Assembly (NCBI GenBank): GCA_965645245.1
Contig: OZ287078.1
Coordinates: 2,046,001 to 2,110,000 of the forward strand
Reading direction: 5' to 3'
Source of the DNA: Massalongia carnosa
Lineage: Eukaryota
DNA length: 64,000 bases
Below are positions 1 through 64,000 of the stretch, piece after piece. Made by a program: the position numbers and the translations under genes. The notes beneath the pieces were generated by a model, which was not told the origin of the DNA, did not search any database, and worked only from the letters and a program-made list of their open reading frames with translations. Position 1 is the first letter of the stretch, and each line of letters begins with the position of its first letter.

Positions 1-1072
1 TTCCTGGGCATCGAGCTGGATACACACCTCATGCAGGCACGACTACCGGCCGAAAAGCTTCAGAAAGCTAAGGATCTTGTCCAAACAACATTGAATAAAT
101 CCACGATAACCAGAAACAAGCTAGACACTCTTGCTGGGATTTGTGGGCTTTGCAGCCAAAATGGTGGTGCCGGAAATAACTTTTCTCCGACGCCTTTTCA
201 ACTGCAAAATCGGGCCCGCGCGCCCATTAATGAGTAACAATTCTCACATAAAAGCTGATCTTTTATGGTGGCATCATTTCCTTCCATTATGGAACGGCAT
301 ACACATTATTAGCCCTTCGAGACCCCTGCTCCGTCTCTGGACGGATGCCAGTGGGGACTTCGTGATCGGGGCATAAATATTTCAAGGTGGTCAGACCACA
401 CACATTGCCCGCTGAGCAAGTGGTTTCTGAACGTTATACCACCCCTTTGCAGCCAAAGTAGTGGTGCCCGAGAGAACCTTTCTTCGGCGCCTTTTCAACT
501 GCAAAATCGGGCCCGCGCGCCCATTTATTCATGTCGATTCCCACATAAAAGCTGATCTTTTATGGTGGCATCACTTCCTTCCATTATGGAACGGCATACG
601 CATCATCAGCCCTTCGAGGCCCCTGCTCCGTCTCTGGACGGATGCCAGCGGGGACTTCGGAATCAGGGCATACATACTCTTAGGTGGTCAGACCACACAC
701 ACACTGCCCGCTGAGCAAGTAATATCTGAACGATACACGACTAGGCTCAGAGCCAAACATATCAATGAGAAGGAGATGACAGCGATCCTGCACGCCATAC
801 GGCGGTGGCTCCCCCTGTGCAAGAGAGCCCATCTTCTTCTCTATTGCGACAGCTTCGCTGTAATGTCCGGGGTCAAAAAGACCTCCATGCGAGGAGGGGC
901 CATGCACCCTCTTCGGAATATCGCCATGATGGCGGCTGTAAATGACATTGAAATCGAGCCACACTGGCTGTCGACCAAAGAAAACTTCTTAGCAGATTGG
1001 TTGTCCCCAGTATTATTTGGGAAAATCGCTGACAATTACCCCAAACTGCAGGGCATTTCATCAGACAAATAA
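1..1072 (+). pseudogene. RT/RNase H of Ngaro-like element 1, frameshifted, with internal duplication
   Basis: ORFs 31..237, 131..376 and 461..1072 carry DLLWW..FLP.WNG and TDASG motifs. Confidence 0.85.
148..742 (+). repeat. Diverged tandem duplication of ~297 bp within RT/RNase H
   Basis: The block ctttgcagccaaa...tctgaacg occurs at ~148-444 and again at ~445-742, and the translations are near identical. Confidence 0.9.
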
Positions 1073-1103
1073 CGGCGACACACGCCCGCGACCCTCCAGA
1101 AAC

Positions 1104-2097
1104 ATGGTACAATGAGGTCCCGCTGGATCGTCGGGCAGCCAGATATCTATGGTGGGGCATAGCAATTAGGACTCGAGGACTATACGATGCAGCCCGAAAA
1201 AGCTACACGACCCACTGTCAGCTGGCGACGAATTTTTCCCCTTTCCAGCAACAATTCGAAGTCTTTCGGCGTGGATAGCCGCTCTAGGCCAACGGGGACT
1301 CCGTCCCAAAACTATCAAAAACTATCTAGCTGGGGTGCGATCAAGTCAATTGGACATGGGCCTAGGGGACCTGGAGGTTTCCATCAGCCAGTCCTAGACA
1401 GGATAATAGCAGGAATAAAACGGATGCACGGTGAACCCGAAAAACGAGAAAGACTACCAATCACACGCGACGTTCTGATAAAATTGCTACGAAAATTAGA
1501 CACTATTAACGAGGTCCAAGCAACACTCCATGCGGCATATAGCATCGCATTCGCTGCCTTCTTAAGAGCGGGAGAATTTACTTAAAAACAAGGAGACATG
1601 CAAGACCCCAGCTTCGATTCATGAATTTAACCAGGAAATCCGTGGACCTACGAGAAGATCGAATGATTCTCCCCTTACCATCATCGAAAACGGACCCTTT
1701 TCGAAGAGGTAGAAAAATTTACATCGCAGCAACAAACGACGAAGCATGCTCGGTCGCCTCCACCCGGAACTTGTTTACCCGGTTCCCGAAATCAGCATCG
1801 TCCCCGCTGCTCCAGGTTCAAAACAAGGCCTTCACCCGGGATTATTTGATGCAGGCTCTGCAAAACAGTCTCCGGGCGATTGGAGTTCGAGGTAATTACT
1901 CGGGTCATTCGTTTCGACGTGGGGAAGCAACAACGGCCAAGGACTTGGGCTTGCTGGAAGAAGACATTTAAACCTTGGGCCGATGGAAATCGGACTCGTA
2001 TCAGCTATACATCCAAACACACCCGGACCAGCTAATAGCGACTTCCCTTCGTTTTCAACGACCCCCCCCCGTCACGTTTCGAACAGCACCACCATAG
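1104..2097 (+). pseudogene. Tyrosine recombinase of Ngaro-like element 1 (stops and frameshifts)
   Basis: AARYLWWG, RERLPIT, FLRAGEFT, SKTDP, GHSFRRG, GRWKSD.Y. Confidence 0.85.
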
Positions 2098-2383
2098 GGG
2101 GGCCATTCCCTGCTTAGGGTTTGGGAGTTTTCCCCTCACCGCTGCCATAATAAAGCCATTATAGGCGGGGCCCTCAGCAAAACTGAGCGCCAGCATGGCA
2201 GCAGCGAGGGGTAGTTGCCCAAACATAGATAGTAATTATATGATGTTCTGACGACACGATGGAGCCCGCGAATTACCTGAAGTTTTCAAATATCAGTGGG
2301 ATACTTCGACGCATGGCTCCTTCACGGTTTCAACAACGCAACGTTCCCCTCGATCGGATTAAACTGCATAGGGTTGTCGCGGG

Positions 2384-3274
2384 TGTTAAATAAACAGTTG
2401 ACGGCATAATGTTGAAATTACTACGGAGGTGACTGCTTATAGCAGTCATGGCAGCCTGCAGGGCTGAGCTAGAACTAATGGGGCTAAGCGAGTATTCCAA
2501 CACTCCCCTTCGAGTGTGGCTCCCCTTTCGCCTCCAAAATTGAACTATCCAGCTTTTATCACTCCCCTTGCGAAGTGATTCATCCAGCTGTGTCCGATTC
2601 GCTCCCCTTGCGGAACGAATCTAGCTCCCTCTGACTCCATTTTCCCTAAGCACGTAGTTCTTTCTTATGTCTTTTGTTGTCCTGCTTTGTAGCCTCATTA
2701 AACCCATAACCATCTCTCGAAACGTAGCTTTTGTGAGTGTATGGGTGGATGGGAAGAGTACTATGGACGTGTTTTATTGATGGCCTGAGCAGGGCTTTTC
2801 TCGATGTCTCTGTGAGACATTTTCCCGCAGACCATTGACGTTGGTGGCCTGATCGCAGGGCTTTTATCTCCCCTTGCTGATCTGAGCAGTAATGCAAGAT
2901 GTGAAGTCTTCGAGGCACCGCCCGTTGTAGATGTCCTCCTCAGCACGTTTCGTACGTACACCACTTTCGATGACGTTTCCGCTTCGTTTCCGCTTCGTTT
3001 CTCATCCCTTTCGATGTCGTTTCCGCTTCGTTTTCGCGCTTTCCACGTCTGAACTTTCACCTCATCATCTTCTTGATACGACATGATAGTACGTAGTCTA
3101 TGCATGAAGGATGCCGTCGGAGGGGCGCAAAGCACAAACCCCGGGACTCATAACCTGTTAAATAAACAGTTGACGGCATAATGTTGAAATTACTACGGAG
3201 GTGACTGCTTATAGCAGTCATGGCAGCCTGCAGGGCTGAGCTAGAACTAATGGGGCTAAGCGAGTATTCCAACA
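2384..3274 (-). mobile_element. Miniature non-autonomous LTR retrotransposon (TRIM-like), copy 1
   Basis: Identical 119-bp TG..CA LTRs at 2384-2502 and 3156-3274, with a GCGGG TSD on both sides. The minus strand has PBS GGTTATGAGTCC and PPT AAGGGGAG. Confidence 0.95.
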
Positions 3275-4608
3275 GCGGGTACTGATAATCAGGAATCCAA
3301 CGCCCTTAACATTCTCTGCAATATCAGATGGCAAGGTGGCTATATCAATGACCAAATTGAACGATTTAAAGTTGAAAATAGGCATCGTGATATTTGCTAC
3401 AGTTGTATTGACCGGTACAGCACTTCATGATGTTATAACTCTTCGAGAAGTCCTCGAGGTACGAGGTTCGACCAAGGTTGCAGATACTAGATTCGCCAGT
3501 CCTCCGCGCGCAATACAAGGCCCGATCGTTAATTTGGATACATATCATACCATTGCCATGAATAACCCGGCCCGTCATCATTTATTTTTCAAGTCAAGCA
3601 GTACCGCTCCATCCACGTAATATGGTACCTATCTTACGGAGCTGTAAGCCAGAGGCTCGACGAATTGAGATGGTAAAGAGAAGCAAAGTATAGCAGAAAT
3701 CATCCAGAAGTATGCTCTGCGAGCTACAGGCTGTCCTGAACTTGATGCAGTAGGATTGCCTCTTTCCAATTAATGTGGCCTGGTTATCGTATTCAATAGG
3801 ATTGTCGTCATGATTTTGATTCGAGACGGATAAAGAGGACAATTCATCAAGCTCGCTGCTTCGGTTGTCTAGTCGAAAGTAAGCGATTTGAAGTGATCTT
3901 ACACAATCAGATGAAACAGTATACCATTCATTTGATTATGGAGTACATGTGCTGTCTTTGCAGAAGGATATAAACTTGTGTTTATACTTATCTAAGACAT
4001 CTCAATCTGTAAGTCGTTGACTAATAAACATCCGCAATGAACTTCGTTAGATTATCGTTTATACGTCAAAGACGTCGTGCGGATAGGACAAAAAACCCCC
4101 CTAAGCATCTGATCACGAGACCTTACCCCACCACAATCCAAACTCGGAATATTCCGTGTTTAAACTTAAAATAGACAAAGTTATTAATAATCGTCGTCGT
4201 TGAATGCACAACGATTTATCTTATAATAAACTCAGCCTGGTAAACTCGAACCAACATATTTGTGATGTGTGAACTGTTGCTTTCATCTTCATTTTCAACA
4301 ATAACGCATGATGCTATTTCAGTTCGAGAAGTTGGTGTTCATGAGTTGAACATCTGTTTCTCATTCTATTATTGTTGCTCTGGACCATGGCGCAGAAGCT
4401 TGAGTCCTTGCAACTGAATCATCTTTTCATGATAGAGCGCAGCATTAAAAGGATCGTAGTATCCAGCATTCAATCCAAATCATCGTCTTACATCGTCTCA
4501 TCTGTTGCAAATAAAGCTTATCCTACAATCATAATACCTTAGAGTTAATACCTTCTCTGTTTTATAAAAACTTCACATTGAAATCATTGCAAGCGCGACA
4601 GGAGAATC

Positions 4609-5559
4609 ATGGCCATTGAATCTGGGATCAGCAACTACGTGCGCACAGACGGCAGGATTGCTTGGGAAGACGGCATGAAGATTGGAGATGGATATAATCT
4701 GGCCGGGCACAACACCCTCCAGTCACCTTTTCGAGAATTCAAGCATCCGGTGACGCTAGGCAAAAACATCTGCAAGATCCATCTTACGTACGAGAAAATG
4801 CGAAACCAAGAAGACATCATGAGGATTCTCGAATCGAGTGATAGCGCATCTGTGATACTCTCAATGGAGCTTTTGCAGACGGCGAAATGTAATACAACCA
4901 GCATGGTGACTATCATTCGATGTACGGCTACACTGCCCACTGACAACTTCGATACTTCCTTGCAGTTTACGGAGGAAGCCAAATCAACAGCAAGCAGCGC
5001 TGAGGACTTTGTTCGAAGATTCGGCGAGTACTGTATCTCCGGCTGGACGTGTCAATCGACATTCTTCGCGATATGTGTCCACACAGCCAAAAGCTCGGAT
5101 ATTCTCGATGAATTTCAAGCAAAGCTAAATGTTGGCTTCAATGGCAGCGCAACAGGGGCGGGACTTGCTTCGGAATTCATGAGGAAGGTTACAGCAACGT
5201 CCAAGCATGTCAGCGTTAAGACCGATATCGACTATGTTGGGTACAATGCCAAAAGGCTTAACAAAGACTTTGAGAAGATCCGCTTAGACAAGGCATGGAA
5301 ATCTTTCCTAAAAAACTGGTCTCCATTGCCAACGGTGGCTATCTTGAAACATTACTCTGCTCTCAGAGTGGAGGGGCTTGATAGCATCCCCGGACCAGAC
5401 CGCACTCACGACATCTCTACCGGGTTGGTCGCGTACATGAGAAGAGCTCTAGCATTGCAGATTTCCGCTCAGTCGAGTGTGATGAGATGTGCGAGGAAAC
5501 AGGTACCAAACATCGAGAACGTCATCAATCAACTTGTTATAAACGGGCGGTTGGGGTAG
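4609..5559 (+). CDS. 316-aa ORF, possible MACPF/perforin-like protein, probably truncated at the C-terminus
   Basis: Clean ATG-initiated ORF. IGDGYN near the N-terminus and EDFVRRFGEYCISG resemble the MACPF-like F..YG.(H/Y)..G segment. The last codons run into an LTR-like sequence starting at 5535. Confidence 0.45.
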   Translation: MAIESGISNYVRTDGRIAWEDGMKIGDGYNLAGHNTLQSPFREFKHPVTLGKNICKIHLTYEKMRNQEDIMRILESSDSASVILSMELLQTAKCNTTSMVTIIRCTATLPTDNFDTSLQFTEEAKSTASSAEDFVRRFGEYCISGWTCQSTFFAICVHTAKSSDILDEFQAKLNVGFNGSATGAGLASEFMRKVTATSKHVSVKTDIDYVGYNAKRLNKDFEKIRLDKAWKSFLKNWSPLPTVAILKHYSALRVEGLDSIPGPDRTHDISTGLVAYMRRALALQISAQSSVMRCARKQVPNIENVINQLVINGRLG

Positions 5560-5843
5560 TCAGATGTGGTTCGTTAGGATCTTGATATACCCGGGAATAT
5601 TTTTTCTCTATAATATTAGACATATCGAGATGTTCCCGACATGTATGGTGTGAACCTAAGTGATGATCTTAGGTGGTGGCTCAGGGGCCAAAGGGATAGC
5701 ATGGCCTTATTAGGCATAGTGTGGGCTAGCTCGCCGCACATAATATAATATTAGCTACTGAGATAGAGCCTTCCTTCTAGACATTTCAAGAGTTCACCTC
5801 TATTCACGAACCTCACTAGGTTCAACATATGGCTACAGTAACG
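5535..5843. mobile_element. Possible degenerate LTR interrupting the 316-aa ORF
   Basis: Starts TGTTATAAAC, has LTR-like composition with a TATA-like tract, and is followed by AT-rich DNA. No TSD found and the right boundary is uncertain. Confidence 0.3.
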
Positions 5844-6128
5844 ATTCATGAATTATGAGCAATAGTATATTACCTTGCATAATTATGTCAACAATACTCG
5901 TATTTCTTTTTTGATGATTTTTGCAATAATTATGCAGTTTATAATTTATGTGTTTTTCTTCATGAATCTTTACATACATTATAGAAAACTTGAGAACTTA
6001 CAAGAATAATCTCAATTCAAGTCACGGATCTCAATTTTCTATTTGATTTTTTTCCGATCAATCAAACACTAGAAATTATGACATACAGGGCACCTATCAA
6101 GTTGTCAAGGGGTATGACAATGTTCTCA

Positions 6129-7346
6129 TCATCGACTGAGGTAGACGAGGGTTTTTGGTTCCGCTCCGTAGTTGTCTCCCAGAGCTGCGTTCCGGAACCG
6201 ATGCTTGAGGCTGAGATGCAGGGTTAAACTCCAGAGTGGAACTGCGCGAAGAGCTTGTGGGAGTCGAAGATTCTTTGAGCTGCGGCAAGGAGACGGCAAC
6301 AGTGTAATTGATGCGCGCGACATTCGAGGAATGAGACTTGTGGTAACAACTTTACAACTGATTAAAAATGATGATTTATCATTCGACTGTTGACAGCTGT
6401 TTAACTGTAACTGTGAATCCTGCATTACAAGCTTGTCATCTTTCCTAAATTCGTCCGAGTTCTGGGTATACTCGTAAGAATGTTGATCGATCTCGTCAAA
6501 AAACTCGACGCAGACATTTGCAAGATCACGTTTGAGACTATTCAAATGAACAGTCTGTTCGTATTTGTGAATACGATTCAAATATCGACTTAGCTCCACG
6601 ATGTCCTCCTCCTTCAACAGACTGTAGGCATTACACTAGATCATGTGATAGGATAACATTTCGAAATATTTAGTTTGTGCCAGCAGAATCTTCATGCAGT
6701 AAAGAGTCACGCAAGGGCCACAGCACGTCAGCGCGAATAAAGTGATGTCTCTCAAGTTCAAGCTTGAGGACTGTCGTCGAAGCTTCACCCGTTCTAAGAG
6801 CATCATCGCATCCAAAAGAGCAAGAGATTGATGAGCCTCAATTTCCTGTGACTTGGTATTTTTAAACTCTGCAATTAAGTAAGGCGGTAACGCGTCGATG
6901 CTGGCAAAGGTCCGAATGGCTGGGAAGTTGATATAGCATTCCGATTTTTCCAGTTCCGACAGTTGGATCGCGTACATGATGTCTGGCCTCATACCACGCC
7001 GAGCTTTTAAAGAGCTGATGTTCTTGTTTTTGTGCTATGCTGATCCTGTCCAAAGCCACCAGTCAAGTCAGGCATTGGCAAAATCGACTGGCGTTTCTTT
7101 TCCTCTCCAAACTGGGTCTCGAATTTTCCTTTGAAGATAATAATACGTATCCTTGAGACTCCAATGAAACGTACGGCTTATTTCTCTCTTAGCGTTCACT
7201 TTCACTTGCGGAAGAAGATTGGGCCCCGATAAATGCGCCCATCCATTCTTTAGACTGCCATTCAGAATCGAGATCTTTCGGGATGCAAGACGCACCAGCT
7301 TGCTGGGGGCTAGTGAAGTTGTCACCGTGACGGACGGCACCAGGTG
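6129..7346 (-). pseudogene. 3' part of a host gene with a PD-(D/E)xK nuclease-like motif, split by Ngaro-like element 2
   Basis: RPDIMYAI...PYLIAEFK...EA..Q in ORF 6636..6992. The frame joins the segment at 17258-17664 (SHLV|PSVT). Confidence 0.55.
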
Positions 7347-7519
7347 TGTAAGCGGGATAGGGCCGGACGCTAGCAGGGAGGTGAAAAACTCTTCACCTCC
7401 TCCATCCCCCCATCTCTTCTCTCTTTCCTCATCAACACTCATCAAAAATCATGTTTCGCTGTTTCTACACACGCACACTCACACACACGCAAACATATTA
7501 TTCATATTCTATTCACATC

Positions 7520-9511
7520 ATGAACACACGCAGTCAAAGCGGGCGAGAGAATCGCCAAACGATTCCTCCCCGTGGTGCGACCGGCAGTCGGGGTCGAGGC
7601 AGAGTCACACGCGGCCGGGGACCGAGTCACACCTCAATCACACTCTAGAGAGGCCAAAATAGAAAATGAATCACGCCACTCCTCCCCCGAGGCAATCCCG
7701 CCTCCAGACCGTCGCGCGGCCCTCAGGGCGGAAGCCGAAAGGCTACGAGCCGAAAAAAAAGCCAGAGAAATCGAGCAAAAGGAGAGCTCGAACGCGAGAT
7801 ACAACGTCTCAGAGACGAAGCTGTGCCGTCACGCACAGAATCCGCACCACCCACAAATTCTTTAATACTACCAGCGAGACTGAGCGCGTTCGCGACATTT
7901 CATGCTGAGGGTGCGTCTCCTATGTTTCATTCTCTGATAGCTCGATTTCCAATGGTAGACACGGAGCACTTCAAAAACATCCGTGACAACAAGTTCAAAG
8001 TGGAGAATATTATGAAGCTGTCGACCGAATACGAGTCGGTTCAGCCTAAAAACAAATATCTAAGAATCGGGTCGACCGAGGTGGAATATCGGGAAGAGGA
8101 CGCCCTGGCCTCGGACGCACGAGGAATCACACGTCTTCATCGCGCGTTTCTCATATATTGTCAAATCGTCATTCACATCGCTCACGCGGGCACACAAATG
8201 GAACTATAGCGGCAATGCACGTCTACATCGATCAATTGCTAGGATGGTCTCTTCTATACACGTTCGAATTGTTGGAATACTCGCTTAGCCCCATTAGATC
8301 TAGCTCAGCCCTGCAGGCTGCCATGACTGCTATAAGCAGTCACCTCCGTAGTAATTTCAACATTATGCCGTCAACTTTTATTTAACAGGTTATGAGTCCC
8401 GGGTTTGTGCTTTGCGCCCCTCCGACGGCATCCTTCATGCATAGACTACGTACTATCATGTCGTATCAAGAAGATGATGAGGTGAAAGTTCAGACGTGGA
8501 AAGCGCGAAAACGAAGCGGAAACGACATCGAAAGGGATGAGAAACGAAGCGGAAACGAAGCGGAAACGTCATCGAAAGTGGTGTACGTACGAAACGTGCT
8601 GAGGAGGACATCTACAATGGGCGGTGCCTCGAAGACTTCACATCTTGCATTATTGGTCAGATCAGCGAGGGGAGATAAAAGCCCTGCGATCAGGCCACCA
8701 ACGTCAATGGTCTGCGGGAAAATGTCTAACAGAGACATCGAGAAAAGCCCTGCTCAGGCCATCAACAAAACACGTCCATAGTACTCTTCCCATCCACCCA
8801 TACACTCACAAAAGCTACGTTTCGAGAGATAGTTATGGGTTTAATGAGGCTACAAAGCAGGACAACAAAAGACATAAGAAAGAACTACGTGCTTAGGGAA
8901 AATGGAGTCAGAGGGAGCTAGATTCATTCCGCAAGGGGAGCGAATCGGACACAGCTGGATGAATCACTTCGCAAGGGGAGTGATAAAAGCTGGATAGTTT
9001 CAATTTTGGAGGCGAAAGGGGAGCCACGCTCGAAGGGGAGTGTTGGAATACTCGCTTAGCCCTATTAGATCTAGCTCAGCCCTGCAGGCTGCCATGACTG
9101 CTATAAGCAGTCACCTCCGTAGTAATTTCAAAATTATGCCGTCAACTGTTTATTTAACACGAATCAATTCGTCGATTCCACTTCGGCTTTCATAAAGCCC
9201 GCCTCGTGGAGGGCGTGGACGACCCGCGCGGTTGGCGGACCCCGAACAGGTTTAGAAGAACGAAATCTCCGTCGAAAAATCGATTACAACGCTGGCCCCA
9301 ATCTTCGTCGAACACAGAGCACGAATTCGCTCGTTCAACGCACGTCAAGTCAAGACGATCAACGCGGCATAGCAGCGTGCAGACGATACAACAACGGCGG
9401 CGATTGTCCAAGCAACTGCACATTTCGTCACGTTTGCGCGTCATGCGGACGCCAGCATACGTAACGCGATTGTTGCATGCGCGTCAATCCATATCCTCCA
9501 CAGCAAAGTAA
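7520..9511 (+). pseudogene. gag-like ORF1 of Ngaro-like element 2, interrupted by a TRIM
   Basis: Starts MNTRSQS, reads ...YTFE|SIRRFHFGFHKARL across the TRIM, and ends in a Cys/His finger CRRYNNGGDCPSNCTFRHVCASCGRQH. Confidence 0.8.
8270..9159 (+). mobile_element. Miniature non-autonomous LTR retrotransposon (TRIM-like), copy 2
   Basis: LTRs at 8270-8387 and 9041-9159, TSD CGAAT, PBS GGTTATGAGTCC at 8388, PPT AAGGGGAG at 9033-9040. Near identical to the reverse complement of 2384-3274. Confidence 0.95.
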
Positions 9512-9517
9512 GCCCAG

Positions 9518-11788
9518 TTGACTATCCGTCTCAAGCGCTCTCTCGTTCATTCCGAGGGTTTTCCATATCGGATAGACACCGACGCGGATGCGGACGAGGT
9601 ACGATGCCCACTGAAGTCAGCGGGATGGAAACGACGATTGGAGAAACATCCAGACAGTGTCTATAGAAGGACAATTCTTAACATCATTCGATGTGGGGCA
9701 AGGATTGGCTACACAGGGCCAAAACAGCGTATCATAAGCCCGAACCTATCTTCTGCCAAAGATGCACCCGAGGTGTTGTCCAAAGATCTGGACGAACAGA
9801 TTCAAAATCACCGTGTAGTACCCGTACGGGAACCACCGCCTCACTTTATGTCCTCCCCACTGGGCCTCGTCCCCAAGCCCAATGGCAAATGGCGAAGAAT
9901 TCATCGTCTGTCTCCTCCGCGCAAAGGCTCGGTCAATTATCACATTCCCGCTGAATGGGGAGCCCTAGAGTACACGTCATTTGACGAAGCACTAGAAGCT
10001 CTTCTTGACGTCGGACGAGGAGCATACCTCGTAAAACGCGACCTCGCGGACGCCTTCCGGCACATACCCGTTGCAAGAGCGGACTGGTGGCTACTGGGTT
10101 TTCAGTGGAACAATTCTTATTGGATGGACATCTTCCTCCCATTTGGTCTTCGTACCTCCCTATTTATCTTCGATCTCATCGCGAAGGGAATAAACTTGAT
10201 ATTAGTCGTTCAGAACTGGCTAGTCCTACATTATTTAGATGACTTCCTCGCGATTGTCAAGACGAGTGAGGAGGCATCCCGTTACGAGTTCGCGTTCGAC
10301 ACGTTGTGCGACGAGTTGGGCATGCGTATAAACGCATCAAAGGGAGAGACGGGGCAAATCTGCGATTTTCTCGGGTTAACACTAGACACCCAACGTATGG
10401 AAGCCCGCCTACCTCCCGACAAATTAAAAAAGGCCATCGAATGAGTCAACAGCGCATTGACGCAAGACTATATGTCCAAAGACGAACTACGTTCCCTCCT
10501 GGGGTTTCTATCATTTGCGGCCAAAGTGGTCAAACCAGGCCGAGCCTTTTTACGCCGCCTATTTACCGCTCTCGGCGAAGACACGGGTCGGATCCGCATA
10601 GCCGGCGACATGTGACTAGATCTATTATGGTGGCAATACTTCTTGCCCCGATGGAACGGCGTTCAAATATTACGATCTCTGAACACTAGAGAAGAAATTC
10701 GTCTATGGACAGATGCTTCGGGAACATGGGGAATGGGCAGGTACTATTCGGTGCACCGAACCCCACACTCCACCGAAGCGGGCACGCTTTCTCGTCATTC
10801 AAATACACAAACACTAGAGACAACCGAAACACAGCGTGTGTTTGCCGCGGTATCTCTCCCAAGACGAGGTGTTCTCACGAGACCCTCGCATTGGATGCCT
10901 TCAAAGAAGAAGAACTCAATCTCTTTCGAGACGTCTTCAGACAACGAGTTAAGGATACAAGATGTCCGGGTCTCGCAGTCTCAGGGAATAGTCGGGGTGA
11001 TAGACGACGAGAATTTCAACGAATTCCTAGTCACACCTGCCGAGACGTCAGCCATACGGACCTCGTCCGGGGACTTCGCAATGCGCACCTTTAAGTCCGG
11101 GACAACCGAGATAACCGAAGAAGGAAATTACAGCGAATTTCTGGAGGTGTCTGCCGAGGTGTCTTCGATGCGGATGGCCGGGATGACAGACGAAGAAAAG
11201 TCCAAAGAATTTCTCGCTGCATCTGCTCGAGGTATCAAAGGTTCACCGGACCTCGTCCGGGAACATGCCGCGTCACGCATGGCGCATAGCAAAATAGCCG
11301 GAACGATCGACGAAGGACATTCAAAGGAATCTCTAGTCTCGTCCGCCGAAGTATTCTCGATAAGGACCTCGTCCAGAGACATGAAGAAACAAATCAATGT
11401 CAAAGAAATGATGGCTGTATTACACGCACTGCGCAAATGGTTACCTATTTTTAAAGGATCCAAACTCGTCATATATGGCGACAATCAAGCGGTCGTAAAT
11501 GGACTACGCAACGGCTCCATACGCGGCCCGGCCATGAAACCCCTACGGGATATTGCCATGCTACTAGCATTACATGACATCGTCATTGAATCACATTGGA
11601 TCTCATCAAGAGAGAATACTCTGGCAGATATGCTTTCCCGCGGTCAATGGAACAAAATTGCTGACAACTATCCTTTACTACAGGACTTGACATTAGCTCA
11701 CGGGGCACAATCGGTGAACGACCGGAACGCTGGTTCCAAAACCAAAAACTGTCAAACTCAGCAGCGAGATATCTATGGTGGGGCCTAG
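9518..11788 (+). pseudogene. RT/RNase H of Ngaro-like element 2 (frameshift near 10444, stop near 10615)
   Basis: SPLGLVPK, WRRIH, KRDLADAFRHIP, LPFGLRTS, YLDDF, WTDASG, INVKEM, N.LADMLSR. Confidence 0.9.
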
Positions 11789-11940
11789 CTGTAGGGACTA
11801 GAACATCGTACGAGCAGGCACGACGAAGCTACACCGAATACTGCGTGATATGGAAGCACGTCCCCTTTCCTCCGTCCATTCGCTCATTATGCGACTGGGC
11901 AGCTCATTTAGGCGACAAGGGAATTAACCCAAAAACCATA
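11760..11940 (+). pseudogene. N-terminal part of the YR of element 2
   Basis: AARYLWWGLAVGTRTSY...GINPKTI, then interrupted by element 3. Confidence 0.8.
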
Positions 11941-12044
11941 AATGAGATGGTTCTATGTCACGTGAGGCCCCTGAGTCAAAGTAAATTAAGAATCACCCTC
12001 TGAAAATTCTTTCCTCATTCACTTCTTCTCACTCTGCCTCATCC

Positions 12045-12167
12045 ATCTCACTGACTCGTCGTCGACCCCACGTTGTCTCGGTGCCCCTACCTCGCTGTCA
12101 GTGCTTGCTGCTTTTCCAATCTCACTGACTCGTCGTCGACCTCACGTTGTCTCGGTGCCCCTACCTC
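12045..12167 (+). repeat. 49-bp direct repeat in the 5' UTR of element 3
   Basis: atctcactgactcgtcgtcgacc(c/t)cacgttgtctcggtgcccctacctc at 12045-12093 and 12119-12167. Confidence 0.9.
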
Positions 12168-12170
12168 CTA

Positions 12171-13184
12171 ATGACGAACACCCGTTCCCAAAGCACCTTG
12201 ATGGACGACATAGTCCCCGACCCCCAGGAGATTGTCGGATTGACGCAGGCCCAATCCAATCAAATCTTCGCCCTACAAAAGAAGAAAGCCGAGGCGGAAG
12301 CGAATGCGGCCGAGGCTGAGTCTAGAATTGCCGAGTCCAAGGCATTGGTCGCCGAGAAGGAGGTGGAAAAAATGCAGCTAGAAATCGACTGCATGCGCCG
12401 AGAATCTGACGCCCGAATAGCGGCCGTCATTCCTGCTGGCAAGCCGAGTCGTGTCGTCGGCGATGACGACGAGGACCTAGGTGAGATCCCTCTCGAAGTA
12501 ATAAGTATAGCACCCCGTTTCGCGGGCCTACCACAGGACGAGATCATCAAGATCTTTTCAAATAAATTCAAAGCCATCAACCTCTCCCGCCTCCGACACA
12601 TGCACGGCATGCAATACGAGTCATACAAGGATCAAGACCGCATCGGCATCGAAGACGGCGCCTTGAGGTTGAGAAAGGCATCCGGGACCTACAAAGATTT
12701 CGAAAAGACAGTTCATAACGTCTGAACCGAGAGCTTCATCAACTACACCTCGATCATGGTCAGTCTTTTCGGGAAATCGAGTCAACAGCTTCACGCCACC
12801 ATGTCGCCATTCCACGGAAAAATCCTCACGCTGGCCAAGGTGTACGAGTGGCAGGAAGCAGTCCTCCCCCTCGCCATCGAAACCCACACCCACATCATCG
12901 CGTCTCAGCCATCCGACGCATCCCAATGGAAAATGCCCGACGAATTCCAAGCTCGATTCTGCACCCCCCTCACAGTCCTACGCCGTCGCCGCTCACGATC
13001 CCCGCCGTCTCGACGACCGACCCCGAGAGGAGACAGGGCCGAGAGGGCCGAGAAGGCAGCGGGGGAAATCTGCGACAAGTACAACAGCGGCACCTGCACC
13101 TGGCCGTCGTGCTACCGACAGCACAAATGCAAATCGTGCGGCGCGGCTGGGCATGGCCAGAAGACATGCCCAACGAAGAAATAG
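12171..13184 (+). pseudogene. gag-like ORF1 of element 3 (one internal TGA at 12723)
   Basis: MTNTRSQS start, coiled-coil region, C-terminal finger CDKYNSGTCTWPSCYRQHKCKSCGAAGHGQKTC. Confidence 0.85.
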
Positions 13185-13229
13185 GGGGTTGGTGCAGGAG
13201 GCAGTAGAATAGCTTCAATAGCTGAATTC

Positions 13230-14910
13230 ATGACGTCCCATCCCTGCTTACCTGCACCAATCAGACCAAATACAATCCCTTCGTTTCAACTCGTAGACGC
13301 ATCTCGTCAGCGTTTGAAAGACAGCCCATCTCCCCTCGTACCGTCCGCATGGGCAACCCTACTTCAAGAGTATCCGGGCCCCCTCCGAGTCCATCTGCCC
13401 ATGATCCTTCGTTTCGGAGTACAAATCGGATACGAAGGCCCCACAGACATCCTTCGGATCGAAAAAAATCTGACATCAGCGAATGAGGACCCGGAAACGA
13501 TCGAGAATAAGCTTCAAGAGGACCTCAGGAAGGGCCGAGTCAGCCATTTGTGGCCTCCCCCCTCGGCTTGGTCCCGAAACATGACGGAGGATGGCGACGC
13601 ATTCATCATCTGTCTCATCCCAATCAAACATCAGTCAACGACAACATTCCAGAAGAGGCATCCAAATTACAATACGCCAGACTCGACGACATTATTCAAT
13701 TGATTCTGTCAGAGGGCAAAGGTGCTGTCATAGTGAAAAGAGACGTCAAAGACGCCTTTCGAAACGTTCCCTTCGCACCTCATCATCAATGGCTTCTGGG
13801 TTTCGGATGGAATGACGAATTCTACACCGAGACATGCCTTTCGTTCGGACTGTCGACGGCCCCGTTCATCTTCAATCTTTTTGCGGAAGGCTTTCATTGG
13901 ATTTTGGAATCCTTTCTACAATGGAGATTACATCACTATCTAGACGACTTCGTTGCAATTTTCCCATCCGAGACATCGTCAGAACGATTGCACCAAGAAA
14001 CAAAAGCCTACAACATTCTCACCGACATTCTCGGCATCCCGAGAAACGACTCAAAAGACGCCGAGGGAACGACAGCGACAGTCTTCGGACTCGAGGTCGA
14101 CACCATCAACAGTCTTATTCGTCTGCCAGCGGACAAGCTGGAAAAAGCGAGAATCATCACTACAAAGGCACTAAACGAGACGACAATCAGCCTCGGCGAC
14201 ATGCAGTCAATAGCGGGCTTCCTAAGCTTCTGCGCACAGGCAGTCAAATTGGGCCGAGTCTTCTTACGATTATTCTGGAATTTTATAGCCTCATTTCCCT
14301 CGGGCAGTCATCGTCGGGTCAAAAGAAGAATTCCCACATGGGTCAGACAGGATCTCATCTGGTGGAACAAACTTTTAGTGGACTTCAACGGTATTGTCTT
14401 CTTCGAGACGTCAACACGAGACACGATCAAGGTGCATACGATGCATGCCTCACGGGTCTCGGAGGCTATTTTCAACAAGACAACGAGCTCGTGAATCAAA
14501 AAAACGCATGCAGGGGCCGAGTCCTAGTCCTCAATCAGGAAGAATCACCAAGCATAAACGTCCGAGAAGTCGAGGCTATCCTTCTAATCCTTCAGAAATG
14601 GGCGCCGACATGGTGACATCGACAGATCCTTGTCTTTACCGACAGCAACACAGCATACACAGGATTCACTAATCTAACCCTCAAGGGACCGGCCAACGCG
14701 CCTCTACGAGAAATACTGTCCATAGCTGCAAAGTGGGACATCGTACTACGTTGTCAATGGATCAGTGGCACTTCCAATGGACTAGCAGATGCCCTGTCAC
14801 GTTTTGATGATGAAAGATTGGCTAACTTTTGCCCTCATTGGCAGAACCCATACAATTCGATGAACCTCCCTCCACCTACCTATCCTCCACACCAGGGTCA
14901 GCCCTGGTAA
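13230..14910 (+). pseudogene. RT/RNase H of element 3 (frameshifted)
   Basis: SPLGLVPKHDGGWRRIHHLS, KRDVKDAFR, LSFGLSTAP, YLDDF, INVREVEAI, NGLADALSR. Confidence 0.9.
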
Positions 14911-15991
14911 AACGCCTCGTCTGGCACGGACACTCGGCGGACACGAGAAAAGGGTACGGGACGGCGATCGACTCATACGAGGCATTCTGCGCGACGACGG
15001 GACGCACGTCGTGGCCTGTAACAACCGAGTCCCTCGAGGAATGGCTAGCCGGTCGACTATACGGGGGCGGCACACCCAAGCAGGGAAAGATAAAACCAGA
15101 GACGGCAGCGAGCTACCTCGCCGGCCTCAGATCATACCATGTAGACCAAGGATACGGCCTCACCCCATTCGAGGGGCCGAGACTTCAATTGATGCTGAAA
15201 GGGGGAAAAAGGATCTTTTCTCAGACAAAAAGAAGACGCCTACCATTTCAAAAGAATTACTGACAAAAATCACCAGTATTCCCGCTCATTCGGCCGAAGA
15301 CCTCAACATCGACGCGACATTCAAAGTTGCATGGGCAGGGTTCCTCAGACTCGGGGAAATCACCTACACTGTCGCCGATCGTAAGAAGACATCTTTTCAG
15401 AGATTGAAACCTACACGAGGTGACATCTCATTCGCCGAGAACGATCAATACGCGACATTACGTCTCAAAAGAAGCAAAACAGACACAAATCACTCAGGAG
15501 TTCAGATAGTGCTGGCAGCGACCAATGAGAGCACTTGCCCCGTGACAGCACTACGGCGTCTTTTCAGAAATGATCCTCAGCCATCTACATCCCCGCTTTT
15601 TCGTCTCGGCACCGCATTCACCAGAGCCTCCGTCATAGCATCCCTGAAAAAGAGACTGATAGCCGCCGGCATCAACGACTCGGCATACTCGGGACACAGC
15701 TTCAGAAAAGAAGCAGCACAACACGCCGCCGACCACGGGATGCTGGATGAGAGTATTCAGAGACTCGGAAGATGGTCATCAAACGCGTTTCAGCTATACT
15801 TGCAGACGTCCCAGGCCTCACTATTCAATTTGAACCTCAGTTCTCAAAAAGGCATCCCTCTGGCAGTCCCACGTGCTGTCGTCGCCGAGACGAATCCTAC
15901 AAACTCCTACCCCTACTCAATTGGGCATTCCATTGGGCGTACAGGTCAACCAGGGCATCGATCCGGAGCGCCGCCGGGCACCTCCATCTAG
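14829..15991 (+). pseudogene. Tyrosine recombinase of element 3 (frameshift near 15250)
   Basis: GFLRLGEIT, LKRSKTD, YSGHSFRK, LGRWSSNAFQLY. Confidence 0.9.
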
Positions 15992-16232
15992 ATCATCGCC
16001 GTCGGGCACTGCCGTCGGGCATCATCTATCGGATCGTTGAGCGTCAGCAGACGCCTCGGGCCTAGAAGATGAGGTTCTCACCTCAGCACCGACCCCGAGT
16101 CACGTGCCTAGGCCTGCCCGGGCTGACCTGTGTCGTTCCCATGCCCAATCAAATTCAAGCATTCAAATCAATTCATCCAATTAAAAGCCCCCCCCAGCGC
16201 AAGCGAAGGTAACAGCACCGATAAGGGTCATA

Positions 16233-16984
16233 GAACAATACTTAAGCGGCATCAGATCTTATCAAGTCGACCGAGGCGCGTCGAAGGCCGAATTAGACAT
16301 TTTCCATCATCCCCAACTAGAGAGAATCGTGGCAGGCATACGCCGGCTCCATCCCGCCGCCTAGCCGCGAGAACGTCGTCCTATACCCCGATCCATCCTA
16401 AAAGAGATTGTTAGTATTTTTTATCAAAATTCCTTAAGGGGAGCCACACTGCACGCGGCCTTCTGTTTAGCCTTCGCGGCCTTCTTACATATCGGAGAAT
16501 TCACATGGGAAGAAAACATGTGGGGAGACGACTTTGCCCAATGGCACATAACCAGAGGTTCACTATTATTGAGCGAGGACAGATTACAGCTGAACCTTCC
16601 CGCCTCCAAGACGGATCCCTTCCGACAAGGGGTCACAGTTACAGTAGCGGCCGTCAACGACGAAGCCTGCCCAGTCCGATCATTGAGAAATCTGATCGAA
16701 CGTTTTCCAACAGATCTCACCCAACCTCTATTTTAACCAAAAAAGGCTTTCAAACGAAAATATGTCACTAAAGCATTACGAGACGTTCTAAAAGACAAGG
16801 GATATCAGGGAAATTATTCAGGTCACTCCTTTCGGAGAGGGCCGCCACCTCCGCGAAAAACGCCGGCCTAAACGAGGATGAAATCAAGCTGCTAGGACGC
16901 TGGAAATCAGACGCCTACCGATTATACATACACACAAACCCCTCAATCATATGGAATGCCTCGAGACGACATCAAAGAGGCTGA
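16233..16984 (+). pseudogene. C-terminal part of the YR of element 2
   Basis: QYLSGIRS, RERRPI, AFLHIGEFTW, SKTDPF, YSGHSFRRG, GRWKSDAYRLY. Confidence 0.85.
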
Positions 16985-17257
16985 ATACCACATATCCCGC
17001 ACCTCACCCGAACCCTCACCACATGCACACCGCACCCGCACCATCGCGAGACTTCGCACGCTCTAAACCATCCCTCTGCGAGAAACACGGTTTTGGGGTT
17101 TTGGGAGTATGTCTTGACCCCAGGGTTCGCATCTACAGCGTCCATGGACCCCGTAGCCTACCCGTTGCGGTTCCGTACCCGGCGCGGACGGCACACGAAC
17201 GGTGTCATGCCACACCCTAGGGTCAGGACTTTGCCCAAACACTAGAATAGCAATAAA

Positions 17258-17664
17258 CACAAGGTGGCTGCGTTTCACTAGCTCCTCGTTTCGATCACTC
17301 CAAGTCCCTTTTTTCGCTATCTTCTGCTCATTCAAGGTCGAAGCATCTTGCGAAGCAGTCTTGGACTTTCTCGCCATGTCTTGACCGATGGATCTTGCTT
17401 GTGTCCAAAGCTGATCAACTTTGGCCGGGTCCAGAAGAGAGGGTGGGGATGAAGGTGAGGATGAAGGTGGGAATGAAGGCATAGATTTGCTCTGAGGCCC
17501 TGTATGTCATTGTAATTAGCAAAAACTCTGTCCAATATTTCATCCTTTGTCATTTTCTCGATCTGTATCTTGCCTATTGAGAATCCGCTGCTGGAAGGGT
17601 CTGCGCTGATGCGTTGCAACCCTCTGAAAACTTGAGTGTCGTTTCGTCGTGACCGGACATGCAT
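17258..17664 (-). pseudogene. 5' part of the host gene disrupted by Ngaro-like element 2
   Basis: ORF 17063..17482 reads ...VKRSHLV at the junction, in frame with HLVPSVT at 7346. Confidence 0.6.
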
Positions 17665-18105
17665 GACTTTAATTTAGAGACATGATTCCAAATCCTCAAT
17701 GAGTTAATGATGAGAGTAGATGGCAGAAGTTATCAAAGAAATAGCAAAGGTTTGAACTCACTTCTTCAGCTTTATCTCCGATGCTGCGATTAAATCCGCC
17801 CGTTTTCAGACGAGATGACGTAGCGAATTATTGTAAGCGGGAAATCATTCTGGCGACGCCGATAAAGACACAGTCATGCGACACGGGAACGAAAGCAGTC
17901 ACGCCTTGTAGGGCAGGTCGCTAATCTTAAAAGTTCGATCAGAATCCGATTAGGCTTCTAGCGGGGCCTAACGTAACTCACTGGGCAACGGGACTAACTA
18001 AATTTCGCTTAATTTCTACAGCCTCCCTCTCACCCGTTTTACATACAAATTCGGCTTCAATGTCTATTAGACGTGAAATTGATATTTTGTCTGCATGCAA
18101 CTTAA

Positions 18106-18870
18106 TCACATTTTACGTGGTTGACGTACAATACGACCCCGTCTGGTAGTTTGAACCTTCTTCACCTCCTCCACCACCTCCACCTCTACCTCTACCCCCC
18201 CACTCACCTTCACCTCCTCCACCCCCTCTACCTCTTCTGTCATTGGTTGAAGCACGGGAGGAGGTAGCAATCGTCTTTGAAAAGAACAAATAGGCTTACT
18301 TTGTGAACTATCAGGTGCTTTCTGAGGACTTTTCTGAGGACTTTTCGTCGAAGATGCAGTAGACGTTTGTCCTAGTAAATCAGGTCCAAATCGACACATT
18401 TCCCTGAAAGTTTTGATAAGGTCCTGCTCAGCTCGTTTTAGCTGAGCGGCCTTCTTTTTTTCGTCTTTCACCTTTTGTTTATCTTTGGCCCATTGCTGTC
18501 TTTGTTGAACGTCTTCAAGGCTTAGAACTCGAGCCTTTCCTCCATAGTGAGCCCCGCTACGATTGGCTCGATGATGGCGCCGTACATTGGCCTGAAGAAG
18601 CTCGTTGTTGGTGATACGTAGCAAGGTAGAGTCTGCGAAGGCATATTTAGCGCCTTTTATCAATTTATTTAGCGCTCGAACGGGAGTCGAGTCTGATTCT
18701 TCATCATTTCGAATTCGACGAATCAGTTGATTTATTTGATCGATATTTGCAGGTGTCTTTTCAATTTCGTGAGAGTTTTGAAGGGTTGTCGGAGTGTTAG
18801 GATGAGAGGAGGTGATATTCGTGGTGGTGGTAGTAGTAGTGGTGGTGGTAGTGGTGGTGATGATGCTATC
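18106..18870 (-). mobile_element. C-terminal fragment of a Fot1/pogo-like DNA transposase
   Basis: KTP.N, KLIKGA, LL...NNELLQAN, KARVLS and a terminal TRRGR..RQP resemble fungal pogo C-termini. The N-terminal part is absent beyond the Gypsy insertion. Confidence 0.6.
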
Positions 18871-21800
18871 TGTTGGGGTGTAAAAAGGATGTTTGATTTG
18901 AACTGAGCTGAGCTCGTCTATATACTGCTACGCTAGTCCTAAACGAGTCATGACGACCGGTGACGAAAGCGCAATGCTTCATTTGCTTGATAAGCTACTA
19001 AGTTAATGCTAACTGCGATATCTCCTAATCGCTTTATCTCCGTGTGTACCTCAACAAGTGCCCCCCTTTGAAAAGATCGCCAGCGCCCTCGTTGGCCTAG
19101 TCGATATCATCGGGTGAATTGTTGTTTATTGCTTTGAATGTTGGAATAGATGCATGTTTTGCTAGGGATGTTGTCGGAGGCGTTGTGGTTTGAGCTGATG
19201 GCGGATTTTTGCTTACTGCGGTCAGTTCGGCCGCTGTTGTAGGTGTACCTGTGCGTGCAATGTGTGATGTTTTGGGCTTTGTTAGAAGCCCTTTAGTTGC
19301 TACAACCCGCTGCTTTCGTTGTGTCTTTGATTGCTTTACCTCCGGATGAGTTGATTCGTATTCTTCTACTAGTGTTAAGCAGTCTCCTAAGGCTGCGATG
19401 CTTTTCCATTCATCGTACTCTGGTCCGTACCCCAGCCATCGTACGAGGTATTGAGTTACTGTGGTCTTCCCATATTTTCGGAGCCGTTTGGCTACCATCT
19501 TCTCCACTTCGTAGGATTTATTGTTAATTGTGTCGCCTAGCATCTCCACTGATTCTGGATGAGTGGGTCTATAACGATCATACGGGTCCTTTGTGGTGTC
19601 TGCAGGCTCAAGCTGGACAATGGATACGACGGGATGTACCCTCCATTTAGGAGGTAGCTCTAGTTCGTACGCCAGGCGCCCTACCTTTTTCTTAATGAGA
19701 AAAGGTCCAGTTCGCTGATTGCTCAGCTTCTTATTAGGTTTGCCCGGTAATTGATACCCATTGTGAAGGCGTAAATACGCATAGTCCCCTTCCTTCAATA
19801 ACAAAGGCCTGTGTCTTGCATCGTAATAGATCTTGGCTTTTGCATTGGCAAAAGATGTGGCGTCTGCGGCCTCTTGTGCATACTCGAGTCTTTTTTCGGC
19901 TATGTTTGGCTCTTTATCGGGAGCCAGTGTTGACAATATTTCTTTCACTTTGAATCCGTACATTATTTCATTGGGAGATAGTCCTGTGGATGACGTGGGA
20001 GAATTGTTTAGACTTGCTTGTAAAGCTGGAAGCGCTTTCACTACACTTATATCGGGATTCTCGGTGATCAGGTATCGAAGCGCTATCTCCACGGTTTGAT
20101 TTGTTCTCTCGGATAAACCGTCCGTCTGTGGATGATATGCTGTACTTGTCAATAGACTGGTACCCAATCTTTTGAATAGGCCCTTCCAGAAATCTGAAAG
20201 AAATTTGGGGTCTCTATCCGAGATTATACCCTCTGGTATCCCCCAATCGGCTATCAACAGGCGCTCCAATACTAATTCGGCCCATTCGTCGGCGGAATGT
20301 GTTGATTTACCAGCGATAAGCGATTTTCTCCTGGTCGCTTTGTCTGAGATTGTGAGAACTACATCTAGGTCACCGGGGATTGCGAGTATGAAATCCATAG
20401 CAATTGTTCGGAATGGTATTGTTGAAGTAGAAATTGGCATCAATTCGCCGTATGGGGGATGTCTTTTGGTCTGATTTAGCTGACATGCAGGGCAGTGTTT
20501 AATGTAGAGATGAAGTTTGCGAGATAGTCTTGGCATGTAGATGCTCTCAACCAAACGGCGATAAGCTCTATGATGGCCGGCGTGAAAGTTCTGATCGTGG
20601 GCCAGTTGAAATACTTCCTTTTCGCAATTTTGAGGAATGCACAGCCTGCTGCTGTTGCTGGTGGCGTTACTGCCCTCGTGTTTGTGATATATGAGACCGT
20701 GTGCGAGCACGAAGTCCACGCCCGTTTTCACCGCATTATCAGCATTGGAATTGCTACTTTGTGTAGTTACTTCTTTTATCTTACGCTTCTCCAGACCCTC
20801 TAACATTCCCAATATTTTGCACCACGATTTGTCCTTGATATAACCCGTTGCGAGTTTTTTCTTGAACTCTGTGGATAGTGTTATCAAGGCTTGACTGTGG
20901 GCGTACACTCGATCGGATTCTGGGGATTCTACAGAGGTTTTATAGGATTCCAGATTAATTGTCTTTGGTGTACTTCGGTTAGCGACGGGCAATCGGCTCA
21001 GTGCGTCTGGGACTATATGAGCTTTGCCGGGTTTGTACCGTATGTCTAACCTGAACTGAGATAGATATGTGGATGCTTTGACGAGATTGAGGTTGAGCTT
21101 GTCGATGCTACTTGTAGACAACTTGGTCTGTTTAGCAATTGCTGTATTTGCCGCATGATCGGTATAAATAGTAGTTGAATGTCTCGATCCTTGAATCATA
21201 TGATGAATTCTCTTTACCATCCATACTAGCCCATTCATCTCTAACTCAGTGGGCCAGTATCTTGATTCGGCGGCCAAAAGAGTTTTGCTGAGAAACAGGA
21301 TGGGGTCTACGTCTTGTCTTTTCGGAGGTAGTGCGGGTATTGATACTCCGTCATTACCTCTATCGCTTTTTAAATGATATACCATAACTCCTACTCCTTG
21401 CTTGGAGGTATCTACGTCGGCGTACAGTCTTCGTGTTGTGGAAAAATGAGTGAGCATGCTAGGCTTGCTGAATGCTTCTTGTAATTGAGAGTAGGCGTCC
21501 AGCTCTGCATCGGATGGGTCTGTGATAAGGGTTCGAAGGCTATAGTTCTTCCTAACTTTATCCTTGTTGGAAGGAGAGTCTCTAAGAAGCATGGTCTTCC
21601 GAATTTGCAACGGTTCCGCCTTTTGTGCGTAGTATGGTACATAGTCGCGAAGCCATCCGGTGAATCCAAGATATCGCTCGAGATCTTTGAGCCTTTCTGG
21701 GAAACTCATGCCTGCTATTGCGGATAGCTTTTCGGCTGCGGTTGTGAGGCCAAGACTATCCACCTTCTGTCCTAGAAGTGTGATGGTAGGGTATCCGAGG

Positions 21801-24800
21801 TACGTCTTAGAAGGCTTGATTGCCAGATTGATTTTGCTGAATAGTTCGAAAATCTGATTGAGATGGCGAATATGCTCTTCCAAAGAGTGGCTGAATATGA
21901 CTATATCATCTACGTATGCCCTGGCAAAAGCTCGATATGGCCTGAGAATCCCGTCGATTTGACGTTGCGCATAGGCCGGGCTGTTTCTGTATCCCATTAC
22001 TGCCACGTTCCATTGTTCTGATCCTCTATGAGATACTACTGTGAGTTTGTGGCGGTCCGATTTTTTTACTGGCCACTGATGGAAGAAACCTGCCCCGTCC
22101 ATGACGCTGATGTAGGTGCAGCCCTGAATAGCGGAGGTAACATCCGCCTGTAAAGGCATTGGGTAAGCATCGAATTCGGATAACTTATTGAGCCCTCGAA
22201 TATCTATGACGACGCGGCCCTTCCTTTCTGGAATCTTCCCTGGGAGATGAATTGTTCGCCATACCACGAATACTGGGTATGCAAATGGTGTGGGTTTGGT
22301 TGTCTATTCCATCTTGCCACTCTTGTGCATCGCATCGAATTCTTTGTCAACTACCGCTCTATCCTCTGGTCCCAAGCGAAAGACTCTGGCTGGCATGGGC
22401 TTTGCGTCATTTACTGTTTTTATTTCCATCCAGTCCTTTTCTGGGATATTCACAACACCTCCTTTGTCCCTCCATATATCGTGATAGGCCTTTGCCACTG
22501 CAGAAAGCCTGTTGTATGTCGAAGAATCGCCGTATATGGTTATTCCGTTGTCTGTTACCCTTTCCTGCGCAGTTTCGTGTGGTTGGGATAGAACATGAGA
22601 TGTGCCGCTGAAGGCCGCCGGCCCAAATTTAGCCAATTTGGTGAAGCCATCGTAGCAGTTTGGCGCTGATTTGATAGCTAAATGGCGGTTTTCTTCATCT
22701 ACGTTGTAGCAGCCTTCTTCTTCGTAATCTACTAACGTACCTACCTTCATATTTTTGGGTAGTGTTACCGGTTTATTTGAGGTATTCCGTACCTGAATAG
22801 CGGCGAACTGAGAGTCAGTTATGTGAGAGAAGAAGCCTCCTTCTGGGCCGAGGGTTCTGTTAGAGCTTGGATGGAATGAGTAGTCTCTGTCACTCGGTAT
22901 GGTTTTTCCGCGCATTTTTATGGGCAGCGCCATGGTCGTGTTCGGAGGAATGGTGGTCGATGTCTGTGCCAGAACCGATCGATTGATCCTTTGACCCTTT
23001 GATGTAGTGAACAATTGGATCTCTACCTCACAACTTCCGATCTCTACGACGTTCTTTCGAGTGTTGATCACCATTTCTTCTGGGGAGATGATGTCCATTC
23101 CTATAAGTGCTTTGGCTTTTAGACTGTCAACTATATGGATTTCTCGAGTAATGTGTGCGATGGCTAGCTCATCCTTGGTCCGACCTGGTAGATATATGTC
23201 TTGTAATACATACTCCGAGCTATCATGTAACTCTTTACCAATGCCTCGAAGGGTGACTGGAACGGCTGTTTTCATTATCTTCGCCTCTGGAACTCTTTCC
23301 AGCAAGAATCCACGATCAATTGCAGACATGCTAGTTCCTGTATCTAGACATATCTCATCTGGTTTTCCTTTAAATGAGAGTGAGGCGAGAATCTTAGCAT
23401 AGTGCCAGGACCTGAAGCTAAATCCGTCGTTTGTACCTGATTTTGCTTTGGAGCGAATTACTTTCGCTGATACATCATCGTGTTTACTGCAGTCAACAAA
23501 GTTGACAATAACCGATGTCTTCTGAACCGCTTGGCATCCTCGAAGGTGTCTATGAAGCTTGTTGTTAGAATAGAATGACGAATTGCATCTTTTACATGTG
23601 TAAGTTATTTCGGGTTCTACGAAATTTACGTCGGCCGAATCCGGCTCATCTGGGTGGTCTGATGTATTCTCCTGCTGTTCATCGTAGTATCGATCGTCTT
23701 CCCAGTATCCTTCGTCAGTACTGAAATTCACGTCTTTCGAGTTGTCGTCCGTGGTTGTGTGATAGGCTTTTTGTGGTTTGAAGCTGCCTTTGTTATTAGG
23801 AAAGATGTTGCGGAGAGGTTGTCTGAATTGCTGATTTGCGCGAGAAGCGGACCCGTTTCCTGAATTGGATTGGCCTTGCGTGATCATCTTCTGAGAGGGT
23901 GGAGCATTCAGGGCACGCGCGTCGTTTGAGACTTGATTGTAGCCAGTGGCCATGTTGTTGGAATACTGTTCAGAATAAGCATTGAACTGAGGTTTGCCGA
24001 TGACAGGTTGAAGCCCCGGTTGGCAATATTCCTGTCTGTTGGAGGGTCCAGAATTGGAATTGGAATTGTAGTTGGATCTATACTGACCTGTGGAGCGATA
24101 GTTTCGTGACGGCTGCTTAGAGCTGTTGCCATATCCAGACCTGGCACCCAAGGCCCACCAGATCTCCTTATGAGAGTCTAATTCCTGTAGGAATCCACTA
24201 AGGTTGGTGGTGGGTGTTGGAATCGTCATATCTCTCTGAAATTCCACATCGAGGCCATTGTAAATCAAAAAGAGCTGATTATAAACTTCTGTCATACTGG
24301 CTGATTTGGCCGCACGCAGGATGACTTGGGCATATTCTCTGGGTTCCTTATGCCTTCGAGCATCTTCCATTGTGTACTTTTCTCTCATGATGGTCTTCAT
24401 AGCGATCCCAGGGCTTTCTTTAAACCAGGATGTCAATGCTGTGATCCACTCGTCAACGTCCTTGCCATATTTCAATAGTCGTTTCTCTCCATCCACAAGC
24501 TCCGATGTGTACCAGCTAAGGGCTGTCCCTCTAAGGCAAGTGGCAAGGTTGTTTCGTACCTGCTCGCCTCCTAGTATGATTGCCATATCTTTTATCCTCT
24601 CACAAAAGACGTGTACGTCCCTGTAATATGTGTCTTTGCCCGAATGTTCGATTGAGGGACCGGTGGACAAGCTCTTGCCCTCGAAGTGGGGGTCAAAGAA
24701 ACCTATCTCACCTGCATTCCAACGACCGCCTGATGTGCTATTAGATCCTAGGCCTGGTTCCCCTCGATCACCTGGGGGTCCTGGCGGCCCGGGTGGTCCT

Positions 24801-25925
24801 GGGGGTCCCGATGCTGCGGACTGATTTTGTTCAAGACGTCTGAATGCGGATGTTATCGCGGCGTCGATCATGGCTTGAATTGTCGGATCAATAGTAGGTT
24901 GGGCTGACGATGAGGCCATGCTTGGATGTAAAGAGGATGGCTTAAGCCTAAGAGTACCTGGGGCAAATTTGGGAGGGACCGCGTGTGGTTGGTCCTGCGG
25001 CCCAATTGGACTGTTGAATATTACTTCGTCGGCCGATGTCTCCCTTGTTGTAGCTCTAGTAGTAGAAGCCGGATTTTGATCAGGCTGATCAGGTATCGAG
25101 GTGTTCTGCAAAAGGTCAACACTTGGTCTTTCGGGAGTGGGAGTTCCGGAGGAATTTGATGGTTCCCTGAATATTAAGAAGCTATAGTAGTAAGATGAAC
25201 CTCGAAATTCTGCCGTGTCCTTATAGAAAACCTGTAGAGCTACTCTAAGATCGCCTTTGTCTGTGGCCCATCTATAGTCAAACGCTACGGGTTCTGCAGA
25301 GGATCTTGTGGATGGACCTGGCCTTAATGACGTTTGGATAGTGATAAGTTGACCTTCAGTTGGTCTAGTGTTGGTTGCAACTACAGCGGAGGCTACCTGC
25401 CTGATTTCTTTACTGATGAGATCGGCGTATCTGTGACCGGTTTTGATGAATTCTAGAAGCTGGAAGGCCACCAGGATTGTGCTACGATGCAAGATTGGTG
25501 TAGGATGAGAGGAAGCAAGAGCTGGGGGTTGAGAAGCCACGGTGAGAGTTGTGGGAGAGTGAGCTGGACTCAGCTTTGAGTCTAAACCGAGATAGAACTT
25601 GGTTTTGGTTTATAAACCTAGATGGAACTTGGTTTCTTCGGAGGGCTTGGTGAGAGGCTGATGAGCTCTCTTCTGGTGCTATGTCTAACAGTCTATGGTG
25701 CCAGGCAGAAGCGAAAGAAGCAGATCAAGTGCTACCATTTGTTGGGGTGTAAAAAGGATGTTTGATTTGAACTGAGCTGAGCTCGTCTATATACTGCTAC
25801 GCTAGTCCTAAACGAGTCATGACGACCGGTGACGAAAGCGCAATGCTTCATTTGCTTGATAAGCTACTAAGTTAATGCTAACTGCGATATCTCCTAATCG
25901 CTTTATCTCCGTGTGTACCTCAACA
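18871..25925 (-). mobile_element. Near-intact Ty3/Gypsy chromovirus
   Basis: Identical 186-bp LTRs at 18871-19056 and 25740-25925, PBS-like TGGTAGCA, PPT AAAGGGGGG. The flanks do not match (CTATC versus CAGGT). Confidence 0.95.
19097..25540 (-). CDS. gag-pol polyprotein (C2H2 finger, protease, RT, RNase H, integrase, chromodomain) with one in-frame TAG at 22304-22306
   Basis: CKRC..HRH, LDTG, YVDD, HAGH..CPAC, SDRD, YHPQTDG, YEVE..YLVRWLGY. The two ORFs are in the same frame. Confidence 0.92.
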
Positions 25926-27095
25926 CAGGTGGCTTGCATGAGGAATTACGTTGTCTTCAAGGATAAATGCTACCATTGCAAATACAAAAGCTAGGGTATA
26001 ACAAACAATCCCTGCTCATTCTTCCTAAATTCGATCTTTCAAAGTAACGTAACCATCGTTCTCCCCTTCCGCGCCCTTTCCCACACTCCGATAAACAGTT
26101 TTCACTCTGAATCTCCATCTCAAGCCTTGCCTCCAGCCCACTCGACTTCTTTGCCGCATTTCGATAGCACAAATTAGGCCCTTCACCCTAGCCATTGCTG
26201 ACAGCATCAACCGCATGGATGAGAAACCTACGATTCGCCATCTTTTTCGCCGTTTGTAGACCGAACAATTTCACCTCTCCAGAGTCAGGTAGCGTCAAAT
26301 CGTCAGGGCGTTCGATATTGTAACCTTGTCCAAGAGCCTCCTGTACTTAAGTCTAATTTGTCCATCTACGATGCTTTGCCGGTAGAAGTGGAACATTCAA
26401 CATTTTTTGAAGTGTTTATTAGTTACTTTTTCAAATAATTTAATCAACTCAAATGCGATTTGTAATATTCTTAAAGATAGAAATTATTGTAAAAACTCGC
26501 ATGTTTAACCTTTATGTGATTGCATAATTTTATATATAAAGGAGAGACTTTCACCTGACCCCCGCCAAGGCCTCTCCGGAAAATGTGACTCCCGAACCCG
26601 CTATCAGTATAGGTTTTAGAGCCCCATAACGAAACATCTAGAAGATACTAGAAACACGCCTCTTTCGATAGAAATATCTAAGGTCCCCCAAACCTCTCTC
26701 TGCAATAGAGATTATAAAGAAACACTAAGATATATTAACAAATGTATTATTGAATGATATACTTAATAATCGCTAAGACTAGTTCTAACATAGGAGTTCA
26801 CCTTCAAAATTAAACTCGAGAAAGGCAAGATGACCGGATGTATGTCCAAAGCAGATAAAGTTCCCGTAAATAGCTGAATATATCGATCGATAGTCGGATG
26901 GAAGCCAAAGAAACGTTGTTCTTTAAAAGCTATCCATTGATCTTCAACAAAGACAGAACATAGCTCTTTTTTCTGACGGAAAGGAGCACTATGGAGAGAT
27001 AAAGGAATGAAGATTTGCCCTCTATCCGTCTTTAGTTGTGAACCATCTGGAGAAAAGGATAGAGTGCTAATAAATATTTTATCAGTCAAAAGCGT

Positions 27096-27725
27096 GCTGC
27101 GACAAGACCCTGTACCTGCGTCCCAGAGCCGGATCGTGTAGTCGTACGAGGCAGACGCTATCACCTGGCCGTCCGGCGAGAAGGCTACAGCGTTGACCCA
27201 CTTCGAGTGACCCTCGAGCGTGCTGCGGCAAGACCCTGTACCTGCGTCCCAGAGCCGGATCGTGTTGTCGTCCGAGGCAGACGCTATCAGCTGGCCGTCC
27301 GGCGAGAAGGCTACAGCGTTGATCTCCGCCAAGTGACCCTCGAGCGTGCTACGGCAAGACCCTGTACCTGCGTCCCAGAGCCGGATCGTGTTGTCGTCCG
27401 AGGTAGACGCTATCAGCTGGCCGTCCGGCGAGAAGGCTACAGCGTTGATCTCCGCCGAGTGACCCTCGAGCGTGCTGCGGCAAGACCCTGTACCTGCGTC
27501 CCAGAGCCGGATCGTCTCGTCGTCCGAGGCAGACGCTATCAGCTAGCCGTCCGGCGAGAAGGCTACAGCGCTGATCACGTCCGAGTGACCCTCGAGCGTG
27601 CTGCGGCAAGACCCTGTACCTGCGTCCCAGAGCCGGATCGTGTTGTCGCTCGAGGCAGACGCTATCAGCTGGCCGTCCGGCGAGAAGGCTACAGCGTAGA
27701 TCTCCGCCGAGTGATCCTCGAGCGT
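27096..27725 (-). repeat. Five highly conserved 126-bp WD40 repeat units
   Basis: Unit TLEGHS....[30 protein letters not shown] repeated five times. Confidence 0.95.
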
Positions 27726-29429
27726 CTGCAGTAAGGCATTCCAATCTTTTTGCACCTTTGGTAGTCTAGTAATCCATTTAGGAATATGATCGTCGAATGT
27801 TTTCCGTGTTATACTCATCTCTGGAGCAAAGATTAAGGCTGAAGAATAGAGTTGTAGAGGTGCCTCTTCTAGCATTGATCTGTTCCGCAGGGCAAAGCGC
27901 TTTCCATCGTGGAGAAAAGCCAATATCGCGGCACTTTTATCGGCCTAGACTGACAAGTAAGAATAAAACCAATACAAAGGGCCTAAAAATACCTTACATC
28001 TGTAATCGGTTGCAGGCTGTTAATTATACGAATGCTATCGGATGTCTCTCCCATAAGACTCATAGCTTCTAGCCAGTAAAGGAAGTACTTTTGTAGAAAT
28101 ACGTGAACTGGGTCTCCGTCACGGATAGAGCCTTCACTCTGCTTTAAGTGGTGCGCCCAGTAGCGGCATGCGTATCGGACTTCTAGTGACAAAGCATTGT
28201 CTATTATCTGATTATTGAGCTCGCTTCTTAGAGTTCCAGGCCTCGTTAAGTTGCACATGTTTTGCCTTAGACCCTTTGGACTGGACATTAGTTGAAGGCA
28301 TTTGCTAGCTAATCTCTTATGCGTTTCCCGCTCGTCTACCCAGAACGGGCTCTTCCCACGCTTTTGAGTATCAAGGAGAAAGTCACGAAAAGATAAATGT
28401 AGAAGCCTTATGGGCATATCCTCGTCAACAGGGATGCTGAGCACAGAGTGTAGTAAGTCTAGCCTGCAGCTTATATCCTCTTTATGAATATTAAGGAGGT
28501 GTGCAAGTGAGACAATCGAGAGGGGACTCTCCAGAACAACAATACTCCCGACTAATTCTCGGAATTCGCTAGTTCTCCTCTCTTTGTCTACCTCATCTTT
28601 ATCATCAAATAACTGATTTAGAATGGGAAGATACGTTCCATCCAGCTTGGAGACCTGATTTGTCGTTTGATTATTCGTTTGATACTGAGGAATGATCTCC
28701 AAGTGCTTTTTAGGATTGTCTCGTTTATCTTCAATAAATCGACAGGCCGTGGCAGCGAAGATAAACAGGGGAATAGCCATCTCAACTAGGGCCTGGATTT
28801 GATTCTTGCTAGGCCAGTCTTGGGGCAATGAGCGCTGCTTGCCTATCATCCTGAGCTTATGCTCTAAGAAGAGCGTAATGTCATGTTCAATTGTCTCTTT
28901 TGGTATATCGTGAAGAATTAGGTCCTGATACGTTCAGTCTAACATTTGCTTGAAGCCGAGACGAATGGGGAGCTCCGGTCTGCTCGTTACAAAAGTCCGT
29001 AACGAAATTGGCCCAAGACACTTAGTTCGTGCGAGAAGTTGAAGGATTATTTTTATATCTTCATCTTGCTCGCACTCGTCTAACGCGTATATTACGATAA
29101 CTAGTCCCAATACATTTGGAGGAGCTTGCCTCAGTTCTGAGAGTGGCTGGACGATCAACTTCTCGAACTGTTCTTTTAGAGCTTTATCGGAAATCCCTGG
29201 GTCAGCATCGATTGCTTTCGCTATGCCTGATTTTAACCCTGGTACATGAGCCATCAGATCTTTGGCGATAGTGGTGAAGAGTCTGCCTGCAGTTCCCCGG
29301 TCACCCTCCCCTTTCTTGAAGAAAAAGCTTGCGCCAAGCTGACCTTCATCGGCAAATAGCCGGGCAACAGTCCGTGCAATCGTAGACTTTCCAGTGCCAG
29401 CCATACCGTTTAACCAGAATATAGGTTTG

Positions 29430-29763
29430 TGTCGGACCGTTCTTATTGATCTGGAAAATGATGTTCTCCTTGTCTATCTAAACTGGAAATTCTAGCTAGC
29501 TATATAGACCATTTCGCCACATTCTTTCATAATCTAGATATCTTCCAGCCACTTCTATTTAATAATAAATCATTAGTGATCCGGAACCCATGCGAGGTAC
29601 AATGCTTTGAAATCATTGAGTATTAGAAATTAGATATATGGCATAGAAAGAAATAGCATCTGAAAGATCGAGGCCTCGGTTATTAGTCCGAAATCACGTG
29701 CTTTTCCTTCAACAGGATCTTACTTCGGGAATGGGCTTGAACCACGGTCTATTAATATCGACA
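29430..29763. mobile_element. Solo LTR (334 bp) inserted just before the NACHT Walker A motif
   Basis: TGTCGG...TCGACA with a GTTTG TSD; removal restores GYGKPIFWLNG. Confidence 0.92.
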
Positions 29764-32190
29764 GTTTGCCATACCCGTCCTTCGCCCATCCCTTAATTTG
29801 ACGCTGCAGCTCCACTCTAGTATTTGCAAGGCATCTTGCACTGTGCTCCTCCATGTGCGAGTCGAATGACGCTCCATTAGCGACCGGCAGTTTGGCGAAG
29901 TCGATCTTCTGATGAAGGTTGTCGGTCTTCTTGTCAACAAGGTTCATCTTCTGATCAACATCTAGCATGATGCCCCTACATAGCTTATCAGCCACCCTCG
30001 TCCGTAACAAGACTCGGGAGCTCAGGGACTCACGTTTGGTCCATTTGGAGTGCTAGATTGTAGGTCTGCTTGTAACTTTCAAGACTAGCGACAAGCTTTT
30101 CCACGTTCTCGCTCGTAAAAGGCCATTGCAAAGATCGAACCCCAAACCTGCTCATGGCCTTGCGAGTCTTCCCGACCTTCAGCTGCAGATTCAGTTCTTT
30201 TAGCTGCAGAAAGCAGTCTTTGAGCGAGCCCGTTAACTTGTGGGTAATCGAAAGCCGCGTTTTGTCCCGTCCATCCAATAGCTTCTTGACTTCTTCGAGG
30301 ACGTCTTTGATGTCGCTAACCTTCCTTTGAAGGCGTTCGATGTCCTTCTTCGCATTCTTGACGGCGGCTGTTTACTGGAAACAGAGCGAGGTGATTTTAG
30401 CGGATATGTCGATGATAGCGATGACACTTGCTGCTCCCGAAAGGCCATCCATAATGCGAGGCTTAGCGGAGGTGCTGGGTTTGACGATAAACGTGCAGTA
30501 GCACACTCGTGTACACACACAACTGCAAGAGAGTATCAACTCGACTGAGGCTGAGAAGGTAAGCCAGCGCGGCTGACACCTGGAGTTGCTGGCAGCATTT
30601 CATTGGAGTGGGGTTCGACTTTACATTCATTCGCTCGTTTCTTCTTCGGCGCTGATCACGCGCAGACTTCGCCTAACTTAATAAGACTCCGGCGGTTGGC
30701 AAATTTTAGATCATGTTTCGGGCTTAGCACCATTCTGTACCATCGCCGTCCAATATTCGGTTCATTCCTGTATTGGTTTTGCAATACAGTTTCTAGATCT
30801 GCCAGATCGCTTCGGAGTAAAGGATATATCTTCTCACCAGGTCGAATTTATCAGTGAGCCCTTGACCCAGCGCGAACAGGCCGATCAAGTCCCTGCGGTT
30901 GGCTAACTTCACCGCTCGGATTCTACCTTTAGTCGCTTCGTGATAGGCCTCTGGGAAAGCATTCCATATGCTCTGCGCGATTGCGCAGTCGATCCAAATA
31001 TGTTCAGTGGTTTATAGTTCATCATTCAGAAGACATCGCTACTCTTCTTCGATTAGTCAAGTTAAAGCTTCATTAGTTTGGACTACATTTGGTAGTCATT
31101 TAGTAGAAGTCGATAGAGCAAGTCATTGGCCTTGAATACTCTTTAGGCGCGCCCAATGGCCTTCCATAGCTCCAAAGCTCATGCTACTCGATTTAATACT
31201 TCCCGACACAAATTTCGCGATGCCGTCTTTCAGCGATAAGTCCCGAACCTTCTCCGTTATGACCTTATAAGCACATCGATAGGAGACCTTTCATTTAAGG
31301 TGAGTACCGTCTTTTCCCCGGATCCTCTCTGTGCCGTTGTTGTTAAAAGTCCTTGAAATTTTGGTGATGAGGTCGTAGTTATCACCTATTATTCTGATTT
31401 CTTCGTACTCTTCAGAGGCTAATCGCCCTCATATATCTGAGGATGAGACGCCAATGCCTCAACTTCTCAGACGGCGGGGCCTCTCTCAGATAGTCGCGGG
31501 AAGTACCAAAGATTAATATTCAACATCTCTCTCGCCATTTTCAGCTCGAAAAATGTTGAAGGTTCTATTAAGGTGAATTGATCACTTGAATGTATGATAC
31601 GAATATTTAGAAGAAATAATTCTTCTGTTTATCATCGGCAGAAATTTCACCTAAACTCGTAGGTACGGTGGAATATAACTGTTAGGACCAGATTTACTTA
31701 AGCGGCGTACATACATGTCATCTTACGGTGGAATAACATTCAAGGGTAGGGTGCCATTTCGCGCCCTGGGCCGATTTATTTAATTCGAGCGGCCAGTAAT
31801 AGCCCGGATTCGAAATATTAACATATGTCGGAAGGATAAAATTCAATCACATTGTGATTTTATAAAAATCGCGGCGCAAAGGGTGTTTGAAGAGGGTTTG
31901 CCTATTCAAAGCACAGGAACATCAAGACTCGAGGCCGAAGAACGTCAGCAGATGATGAGTACCGTGAGAAATTTTGTATATATAAACTGTAAAGTTTCGT
32001 GCAGCGATTCCGAGTCTGTAAGAATTAACCTAGTCGCATGAATATCAAGCTGTAAAGCCAATAAAACAATTCAGCTTCATTGAACATAAGATCCCGCTTG
32101 CGCATACTTTGCAGATAATCGGGAACTTACATATTGATCTACGCAATGAAAAAATTTTCCCCCGAGTTAGCAGTTGTCATCATTATCATC

Positions 32191-33444
32191 ATGAGCGCAT
32201 TACCCATTGAGTATTTGAGCGAGTGGCGAATGATCGTGTGTCGCAAATATCAACATACTATTTGGCCCGCTCAGGTGCAATCCCATTTTCAAGGCCCACA
32301 GCATCGCATGAAAATCAAAGAAGCCGCACCCATCGCGGAGACGGCGCAATCATGGCCCAATTCAATTCATTATCCCGTTGAATTACAGATCCCCATTCGA
32401 ATCGATAGTCCCGTCCGTATTTTGCCTGTGTATTCCGATGGTTTATTATGTCAAATGGAACCGGAACGATGTCAATACATTTGTCGCAATGAACACGGCA
32501 TGAGAATGCATAGCAAGCAAAATCATGGATGGACGGCGCAAGCGCGAAAGGGAAGACCCAGTAAGATTTCCACCATAAACCCGACTCCCAAGCCATGGCG
32601 AACCGTCACATGTCAGCGGTTTTTCGTTTATGGTCAAGGATCACATTTTATAGAGATAGTTAATGTAGGATCGGCATGAAGAACGACTGTCGGCATGAAG
32701 AACGACTGTCGGCATGAAGAACGACTGTCGGCATGAAGAACGACTGTCGGCATGAAGAACGACTGTCGGCATGAAGAACGACTGTCGGCATGAAGAACGA
32801 CTGTCGGCATGAAGAACGACTGCGAGAGTTGGAGTTAGTTTGCAAAGGCAAGCGCGACAGACCATAAGTCAGGCTATAACGGCAGTCAAAGAGAAAGAAC
32901 GCAGGATGATCCAGGAGGGAGAGCAGACGGAGGTGAACCAATTGTTGGAGAGAACTGGGTTTTTGTGCGCATGGAAGCAGTGCAAAAAGACAACAGCAGC
33001 CAGGAATACACGCCGTTGCAACCATAGATGGACAACCAATCAATCCAAGATCACAGTCGGCCATGGAAGCAGGTGTTGATGTTTTTTGCCTGTGCGCGGC
33101 CCCAAGGCAGCGAGAGTAACCCGCCATATCGATTTACCCCAGCCCAGAAACGAGCATGGAGACGATTTTGTACCTCCATGAAAGGGCCTAGGAAGAAAAT
33201 GAGTCAGTCGAGGAAGTCGAATCAAAATTGTCAGCGGTGCAAATCCTAGATGTTGAAGAGACAGACTGCCCCATACATAAAGACGCCGGACTGAGTCGGG
33301 TCGATGAATTTTGGATGGATTTTTGCGTTGCGTTGTTGGATCAACGAATTAAACGCACCGAATGCGACAGCCATTGGTGAACGCTTTGGCGGTGTTGGGA
33401 GTGGACGAGGATCGATTGTTAGGACCTGATCGATACCCACCCAT
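32191..33444 (+). pseudogene. DUF3505-type zinc-finger protein, divergent homologue of 55303-63426, truncated by a Gypsy LTR
   Basis: EWRMIVC..QH, CQ....CQYIC...MH...H, PWRTVTCQRFF, LLERTG, DFCVALLD.. Confidence 0.75.
32671..32822 (+). repeat. Minisatellite of 8 perfect copies of a 19-bp unit
   Basis: (tcggcatgaagaacgactg)x8. Confidence 0.97.
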
Positions 33445-34840
33445 TGTCACGTTCGGTAGGCAAAGGTCCTATCTATGTGGTGAACAGTGCTTTATTACGA
33501 AGTATGCTACATGATAGCTAGACAAGACGAACACGAAGAGAAAAGCATTACTTACTTGCAGAGATTTCCTATATGCCTCCTAAATGACACCTTAAGCTCA
33601 ATGTGATTAGACTGCAGGAGCGCGGAAGAGGCAATAATCAAGCTGGTCCGTGAAACCGAGCTATACCTTAATGGTGCACCTACGGAAACCGTAGATGGAA
33701 GTTCAATGAACCTTCAGGTGTTCAGTTCATACCATGACAGTAGCTCCCTCCATCAAGGCCTGATTCTACGCAGGCTAATGATGACAGTAGGTGTGAATCA
33801 CTGGGGCTTACCTGGATAACGTCTGTGAAATTCCTTCAATCTAGCAGTTGCGTTGGTAACGTACTCAGCTTACTCCCAGGTAGGATCGTTCCATCTTATC
33901 CACTGCACAAGATACTTCAGACGTTTTCGCACAAGCTTGGAGTCGAGGATTTCCTCCACTTCATACTCTTCCTCGCCGTCGACGAGGACTGCTGGAGGAG
34001 CCGGAGGGATATGGCCAAGATGAGGATCGCGAGGGACAGGGGTCAGGAGCGAGACATGGAACACTGGATGGATTTTCATACCGAGAGGGAGGTCGAGGCG
34101 ATAGGCATATTTGCTGACGACTTGGGATACCCTGAAGGGACCGAGCTTCTTCCAGTCTAGTTTGCGAGTAGGTCTCTGAGTACGTATGTTTTTAGCATTC
34201 AGCCATACGCTTCATAAACCGCAGCTGGGACTCGATGTTCATTGGCGTTTTACTCATATTTGGCTTGCGAGAACTGCATTTCTTCTTGAAGTCTTCTGCT
34301 TATTTCCTGCATTCTGATGATAAAGCTCTCAGCGTTGAGACTGGCGGGTGACGATACTTGATCCACAGGCTCGAATCCCATGCGTGGGTGGAATCCCATT
34401 TCTGCAAAGAAGGGGCTGTAGCCAGTGGTTTCCAAAGTCGTGTTATTGCCCGTGAACTCTGCCAGCGGCAACCAGTCAACCCAATCGTCCTATAAGTAGT
34501 CGGAGTACATCCGCAGATAATTTTCAATGGACGAATGAGAAGTGGCGTCTCTTGGAAAGACGGTCAACTACTACCATGATCGCATCGAAGCCCTAACTCT
34601 CGGGTAGACAGGTGACGAAGTCAACTGAAATATCCTGCCAGCGTTGTTCTGGTACATTGCAGGGACCTGGGTACTCCCATCTTTCTTTGAAGAGAGGTCT
34701 TGCTTCGGGCGCAAACATGACAGTGCTTCACGTAATTAGCTATGAACTGATCTAACCGAGGTTAATAGTACTGGCGTCGCATAAGATCAAAAGTCTTCGC
34801 TCTTCCATGGTGTCCCGCCACTGGGATGTCGTGCATTATT
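33445..34840 (-). mobile_element. Truncated Gypsy chromovirus: 3' LTR (33445-33739), PPT, chromodomain, partial integrase
   Basis: TGTCAC..TGACA LTR related to 48474-48745; IHPVFHVSLL, EYEVEEILDS, LPLAEF. Confidence 0.88.
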
Positions 34841-35863
34841 TTACAGACTTTCATTTTCACTCAATCGAGGCTTCTGTGTATTCGCCCAAGGTGAACATAA
34901 TTCAACCGCGTGTCTGGATGTTATCAGAGCGTTGAAAAAAGGAATCATGGCACGTAGGATTGGTTGATGAGCAGGGCTAGAGTTGAATTTGGTTCGCCTT
35001 GATATGTCACCCCGGAGTAAACGATAAGCATCTATTTTTTTGATTTCGGAGACTGTCTCGTCCTCCGTTATGCCAGCCCTTGTGCCGGAAGTAAACTTGA
35101 TCGGGAGGACCTTTGAGATCTCGAGAGTTTGCGAGGAGAGTGTCGCAGGCAAACCCCGACGAGTGCGTATTTGTGAAGGTAACAAGATATTATCCAGCGC
35201 GCGGGAAGGGTTTCTCGGTGGAGACGAGGGGAACGTTTCCCTTCGTAAGGAGCTCCTTCGAGATGGAGAACTTGAGCTGTATTGAATACCGCGGCCTGCA
35301 CCGGCCCGTAATGTTCTCGCCACATACTTAGTTATCGGCGTTTTCTGTTCTAAGTCAGAACCCGATACATGCATTCATGACTGTACTATTTACACTCGGC
35401 TGGAAACTCGCATCGCTTGAGTCGTTGCCAGTACTAGATTCAGCCAACTCGTCCACACAATGCAGGCGATGTGAGCGTTTGTTGTCTCCGTAAGTGTTAT
35501 TTCCATCAAATTGTGCACGAGAGCGTTTTAGTTGTGCCAATGTAGGCAAGTCTTCCTCGGAAGGCGAATCATCAAAATCCTGAGAGTTCTCGAAGGAAAA
35601 GCAAAGTCAGCCGATACGCGTTGGTTTCTATACATCCTGGGGAGGTTCGTACCATTGTGATTCTTTGTGGGTTGTTAGTAGTGGTTGCCTTTGATGTTGA
35701 CATAGTGAAAAAAAAGAAGAAACAAGGAATATGCAATACCTGTGGGTTTGGGAAACGAGCAAAGTAGAAGAGATCGACGCGAAAAGTAAAAGGAACAAGT
35801 TTGCCATTGCAATCAAATCTAGCGTGTTAGGATCGTTGATTTTGTTATGATATGCTAACGGTT

Positions 35864-35958
35864 CCTGTTAGATTAAAACAGCCCCTGTTAGATCATGAAA
35901 ACCCTGTTAGATCAAGAAAATCCTGTTAGCTGTTAGATTAGGATTAGTTAGTGTTAGC
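35864..35958 (+). repeat. Degenerate ~20-bp repeats with a CTGTTAGAT core
   Basis: cctgttagat recurs several times at ~19-21 bp spacing. Confidence 0.75.
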
Positions 35959-36359
35959 TTACCGTAGATCATCTCTGTAAAAGGTTCAGTATGTCAAACC
36001 TCAAAAGTCTCAAACGATAAAGTCTCCAATGCCCGTGATCCCGAGTCATATGTAGATAGTTCGTAGTCCTCCAGTATCGTGAGCGCTGCGACTGTTATTT
36101 TGAACGTCGGTATTCATTCTATGTTTTAGTATCTGTTCTATGCAGTAGGTTAAATTATTTCATTGAATCGATAATGAGAGTAGTATAGGATGTGACGCAC
36201 CACAAATGCAACATGACATCCGGCTAGGGAAGATAACATAGTCAATAGATTTTCTCGTGTCGTTATGCTCCTGACCTAACGAATACATCAGCTCATTCTA
36301 GTCAAAGCTCGATTCTATGGTCTCCCCAAGATGCTGCACATATGGATTAAACTCTGGAT

Positions 36360-37420
36360 CTGGCTTGATATGTCACTATTTTTTTGTTATTTCGATGGGT
36401 TTAGAATTGTAATTCTTGTACAGCTTGGCCAAGAATGAAAAGGTCGCGGCGACTCGTAACTTGTACGCCGTCAAGAAAAACGCACAAAAGAACGCTTTGG
36501 TGCCTCTCCTATCCGACCTCTATCGATCCATGCTGCACTTCGTGCTGCACAATCTTCCTTGAGCTTTGTCTCCGCTATGACTATGAGCGCATTCATGTCG
36601 GCGACGTATTTCTTCTTGAAGAGGCATGGCACCTCTTGATGCCTATGTGGGGGAATATCTATCAATGGCTGGTCGTCGAACCAACGACTCTGACTAGTCC
36701 GGCGAATCATAATCCGCTGTAGCAGCGCTCTGAAAGTTCCCGTTACCTTCTTTTTATCTTCTATGTTACCGGCTTGATTTTTTATCAATACGTGAAAGGT
36801 TTTTCCAATGCTTTCTAATCCCGCTCTAGTTCCATGCTGTAGCACTGAGTCTGCTTCCCAGCTTTCGGTAGCCAATGCTCGCAAATAGCCGGCCATATCC
36901 ATAGGAGAAATGTCGATGTTTGAAGTACTTTCCCGCGAGGATATGCAATAGGCTGGGAAGTGTAGCGGAGACACTCTTTTGCTTATGGATCTCATCTACA
37001 ATGAAGCGCCCCCATTGGACGCCATCTTTAACTAGTTGAGGGGCTCGTTCTTTACGTGGAATTAGCTTCCGGAGTAGTGTTTGTACTTGACCATGGTAAG
37101 AGCCCGTAGTAGTTAGCACCACATATCGCTCCTAACCGGAGATTGGCTGATCGTCGGAGTTCGTATGTAGACTGAGTCGATGGTGGTATTGTAGTTGCAG
37201 AGTCTTTTCATCTCGATGTGCTATAAACAACTGAAGATCCATCAAAGAGGAGCGTTGAGTGTCCACTGACTTCTCCCACTCATTCTTCCAATTCTGTAAT
37301 AGATTCTTTACTGCGAAAACTAATGAAGGACCAGGTAAGGTAATGAGTTTGGCAGATGGTGAACGATCTACGCAAGGACAGCACATAGGATAAGGCTCGG
37401 TAGGACATCTCACGAGATGC
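36360..37420 (-). pseudogene. SNF2-family helicase fragment
   Basis: PSLV..LLQNWKNEW, WGRFIVDEIH, IMIRRT...W...PL..IP; frameshifted. Confidence 0.65.
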
Positions 37421-37421
37421 T

Positions 37422-38920
37422 TAGGGACCGTCCCCTCCCGACCGTCCCCCCCCCCCCCCCGGTGTAAATCTTTACTAGTAAACAGCCATTTTACTACTCA
37501 TCCAGGGTGCGTACAAGCTAGTAGTTACACTACGTATTAATAATGTTGCTGTTACTGGCTAAGTGTACTCAACACCTACAAATCTACCTATTGCGATGAC
37601 TCCAACTCCAAAAACTCGTCAGCCAATTGCGATACATCATCTTTTCTAGGCTTCATGGTTTTAGCCGCCTTTCTCATCGCCGTTTCCTTTCTCACTTGAG
37701 CCCTAGCCTGTTTGACTGATTTCTCGACTCTTTGCTGAGATTCCAACTCCAACTGAGCCTTTGATTTCTTCGCCACACCCCGAGACCTTCGCGTTGTTGC
37801 AGAGGAAGTAGGGAGAATTTGACTGGCGCGTACGTTTTGGCTAAGACTATAAAGTGATGGAGCCAGCGCTGCCTGAGGTAGGGCTTTTTGACTATGCTTG
37901 GCAAGCACATCGTCAATATCTTCGAGCGAATCCGACGAGGCTTCTGATGTAAGAATAATATCATTTTCGTCATCCGAAGGAAGCATAGGATCCATAGAAC
38001 GACCGAGAATGGGCTGAGTGCTTATATACTGCACCTCGTTATCGTCGTCGGAGACGATAGACGCGTTTTCGATTCTCGCCATAACTAAGTTTTCTCCTAA
38101 ACTATTGTACCCAATATTAGCCGACTCGAGCGCAATAACTTTGCACCATCGTGAATTTTACCTTCTGTTTCACCTTCAACCTCATCGTCGCCCTCAGCAC
38201 GCAATCTATTATATCTAAGCCTCCTCCCTTGTTCAATAGAGTCCCTTCGCCTAGTACGTCGCTGTTCAGTTTCTCTAGCCTCAGCTGCCTCGCGACCAGT
38301 GCAGGCACGTCGACGACTCCCTCCTTTCTTATACATGAGGTTTTCTTTGGGCCGAATTTCGTCGGGGAATGTGGTGGGGATGAGAGGTCTTACCAGCTCC
38401 TTCTTTTACCATTTCTTATTGAACTTTTCAACGATATGAGCATGCTCGCGAGCGTACTCCTCCCTTCGATGAAAATCTTCTATTGATTGATGCAGGTCAA
38501 TAGATTGATATGCCACAGATTGTAGCAAATAAAGGCCCCCGCGGCGAAATCTATCCTCACTCAACACGCCTTCTTCGAGCTCGACCTCATCCTTATCCGC
38601 CTCAATCTCTCCCGTCCCTTCGACCTCATCGACGATCTTTTCGACCTCGGGCTCCGAGCCACGAGCGAAATCGAAGGTCATTTGCCAAGAGACCGCATAA
38701 GGTGGGCCATCAAAAAACCAGCGTTAACCCTAACCATCCATTTTCTATTTGGGATGGGAAGAGGATTCAGCAGGCCTTGCTTCTTGTCGTTGTATGCTTT
38801 TTATCTTCGGCATACGGAGCAGTTAACTGCGTATCTCTTGCAGTGATCCTTCATTTCAAACCAGAAATAATTTTATCCCATTATCTGATACATACTTTTG
38901 TATCCCGGATGGCCCTGTAA
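37422..38920 (-). mobile_element. Degenerate DNA-transposon relic, possibly the 3' end of a Mutator-like element
   Basis: Broken charged ORFs (KKGG.RRR..T.REAAE), a possible terminal sequence gggaccgtcccc at ~37424, and abrupt junctions on both sides. Confidence 0.35.
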
Positions 38921-41900
38921 TGGTGGTTCGTGATGCTTTTTCAGTAAATGTTGCTGCAATTGCTCGTAATCTGGGACGTATAGTCTTCCTTTGATATACA
39001 GCTTGTCGTTTTCTAGTGTGAGGTCCTCATTGCTAGCTTTATTCCTCTTTTTATGAGGTTCAATGGGAGTTTCCTCAGTTCCTTCCTCTTTGCTGCTACT
39101 ATTTCTTGAACTGTTTCGTCTTTTTCGTAAGCTTCTTCAATTAGTTCGTCCAAAATCTTCGTTACTGAGCTCTCGGTCTCGTCGATCACTTATGTAGGTT
39201 CTGCGTTGGGTTCCTCCGATCCTGTTGTGTCTTTCTCGATGAATTCGCTTTGATTATCTTGATTGTTATCGTCGTCGTCGTCGTCGTCCGCTGTATTTGC
39301 GCAGAACACGAGTGCTAACGCTTTTCGTATATCGTCATCTATTTGATGCTCTTGAAGCAGCGTTTGAAACTGATGTTGCTCTCTGATATCTTCGAATCCT
39401 TTCGAGTGATCTTGAGAGCGTCGAGTAAGCGTATCCGGTTTCTCTCCTTGCTTTTCCGGTCGATACATATCTTGAAATTAAATTCGGAAAGAAATTCGGC
39501 CCATCTGGCTTGCCTTCTGTTTAGCTGCTTCGTGGTCATGAAGTACTCTAAATTCTTGTGATCGGTGTATACTTTAACAGGTTTATCAGGAGCAGCACTT
39601 GCAACCTCGGGGCGCCAGACTTCGAAGCTCTTTACAATAGCGAGGAGTTCCTTATCATAAATCATATAGTTACACTCGGCAGGTGTCATTTTCTTGGAAA
39701 AATAGGCTACTGGTTCAGTACTCCATCGTGAATTTGAGAGAGTACTCCGGTGCTGACGAAATCTGAAGAGTCAGTCTCGACCCATGTTTCCAGGGCCGGA
39801 TCGTAATGTGCTAAGACGGGAGCGGTGGTGAACGCAATTTTTAAATCTTCGAAGGCCTTTTGACAATTTTCAGACCATACGAACGAATTATACTTGGTTC
39901 GTTTCTTTCCTGATTTCGTCGTTATTTGTTCGCCCTTTGTAAAGTCTGTTAACGACCTCGTCCGTTGCGAAAATCTCGATATAAATCGTCGCTAATAATT
40001 CGCAAAGCCTAAAATTGCTTGCACGTCTTTTACGGAGCCTGGGGTCTCCCATTTCAGAAGCGCCTCGATTTTCTCCCTAGTCTATCTTTATTCCATCGGT
40101 GGTAACTAACAATCCAAAAACTTTACTTCCGTCACAGAGAATTCGCATTTACCTATGTCCACTTGCAGTCCTTTCTCCTTCAATCGAGTTAGAACCTTTA
40201 ACACTTGTTCGGAATGCTCTTCTTCCTTTTCGCTATAAATTAGAACATCGTCCAAGTACGCAATGCAGAAGACGTCTAAGTATTCTCTTACTGTATCGTT
40301 AATGAAGCTCTAAAAGGTTCCCGGAGCGTTGCAGAGACCGAATGGCATTACCAGATGTTCGAACTGACCATATCTGGTATTGAAAGCCGTGAGTCATTCG
40401 TACCCTTCCTTCATTCTCATACGATTGAAAGCGGTAATCACATCCAGTTTTGTGAACTTCTTGGCTTGTGATAGTTTTCCCAACGTTTCATTTATCAACG
40501 GTATTGGGTACCTGTTCTTGGAGTTTAAGGCTCTATAATCTACGCAAAATCTTAAACCACCCCCTGGTTTTCTAACTAAAAGAACGGGGGCTGCTGCGCT
40601 TGACGAACTTGGACGGATTAAGCCTTTTCCCAGATGCTCGTCGATGTATTTCTTAACCGCGTCCAATTCTTATTCTGACATGGGTTTATAGTTCCTTACG
40701 TAGGGAGCTTCTTTTCCCGCTTCGAGATTTATCTGATGATCCTCCTTCCGGTGTTCAGGCAGTTCATCCGCTTTGTGCTTCATGAGAACATCTATTACGC
40801 TGTGATAAGCTGCTGGGACTCTCTTCAACAACTCCTCTCGGGTGTATTCCGGTTTTCCCTTCATGAACTTGTCATAATCTTCTGATGTCACTGCTCCGGT
40901 GGTAGTTGCGCAGAAGGCCTTCTTTGTTTCTCGAGGAATCCATAGATAGCCGTCGTGATCCTTCTTTCTGGCCATTTGAAAGAGGTGTTTTGCGTTGACT
41001 GGAAGAACTTCGATGTCTTCGTTAGGCTCGGTCCTATTCTTAACCTTGCTTCCCACAGCGAATTCGGTGCAAGTCATCCCTCGTGTAAGACATCCTTTTG
41101 CAAGAAAATCTGATGAGTTGAACTTCATCGTTCTCTCTTTCCAATTGATCATTAGGTTGTGCGTTTGCAACCATCCATCCCCTAAAATGACTGCATACGC
41201 TTCTAGTTTTGCCAAATAACATAAGACTTGCTCTTCGTGGTCTCCGATTTTCACGTCGATCAAGGCGGCCTTCGAGAGGAGCTGTACTATCTCTCCACAA
41301 AGTAAGTTTCACCTTCTTATCCAATTTGAAGGTGTTCAATTTGTGTTTACGCACAAAGGATTCGTCAATAAGTTCAGCTTCACTTCCATTATCGATAAGT
41401 AAACGGGTTTTAATTCCAGCTATGCTAGTTTTAAAAACTAAATGCATGCCCTCGATTTTCTTTTCAGTATCGCGGACAGCACAAGTAGAGACCCTAACTA
41501 TTTTCGTTTCAGTGTCACCGTTCCCATTAACAACCTCCTTGTTTGTAAGCCATTGATCGCGATTTCGATCAAGGACTAGGCTTTTCCCGCCTCAGATTCC
41601 GCTCCCGAATCTGTTTTTACTGTCATCATGGTGCTCAAGTTCTTGTCCCTGTATTGAGGACAAATGGTATCGTTTCCTCGATGTCCTGATCCCCTGCATG
41701 CCCAGCATCGGCGTTGACGGGAGAGGGACTAGCGCTCGTCGTCCTTCAGCTTCTTTGGTTTTGGGTCTGGATCATACCAGGTGCCTACCGAACCGGCCGG
41801 TTTGACTATCGTCGGCATCAGCTTCGCATTCGGCCGATCATCAGATTTCTTGGAGCTGCTTTGATTGATGGAGGATGAGGCGGACTTTCCGCCGGAGGAC

Positions 41901-43611
41901 TGGGTTGAGGATTGTCCGCCGGAAAATTTGATTCGTTGGCTGGAATTCTTTGTTGCGGCTGATTCATCGGGACGAGGAAAGTGGTGCGCCACATCTTTGC
42001 GGCGGTCTTCGATTCGTCGTGCTTCGTGAAGTAAAGGGCGAAAATCAGTAAAGACTGAACCCATAAGAGAGTTGGAGATGCTAGGATTTAACGTCACGAG
42101 GAACTTCTCAATTCGCTCGTCAACGGGAGTTTTGGCTTTCTACCATAGCTTGAAGATTCGGTGATAATACTCGCTGACGCTTTCGCCCCCTTTCATGGTG
42201 ACGGTGAGGAGTTCTTTCTTGGCGTCGCGGCTCTGGAGGTGAATGCCCATATAGTGCTCTATCTCTTCGAATAAAGCATCGGCCGATAGTGAGTCTCCCA
42301 TATCCACTATCCAAGAGTGCATAGCCCCGAAGATCGGCTCTTCCATTTGAGTCAGCGCATAGCCGACATTTTCGTTCTCATCGGCGTAGAGGGGTGCGTC
42401 TGTCTTCAGTTTATTGCGGACGGAGTACGCCCAAGGGCTATACTCCTCCGAGTCCTCATCTTTAAGTGGCTTGCTAGGGTTTATACCACGGGGTCGCCAA
42501 TTCTGGGGGTTGGCGTTGGTGCTTCGGGTAGTAACGGTTTCTTCTTGTTGATGACGTGGTGTTTCCCGTGTTTCCGCTAAATGGCGGACCAGGGAGTCTA
42601 TGTCTTTCTGTAATCTCTCTTTCGCTATAGTCATTGCCTTTAATCCGATATCTCTATGGGATAGTTCTTCTTGCGCGAGAAGGGCCTCTCGTTCGGCATC
42701 GTCTTTTTCCGTGATGAGACGTTCATGTACTTGTTTGTAACGTCTGTTGATCTTTTTGGCCTCGCCAAGCTTCTCCAGGTCGCCCTGCAAGGAGATGTAT
42801 TTGTTGAATAGGGTCTTGTCGTATTCGAGCGCTCTTGTGAGGAAGTCATACCATCGGGTGCTTCTTTCTCGTCTCGCAAGATGCTCTGCAATTTCTTCAA
42901 ATTGTGTGGTGCAACGTGGGACGGATGTTCCGCGGCATCCTTCTCGTAATATGGATGATTGGAGACATCGATCTTCTGAAAAAACTTCTTTTCTTTTTCA
43001 CGTCCTGCTCTTGGGTTTTTTTCCCACGTCCCCTCCGTTGTTTCTTTAATCTGTTCGTTCTGAGGTAATTCGGAGTCTTCAAACGTTCCCGGCATGCTGC
43101 TATCCAAGCGAGACGAATGACGGGAGACGGAACGAGCGCGGGTGTTAAATGCTAGGCCGGTCTGGGACTCTGCGGGAGGGGCTACGGCCTTTCTCGCAGT
43201 CATGGGCGTTTTTGAGCTCATGACTGGATTCTGAAAATGGGAAAGTATAATTCCCTGATTCTAAAAGTTCTGGGAGTTCTGGAATTTGGATCGGTTTGGA
43301 TTCGCACAAACGATCAGTCTGGAAAGTTACTGGAACGGGTTTTCACTCTATCTGGAAGAAAGTTGCTGGAATGGGACCTCGTCCCTACTGGAAGTTCTGG
43401 AAGAAAGAATACTAATAGGTAGATAAATTGTGTAAGGAAGCTGTCGTCGATTCTAATCAACCGCTATTAAACTAAAATTTATCTACAAAAGAAGAAAAGA
43501 ATTATTGTGCGTGACTCGCTAGAAATATCTGCACCGAGTGTCGCGCTAGCCTCGCGTGCTCCCGTGATCTCCCGTTCTATCTCAGCCTTATGTCAGGCTA
43601 GGACCCTGACA
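38920..43611 (-). mobile_element. Degenerate Gypsy element with 5' LTR (43431-43611), 3' truncated in the integrase
   Basis: gag with CWAC..GH knuckle, LIDNGS protease, [17 protein letters not shown], RNase [10 protein letters not shown]. The LTR reads TGTAAGG...CCTGACA. Confidence 0.88.
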
Positions 43612-44808
43612 GTAGTGTCCCTTCTTGTTGCAGTTGAAGCAGAAGATTTGGGATAAGTCCTTGCTGGTGCCTCTGGAAGTGTTGGCACCGGTGGCCGGAG
43701 TGAACTCCGAGCCTTTCCGATCTCGACCATGATCAAGACGTCGCTGCTTTTTCTTTTCTCTCCGAGCTTTCTTGTTAGCAATCTCGCTGTTCTCTAGGCG
43801 CGAGGAGTTTGATTGCTTCGGACCCGACGGTTTGGGCTTTTCGCTAGGCTCGTCTCGAGGGTCTCGAGTAGAGGTGTTGGGTTTGGCCACAGTAGCATGA
43901 GCGGGCCAGTTTCCATGTGGACAATGCTGATCTATCTCACGAAGGATCGATTGCGGCTACAGACTAGCTTTTGCATTAGCATCGATCGCTTTTTCGACTA
44001 GCTACTCCCAACTGTCTAGTTCCATTCCTCGTTGTTCCATCTGAGCCTTTATCGAAGGCTTGAGGCCTTCACGAAAGAACCGGATAAGGTCCGACTCCTC
44101 TGGAACTCCCTCAGCAGCAAACTCCAGCAGTATAGATTGTAGATGTTCCAGGTGAGAAGCCCAATCCTGAACTTCTTCTTATTGATACTGGGAGTCCCGC
44201 TTGATCCTACTCCAGGTTGCGTCCACAAAAGCCCTGGAGTCTCCAAGCTTCTACCGAGGGAAAGCCTTGAACTCGGTCCAAGACAAAGATCCTACCTCTT
44301 CGCCTTGGCTTCGACGTTTGTGCTGGTGCTAACGAAAGCTAATCCGGCCACGGAGGAAAGATGCGGCAAAAGGTGGACTGTTTGACCCGGTGGCGCCAGC
44401 GGTGTCAAAGTGGTCTTCGCATTGTTGGCAGAAATGGTATCACTCCATATGGGACTTTCAATAGTAGATATCCGGGAACCGAGCTTTCAACTGACCTTCT
44501 CGAGGGCCTTCATGTCGACTACCTTGTGCCCGGAGGAACGACTCCATACAGAGCTTTGTGATTCTCTGCAGATCTTCCTCTGTCTATTTGGCAGGGCCCG
44601 TAGCTACCTCAGTGCTTGGTGTCGGTGATTCTTCCGCGGGCCTTGAAATATCTTCTGCCTGGGGATATCTTGTTGGACCTTGCCGAACATTCCTGCGAGG
44701 GCGAGAGTTTGATGACATCGTTTGCGGAGTTCAAAAACAGATAGCTCCACTAGCTAAGCTTCCTCCAAACGGGCTGGCTGACCCGTAGTGTATGAGAACA
44801 ATTAGAAT
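43612..44808 (-). mobile_element. gag region of a Gypsy element, cut at its zinc knuckle
   Basis: KARFPDIY, CQQCEDHF and CFNCNKKGHY, interrupted by the LTR ending at 43611. Confidence 0.8.
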
Positions 44809-45871
44809 TGTAATGGGCTACGAGACCAGTAAGCTAATCACGAGCGACACTGAGCTCGAAAGGGGAAATGCTCAGCGTGAGATGTGGAAGATAGCTACTA
44901 CGTGCTAGTCTCCGAGATTATACGTGATCCAAAGAACTAATGAATGTGGAAGTGCTTAGACCAAGAGATCTCGTCCGAGACCCAAACGTAGGTTGTTCAT
45001 AGAATAAAGACTAATTGCTAACGAATACTACAGGATTCGTTCTGGTATTTATCCTACTCACCCTAAGCCTATAGCCTTGGGAGCCTTGAAACCTTAGGAG
45101 CCTTGCAACCCACTTCTGACCTTATCGCCTTACATCCAACCATCCCTCAGAATCCATCCACGAACTCGACGTTCGCTAGATCATCTAGTCAGCCTGGAGC
45201 AGCCTTCTAGATCTTCCCTTGCAAGGTAGAACAGTTCTACCTCCGGCTAGATCCCTCGCCACCTTGCTAGCCCGCCTCTAAACATAAAGTCTAGACGCCG
45301 AGGCTATGTAGCTTCATTTCGCCATCACCACTACCAACGTAGCGGTGGAAGGTTACCTCCGACTGAATCTCTCTCTACACTGCGGACCTGCCTCTAGACA
45401 CAAGGTCTAGACTACAAGGCCATGTAGGTTTATTCAGCCGACATCACTACCAGCGTAGCAATAAAGGTGGAAGCTGAAGTTTACACCGGGGAGGCCGAGC
45501 TCAAACTGCGTCCAGCTAGCCGTGCCTCCTGCTACAACTCTTGATCCATCAAGAGATCGAGTAGCTCCGAGTAGGCCAGTAGATTCCATATAGAGTTCAC
45601 GGCTATTGTCCACAGGAGTTCGCCTTACACTCCATGGCAATCTACCACCGCGGCCTCGATAGGTGTTTGATCTGTAAGCAGTCTAGAACGTAGTAACAAC
45701 TAATCCAAAGTTGTGTGGCAAGGTGGCGTTGTGGTAAGATAGCGTTGTGTCAAGGTGGCGATGTTGCAACCTCGACGGCTATGCGACTTCATACTACGGC
45801 TTGGCTCATGCTAGTTAATCCCGCAACCGCCCTAGGCGATCACGTATTCCTCTAGCGCCATCCGTATTACA
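44809..45871 (-). mobile_element. Single ~1063-bp LTR between a pol 3' end and a gag 5' end
   Basis: TGTAAT...ATTACA termini. On the minus strand PPT AGAGGGGAGG lies directly upstream and gag directly downstream. Confidence 0.8.
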
Positions 45872-46761
45872 ATTGCCTCCCCTCTAGGACGCGAGCTCCG
45901 CCAAGCGTGTAGTGGATAGTAACGACACGTTAAGTGGGTGGTATGATTTGTATGGCAGGCGGTGAAAAATCTCCTTCCTTGTATGATAGCAAGGAGGAAA
46001 ACCGGCCTCCGAAGTCAATGAAAAACCTCCTAACCCAGTGGGAACTGATGAGGAAAACCGACTTGTCGAGATCGTTGAAATACTCTAAAACCCTGATAAG
46101 ACAACGGGAGAACATAGGTAAAACAGACTTCTCAAGATCGATAAAAAACCCTTAAACCCTGATAATATAACGGGAAAACGAAGGGAAAACCTTTCCTAGA
46201 CTCCATAGTAGGTGGCAGGAGAGAAACCCCGAGGCTTCTACTTCTTCGCCTTCTTGCTCCGAGTGCTGGTAGCTGGTCGGCCGCATTTCCGCTTGCTTTT
46301 AGGCTTAACGGTCGGCTTAACCATTGGCGGTGCGGTGTCGATAGGAGGAGAGGTTGCTGTCGGCTTGGTGGGGTTACCCTCATGGTAGGCTTTGGCGATC
46401 TTCCGAAGGTGTTTGATCGCTGCCGCCGGGTTCCACGTACTTTCATCCTCTGGATAGCCCGTCCAGGAGACCAGATAGTAGAGACCTGGTAGGTGGCCAG
46501 CTTCTGACTCCTTGGCGTAGACCGCGCTATCCAAAGTGCCTTGAACCTCGTACTCCTCATCGTTACAAGCTTCGAATTCCAGCTGCTCCGCGATCTTCTC
46601 GTCCACCCGCCCCTTCCTTGTGGTGTCCTGCTCCAGCAGTGATACATGAAAGACATCATGGATGCGCCACCGTTTTGGAGGCTCAAACCTGTAGGCTTGC
46701 TTGCCCACTGGTTGCAAGACACGGAACGGCCCAAAGAACTTAGCCTCTAGCTTGCGATTAC

Positions 46762-47304
46762 CTAGTTCGGCTATGCTGAGAGCTAGTGCGTCGTTAATCG
46801 AGACAGCTCCCGCTTTGATTTCGGCACCGCATGGATCTCTCGGACGGCATAGATGTCTCAGCACCATAAGGATGTCTCAGCACGGCATAGAGATCTTAGC
46901 ACCGCATCGATCCTTCGGACGACAGTTAGGTTTCGGATTTGTGTATGCCTTGCTATGGGCCGCGTTGATGGGGCATACTGGGATGGTAGAGTAGGACAAG
47001 GAGAATAGGAAGAAGATATATAAAGAGGAGGTCCCAGACGGTATCCCTCATCATCTCACATCTCAAGACAATCAAAAAGCATAGCATTTTGATAGCACTG
47101 TTTGCAACGTTTTCTTTCCCACCCACCCACTCCAGTTCTTCTGTCGCTTAGATAGAGGGAGTCTGTTCACAGCCCAAGGCCTGCGAGAGGGTCTTACATT
47201 AGTAGACAGCAAGGCCCTTATCGAGTCCCCCTCTCGAGGCCGGGGGCTGTGAGCAATAGCCCAAACATACTTAGTAGCAATATAACGAGATTGACACGAA
47301 CTAG
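46762..47304. mobile_element. 543-bp non-coding insertion with 8-bp terminal inverted repeats CTAGTTCG...CGAACTAG and no TSD
   Basis: Exact removal gives AAG ACT AAA CGT AAT CGC AAG (KTKRNRK) in the integrase. It contains ~19-bp degenerate repeats (~46822-46925) and a TATA-like tract. Confidence 0.8.
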
Positions 47305-48473
47305 GTTTAGTCTTAATATACTTGCTGTTCAACCAAACTTTATCGCCAGGTGCATAGCTCCGTGGCTTGGTTCCTTTGTTGTGGGCCTTTGTCTGCCATT
47401 CTTGTGCGTGCTGAAGGGTTTCCTTGCAGATAGCCATCAAGTCCTTTAGTTCTGCATCTAGTTCTTCTGCTGACTTGGACCTGGAGCGGGGGTCAATGTC
47501 TTCTTCATATGAGATACGGGGGTGGTAACCACAGTTGAGCTCGAACGGCGTATGCCATGTGCTCGCGTTTTTCGCATAGTTGTACGCAAACTCAGCCATC
47601 GGAAGCAGGCGCGCCCAGTCGTCTTGTTCCTAGTTGACGAAAGCCCTAAGGTAGGCTTCCATGGTGCTGTTCTGGCGTTCGGTCTGCACATTGGTCTGTC
47701 GATGGAACGTGGTAGAGAGACGTCGCTTGATGCCTAAAAAGTAGCATAAGGAAGACCAGAACTTGGAAGTGAAAACTGAGCCGCGGTCGCCGACGAAAGA
47801 GTCTGGCAAGCCGTGGTGACGAACTACCACGTCCATGATTACTTCTGCTAGCCATGGTGCAGTGATCGTTGTCAGCACTGGCTCATAGTGCACCATCTTC
47901 GTAAGCCGGTCGACGATGACCAGGATCGAATCGTAGCTGTCGCGCTTCCAATCAGCAGATTCAGGCAACTCCGTCACAAAAGCCCCAGACAAGTCTTTCC
48001 AGTGATGAGTTGGCACTGGCAGTGACTGTAGGTTTCCGTAAGGCTTGTGTCTGACCGCTTTAGAATAAGCAGACGTCGCAACCGTAGACATAGCTCTCGA
48101 CATCACGGCGGAGAGTCTCCCAGAAGTACTTTCTCGCAATGAGTTCTCGCGTCTTTTCGATACGGAAGTGTCCTGCTAATGGATCATCAGGACGCCTGCT
48201 GATAGCTCAGTTCTGAGGATCTCAGGGACATAAGGCAGGCTTTGATAATGCAAAATCCCCTCGGTGTCTTCCCAGCCATCTTTTCCAAGCTTCTCTGCTC
48301 TGATCATCTGAGCTTATGTATCTTCCTCCTGCAACTCCTGCAACCTCAACCTCATGCCACCAATGCTGACTTTGTAAGGACCTTCAGAGGTCAAATCTTG
48401 GCGGAGCGTATCCCAAAACTGAGGTAGGTAAGGGAAGACGTGCGTTCCACAGATGATGACGTGGTGTGGAGGG

Positions 48474-51400
48474 TGTCACGGTAGGAGTCCAATGATCCTA
48501 TCCATGTGGTGGAACAGTGTTACGCTATCGAATATACTACATGATAATCTGACGAAACGAACACAAGGAGGAAAACAGTAACAGCTAGCAGAGATTTCCT
48601 TTAACTACTGAAAAGGGACACTAAACCCAACTCGGTAAGCTCGCAGTCTAACAACAACGATCATCCGCCGGCGCTAAACCTTAAAGTCCATCTAGGGCAG
48701 CCGTCTGTTCAATGAACCTCCACGTCTCATGTTCATACCCTGACAGTAGCTCCCCCCTTCGAGGCCTGAGACCACGCAGGCTTATAGTGCCTAGTCAGTG
48801 TGAATCAGCGAGGCTTGTCAGGGTAGCGTTTATGGAATTCCTGTACTCGTTCGAGAGCGTTGGTGACGTACTCCGCGTACTCCCAGGTAGGGTCGTTCCA
48901 GCCTATCCACTGGACCAGATACTTCAGACGCTTGCGTATCTTCTTCGAGTCTAAAATCTCTTCGACTTCGTATTCTTCAGTTTCATCAACTAGCACGGGT
49001 GGTGGATGGGGAGCGATATGACCAGGGTGAGGATCTTGTGGCACAGGAGTCAAGAGCGAAATATGGAACACTGGATGGATCTTCATGCCTGGTGGCAGGG
49101 CCAGCTGGTATGCGTATTTGCTGACGACCTTGGAGATGACAAATGGACCCAGATTCTTCTAATCGAACTTTCGGGCAGGTCTCTAAGTGCGTATGTTCTT
49201 AGCATTTAGCCATATCCTATCTCCTACTTGATAAACCGGGGCAGGGACTCTGTGTCTATTAGCATCGAACTCATACCTTGCCTGAGCAAACTTCATCTCT
49301 TCCTGCAGTATGTCATTGATTTGCTGCATCTTGTTGGCAAAACCTTCTGCATTCAGACTGGCGGGCGACCGGGAAGGTTCTATTGATTCAAATCCCATTC
49401 GAGGATGAAATCCCATCTCCGCGAAGAAGGGGCTACACCCAGTGGTTTCCGAGGTCATGTCGTTTCCCGTGAATTCTGCCAGCGGTAACCAGTCTACCCA
49501 GTCGTCCTGCAAGTAGTCGGTATACATACGGATGTACTGCTCCATTGAAGAATTTACTCTTTCAGTCTGCCCGTCGGTTTCAGGGTGAAATGCAGTGGAC
49601 AAGAGACTCTTTATTCCCAGACGTTGACATAATATTTTCCAAAATTCTGCGACGAAAAGCACTCCACGATCGGATACAATGGTCTGAGGCAATCCATGTA
49701 GCCTCCAAATCTCCTTTAGAAACAGCCTCGCGAGGCCCTCAACGTCTAGAGTAGTATGACAAGGCAGGAAGTGACGTCGCTTTGACAGACGATCCACAAC
49801 AACTAGTACAGCGTCGAATCCTTGACTAACAGGGAGACCAGTAACAAATTCCATGGAGATGTCCTGCCAGCGTTGCTCAGGTACGGGTAATGGTCGAAGC
49901 ACTCCCATCTTTCCTTGACGAGAAGACTTGCTTCGAGAGCACACCTGACAATGTTTCACATACTTCGCTATGAACTGATAGAACTGAGGCCAATAGTAAT
50001 GTCGCTGAACTAGATCGAAGGTTTTTGCTCTTCCTGGATGTCCGGCTACGGGACTGTCGTGCATTTCTCTGCAAAGTCTCATTCTCAGTGCATGCGAGTC
50101 TGGAACATACAGCTTTCCTCGATAGTGTAGTCGTCCCTGAATTTCTTTGCATTCTGCTAAAGAGATTTCCTTAGAATGACTGACCTTATTTCGCAGGAGT
50201 TCGAGAATCTTGCTCGGAAAAGGATCATTCTCCAGACCCTCTTTCCAGGGTTCTTCCAGAGTCTTTTCGACTTCTTCTCGCTCGGTTTGACGATCGTCCG
50301 CTTGACTAGGAATGTTTAAATCATTGCTCAGAAGTTCTAAATTTCGAGGTTTCAAGACCACTTGATGCTGAACTTTCAATCGTGGATCATCCTCCCCTTC
50401 AGGTAGGTCTTGAGACCTTCTGGTCAATGCATCAGGTTTTCCTCCGCTCTTGCCTGGACGATACACTATCTTGAAGTCGAAACGAGAAAGATATTCCGAC
50501 CAACGGGACTGGCGACGACTCAACTGCTTGGTTGTCATGAAGTACTCTAACTTCTTATGATCAGAAATTACTTGTATGGGAAAAGCAGCTCCTTCAAGCT
50601 CGGCTCTCCATTCTTCAAAAGCACGAACAATGGCCATGAGTTCCTTGTCATAGATTTCGTAGTTAATCTCCGCTGGTGAGTGTTTTTTGGAGAAGAAGGC
50701 CACCCGCCTAAGCGTTCCCTCGTCGTCATATTGCGAGAGTACTCCTCCTACTACCCAGTCCGAAGCGTCGACTTCCACTACTATTTTCTTTTCAGAATCG
50801 AAATGCATTAATACTGTATCGCTAAGAAAGGCGTCCTTCAAGGCTTGAAAGGCCTTCTCGCATTTTTCTTCCCAGGCAAAGACTATATTCTTTTTGGTTA
50901 ACTTGATCAGGGGCGAGGCGATTTCGGAAAACCCTCGAACAAAACGGCGGTAGAAGTTCGCAAAACCCACAAAAGCTTGTATATCTCGAACGTTCTTTGG
51001 TGAAAGCCATTCCTTAATTGCTGCGACTTTCTGAGGGTCCATTCGAATACCTTTATCCGAACTGATTAGGCCTAGGTATGTGGTCTCGGTGACGAAGAAC
51101 TCGCATTTCTCAATATCCAGTTGTAGTCCTGCTTCTCGAAGGGCCTCCAAGACTTTTCTGACATGAACCTTATGTTCCTTCACTGATCGGCTGTATATCA
51201 GAATGTTATCGATGTACGCGGTGCAGAAGACGTCCAGAAATTCCCGAAGAATATTGTTGATATAATGCTGAAAGGAGCCTGGGCCCCCGCAAAGTCCAAA
51301 AGGCATTACTTCGTACTCGTACAATCCATATCTAGTTTTGAATGCCGTCATCCATTCTTGTCCTTTTTGCATGCGAAGCTTGTTAAAGGCCGCTACAATG

Positions 51401-54376
51401 TCGAATTTGGAAAAGATGACGGCCTTCGCCAATCGGTCTAGAGTTTCCTGAATCAGGGGCAAGGGATAGCGATTTTTAACAATGATCGCATTTAGGGCTC
51501 GATAATCAACACAGAGGCGAAGCCCTCCTGAAGGTTTACGAGCAAACAACACCGGCGAGGAGGCTGGAGACGAACTCGCACGAATAAACCCTTTAGCGAG
51601 GTTTTCCTTGAGATATTTCTGCAAAACTAGTAATTCTGGTGCTGACATCTTGTACAAGGGACCTGAGGGCGGAACGGCCCCTTCGGTTAACACAATCTTA
51701 TGGTCGTAAGGGCAATGTGGAGGTAGCTTGTCTGCCTCTGTCTTGGAGAAGACATCCAATAAGTCATAAAATTCTTTAGGAACGATAGGGGCAGGATCGA
51801 TATGAATCTTAGGTTTCAATGTCTTCTCGACATCTTTCATGGACGCGGCGGACAAGAAGACACTTTGACGGGTCCGAATGACTTCGTCAATGTCGTACAA
51901 GGAGGCTGTGAAGATCTCGTTTTCTCGCTTCTTCATCAAGGTTGAAAAGGGGGCGGCTCCGATCATGTGAATACTCAGATCTGGAGGCTGAACAGGGGAC
52001 AATACAGAGTGCATGGGCTTCAAGGGTTCAAGACTAGCATGAACAGCGGGATTCTTAGGTTCAAAGGAATCGAATGCTTCCCCGTTTGACATCCTGAACA
52101 GGCATGTCAACTCGGGCAAGCTCGAAGGGTTCGATAACCTCGAGAGGGACCTTGTCCTCACGAGGGGTTTGACGGCCGTCAGATTGGCTATCAGATTCAG
52201 GAAGAGTATGGTTCAGAGAAGAAGCAGTCTTTCTTGATAAAGACTCTTCCGAAGGATCACTAGATTTCGAGGCAATATTATTCGAAGAAGAAGCAGTTTC
52301 TTTCACTAGAAACTCTTCCGAGGGATCTGGAATTCCAGGAACAACAAGAGGGGAGCGCTTTCCTTGTAAGCACTCCGCCGCACAATAACGAGACGAAAAG
52401 GTCAAGGTGTTTCGGGACCAGCTGACGAAGGGATCATGAATCTGAAGCCATTTGACTCCCAAAACAACGGGGTAATGACCCAATTGAGTAACAAGAAATG
52501 AACCAGGTTCGCTATGGGCATCGATACTGAGTTGAAGTTTGACAAGATGAGTGAGCATGCCAATGGCAATAGGGCGGCCCTCCACTACCTGAAGAACACG
52601 AGGGCAAGCTAAAGGGGTGAGGGACAGGGAGTTTCTTTGCGCGAAGGATGCATCAATAAACGCATAACCCGAGGCACCACAATCAATCAGGGCATGGGTG
52701 CGGAAGGAGCGATTGCCCACAGAGAGTACTATAGATATGACAAGGTGTCTACCATCTAAGGAGTCTTCTGACAGAGAAAATGCTGAAATTGAAACCGGGG
52801 AACCTTCCAAGAGTCTTCGAGGGCGACTTATCCCGAAGACTCCGCATTTTCCGGAGAAGCAAAAGAGGTCTCGTTGAGACGTGAATTCTTGGGCGTACTC
52901 GGGCCCTTTGTTATGGGACAATTTAACGCAAAATGTCCCGACTCCCCACAATACCGACACAGACCTTCCGTCATCCGGCGAGTGACCTCCGCTGAGAGCA
53001 ACTTACCACGGCTAGTAGTCGAGAGATCCATGGGGTCGGGTGCGGAGGATGAGGACAAGGGGACGGAGGATGCGGCGCGGGGCAAGGCCACTCCTCCGGA
53101 CTGCGGATTACGGGGCAAGGCTCCAATAGTGGCAGGCGAAGAGGAACGAGACGTGAAAAGCTTACGAAGCGAAGCATTGACGTTGCATTTTCGGGTGTCG
53201 AGTCTCTGCAACAGGGTAATTAACCCGTCTAAATCGTTGGGTAACTCCTGGGTTACCATTAGCTGCTTTAGTTCGTCGCTGACACCATTCAACAGAGCCG
53301 AGCGCTGAGCCTCAGAATCGAAGTTAGTGTCCGGGATCAGTCGCTGAAAGTCCGACAAGTACACGTGAAACTCCCGATTCTTCTGTCGAAGGGACCGAAG
53401 CTCTCGTTGTGCAGTGGCCTTCTTGTCGGGATCCCCAAAAGCTCTCTCCAACATTGTTAACAAGGCGGCCACATCATCCAGAAGAATTTCTTGCTCCGAT
53501 CTGACGTATGGTTGTACTTGTGAAAGGGCGAGTCCCTCGAGTCGACTAATAGCGTAGATGAGGCCGGACTTGGGACCCATGAACCGATCGGCATTGACAA
53601 AGAGTTTGAGATGCAGTTGAGTCGTCCATGATCGAAGCTCGTCCTTGTTTCCCGAGAATTTCGGAATGTCGGGAACTTTTCAGAACGGGGTTCTCTGTTG
53701 CTAGTATGATTCTGATATTCTTGACTCTGCTGACGAAAGACAGATATCATCCCACGGGCGGCTATGAGCTCGTCATTGGAGGCCTGCAGCTGGGCACGAA
53801 GGTTGTTGAGTTCCGTTTCGAGGAATTGTATTGTCGATTCTTCTCCTCAATAACCTCCACGGCTCCGGAAGCGAAACTGATGAGACGATGCGTGTAGCGA
53901 TACCACTCTCTCGGATAAGCCGAGGCCGACTGGGCCTGTCCTTCCTGAGAGGCTGCTATTGCTGTGAGTCCGAGGCCTCCTCCGAGTATCGGGACTCGAA
54001 GGGGCTGAGAGGTAGATCCTGGAGTGTCGAGAGCTGGAGAAGCTGAGGACATGAATGCTAATAGGGAACAAGAACCACACTGGAGTATGGGAGGGTGTTT
54101 GTAATGTCACGGTAGGAGTCCAATGATCCTATCAATGTGGTGGAACAGTGTTACGCTATCGACTATACTACATGATAATCTGACGAAACGAACACAAGGA
54201 GGAAAACAGTAACAGCTAGCAGAGATTTCCTTTAACTACTGAAAAGGGACACTAAACCCAACTCGGTAAGCTCGCAGTCTAACCACAACGATCATCCGCC
54301 GGCGCTAAACCTTAAAGTCCATCTAGGGCAGCCGTCTGTTCAATGAACCTCTACGTCTCATGTTCACACCATGACA
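48474..54376 (-). mobile_element. Full-length Gypsy chromovirus, decayed
   Basis: 272-bp LTRs at 48474-48745 and 54105-54376 (about 6 differences by eye), TSD GAGGG, gag CRYC..GH, LIDCGA protease, RT motif YIDN (mutated YIDD), integrase, chromodomain. Confidence 0.96.
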
Positions 54377-55302
54377 GAGGGGTGAGATGCTGAATACTAG
54401 TGATACCAGAGATGCTGGCGCTGGTCAGCGAGGACTGCAATCGGTGAAGGATTCGAGTATTTTCAGCTCGAAGCACTTCCCTTCGCCTTGGCTCCTCTGA
54501 GGATAGAGAGATAAAGCATCGCCAGCTCCATTATCCTTGCCATGACGATAATCGATGCGGAAATTGTAACGAGAGAGTTCTTGCGCCCAGCGAACCTGGC
54601 GGGGGCTTAAACTCTTCGTATCAATAAATCACCGCAGGTTGTTGTGGTCTGTAAGCACGAGAACTTCATGCTTACAACCTTCGAGATAATGCCTACAATT
54701 CTTAAAGGCTTCAACGAAGGCCAGTAGTTCCCCATCGTGAGTTTCGTAACGAGTTTCTGCAGGAATCATTTTTCGAGAAAAATACGCTACTGGGTGCCAT
54801 TGGCCGGTTTCGATATCCAGCTGGGTAAGAACGACACCTATTGAAGAATAGTAAAACTCACGTGTAGGTATAATAGCATGATTGTCATTGAAGGTATGGA
54901 TTATATGTGAGCTATCTACTTCCTTATATAGCAGTCACATTGGAGACCTTTCGGCGACCCTTTTCATAAGCAGTCAAGCGGTCCACTGAATCTCGGTCCC
55001 CGGAGGTCATCTGGGTCCCCGTGGTAGAGTCGCCGAAGATAAGCACTAGATAAATGCCCATGATGGTAGTTCTTACCATCTGACACTCCCATTCAGTCAT
55101 CTACCTGTAGAAATCGCCCGTTGTGCGGCGTAACACGAAACGCGTAAGGTGTGCTTGGCTGATTTCCCCCCGCTTCGGCGTCGGCACGCACCGCTGTACC
55201 GTAAAACGTGCACCATAACACGAGAATCCCCGTCGCTGGCAACGCGACCTCTAATCGCCTCACGAGGGAGCTGGGAAGCGGCTAGGGCATAGGGAGAGGA
55301 TC

Positions 55303-58300
55303 ATGAGCGCCCGTTTTGTCTATCTGCCGGAATGGCGGGTGCTGGTGTGCGAAGCGTGCGGCTTTGGCCTCCGTCCCGGTCACGGCGTTTGGGTTCGGCA
55401 CCTGAGGCAAGCACCGCATTGCTTGAAGGGCCCCGAGCTCCGGGCCCAGGTCGAGCTGTTCGAGAGCTACGACCTCTGCGCGCCGGAGCCGGAGCTCGCG
55501 CAGCTGCCGGCCCACGCGATCCCCGGATTACGGCTCCTCGACGGTTTCCAGTGCTTGACCTGCGCGGCTGGTCTGACCCCAAGCCTCCAAGCTATCGAAC
55601 GGCACGTGTCAAAAGCCCACCAGCTCAAGCCTGCATGGCATCAGAAGAACCCCCTCTGGCGGTCGTGCAAACTCCAGACTTTCTTTGCCGAGAATCGCTT
55701 AGTTCGGTATTTTGTGGTAGAGGATGAGGGAAGAGCAGAGGCGCCAGGGAGCTCCGGATACAGGGGCGCGGATAGCTTGGGTTCAGGGGACGAAGACTTC
55801 TTTAAGCTGCTCGACCAGGACGCCGCTATTGCAAAGGAGGATGCTAAGGCAGAGGCCAACATCGTTCATGGCTTCGATGACCACCGATCCGCTGTGGTGC
55901 CGTGGCTGAGACGGACGGGCATCGAGGAGCACACGCGGAGCTTAAAGAAGGACGAGATGCACGACTCTTTTGCAGTACCGAAGGCTGCCGAGAGCGAGCC
56001 CGAGCTGTTCCTGATGCTAGAGGTGATGGACGAGATCTTTCTAGAGACGCACAGCTAGTGCTTCGATGGTCCCGACTGCATGCTGACCTGGCCACGGCAG
56101 CTGGCGTTGAGCCGCTTCCATCCTGCCGCTGTCCCAGGGCAGAAGACGCGCGCGTTCGACCCGAAGAAGGAGCCTAATACGCTCAAGACCTACTTCGGCT
56201 ACTGGAAGCAGTTCTTGACCTACAGCTACCGGGTGGCCTACCGGGGCGACCACTTCACCGCGGCCGACAGCGACCAGCGGACCCCCGAGAGCCATATCCA
56301 GCTCACGGGTGCTCAGGAGAATGCGTGGGAAGTGGCTTTCCAAAGTGCCGTCGAGCAAGACGGGCCTGCGCTGAGAAAGGCCATGTCGGTGATCTCAATG
56401 GCGCTGATCTGCCACGAATTTGGAGGCAATCGGTACAGATCCTCACTGCTCAGCTTCTGCGCCATGCTCAGTGTCAAGCCACACACCAAGACTTGGAAGG
56501 AGCCGGGCAATTACAATAGCTGCTTGTCTGGCGTAATCTGGATTGTGCAGCTAATCATCTTCCACGCCAGCGCCTGTCTGGAGAAGGCGGAGCTAGGTGA
56601 TACACTCGAGCGTATTGGAATTTGCCGAGAATTTCCAGATTAGGCAATCATATGCTATATACGAAAAGCTTCAGATTTCGGCACGAGTTCGGCAACTACG
56701 AGGAGGCAAAGGTATGCAGCAAAAATGCTACATTTCGGAGGCAATTCAGCTGTTCATGATCACTGAGTGTCTCTGTGTCTCCGGTCAGCAATAAGGTGTA
56801 TTGTGCCCAGCTGAAAAGCTTCAAAGGAAGCAGGTTCATGCATTTGATATAGGCCGAGATGGAGGCCCTCAAGCAGTATAAAGAGACGATGATTCCTCAT
56901 GTAATTTAGTTATTCAGTCGTTCAGAAGTTAGTGCAGCAGATAGCTAAATTTGGAGTATCTTCACTGGAAATACGGAGTACCTGCATCACTTTTTCCAAG
57001 CACTTCTCTTTGCCTATCCTTGATAGCCCTAGACCCTCTTCTCCTGCATCCCGCTGCCGTATGCCTGGTTGATTTTTTGTTCAACAGGTTATGAGCCCGT
57101 ATAGCACTCTATTCAAATCCAGGAGTATTTTATCACTAGATCTTTTATCTTAGGGGATATAGCCTGTGTGCTTGTTTGAACTCCTAGCTATCCATTTCGG
57201 CACTCGAATAGGACGACTCCTTTACCACCAAAATGTCTGCCTCAGAAGACAGCCAAGATACCGGAGGTGCCATGAGGGCATCCACCACCCCCGAGGCTAG
57301 CAAGGACTCCTCATCAAAGGACAAGGGCCTAGCGGCTATGACAGCCATTGATGGGGGATATAAAAGGGGTGCCGGTGTAAAAGATGAAGTAAAACTGCCA
57401 AAACTTACTAGCGACAACTACAGGCTGTGGTCCCACCTTTTGAAGGTGCACTTAATTGCCAAAGGGCTCTGGAAAGTAGTCAGTGGAGAGATACTCGAAC
57501 CACCAGGAAGCATGCCTTTAGATAGAGACTCGTGGATCTTTGATGATGCCACAGCAATTACCATCCTCATGGGAGCCATGGACGAAAGGCAGCAGAAGCA
57601 TGTGCAACTGCAGCAATCTGCCGAAGGGGTATAGGATGCCCAAAAGGAAATTCACGGCAAAGACTCCAGGACACGCTTGGTCCCCATGCTCCGCCGATTT
57701 CATACGTATAAGGCCAAGGCAGAGGAAGGAGTAGATGAGACTGCAGCAGAGCTAGAAGATATGAGGGATATCATCGCAAACATAAACCCAGAGGTGAAGC
57801 CATCCGATATCATGATGGCCCTAGTCCTAATGGATTCGGTGGATCACGAGCGGTATAATGCGGTGAAATTGCAATTAAACGACTTGGAAAACCTCACGTT
57901 TCGGAAGGTGATTGAAAAATATAAAGAAATCGAGCAGATGGCGAGTGATAACGCGGGGAACCCCTATGAAATCGCTTATAAGGTCTCCGCCAAGCCCTAT
58001 AAGTTTAAGGGGAAATGTTACCACTGCAAGAAACCTGGTCACGTGAAAACCAAGTGTTTTGAATGGCTTGCCAGTGACGAAGGCAAGGCTTACAATGAAG
58101 ATACAGCCAGCACGGCCCAATCAAAGGGCAAGAAAGTCAAGGACGGAGGTAAGGGAGAGGAAAAGTTAAGTGATGGCAGACGTGGAATGGGCCGAGGAGT
58201 TCACCTTGCACGTAAAGCATCCGGCACAAGGGACAGCGACAGTAAGGATAGCGACGACGAGTCAGTGTACGGTCGCATTGCCATTGACCACGTAGACCAG

Positions 58301-61300
58301 AGCGACCATGAGGATTTCACCGACTACGTCAACAATGGGGCGAGCTATCGCACTTCCTAGAAGTGCTCCTCCCCTAAGAGTTTTGCTAGAGTGGCAAAAC
58401 TCACTTCCAAAGTAATACCCCCGAATGAGTAGATGATTGACTCAGGGGCCATTCGCCATATGACGGCCAGTCGGAAGCTATTCACAAACTTTACACTGCA
58501 GGTAAGTTGGGTGAGGATAGCTAATATGGTAAAGATTAAATCACCTGGTTAAGGTGATGTGGCTGTGGAGCTGGAGGATAAGAAGTTCAAACTTACAGAA
58601 GTGTTATACGTACCTGAGCTGGATGCGAATTTGTTGTCAATTTCGGCATTACAAGCTAGAGGAATGATTGTGAGGTTTGGATTGAGTTTCGTCGAAATTT
58701 TGAGGAGAGGTAGCTGCCTCGCCACCGGGTTTTTGGTGGGAAAAACGTACCTGCTCCGATCCGCAGGAAGCGGAGTGGCCCTGATAGCCACTGAGGATCC
58801 CGATGAAGAAATCCCTATTACTTCTGATCCAAATATCAGCGAAAGATCGTCCGGAAATCAGAATTTGCCAAGAATGCCAGAAAATGCAAAAAGACAATAA
58901 AAAAGCAATTAGTACTTGGTCCCAATTAGAAAGAGACCGATACCTACTATGGCATGGCCGCATGGGGCACGTGGGAGCATACAGACTCACTGACCTCCAT
59001 GAAGCCACTAATGGAGTGGGAGCCAAGTTACATGACCATGAGAAGGAATGCAAATGCATCACATGTACTCAGACGAAAATGACTTGAATAATCAACCGAA
59101 ACCCACCAGAACGGGCTACCCGCCGTCTGGAACGAGTCTGTTCAGACTTTTGGGGTCCATATCGGGTGCCCAATAACCAGGGGACCAAGTATTTTGTGTC
59201 CTTTACCGACGAAGCCACCGGCTACTCGGATGTTTACCTCGGAGCCAGGAGCGAGCTAGAAAAGCTCTTTCGGATGTTCAAAAATCGTGCCGAGATCGAG
59301 ACAGGGGAGCGAATCAGGATCCTGCGATGTGATAACGCTTTGCAGTATGAAAAACTGGGTAGAACGATATTGCCGGAAGGAATAGTGGTGGGTTTACCAC
59401 GGCCTAAACCCCTGAGCAGAATGGGGTTGCAGAAAGACTCAATAGAACGCTGATGCAGATGGTATCAGCGATGCAGATGTGGTCTGGGTTGCCTAGGTCA
59501 TTTTGGGGGGACGCAGTACTGACTGCCAATTATCTGAAGAATCGCCTTCCGTTGAAGCGGTTTGATAAGAAGACCCCATATGAGATATGGCACCAGAAGA
59601 AGCCAGAGGTAGGCCATATGAGGACCTATAGATGCCTCGTACACGTGCACGTTCCTAGCAAAACTCGAGCGAAGATGGATAAGGTATCCCATCAGGGAAT
59701 TCTCGTTGGATTCCGGTCATCTATACAGTATAAGGTGCATAATCCTGATACGAAAACAGTGGGAGTACATACCTCAGTGAAGTTTTTCGAGGATTGGCCA
59801 AGAGGCCCTTTACTGAATACACCAGCGGAACAGGGTGAGTGGGAGTTAGATGTTGCAGATTCAGACTACGAACCTGATGAGGAACAAGGAGTTCCTACGT
59901 ACAGACTTACAAACCCTGAGAATGCCTTAGAATTTCAGGGAACATCAAACCTAGAAAATGACGACGCAATATTTCTAGGTGATAATGTTCCCGGAGAAAG
60001 TATTGAGGGTACAGAGAATCCCTCACTGAATGAAGGCGATATTCCCGGAAATCGCGAAACTCCGGGAAATCAAGAAGAAGGAAACGAGACCTCGGAAACT
60101 GAAATCCGAGCACCAGAATTCGAAGGTCTGCCGACTACTGGACGAAATTCGCCAGAGCCAGCACAGAATTCAAAAAGGGGGCAGAAAGCCACGCTATCAC
60201 CGAAAAATCAACAGCTTGTTTTAGCAGCACCTTCCCGGTCAAGACGCACGAAAAAGCCGTATGACTCCAAGGCATTTGATAAGTCAAAAGCACCAATGGC
60301 TATCGTTTATATAGCTCGATTGCCTGAACCGGCTACCTATAAGGAAGCCATGACTGGACCAAATCGCCGTGAATGGAGGGGGGCAACAGAAGAAGAGCTG
60401 GAAGCGCTGCGGTGGAAACGCACGTTTATTATCGTGCCGAGGCCGAAAAACCGTGAGCTAATAACTTCGAAATGGGTATTCAAAATCAAATACACATCCG
60501 CCGCAGTTATTGAGCGGTTCAAGGCCAGACTTTGTGCTAGAGGTTTCACTCAGAAATATGGCATTGATTACGAAGAAATATTTGCACCCACCTTGAGGTT
60601 CGAATCTCTGAGAATGTTAATGGCAATTACTGCGTTACTGAACCTGGAAGCACATCAAATGGACGTTTCAAATGCCTATTTAGAAGGGGAGTTGGAAGAA
60701 GAAATCTACATGGAAATACCAGAGGGAATGGATGTTCCGAACGAAAAGAATAAGGCCCTTCTACTGCAAAAAGGCCTTTATGGTCTCAAGTAATCCGGCC
60801 GAATCTGGAGCAGAAAGTTCAGAAGGTATCTGAGATCCATTGGATTCGAACCAATCTCAGCCGGCAATTGTGTGTTCATAAACCTCCAAGCCGGCGTCAT
60901 TATCTCAGTATACGTCGATGATCTTCTCATTTTTACCGCCAAAATATCCCTCATCAATGCAGTCAAGGCACAGCTAAAACAGGAGTCTAAGATGAAGGAT
61001 TTGGGAGAGGTAGACCACATCTTGGGAATGCGAGTGCGGAGAAACCGAAAATCTAGAAATCTAACACTAGATCAGTCAGTATACATCAACAACTTCATTT
61101 CGAAATATGGGATGGAAAATGCACAACCAGTTTCAACTCGATTGATGGATATGCAGCATTGACTGCCGCCACCCCCACGGAACCCAGGACCGACCAGCTG
61201 GAGTATCAGAAAAAGCTATGATCCCACCAACGAGATAGCAGCTGATATTTTGACAAAGCCTTTGACAAAGGCGGCTTTTGAACGCGGACGTGCTCTACTA

Positions 61301-63426
61301 GGTATGAAGGGTGCCTAGAGAGTTAGCGATAGTTTATCGCAACCACATCGGCCCACGAGGGCCAATGGCCTACCTGAGCATCGTGTTCCGATTGGCAAAA
61401 CACGCAGGATTTCTTTTAATTCGTTTTCGGGCATGCGAGGGTATGAAGGCATTCAGATACTCGGAGTAGGAGTATTGGAATTTGCCGAGATACCTGAATA
61501 TTTGCGACCGAGGTTCTTTTGCCTCCTGCTTACTAATTTCCAGATTAGGCAATCATATGCTATATGCGAAAAGCTTCAGATTTCGGCACGACTTCGGCAA
61601 CTACGAGGAGGCAAATGTATACAGCAAAAATGCTACATTTCGGAGGCAATTCAGCTGTTCATGATCACTGAGTGTCTCGGTGTCTCCGGTCAGCAATAAG
61701 GTGTATTTTGCCCAGCTGAAAAGCTTCAAAGGAAGCAGGGTCATGCATTTGATATAGGCCGAGATGGAGGCCCTCAAGCAGTATAAAGAGACGATGATTC
61801 CTCATGTAATTTAGTTATTCAGTCGTTCAGAAGTTAGTGCAGCAGATACCTAAATTTGGAGTATCTTCACTGGAAATACGGAGTACCTGCATCACGTTTG
61901 CCAAGCACTTCTCTTTGCCTATCCTTGATAGCCCTAGACTCTCTTCTCCTGCATCCCGCTGCCATATGCCTGGTTGATTTTTTGTTCAACAGAGCTCATT
62001 GAGCAGTATTGCGGGCAGTTCTTGAAGCAGGACACCGAGACTCCTGTGGGCGAGATCCTCGGCTGGCGCTTGCTGCTGTTTACTGTCTCGAAGGAGGTTG
62101 TTGGGCCGCACCAAGCACAGTGGGATGTGGACGAGAAGGTCCTGACCTACCGAGACGTTGATTTGCATATGGATCACGTGCCGCGGCTCTTACTCTCCGA
62201 GTTCCAGCAAGCCCAGCACCTACTCTACGACGAGCTGATGTTCGGGACCCAGAACCTTCCGCGGATGCGTGCTTGGGCATTAAAGGACAACTTAGACGCC
62301 GATGCCTTTGGCTGGTTCTTTGGCCAGCACTGGGTGAACTTTGAGCTGGTAAAGCCACTGGCGAGGTCTTTGCTAACCGTTATCCAAGACTCGAAGCCGT
62401 TGCGGGACTCGTTCCTGGATGCCAACGCGGATGGCGCTAAGGTCTGGCGGGAGAAAGCGATTGAACGGTCTGAGGCCGTGGCTAACGAGTTCCTGAAAAG
62501 GCTCTTAGTCTTGATCCACATGGGCTCTGGCCAGCCTCTGCGCGAGAGTGAACTGTTCTCCGTCACCTGGCGTAACACCCAGCGGCGGCAAAGCGTCTAC
62601 CTCAAGCACGGGCTAGTCATGCTGCACACCACATACCACAAAGGTCAGCAGCAGACGGACAAGTTTAAGGATAATATCCGGTTCTTGCCTGCACCTATAG
62701 GAGACCTCTTGCTGGACTACTTGGTAGTTGTAGTCCCGCTCCACCAGGTCTTCCTCCGCCGGTCTGCCCCGCATTCCCTTATCTCTCCGTACTTGTGGTG
62801 GCAAGACGGCAAGGTCTGGGCTGACAACCGGCTCACGCGGTGCATGGAGCAGGCATGTAGTCGGGCCAGCGTCCCCCGGCTACACATTGCCAACTGGCGG
62901 CAGATGACGGTCAATATCGTCGAAACTAAGTTTGCAGCTGACGTTGGGTGCTTTGAGGTTGACGACGGGGCTAACGACGAGGATGCCGAAGAGATCGAGG
63001 CGAACATTCGGATTATGACCAAGCAGCGGAACCATAGTAAGCGGACTGTCAACCGGGCATATGCAAACCAACACAATGCTAACTTTGGGAACGTGTGGGA
63101 TGGCCTTATCCGCCGGAATCTGCGTGCTTCAACTCTGTGGAAGGACTTGTGGGGGCTTGACCAGCTGCTGGGACCTGCTGGGAAGAGGAAGCGGGATGGT
63201 GAAGAATTGGTGGTCCGCAAATGCTCAAGAAGATCGCCATGGGGGTCTACCGGCCACGGAAGAAGTGGTCAGCTGCGGCTCTGCTGAACAGTGTAAGAAA
63301 GCTGTACCTAGAAAACACGCTGAAGTGGAAGTCAGCAGCGCAGGAGCGGGCTATGACTACTATCATGTCATGGACTGAGCAAGTGGTAGTTATCATGGCT
63401 ACTGGCGAAGGGAAGAGCCTGCTGTT
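55303..63426 (+). pseudogene. DUF3505 zinc-finger, putative tyrosine-recombinase domain and RecQ-like helicase (telomere-linked-helicase-like), split by Copia and truncated by Gypsy
   Basis: Two Cys/His fingers, WRSCKLQTFF and PWLRRTG; then GQPLRESEL, YHK, WRQ, QRNHS, RAYA; then QERAM...MATGEGKSLLF. Removing the Copia rejoins TLE(R/L)IEQYC. Confidence 0.75.
56613..61991 (+). mobile_element. Ty1/Copia retrotransposon, decayed, with most of RNase H deleted
   Basis: LTRs at 56613-57086 and 61473-61991 (the latter 45 bp longer), TSD GAGCG/GAGCT, PBS GGTTATGAGCCC. Motifs CYHCKKPGH, IDSGA, LWHGRMGH, KARLCARGFTQ, YVDD, ADILTK. Confidence 0.95.
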
Positions 63427-64000
63427 TATAAGAGGGACAGTAGATACTAGTCCTTATGGGTTATAATGCTCAGTGTGACTGTGTGAGGGATAAAACGAGT
63501 TCAATTTCAATAGCCTAGTTCTACACCAAAATCTTCAGACGAAGTCTAAAAGCTTTACTCGGGCGGAGTTCTATATAACCCCTGAAAAGTCGGTTCCTCG
63601 GCACATTACCTAATCGATGCTAGTCTGATGTCAGGTGACCTCAGGACCCTGACACTACCCCTCCTCTGAGACGGCGGCTCCGGACGTCGATGGTTGACTG
63701 TTATTCATGAATAGGACATCCTTTGGGGCGTTGGGTTTTCCTTTATTGTCTGTATGAAATTTTCTGATTTCTTCTTTGGCGCGAATGAAATCAGTCTATG
63801 GCTGCCAAGGTGGGTTTGCGTTCCAGTCATCCCATGAGCCGATATAGGTTGCTTTATACTGAGTGCCGTATTTCTTAGTTTCACGGCAGTCGACGATTTC
63901 GAGGACTTCATATTCTTCATGAGGACTGGATTCGGCGTCTTCTTGAATCAGTATCGGGGGACCCGGTTCAATAAGTTGACCGGGGAATGGGTTCGTAGGA
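63427..64000 (-). mobile_element. 3' end of another Gypsy chromovirus: LTR 63427-63654, PPT, chromodomain
   Basis: LTR TATAAG...CCTGACA, PPT AGAGGAGGGG, EYEVLEIVD..QYKATYIG.W. It inserts right after the helicase motif I. Confidence 0.82.

What the first reader, a model, noticed from the sequence alone, without database searches (positions are those of the whole stretch)
55303..63426. Zinc-finger / tyrosine-recombinase-like / RecQ helicase fusion: candidate YR-plus-helicase mobile element
Seen: after removing the Copia, one coding unit runs from DUF3505-type fingers to a segment with GQPLRESEL (R ~62541), YHK (~62640), IANWRQ (~62897), QRNHS (~63030) and RAYA (Y ~63060). After one frameshift it continues into a RecQ-like motif I (TGEGKSL). 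Known: YR enzymes (Cre, Crypton, Starship captains) use R-K-HxxR-H/W-Y in this order, and fungal telomere-linked RecQ helicases share this general architecture. Inference: this is the enzyme of a DNA mobile element coupling YR excision/integration to helicase activity, not an ordinary host helicase. It abuts a truncated Gypsy RNase H at ~54840, which could be its left boundary. I cannot tell from here whether this has already been described.
Basis: partly seen in the sequence, partly recalled or inferred. Interest (0 to 1): 0.85.

Follow-up and report, generated by a model that had tools for sequence, protein, structure and literature searches.

The report
Dead telomere-linked helicase with hidden recombinase
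This is a broken copy of a known fungal "telomere-linked RecQ helicase" gene, but its family's unexplained middle domain turns out to look like a complete tyrosine recombinase with its catalytic residues intact, which would change how these chromosome-end genes are understood.

Summary
One + strand coding unit starts at ATG 55303. A Copia element (56613-61991) splits it in frame. It reaches RecQ motif I (TGEGKS, 63401-63418) after a 1-bp frameshift near 63205.

It belongs to the known fungal telomere-linked helicase (TLH) family: two OrsD zinc fingers, a "TLH domain" of unknown function, and RecQ. Intact relatives lie 2-3 kb from (TTAGGG)n contig ends.

The TLH domain is predicted to fold as a two-domain tyrosine recombinase. 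In two models, VIA-align gives XerA Z 11.5-11.8. The top 28 and top 21 rows are all recombinase, topoisomerase IB or Ndc10 chains. Foldseek's best E is only 0.01, and Pfam sees no recombinase in 0 of 30 members.

R, K, R, H and Y are kept in 143-147 of 148 relatives and align with XerD's catalytic residues. The first histidine is absent, as I recall for topoisomerase IB.

Copies share a sharp 5' end motif (window 55101). Mobility itself is not shown: no empty site, duplication or circle was found.

Nine full-text searches found no paper linking TLH to tyrosine recombinases.

The parts
55101..55302 (+). Conserved non-coding 5' block of the TLH unit. It opens with the terminal motif CTACCTGTAG (55101-55110) and carries GCGGCG and repeated CACCATAA-like motifs.
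   Evidence: Homology to other copies starts here and not upstream. The motif CTACC[CT][CG]TAG lies 190-550 bp 5' of the ATG in 10 loci plus the window. Contigs of runs X1 and X4 end at 55100/55101, next to a high-depth repeat.
55303..56055 (+). First coding piece. It holds the OrsD-type double C2H2 zinc-finger region (residues 4-107, about 55312-55623), a linker, and the start of the helical core-binding-like domain.
   Evidence: Pfam PF12013, E 1.4e-12. In the 952-residue model, zinc-finger chains match model residues 76-141 (rows 22 and 31).
56056..56058 (+). In-frame TAG stop. Relatives have Trp here.
   Evidence: P0001 has W at this position. Runs X1, X2, X4 and X5 all read G at 56057 (table 3).
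56059..56612 (+). Second coding piece: most of the helical N-terminal (core-binding-like) domain of the recombinase-like region.
   Evidence: No Pfam hit. Full-length XerH, IntI, Cre, Tn1549 Int, lambda Int and Flp align from about model residue 222-247 onward in the 952-residue model. Window coordinates are mapped by colinearity with P0001/P0002 and are approximate.
56613..61991 (+). Copia LTR retrotransposon inserted into the gene. Target duplication GAGCG / GAGCT.
   Evidence: LTR pair. Pfam Retrotran_gag_2, rve, RVT_2. A relative's contig in run X5 runs straight across 56611 into the downstream TLH sequence (table 7).
62109..63170 (+). Tyrosine-recombinase-like catalytic domain (the 'TLH domain'). 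Candidate active-site residues: R 62541-43, K 62640-42, R 62898-900, H 63033-35, Y 63060-62.
   Evidence: AF2 pLDDT 81.1. XerA Z 11.5, rmsd 3.3, 168 residues aligned over model residues 40-393. Profile alignment to XerD puts the five residues in register. Conservation 143-147 of 148.
63203..63429 (+). Start of the RecQ helicase in another frame, after a 1-bp deletion near 63205/6. Motif I TGEGKS lies at 63401-63418. Homology ends at 63429.
   Evidence: Alignment to L017. Weak Pfam DEAD match, E 0.0028. In relatives the helicase matches RecQ5/BLM, E 3e-45.
54632..54934 (-). Gypsy-type RNase H fragment in the left flank. It is not part of the unit.
   Evidence: Pfam RT_RNaseH, E 9e-22. Depth 8-50 times that of the TLH part across 54787-55137.

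Best explanation
The window holds a dead relic (55101-63429) of a fungal telomere-linked RecQ helicase (TLH) unit. A nonsense codon, a Copia insertion and a 1-bp frameshift break it, and homology to relatives stops just after helicase motif I.

Intact members are single intronless ORFs of about 1,440-1,500 residues with four parts:
- an OrsD double zinc finger
- a complete tyrosine-recombinase-like module, with a helical core-binding domain and a catalytic domain; this is the so-called TLH domain
- a RecQ helicase
- a Cys-rich tail

Shown here: family membership, the predicted fold, the conservation and register of R-K-R-H-Y, telomere adjacency of relatives, and a sharp shared 5' end.

Inferred: in intact copies the recombinase module is catalytically active. 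It would cut and rejoin DNA through a 3'-phosphotyrosine. Its pentad resembles topoisomerase IB, because the first histidine is missing. The fused RecQ motor would unwind or branch-migrate the substrate.

My estimates for intact copies:
- It cuts and rejoins DNA at all: about 0.65.
- The most likely use is to copy or recombine the TLH cassette itself at chromosome ends, acting at its 5' terminal site and at telomere-repeat DNA. That would make it a selfish, Crypton-like, end-seeking element: about 0.4.
- A host telomere-repair role: about 0.3.

The copy in this window does nothing. The confidence given for this explanation (0.65) is for the relic, the recombinase fold and catalytic competence taken together; the first two alone I rate above 0.9.
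For: Family.
- 178 hits were found. Full-length relatives carry OrsD, DEAD and Helicase_C. One is named a telomere-associated recQ-like helicase.
- The published TLH layout is two C2H2 fingers, a TLH domain and RecQ.
- Relatives L018 and L030 end in (TTAGGG)n 2-2.9 kb after the stop codon.

Fold.
- Two AF2 models were made, with pLDDT 81.1 and 85.5.
- In VIA-align, XerA scores Z 11.5 and 11.8.
- For the second model, rows 1-21 are of the same superfamily. XerH, IntI, Cre, Tn1549 Int, lambda Int and Flp align over both domains, with 241-269 residues aligned.
- Foldseek's top ranks are XerH, XerA and Cre, with probability up to 0.99.

Active site.
- hhalign of 148 TLH domains against 15 E. coli and phage recombinases gives R184=XerD R148, K217=K172, R303=R247, H348=H270 and Y357=Y279.
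- The score is 30.0, E 0.0034. The reversed control scores 14.2, and 0 of 30 block shuffles exceed 23.8.
- Conservation among 148 sequences: R 147, K 145, R 147, H 143, Y 146.
- Of only 10 invariant columns in the first 952 residues of 74 sequences, down to 22% identity, five are R, R, K, R, Y of this domain and five are helicase motif residues.
- Fusarium-type members keep R, K, WRH and H-x8-Y.

Unit boundaries.
- The terminal motif is found at 11 of 15 gene 5' ends examined, with unrelated DNA upstream of it.
- Nucleotide similarity between copies stops 1-4 bp after the stop codon.
- L017 holds two diverged units head to tail.
- Presence is patchy and multi-copy among Botrytis strains.
Against: - No sequence method reaches significance on its own. 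Pfam finds no recombinase family in 0 of 30 members at E up to 1. phmmer against PDB finds nothing. The hhalign probability is only 9.6%. Foldseek's best E is 0.01 and 0.028, with none at 0.001 or below.
Their placement therefore rests on the sequence register, not on the 3-D model.
- The first histidine of HxxR is not there.
- Some proteins with this fold are not enzymes (Ndc10, MrpR, QRICH1; all appear).
- Mobility: no target duplication, no empty site and no circular junction was seen.
- The sharp ends could reflect selection on the promoter and ORF in old, diverged copies.
- The published view is spread by subtelomeric recombination.
- This copy lies in a window with no telomere repeat, at about single-copy depth in related runs.
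Confidence: 0.65

Rival explanations
1. Host telomere-maintenance enzyme. The recombinase or topoisomerase-IB-like module is catalytic, but it serves the cell, for example by resolving or initiating recombination at eroded telomeres together with RecQ. Gene copies spread passively by subtelomeric recombination or break-induced replication.
For: - Telomere adjacency of relatives.
- Papers report that the genes sit at chromosome ends, are induced in telomere crisis in fission yeast, and are thought to be kept by selection (passages and sections read).
- The pentad lacks the first histidine, as I recall for type IB topoisomerases (for the alignment).
Against: - Presence and absence is patchy among strains of one species.
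- Many pseudogenes occur, including this one.
- There is a conserved discrete 5' end with unrelated flanks, and there are head-to-tail arrays of diverged units.
- From my own knowledge, catalytically intact tyrosine recombinases in eukaryotes are otherwise known only from mobile elements and plasmids.
Confidence: 0.3
2. The recombinase fold is an inactive DNA-binding module, as in Ndc10, MrpR/SroF or the Crypton-derived QRICH1. It only guides the RecQ helicase to subtelomeric DNA.
For: - Such inactive relatives appear among the structural matches (rows 16, 20, 23, 25, 28, 29).
- The first histidine is missing.
- The Tyr-bearing segment has low model confidence.
Against: R, K, R, H and Y are near-invariant across 148 sequences down to about 25% identity, while most of the domain varies. 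From my own knowledge, the inactive relatives have lost these residues.
Confidence: 0.12
3. The R...K...R...H...Y pattern is a chance pattern in an unrelated helical domain, and the fold match is a common arrangement.
For: Best Foldseek E is 0.01. The tool's note says that Z of 7-8 is common for models without a clear match.
Against: - 28 of 28 and 21 of 21 top rows come from one superfamily, and unrelated rows start at Z of about 4.8.
- Full-length recombinases align over two domains.
- An independent profile alignment gives the same register and beats its controls.
- Language-model neighbours are Phage_integrase, NDC10_II and Integrase_2 clusters, at scores near 0.8; this is a lead only.
Confidence: 0.03

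Closest known systems
Fungal telomere-linked RecQ helicases (TLH: Magnaporthe TLH1, fission-yeast Tlh1/2, Ustilago UTASa, Botrytis BcTLH, Fusarium TLH)
   Same: Same protein family and layout: two C2H2 fingers, a TLH domain and RecQ. It is multi-copy, often pseudogenised by transposons, stops and frameshifts, and reads toward a nearby telomere.
   Different: This copy is dead, and the window holds no telomere repeat. In the texts I read, the TLH domain is called a motif of unknown function. Here it is predicted to be a whole tyrosine recombinase.
Xer/Cre/integrase-type tyrosine recombinases
   Same: Two-domain fold. R, K, R, H and Y lie in the same order and register as in XerD. The lysine lies right after the second strand of a beta hairpin, as in XerD.
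   Different: No Pfam match. Large helical insertions and an acidic loop sit before the His-Tyr segment. The HxxR histidine is replaced. The module is fused to zinc fingers and a RecQ helicase.
Type IB topoisomerases
   Same: Same superfamily fold, with Z 6.5-8.4. As I recall, their catalytic set is also R-K-R-H-Y without the recombinases' first histidine.
   Different: The Xer-type recombinases score higher. A core-binding domain of recombinase type is present.
Crypton DNA transposons
   Same: From my own knowledge, Cryptons are single-ORF fungal elements of a few kb that encode a tyrosine recombinase and have no terminal inverted repeats. The TLH unit is about 4.5 kb with one intronless ORF, and I noticed no inverted repeats at its ends.
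   Different: No helicase is known in Cryptons. No sequence comparison with Crypton recombinases was possible here. Insertion products were not shown.
Helitron Rep/Hel
   Same: The logic is similar: a tyrosine-based DNA-cutting domain fused to a helicase in one large protein.
   Different: From my own knowledge, Helitrons use an HUH nuclease and a Pif1-type helicase. Here the parts are a recombinase fold and RecQ. The Botrytis 'Helitron-like' element is a separate neighbour of BcTLH.
Starship captains (DUF3435 tyrosine recombinases)
   Same: Fungal tyrosine recombinases tied to mobile DNA.
   Different: No DUF3435 match in 0 of 30 members. The TLH unit carries no cargo. Captains are not fused to a helicase (recalled).

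Membership tests
Fungal telomere-linked helicase (TLH) family | N-terminal pair of C2H2 zinc fingers | tested here: met
   Pfam OrsD PF12013, E 1.4e-12, residues 4-107. Zinc-finger chains match in the model.
Fungal telomere-linked helicase (TLH) family | TLH domain upstream of the helicase | tested here: met
   The 431-residue piece hits full-length family members at up to E 3.5e-260. 1,513 cluster representatives score E of 0.001 or better.
Fungal telomere-linked helicase (TLH) family | RecQ-type helicase core | tested here: inconclusive
   Only the motif 0/I region remains in the window (DEAD, E 0.0028, below the Pfam cut-off). In relatives the helicase matches RecQ5/BLM at E 3e-45.
Fungal telomere-linked helicase (TLH) family | Position next to a telomere | tested here: not met
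   No (TTAGGG)3 in the 64 kb window, even allowing 1 mismatch. This is met in relatives L018 and L030. This copy is a displaced or internal relic, or the telomere lies beyond the window.
Tyrosine recombinase / DNA breaking-rejoining superfamily | Catalytic-domain fold | tested here: met
   XerA Z 11.5 (rmsd 3.3, 168 aligned) and Z 11.8 (rmsd 3.1, 168 aligned). The top 28 and top 21 rows all belong to this superfamily. These are predicted models, not solved structures.
Tyrosine recombinase / DNA breaking-rejoining superfamily | N-terminal helical core-binding domain forming a clamp | tested here: met
   XerH aligns 269 residues (model 236-758 to chain 14-339). IntI aligns 256, Cre 245, Tn1549 Int 258.
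Tyrosine recombinase / DNA breaking-rejoining superfamily | Catalytic R, K, R, H/W, Y in order and conserved | tested here: met
   Register with XerD R148, K172, R247, H270 and Y279. Conserved in 143-147 of 148. R, K, R and Y are invariant in 74 sequences.
Tyrosine recombinase / DNA breaking-rejoining superfamily | First histidine of the HxxR box | tested here: not met
   XerD H244 aligns with Ala300 of the window piece. The nearby His298 is kept in only 93 of 148.
Tyrosine recombinase / DNA breaking-rejoining superfamily | Match to curated sequence models (Pfam Phage_integrase and relatives) | tested here: not met
   0 of 30 full-length members match any recombinase family at E up to 1. The window pieces have none either.
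Tyrosine recombinase / DNA breaking-rejoining superfamily | Covalent 3'-phosphotyrosine DNA cleavage and rejoining | not testable with these tools
   This needs biochemistry.
Crypton-like mobile element | Discrete element ends found in unrelated contexts | tested here: inconclusive
   The 5' end is sharp and marked by a motif in 11 of 15 gene 5' ends. The 3' similarity ends at the stop codon. However, the copies are 67-90% identical, so selection on promoter and ORF could give the same picture.
Crypton-like mobile element | Empty sites, target duplications or circular forms | tested here: inconclusive
   None was seen in 28 metagenome loci or in 4 laid runs. The data were contigs of diverged copies, which are poorly suited to show them.
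Helitron | HUH Rep nuclease plus Pif1-type helicase | tested here: not met
   The helicase is RecQ-type. No Rep family appears in Pfam for 30 members.

The most novel reading that the evidence does not exclude
TLH units are a so far unrecognised superfamily of eukaryotic tyrosine-recombinase elements. Each unit is a single ORF that fuses zinc fingers, a complete recombinase and a RecQ helicase. The unit recognises its own 5' terminal site (CTACCYCTAG plus CACCATAA-type repeats) and telomere-repeat DNA, and it copies or recombines itself onto chromosome ends. That would explain the head-to-tail arrays, the telomere-flanked units reported in Fusarium, and the patchy strain distribution. The subtelomeric helicase gene families of fungi would then be selfish end-seeking elements, possibly tolerated because they help ends survive telomere loss.
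Probability: 0.35. Interest if true: 0.85.

Novelty: new variant of a known kind. Interest (0 to 1): 0.7.

Why it matters
TLH genes have been known since the late 1990s as puzzling multi-copy genes at fungal chromosome ends, and also in a choanoflagellate. The texts I could read still call their function unknown, and they call the TLH domain a family-specific motif.

A full tyrosine recombinase with intact catalytic residues, welded to a RecQ helicase, gives a concrete and testable activity: DNA cutting and rejoining at or near telomeres.

It would add a new enzyme architecture to the few eukaryotic tyrosine-recombinase systems: Flp, Crypton, DIRS/Ngaro and Starship captains.

It could also explain how subtelomeric cassettes spread between chromosome ends and survive telomere crisis.

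The locus in this window has no function of its own. It is useful only as the pointer to this family-level reading.

Tried and rejected
Sequence searches for the recombinase.
- phmmer of the window piece against PDB sequences gave only noise, with E of 0.89 or worse.
- A full-length family profile against PDB sequences showed only helicases in the 60 rows listed.
- hhalign of the full-length profile against XerD alone gave probability 0.4%. A domain-only profile against 15 recombinases was needed.
- Pfam found no recombinase family in the window pieces or in 30 members.
- Foldseek never reached E of 0.001 or better.

Genome and context.
- No whole genome is held for the window. All-copy analysis in the source genome was therefore impossible.
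- The window holds no second TLH copy and no telomere repeat.
- The earlier-findings index had nothing.

Sequencing runs.
- No RNA holder was listed, so nothing can be said on expression.
- The laid runs were contigs only, so no read-level junctions or circles could be sought.

Taxon names and papers.
- Cluster look-up of 10 remote members gave a taxon name for only one, a lichen fungus.
- A region search with remote member P0240 found only 9 proteins.
- Gao et al. 2002 is not held.
- Rehmeyer 2009, Mandell 2005, Inglis 2005, Robertson 2009 and Sanchez-Alonso 1998 were not read. I know them only through citing papers.
- bioRxiv supplements, such as the TLH domain figures of the Botrytis and Fusarium preprints, could not be seen.

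Ideas rejected.
- Helitron: there is no HUH domain and the helicase is RecQ.
- Starship captain: no DUF3435 match.

Ideas left open.
- The sequence beyond 63430 is a Gypsy chromodomain. This was my guess by eye, and Pfam found nothing at E of 0.01 or better.
- The 5' motif is a decayed telomere repeat. It has 2 mismatches in 12 to the C-strand repeat, and the orientation is wrong for a same-sense interstitial repeat.

Full report
WHAT IS IN THE WINDOW

A + strand reading frame starts at ATG 55303.

Lesions in this copy:
- It meets an in-frame TAG at 56056-58 and goes on in the same frame to 56612.
- There a Copia LTR retrotransposon (56613-61991) is inserted. Its LTRs are about 98% alike. The 5-bp target duplication is GAGCG / GAGCT. 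Pfam finds Retrotran_gag_2, rve and RVT_2.
- Taking the Copia out restores the frame. The join reads as in the intact relative P0001.
- The frame continues from 61992/61997 to about 63205. There a 1-bp deletion relative to locus L017 shifts it.
- The shifted frame carries helicase motif I, TGEGKS, at 63401-63418.
- All similarity to relatives stops at 63429.

Two points must be added: the nonsense codon, and the end of homology at 63429, beyond which the rest of the helicase gene is missing from the window.

One further sign of decay is that the window has Gln where every other sequence sampled has an invariant Arg.

Contigs of four public runs were laid on the stretch. All read G at 56057, which gives TGG (Trp). 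The stop is therefore private to this assembly or strain. A relative's contig in run X5 runs straight across the Copia site.

WHICH FAMILY

- The N-terminus is an OrsD (PF12013) double zinc finger.
- The 431-residue middle piece finds 178 longer proteins. The best are 1,430-1,500 residues with OrsD, DEAD and Helicase_C. Some are named RecQ helicase, and one is named a telomere-associated recQ-like helicase.
- A search without a word index finds 1,513 cluster representatives at E of 0.001 or better. Where the protein is full length, the match lies at about residues 450-850.
- The helicase part of the family profile matches RecQ5 and BLM at E 3e-45.
- Papers describe exactly this layout for fungal telomere-linked helicases (TLH): two C2H2 fingers, a 'TLH domain' of about 250 residues just before the helicase, and RecQ. 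They report the genes as multi-copy at chromosome ends and often broken by transposons, stops and frameshifts, and they state that the function is unknown. I read sections 12 and 15 of bioRxiv 10.1101/2024.02.27.582403, and passages of 10.1101/2022.03.07.483234 and of PMC1635262.
- Of 28 metagenome loci that encode relatives, two end in (TTAGGG)n: L018 about 2 kb and L030 about 2.9 kb after the stop. In both, the gene reads toward the end.

The window's copy is therefore a TLH relic. The window itself holds no telomere repeat and no second copy.

THE MIDDLE DOMAIN

First model. I folded the window's own 403-residue piece with 54 relatives as its alignment. pLDDT was 81.1 and pTM 0.79.
- Foldseek against the PDB gave no hit at E of 0.001 or better. 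Its first 15 listed rows were nevertheless all tyrosine recombinases: XerH (E 0.01, probability 0.99), XerA, Cre, a staphylococcal integrase and XerD.
- VIA-align against 48,161 representative chains gave XerA at Z 11.5 (rmsd 3.3, 168 aligned). XerH scored 9.7, Cre 9.2, XerD 9.1, IntI 8.5 and a bacterial topoisomerase IB 8.1.
- All 28 rows with Z of 5.4 or more belong to the recombinase / topoisomerase IB / Ndc10 / MrpR superfamily. Unrelated helical proteins begin at Z 4.8.

Second model. I folded the first 952 residues of relative P0002 with 73 relatives. pLDDT was 85.5.
- XerA scored Z 11.8.
- Full-length recombinases now align over both of their domains. XerH aligns 269 residues (model 236-758 to chain 14-339). 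IntI aligns 256, Cre 245, Tn1549 Int 258, lambda Int 241 and Flp 250.
- Foldseek's best E on this model was 0.028.

So residues of about 230-820 are predicted to form a whole recombinase, with a helical core-binding domain and a catalytic domain.

THE ACTIVE SITE

In a script I aligned 148 TLH domains, 25-93% identical to the window piece, and compared the profile with 15 recombinases: 13 from E. coli K-12, plus Cre and lambda Int.
- hhalign gives score 30.0, E 0.0034 and probability 9.6%.
- The reversed control scores 14.2, and 30 block-shuffled controls reach at most 23.8.
- These residues are kept in 147, 145, 147, 143 and 146 of 148 sequences.
- In a 74-sequence alignment reaching 22% identity, only ten columns of the first 952 are invariant. 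Five are R, R, K, R, Y of this domain, and five are helicase motif residues.
- Fusarium-type members keep R, K, WRH and H-x8-Y.
- XerD's first histidine (H244) aligns with an alanine. The remaining set, R-K-R-H-Y, is what I recall for type IB topoisomerases.

Weak points:
- Pfam sees no recombinase family in 0 of 30 members.
- The loop and helix that carry H and Y have low model confidence.
- Inactive relatives with this fold exist.
- The language-model neighbours (Phage_integrase, NDC10_II and Integrase_2 clusters at about 0.8) are a lead only.

ENDS OF THE UNIT

5' end.
- Nucleotide similarity between the window and other copies begins at 55101, 202 bp before the ATG. It does not begin further upstream.
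- That point carries CTACCTGTAG.
- The pattern CTACC[CT][CG]TAG lies on the coding strand 190-550 bp before the ATG in 10 loci plus the window. That is 11 of the 15 gene 5' ends that had at least 200 bp of flank. L024 has a variant seen by eye. L023 is degenerate. L036 and L042 lack it.
- There were 16 hits in all. By my own arithmetic, about 2 are expected by chance in roughly 280 kb on both strands.
- Upstream of the motif the 11 sequences are unrelated. Downstream they share GCGGCG, a G-run with GGCACRG, and two or more CACCATAA-like repeats.

3' end and arrays.
- Similarity between copies ends 1-4 bp after the stop codon.
- L017 holds two diverged units head to tail, 220 bp apart. In L019 the upstream unit is cut 110 bp before its stop, exactly at the next unit's motif.

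Sequencing runs.
- In the runs laid, contigs of X1 and X4 end at 55100/55101.
- Depth left of that point (54787-55137) is 8-50 times that of the TLH part.
- The TLH part sits at the same level as the other flank.
- So the left neighbour is a high-copy repeat, and this TLH copy is about single-copy there.

These facts fit a discrete unit. They do not prove transposition. The copies compared are 67-90% identical, so selection on the promoter and ORF could produce sharp edges. I saw no target duplication, no empty site and no circle.

HOW IT MOST LIKELY WORKS

Shown: family, predicted fold, conserved residues in register, telomere linkage of relatives, and a shared 5' end.

Inferred: in intact copies the module cuts and rejoins DNA through the conserved tyrosine, and the fused RecQ motor processes the substrate.

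I rate catalysis at about 0.65. My ranking of its use:
- Self-propagation of the cassette at chromosome ends, about 0.4.
- A host telomere-repair role, about 0.3.
- An inactive DNA-binding role, about 0.12.
- Chance, about 0.03.

The Fusarium preprint reports units flanked by telomere repeats on both sides, single or in arrays. That would fit integration at telomere-repeat DNA, but I could not test it.

NOVELTY

I ran nine full-text searches. They found no paper that holds TLH terms together with tyrosine recombinase in a relevant sense. I checked the few co-occurrences, and they are unrelated.

The library lacks most subscription journals. I did not read Rehmeyer 2009, which defined the TLH domain, and I could not consult InterPro. 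The claim 'not described' is therefore provisional.

The family is known. The recombinase reading of its central domain appears to be new.

Noticed in passing
L018:3997-6033: The 2 kb between the TLH stop codon and the terminal (TTAGGG)4 is almost free of C on the coding strand. It is A/T/G-rich with scattered GGGTTA and TTAGGG-like words, and a (GTGA)n run lies just before the telomere. It looks like an old, decayed telomere-repeat tract.
   Followed up: partly
L017:2-4381 and 4600-9110: Two diverged TLH genes lie head to tail on one contig. They are separated by 220 bp that hold about seven copies of a 14-bp tandem repeat.
   Followed up: partly
L033:19-71 and 5495-5546: The first 52 bp of the unit, terminal motif included, recur at 98% identity 966 bp after the stop codon. 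This could be a terminal direct repeat or the stump of a next unit.
   Followed up: partly
window 55303-56611 versus 61992-63429: The part before the Copia is 83% identical to L017 and the part after it 95%. The relic may be a mosaic of two TLH lineages, or its two halves may have decayed unevenly.
   Followed up: no
window 56613-61991: The 3' LTR of the Copia carries a 45-bp insertion near its start relative to the 5' LTR. The downstream copy of the target duplication has one change.
   Followed up: partly
window 54787-55137: Very high contig depth in runs X1, X2 and X4, at 8-50 times the neighbours. This marks a high-copy repeat that abuts the TLH unit at 55100.
   Followed up: no
P0002 model residues 1-138: The zinc-finger region also gave a weak match to the yeast Sir1 ORC-interaction domain (Z 5.7, 100 residues aligned, row 28). 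It may mean nothing.
   Followed up: no
L042:596-1666 (- strand) and 2698-5346 (+ strand): Two TLH 5' parts lie in opposite orientation on one contig, with the terminal motif on the minus strand at 2068.
   Followed up: no
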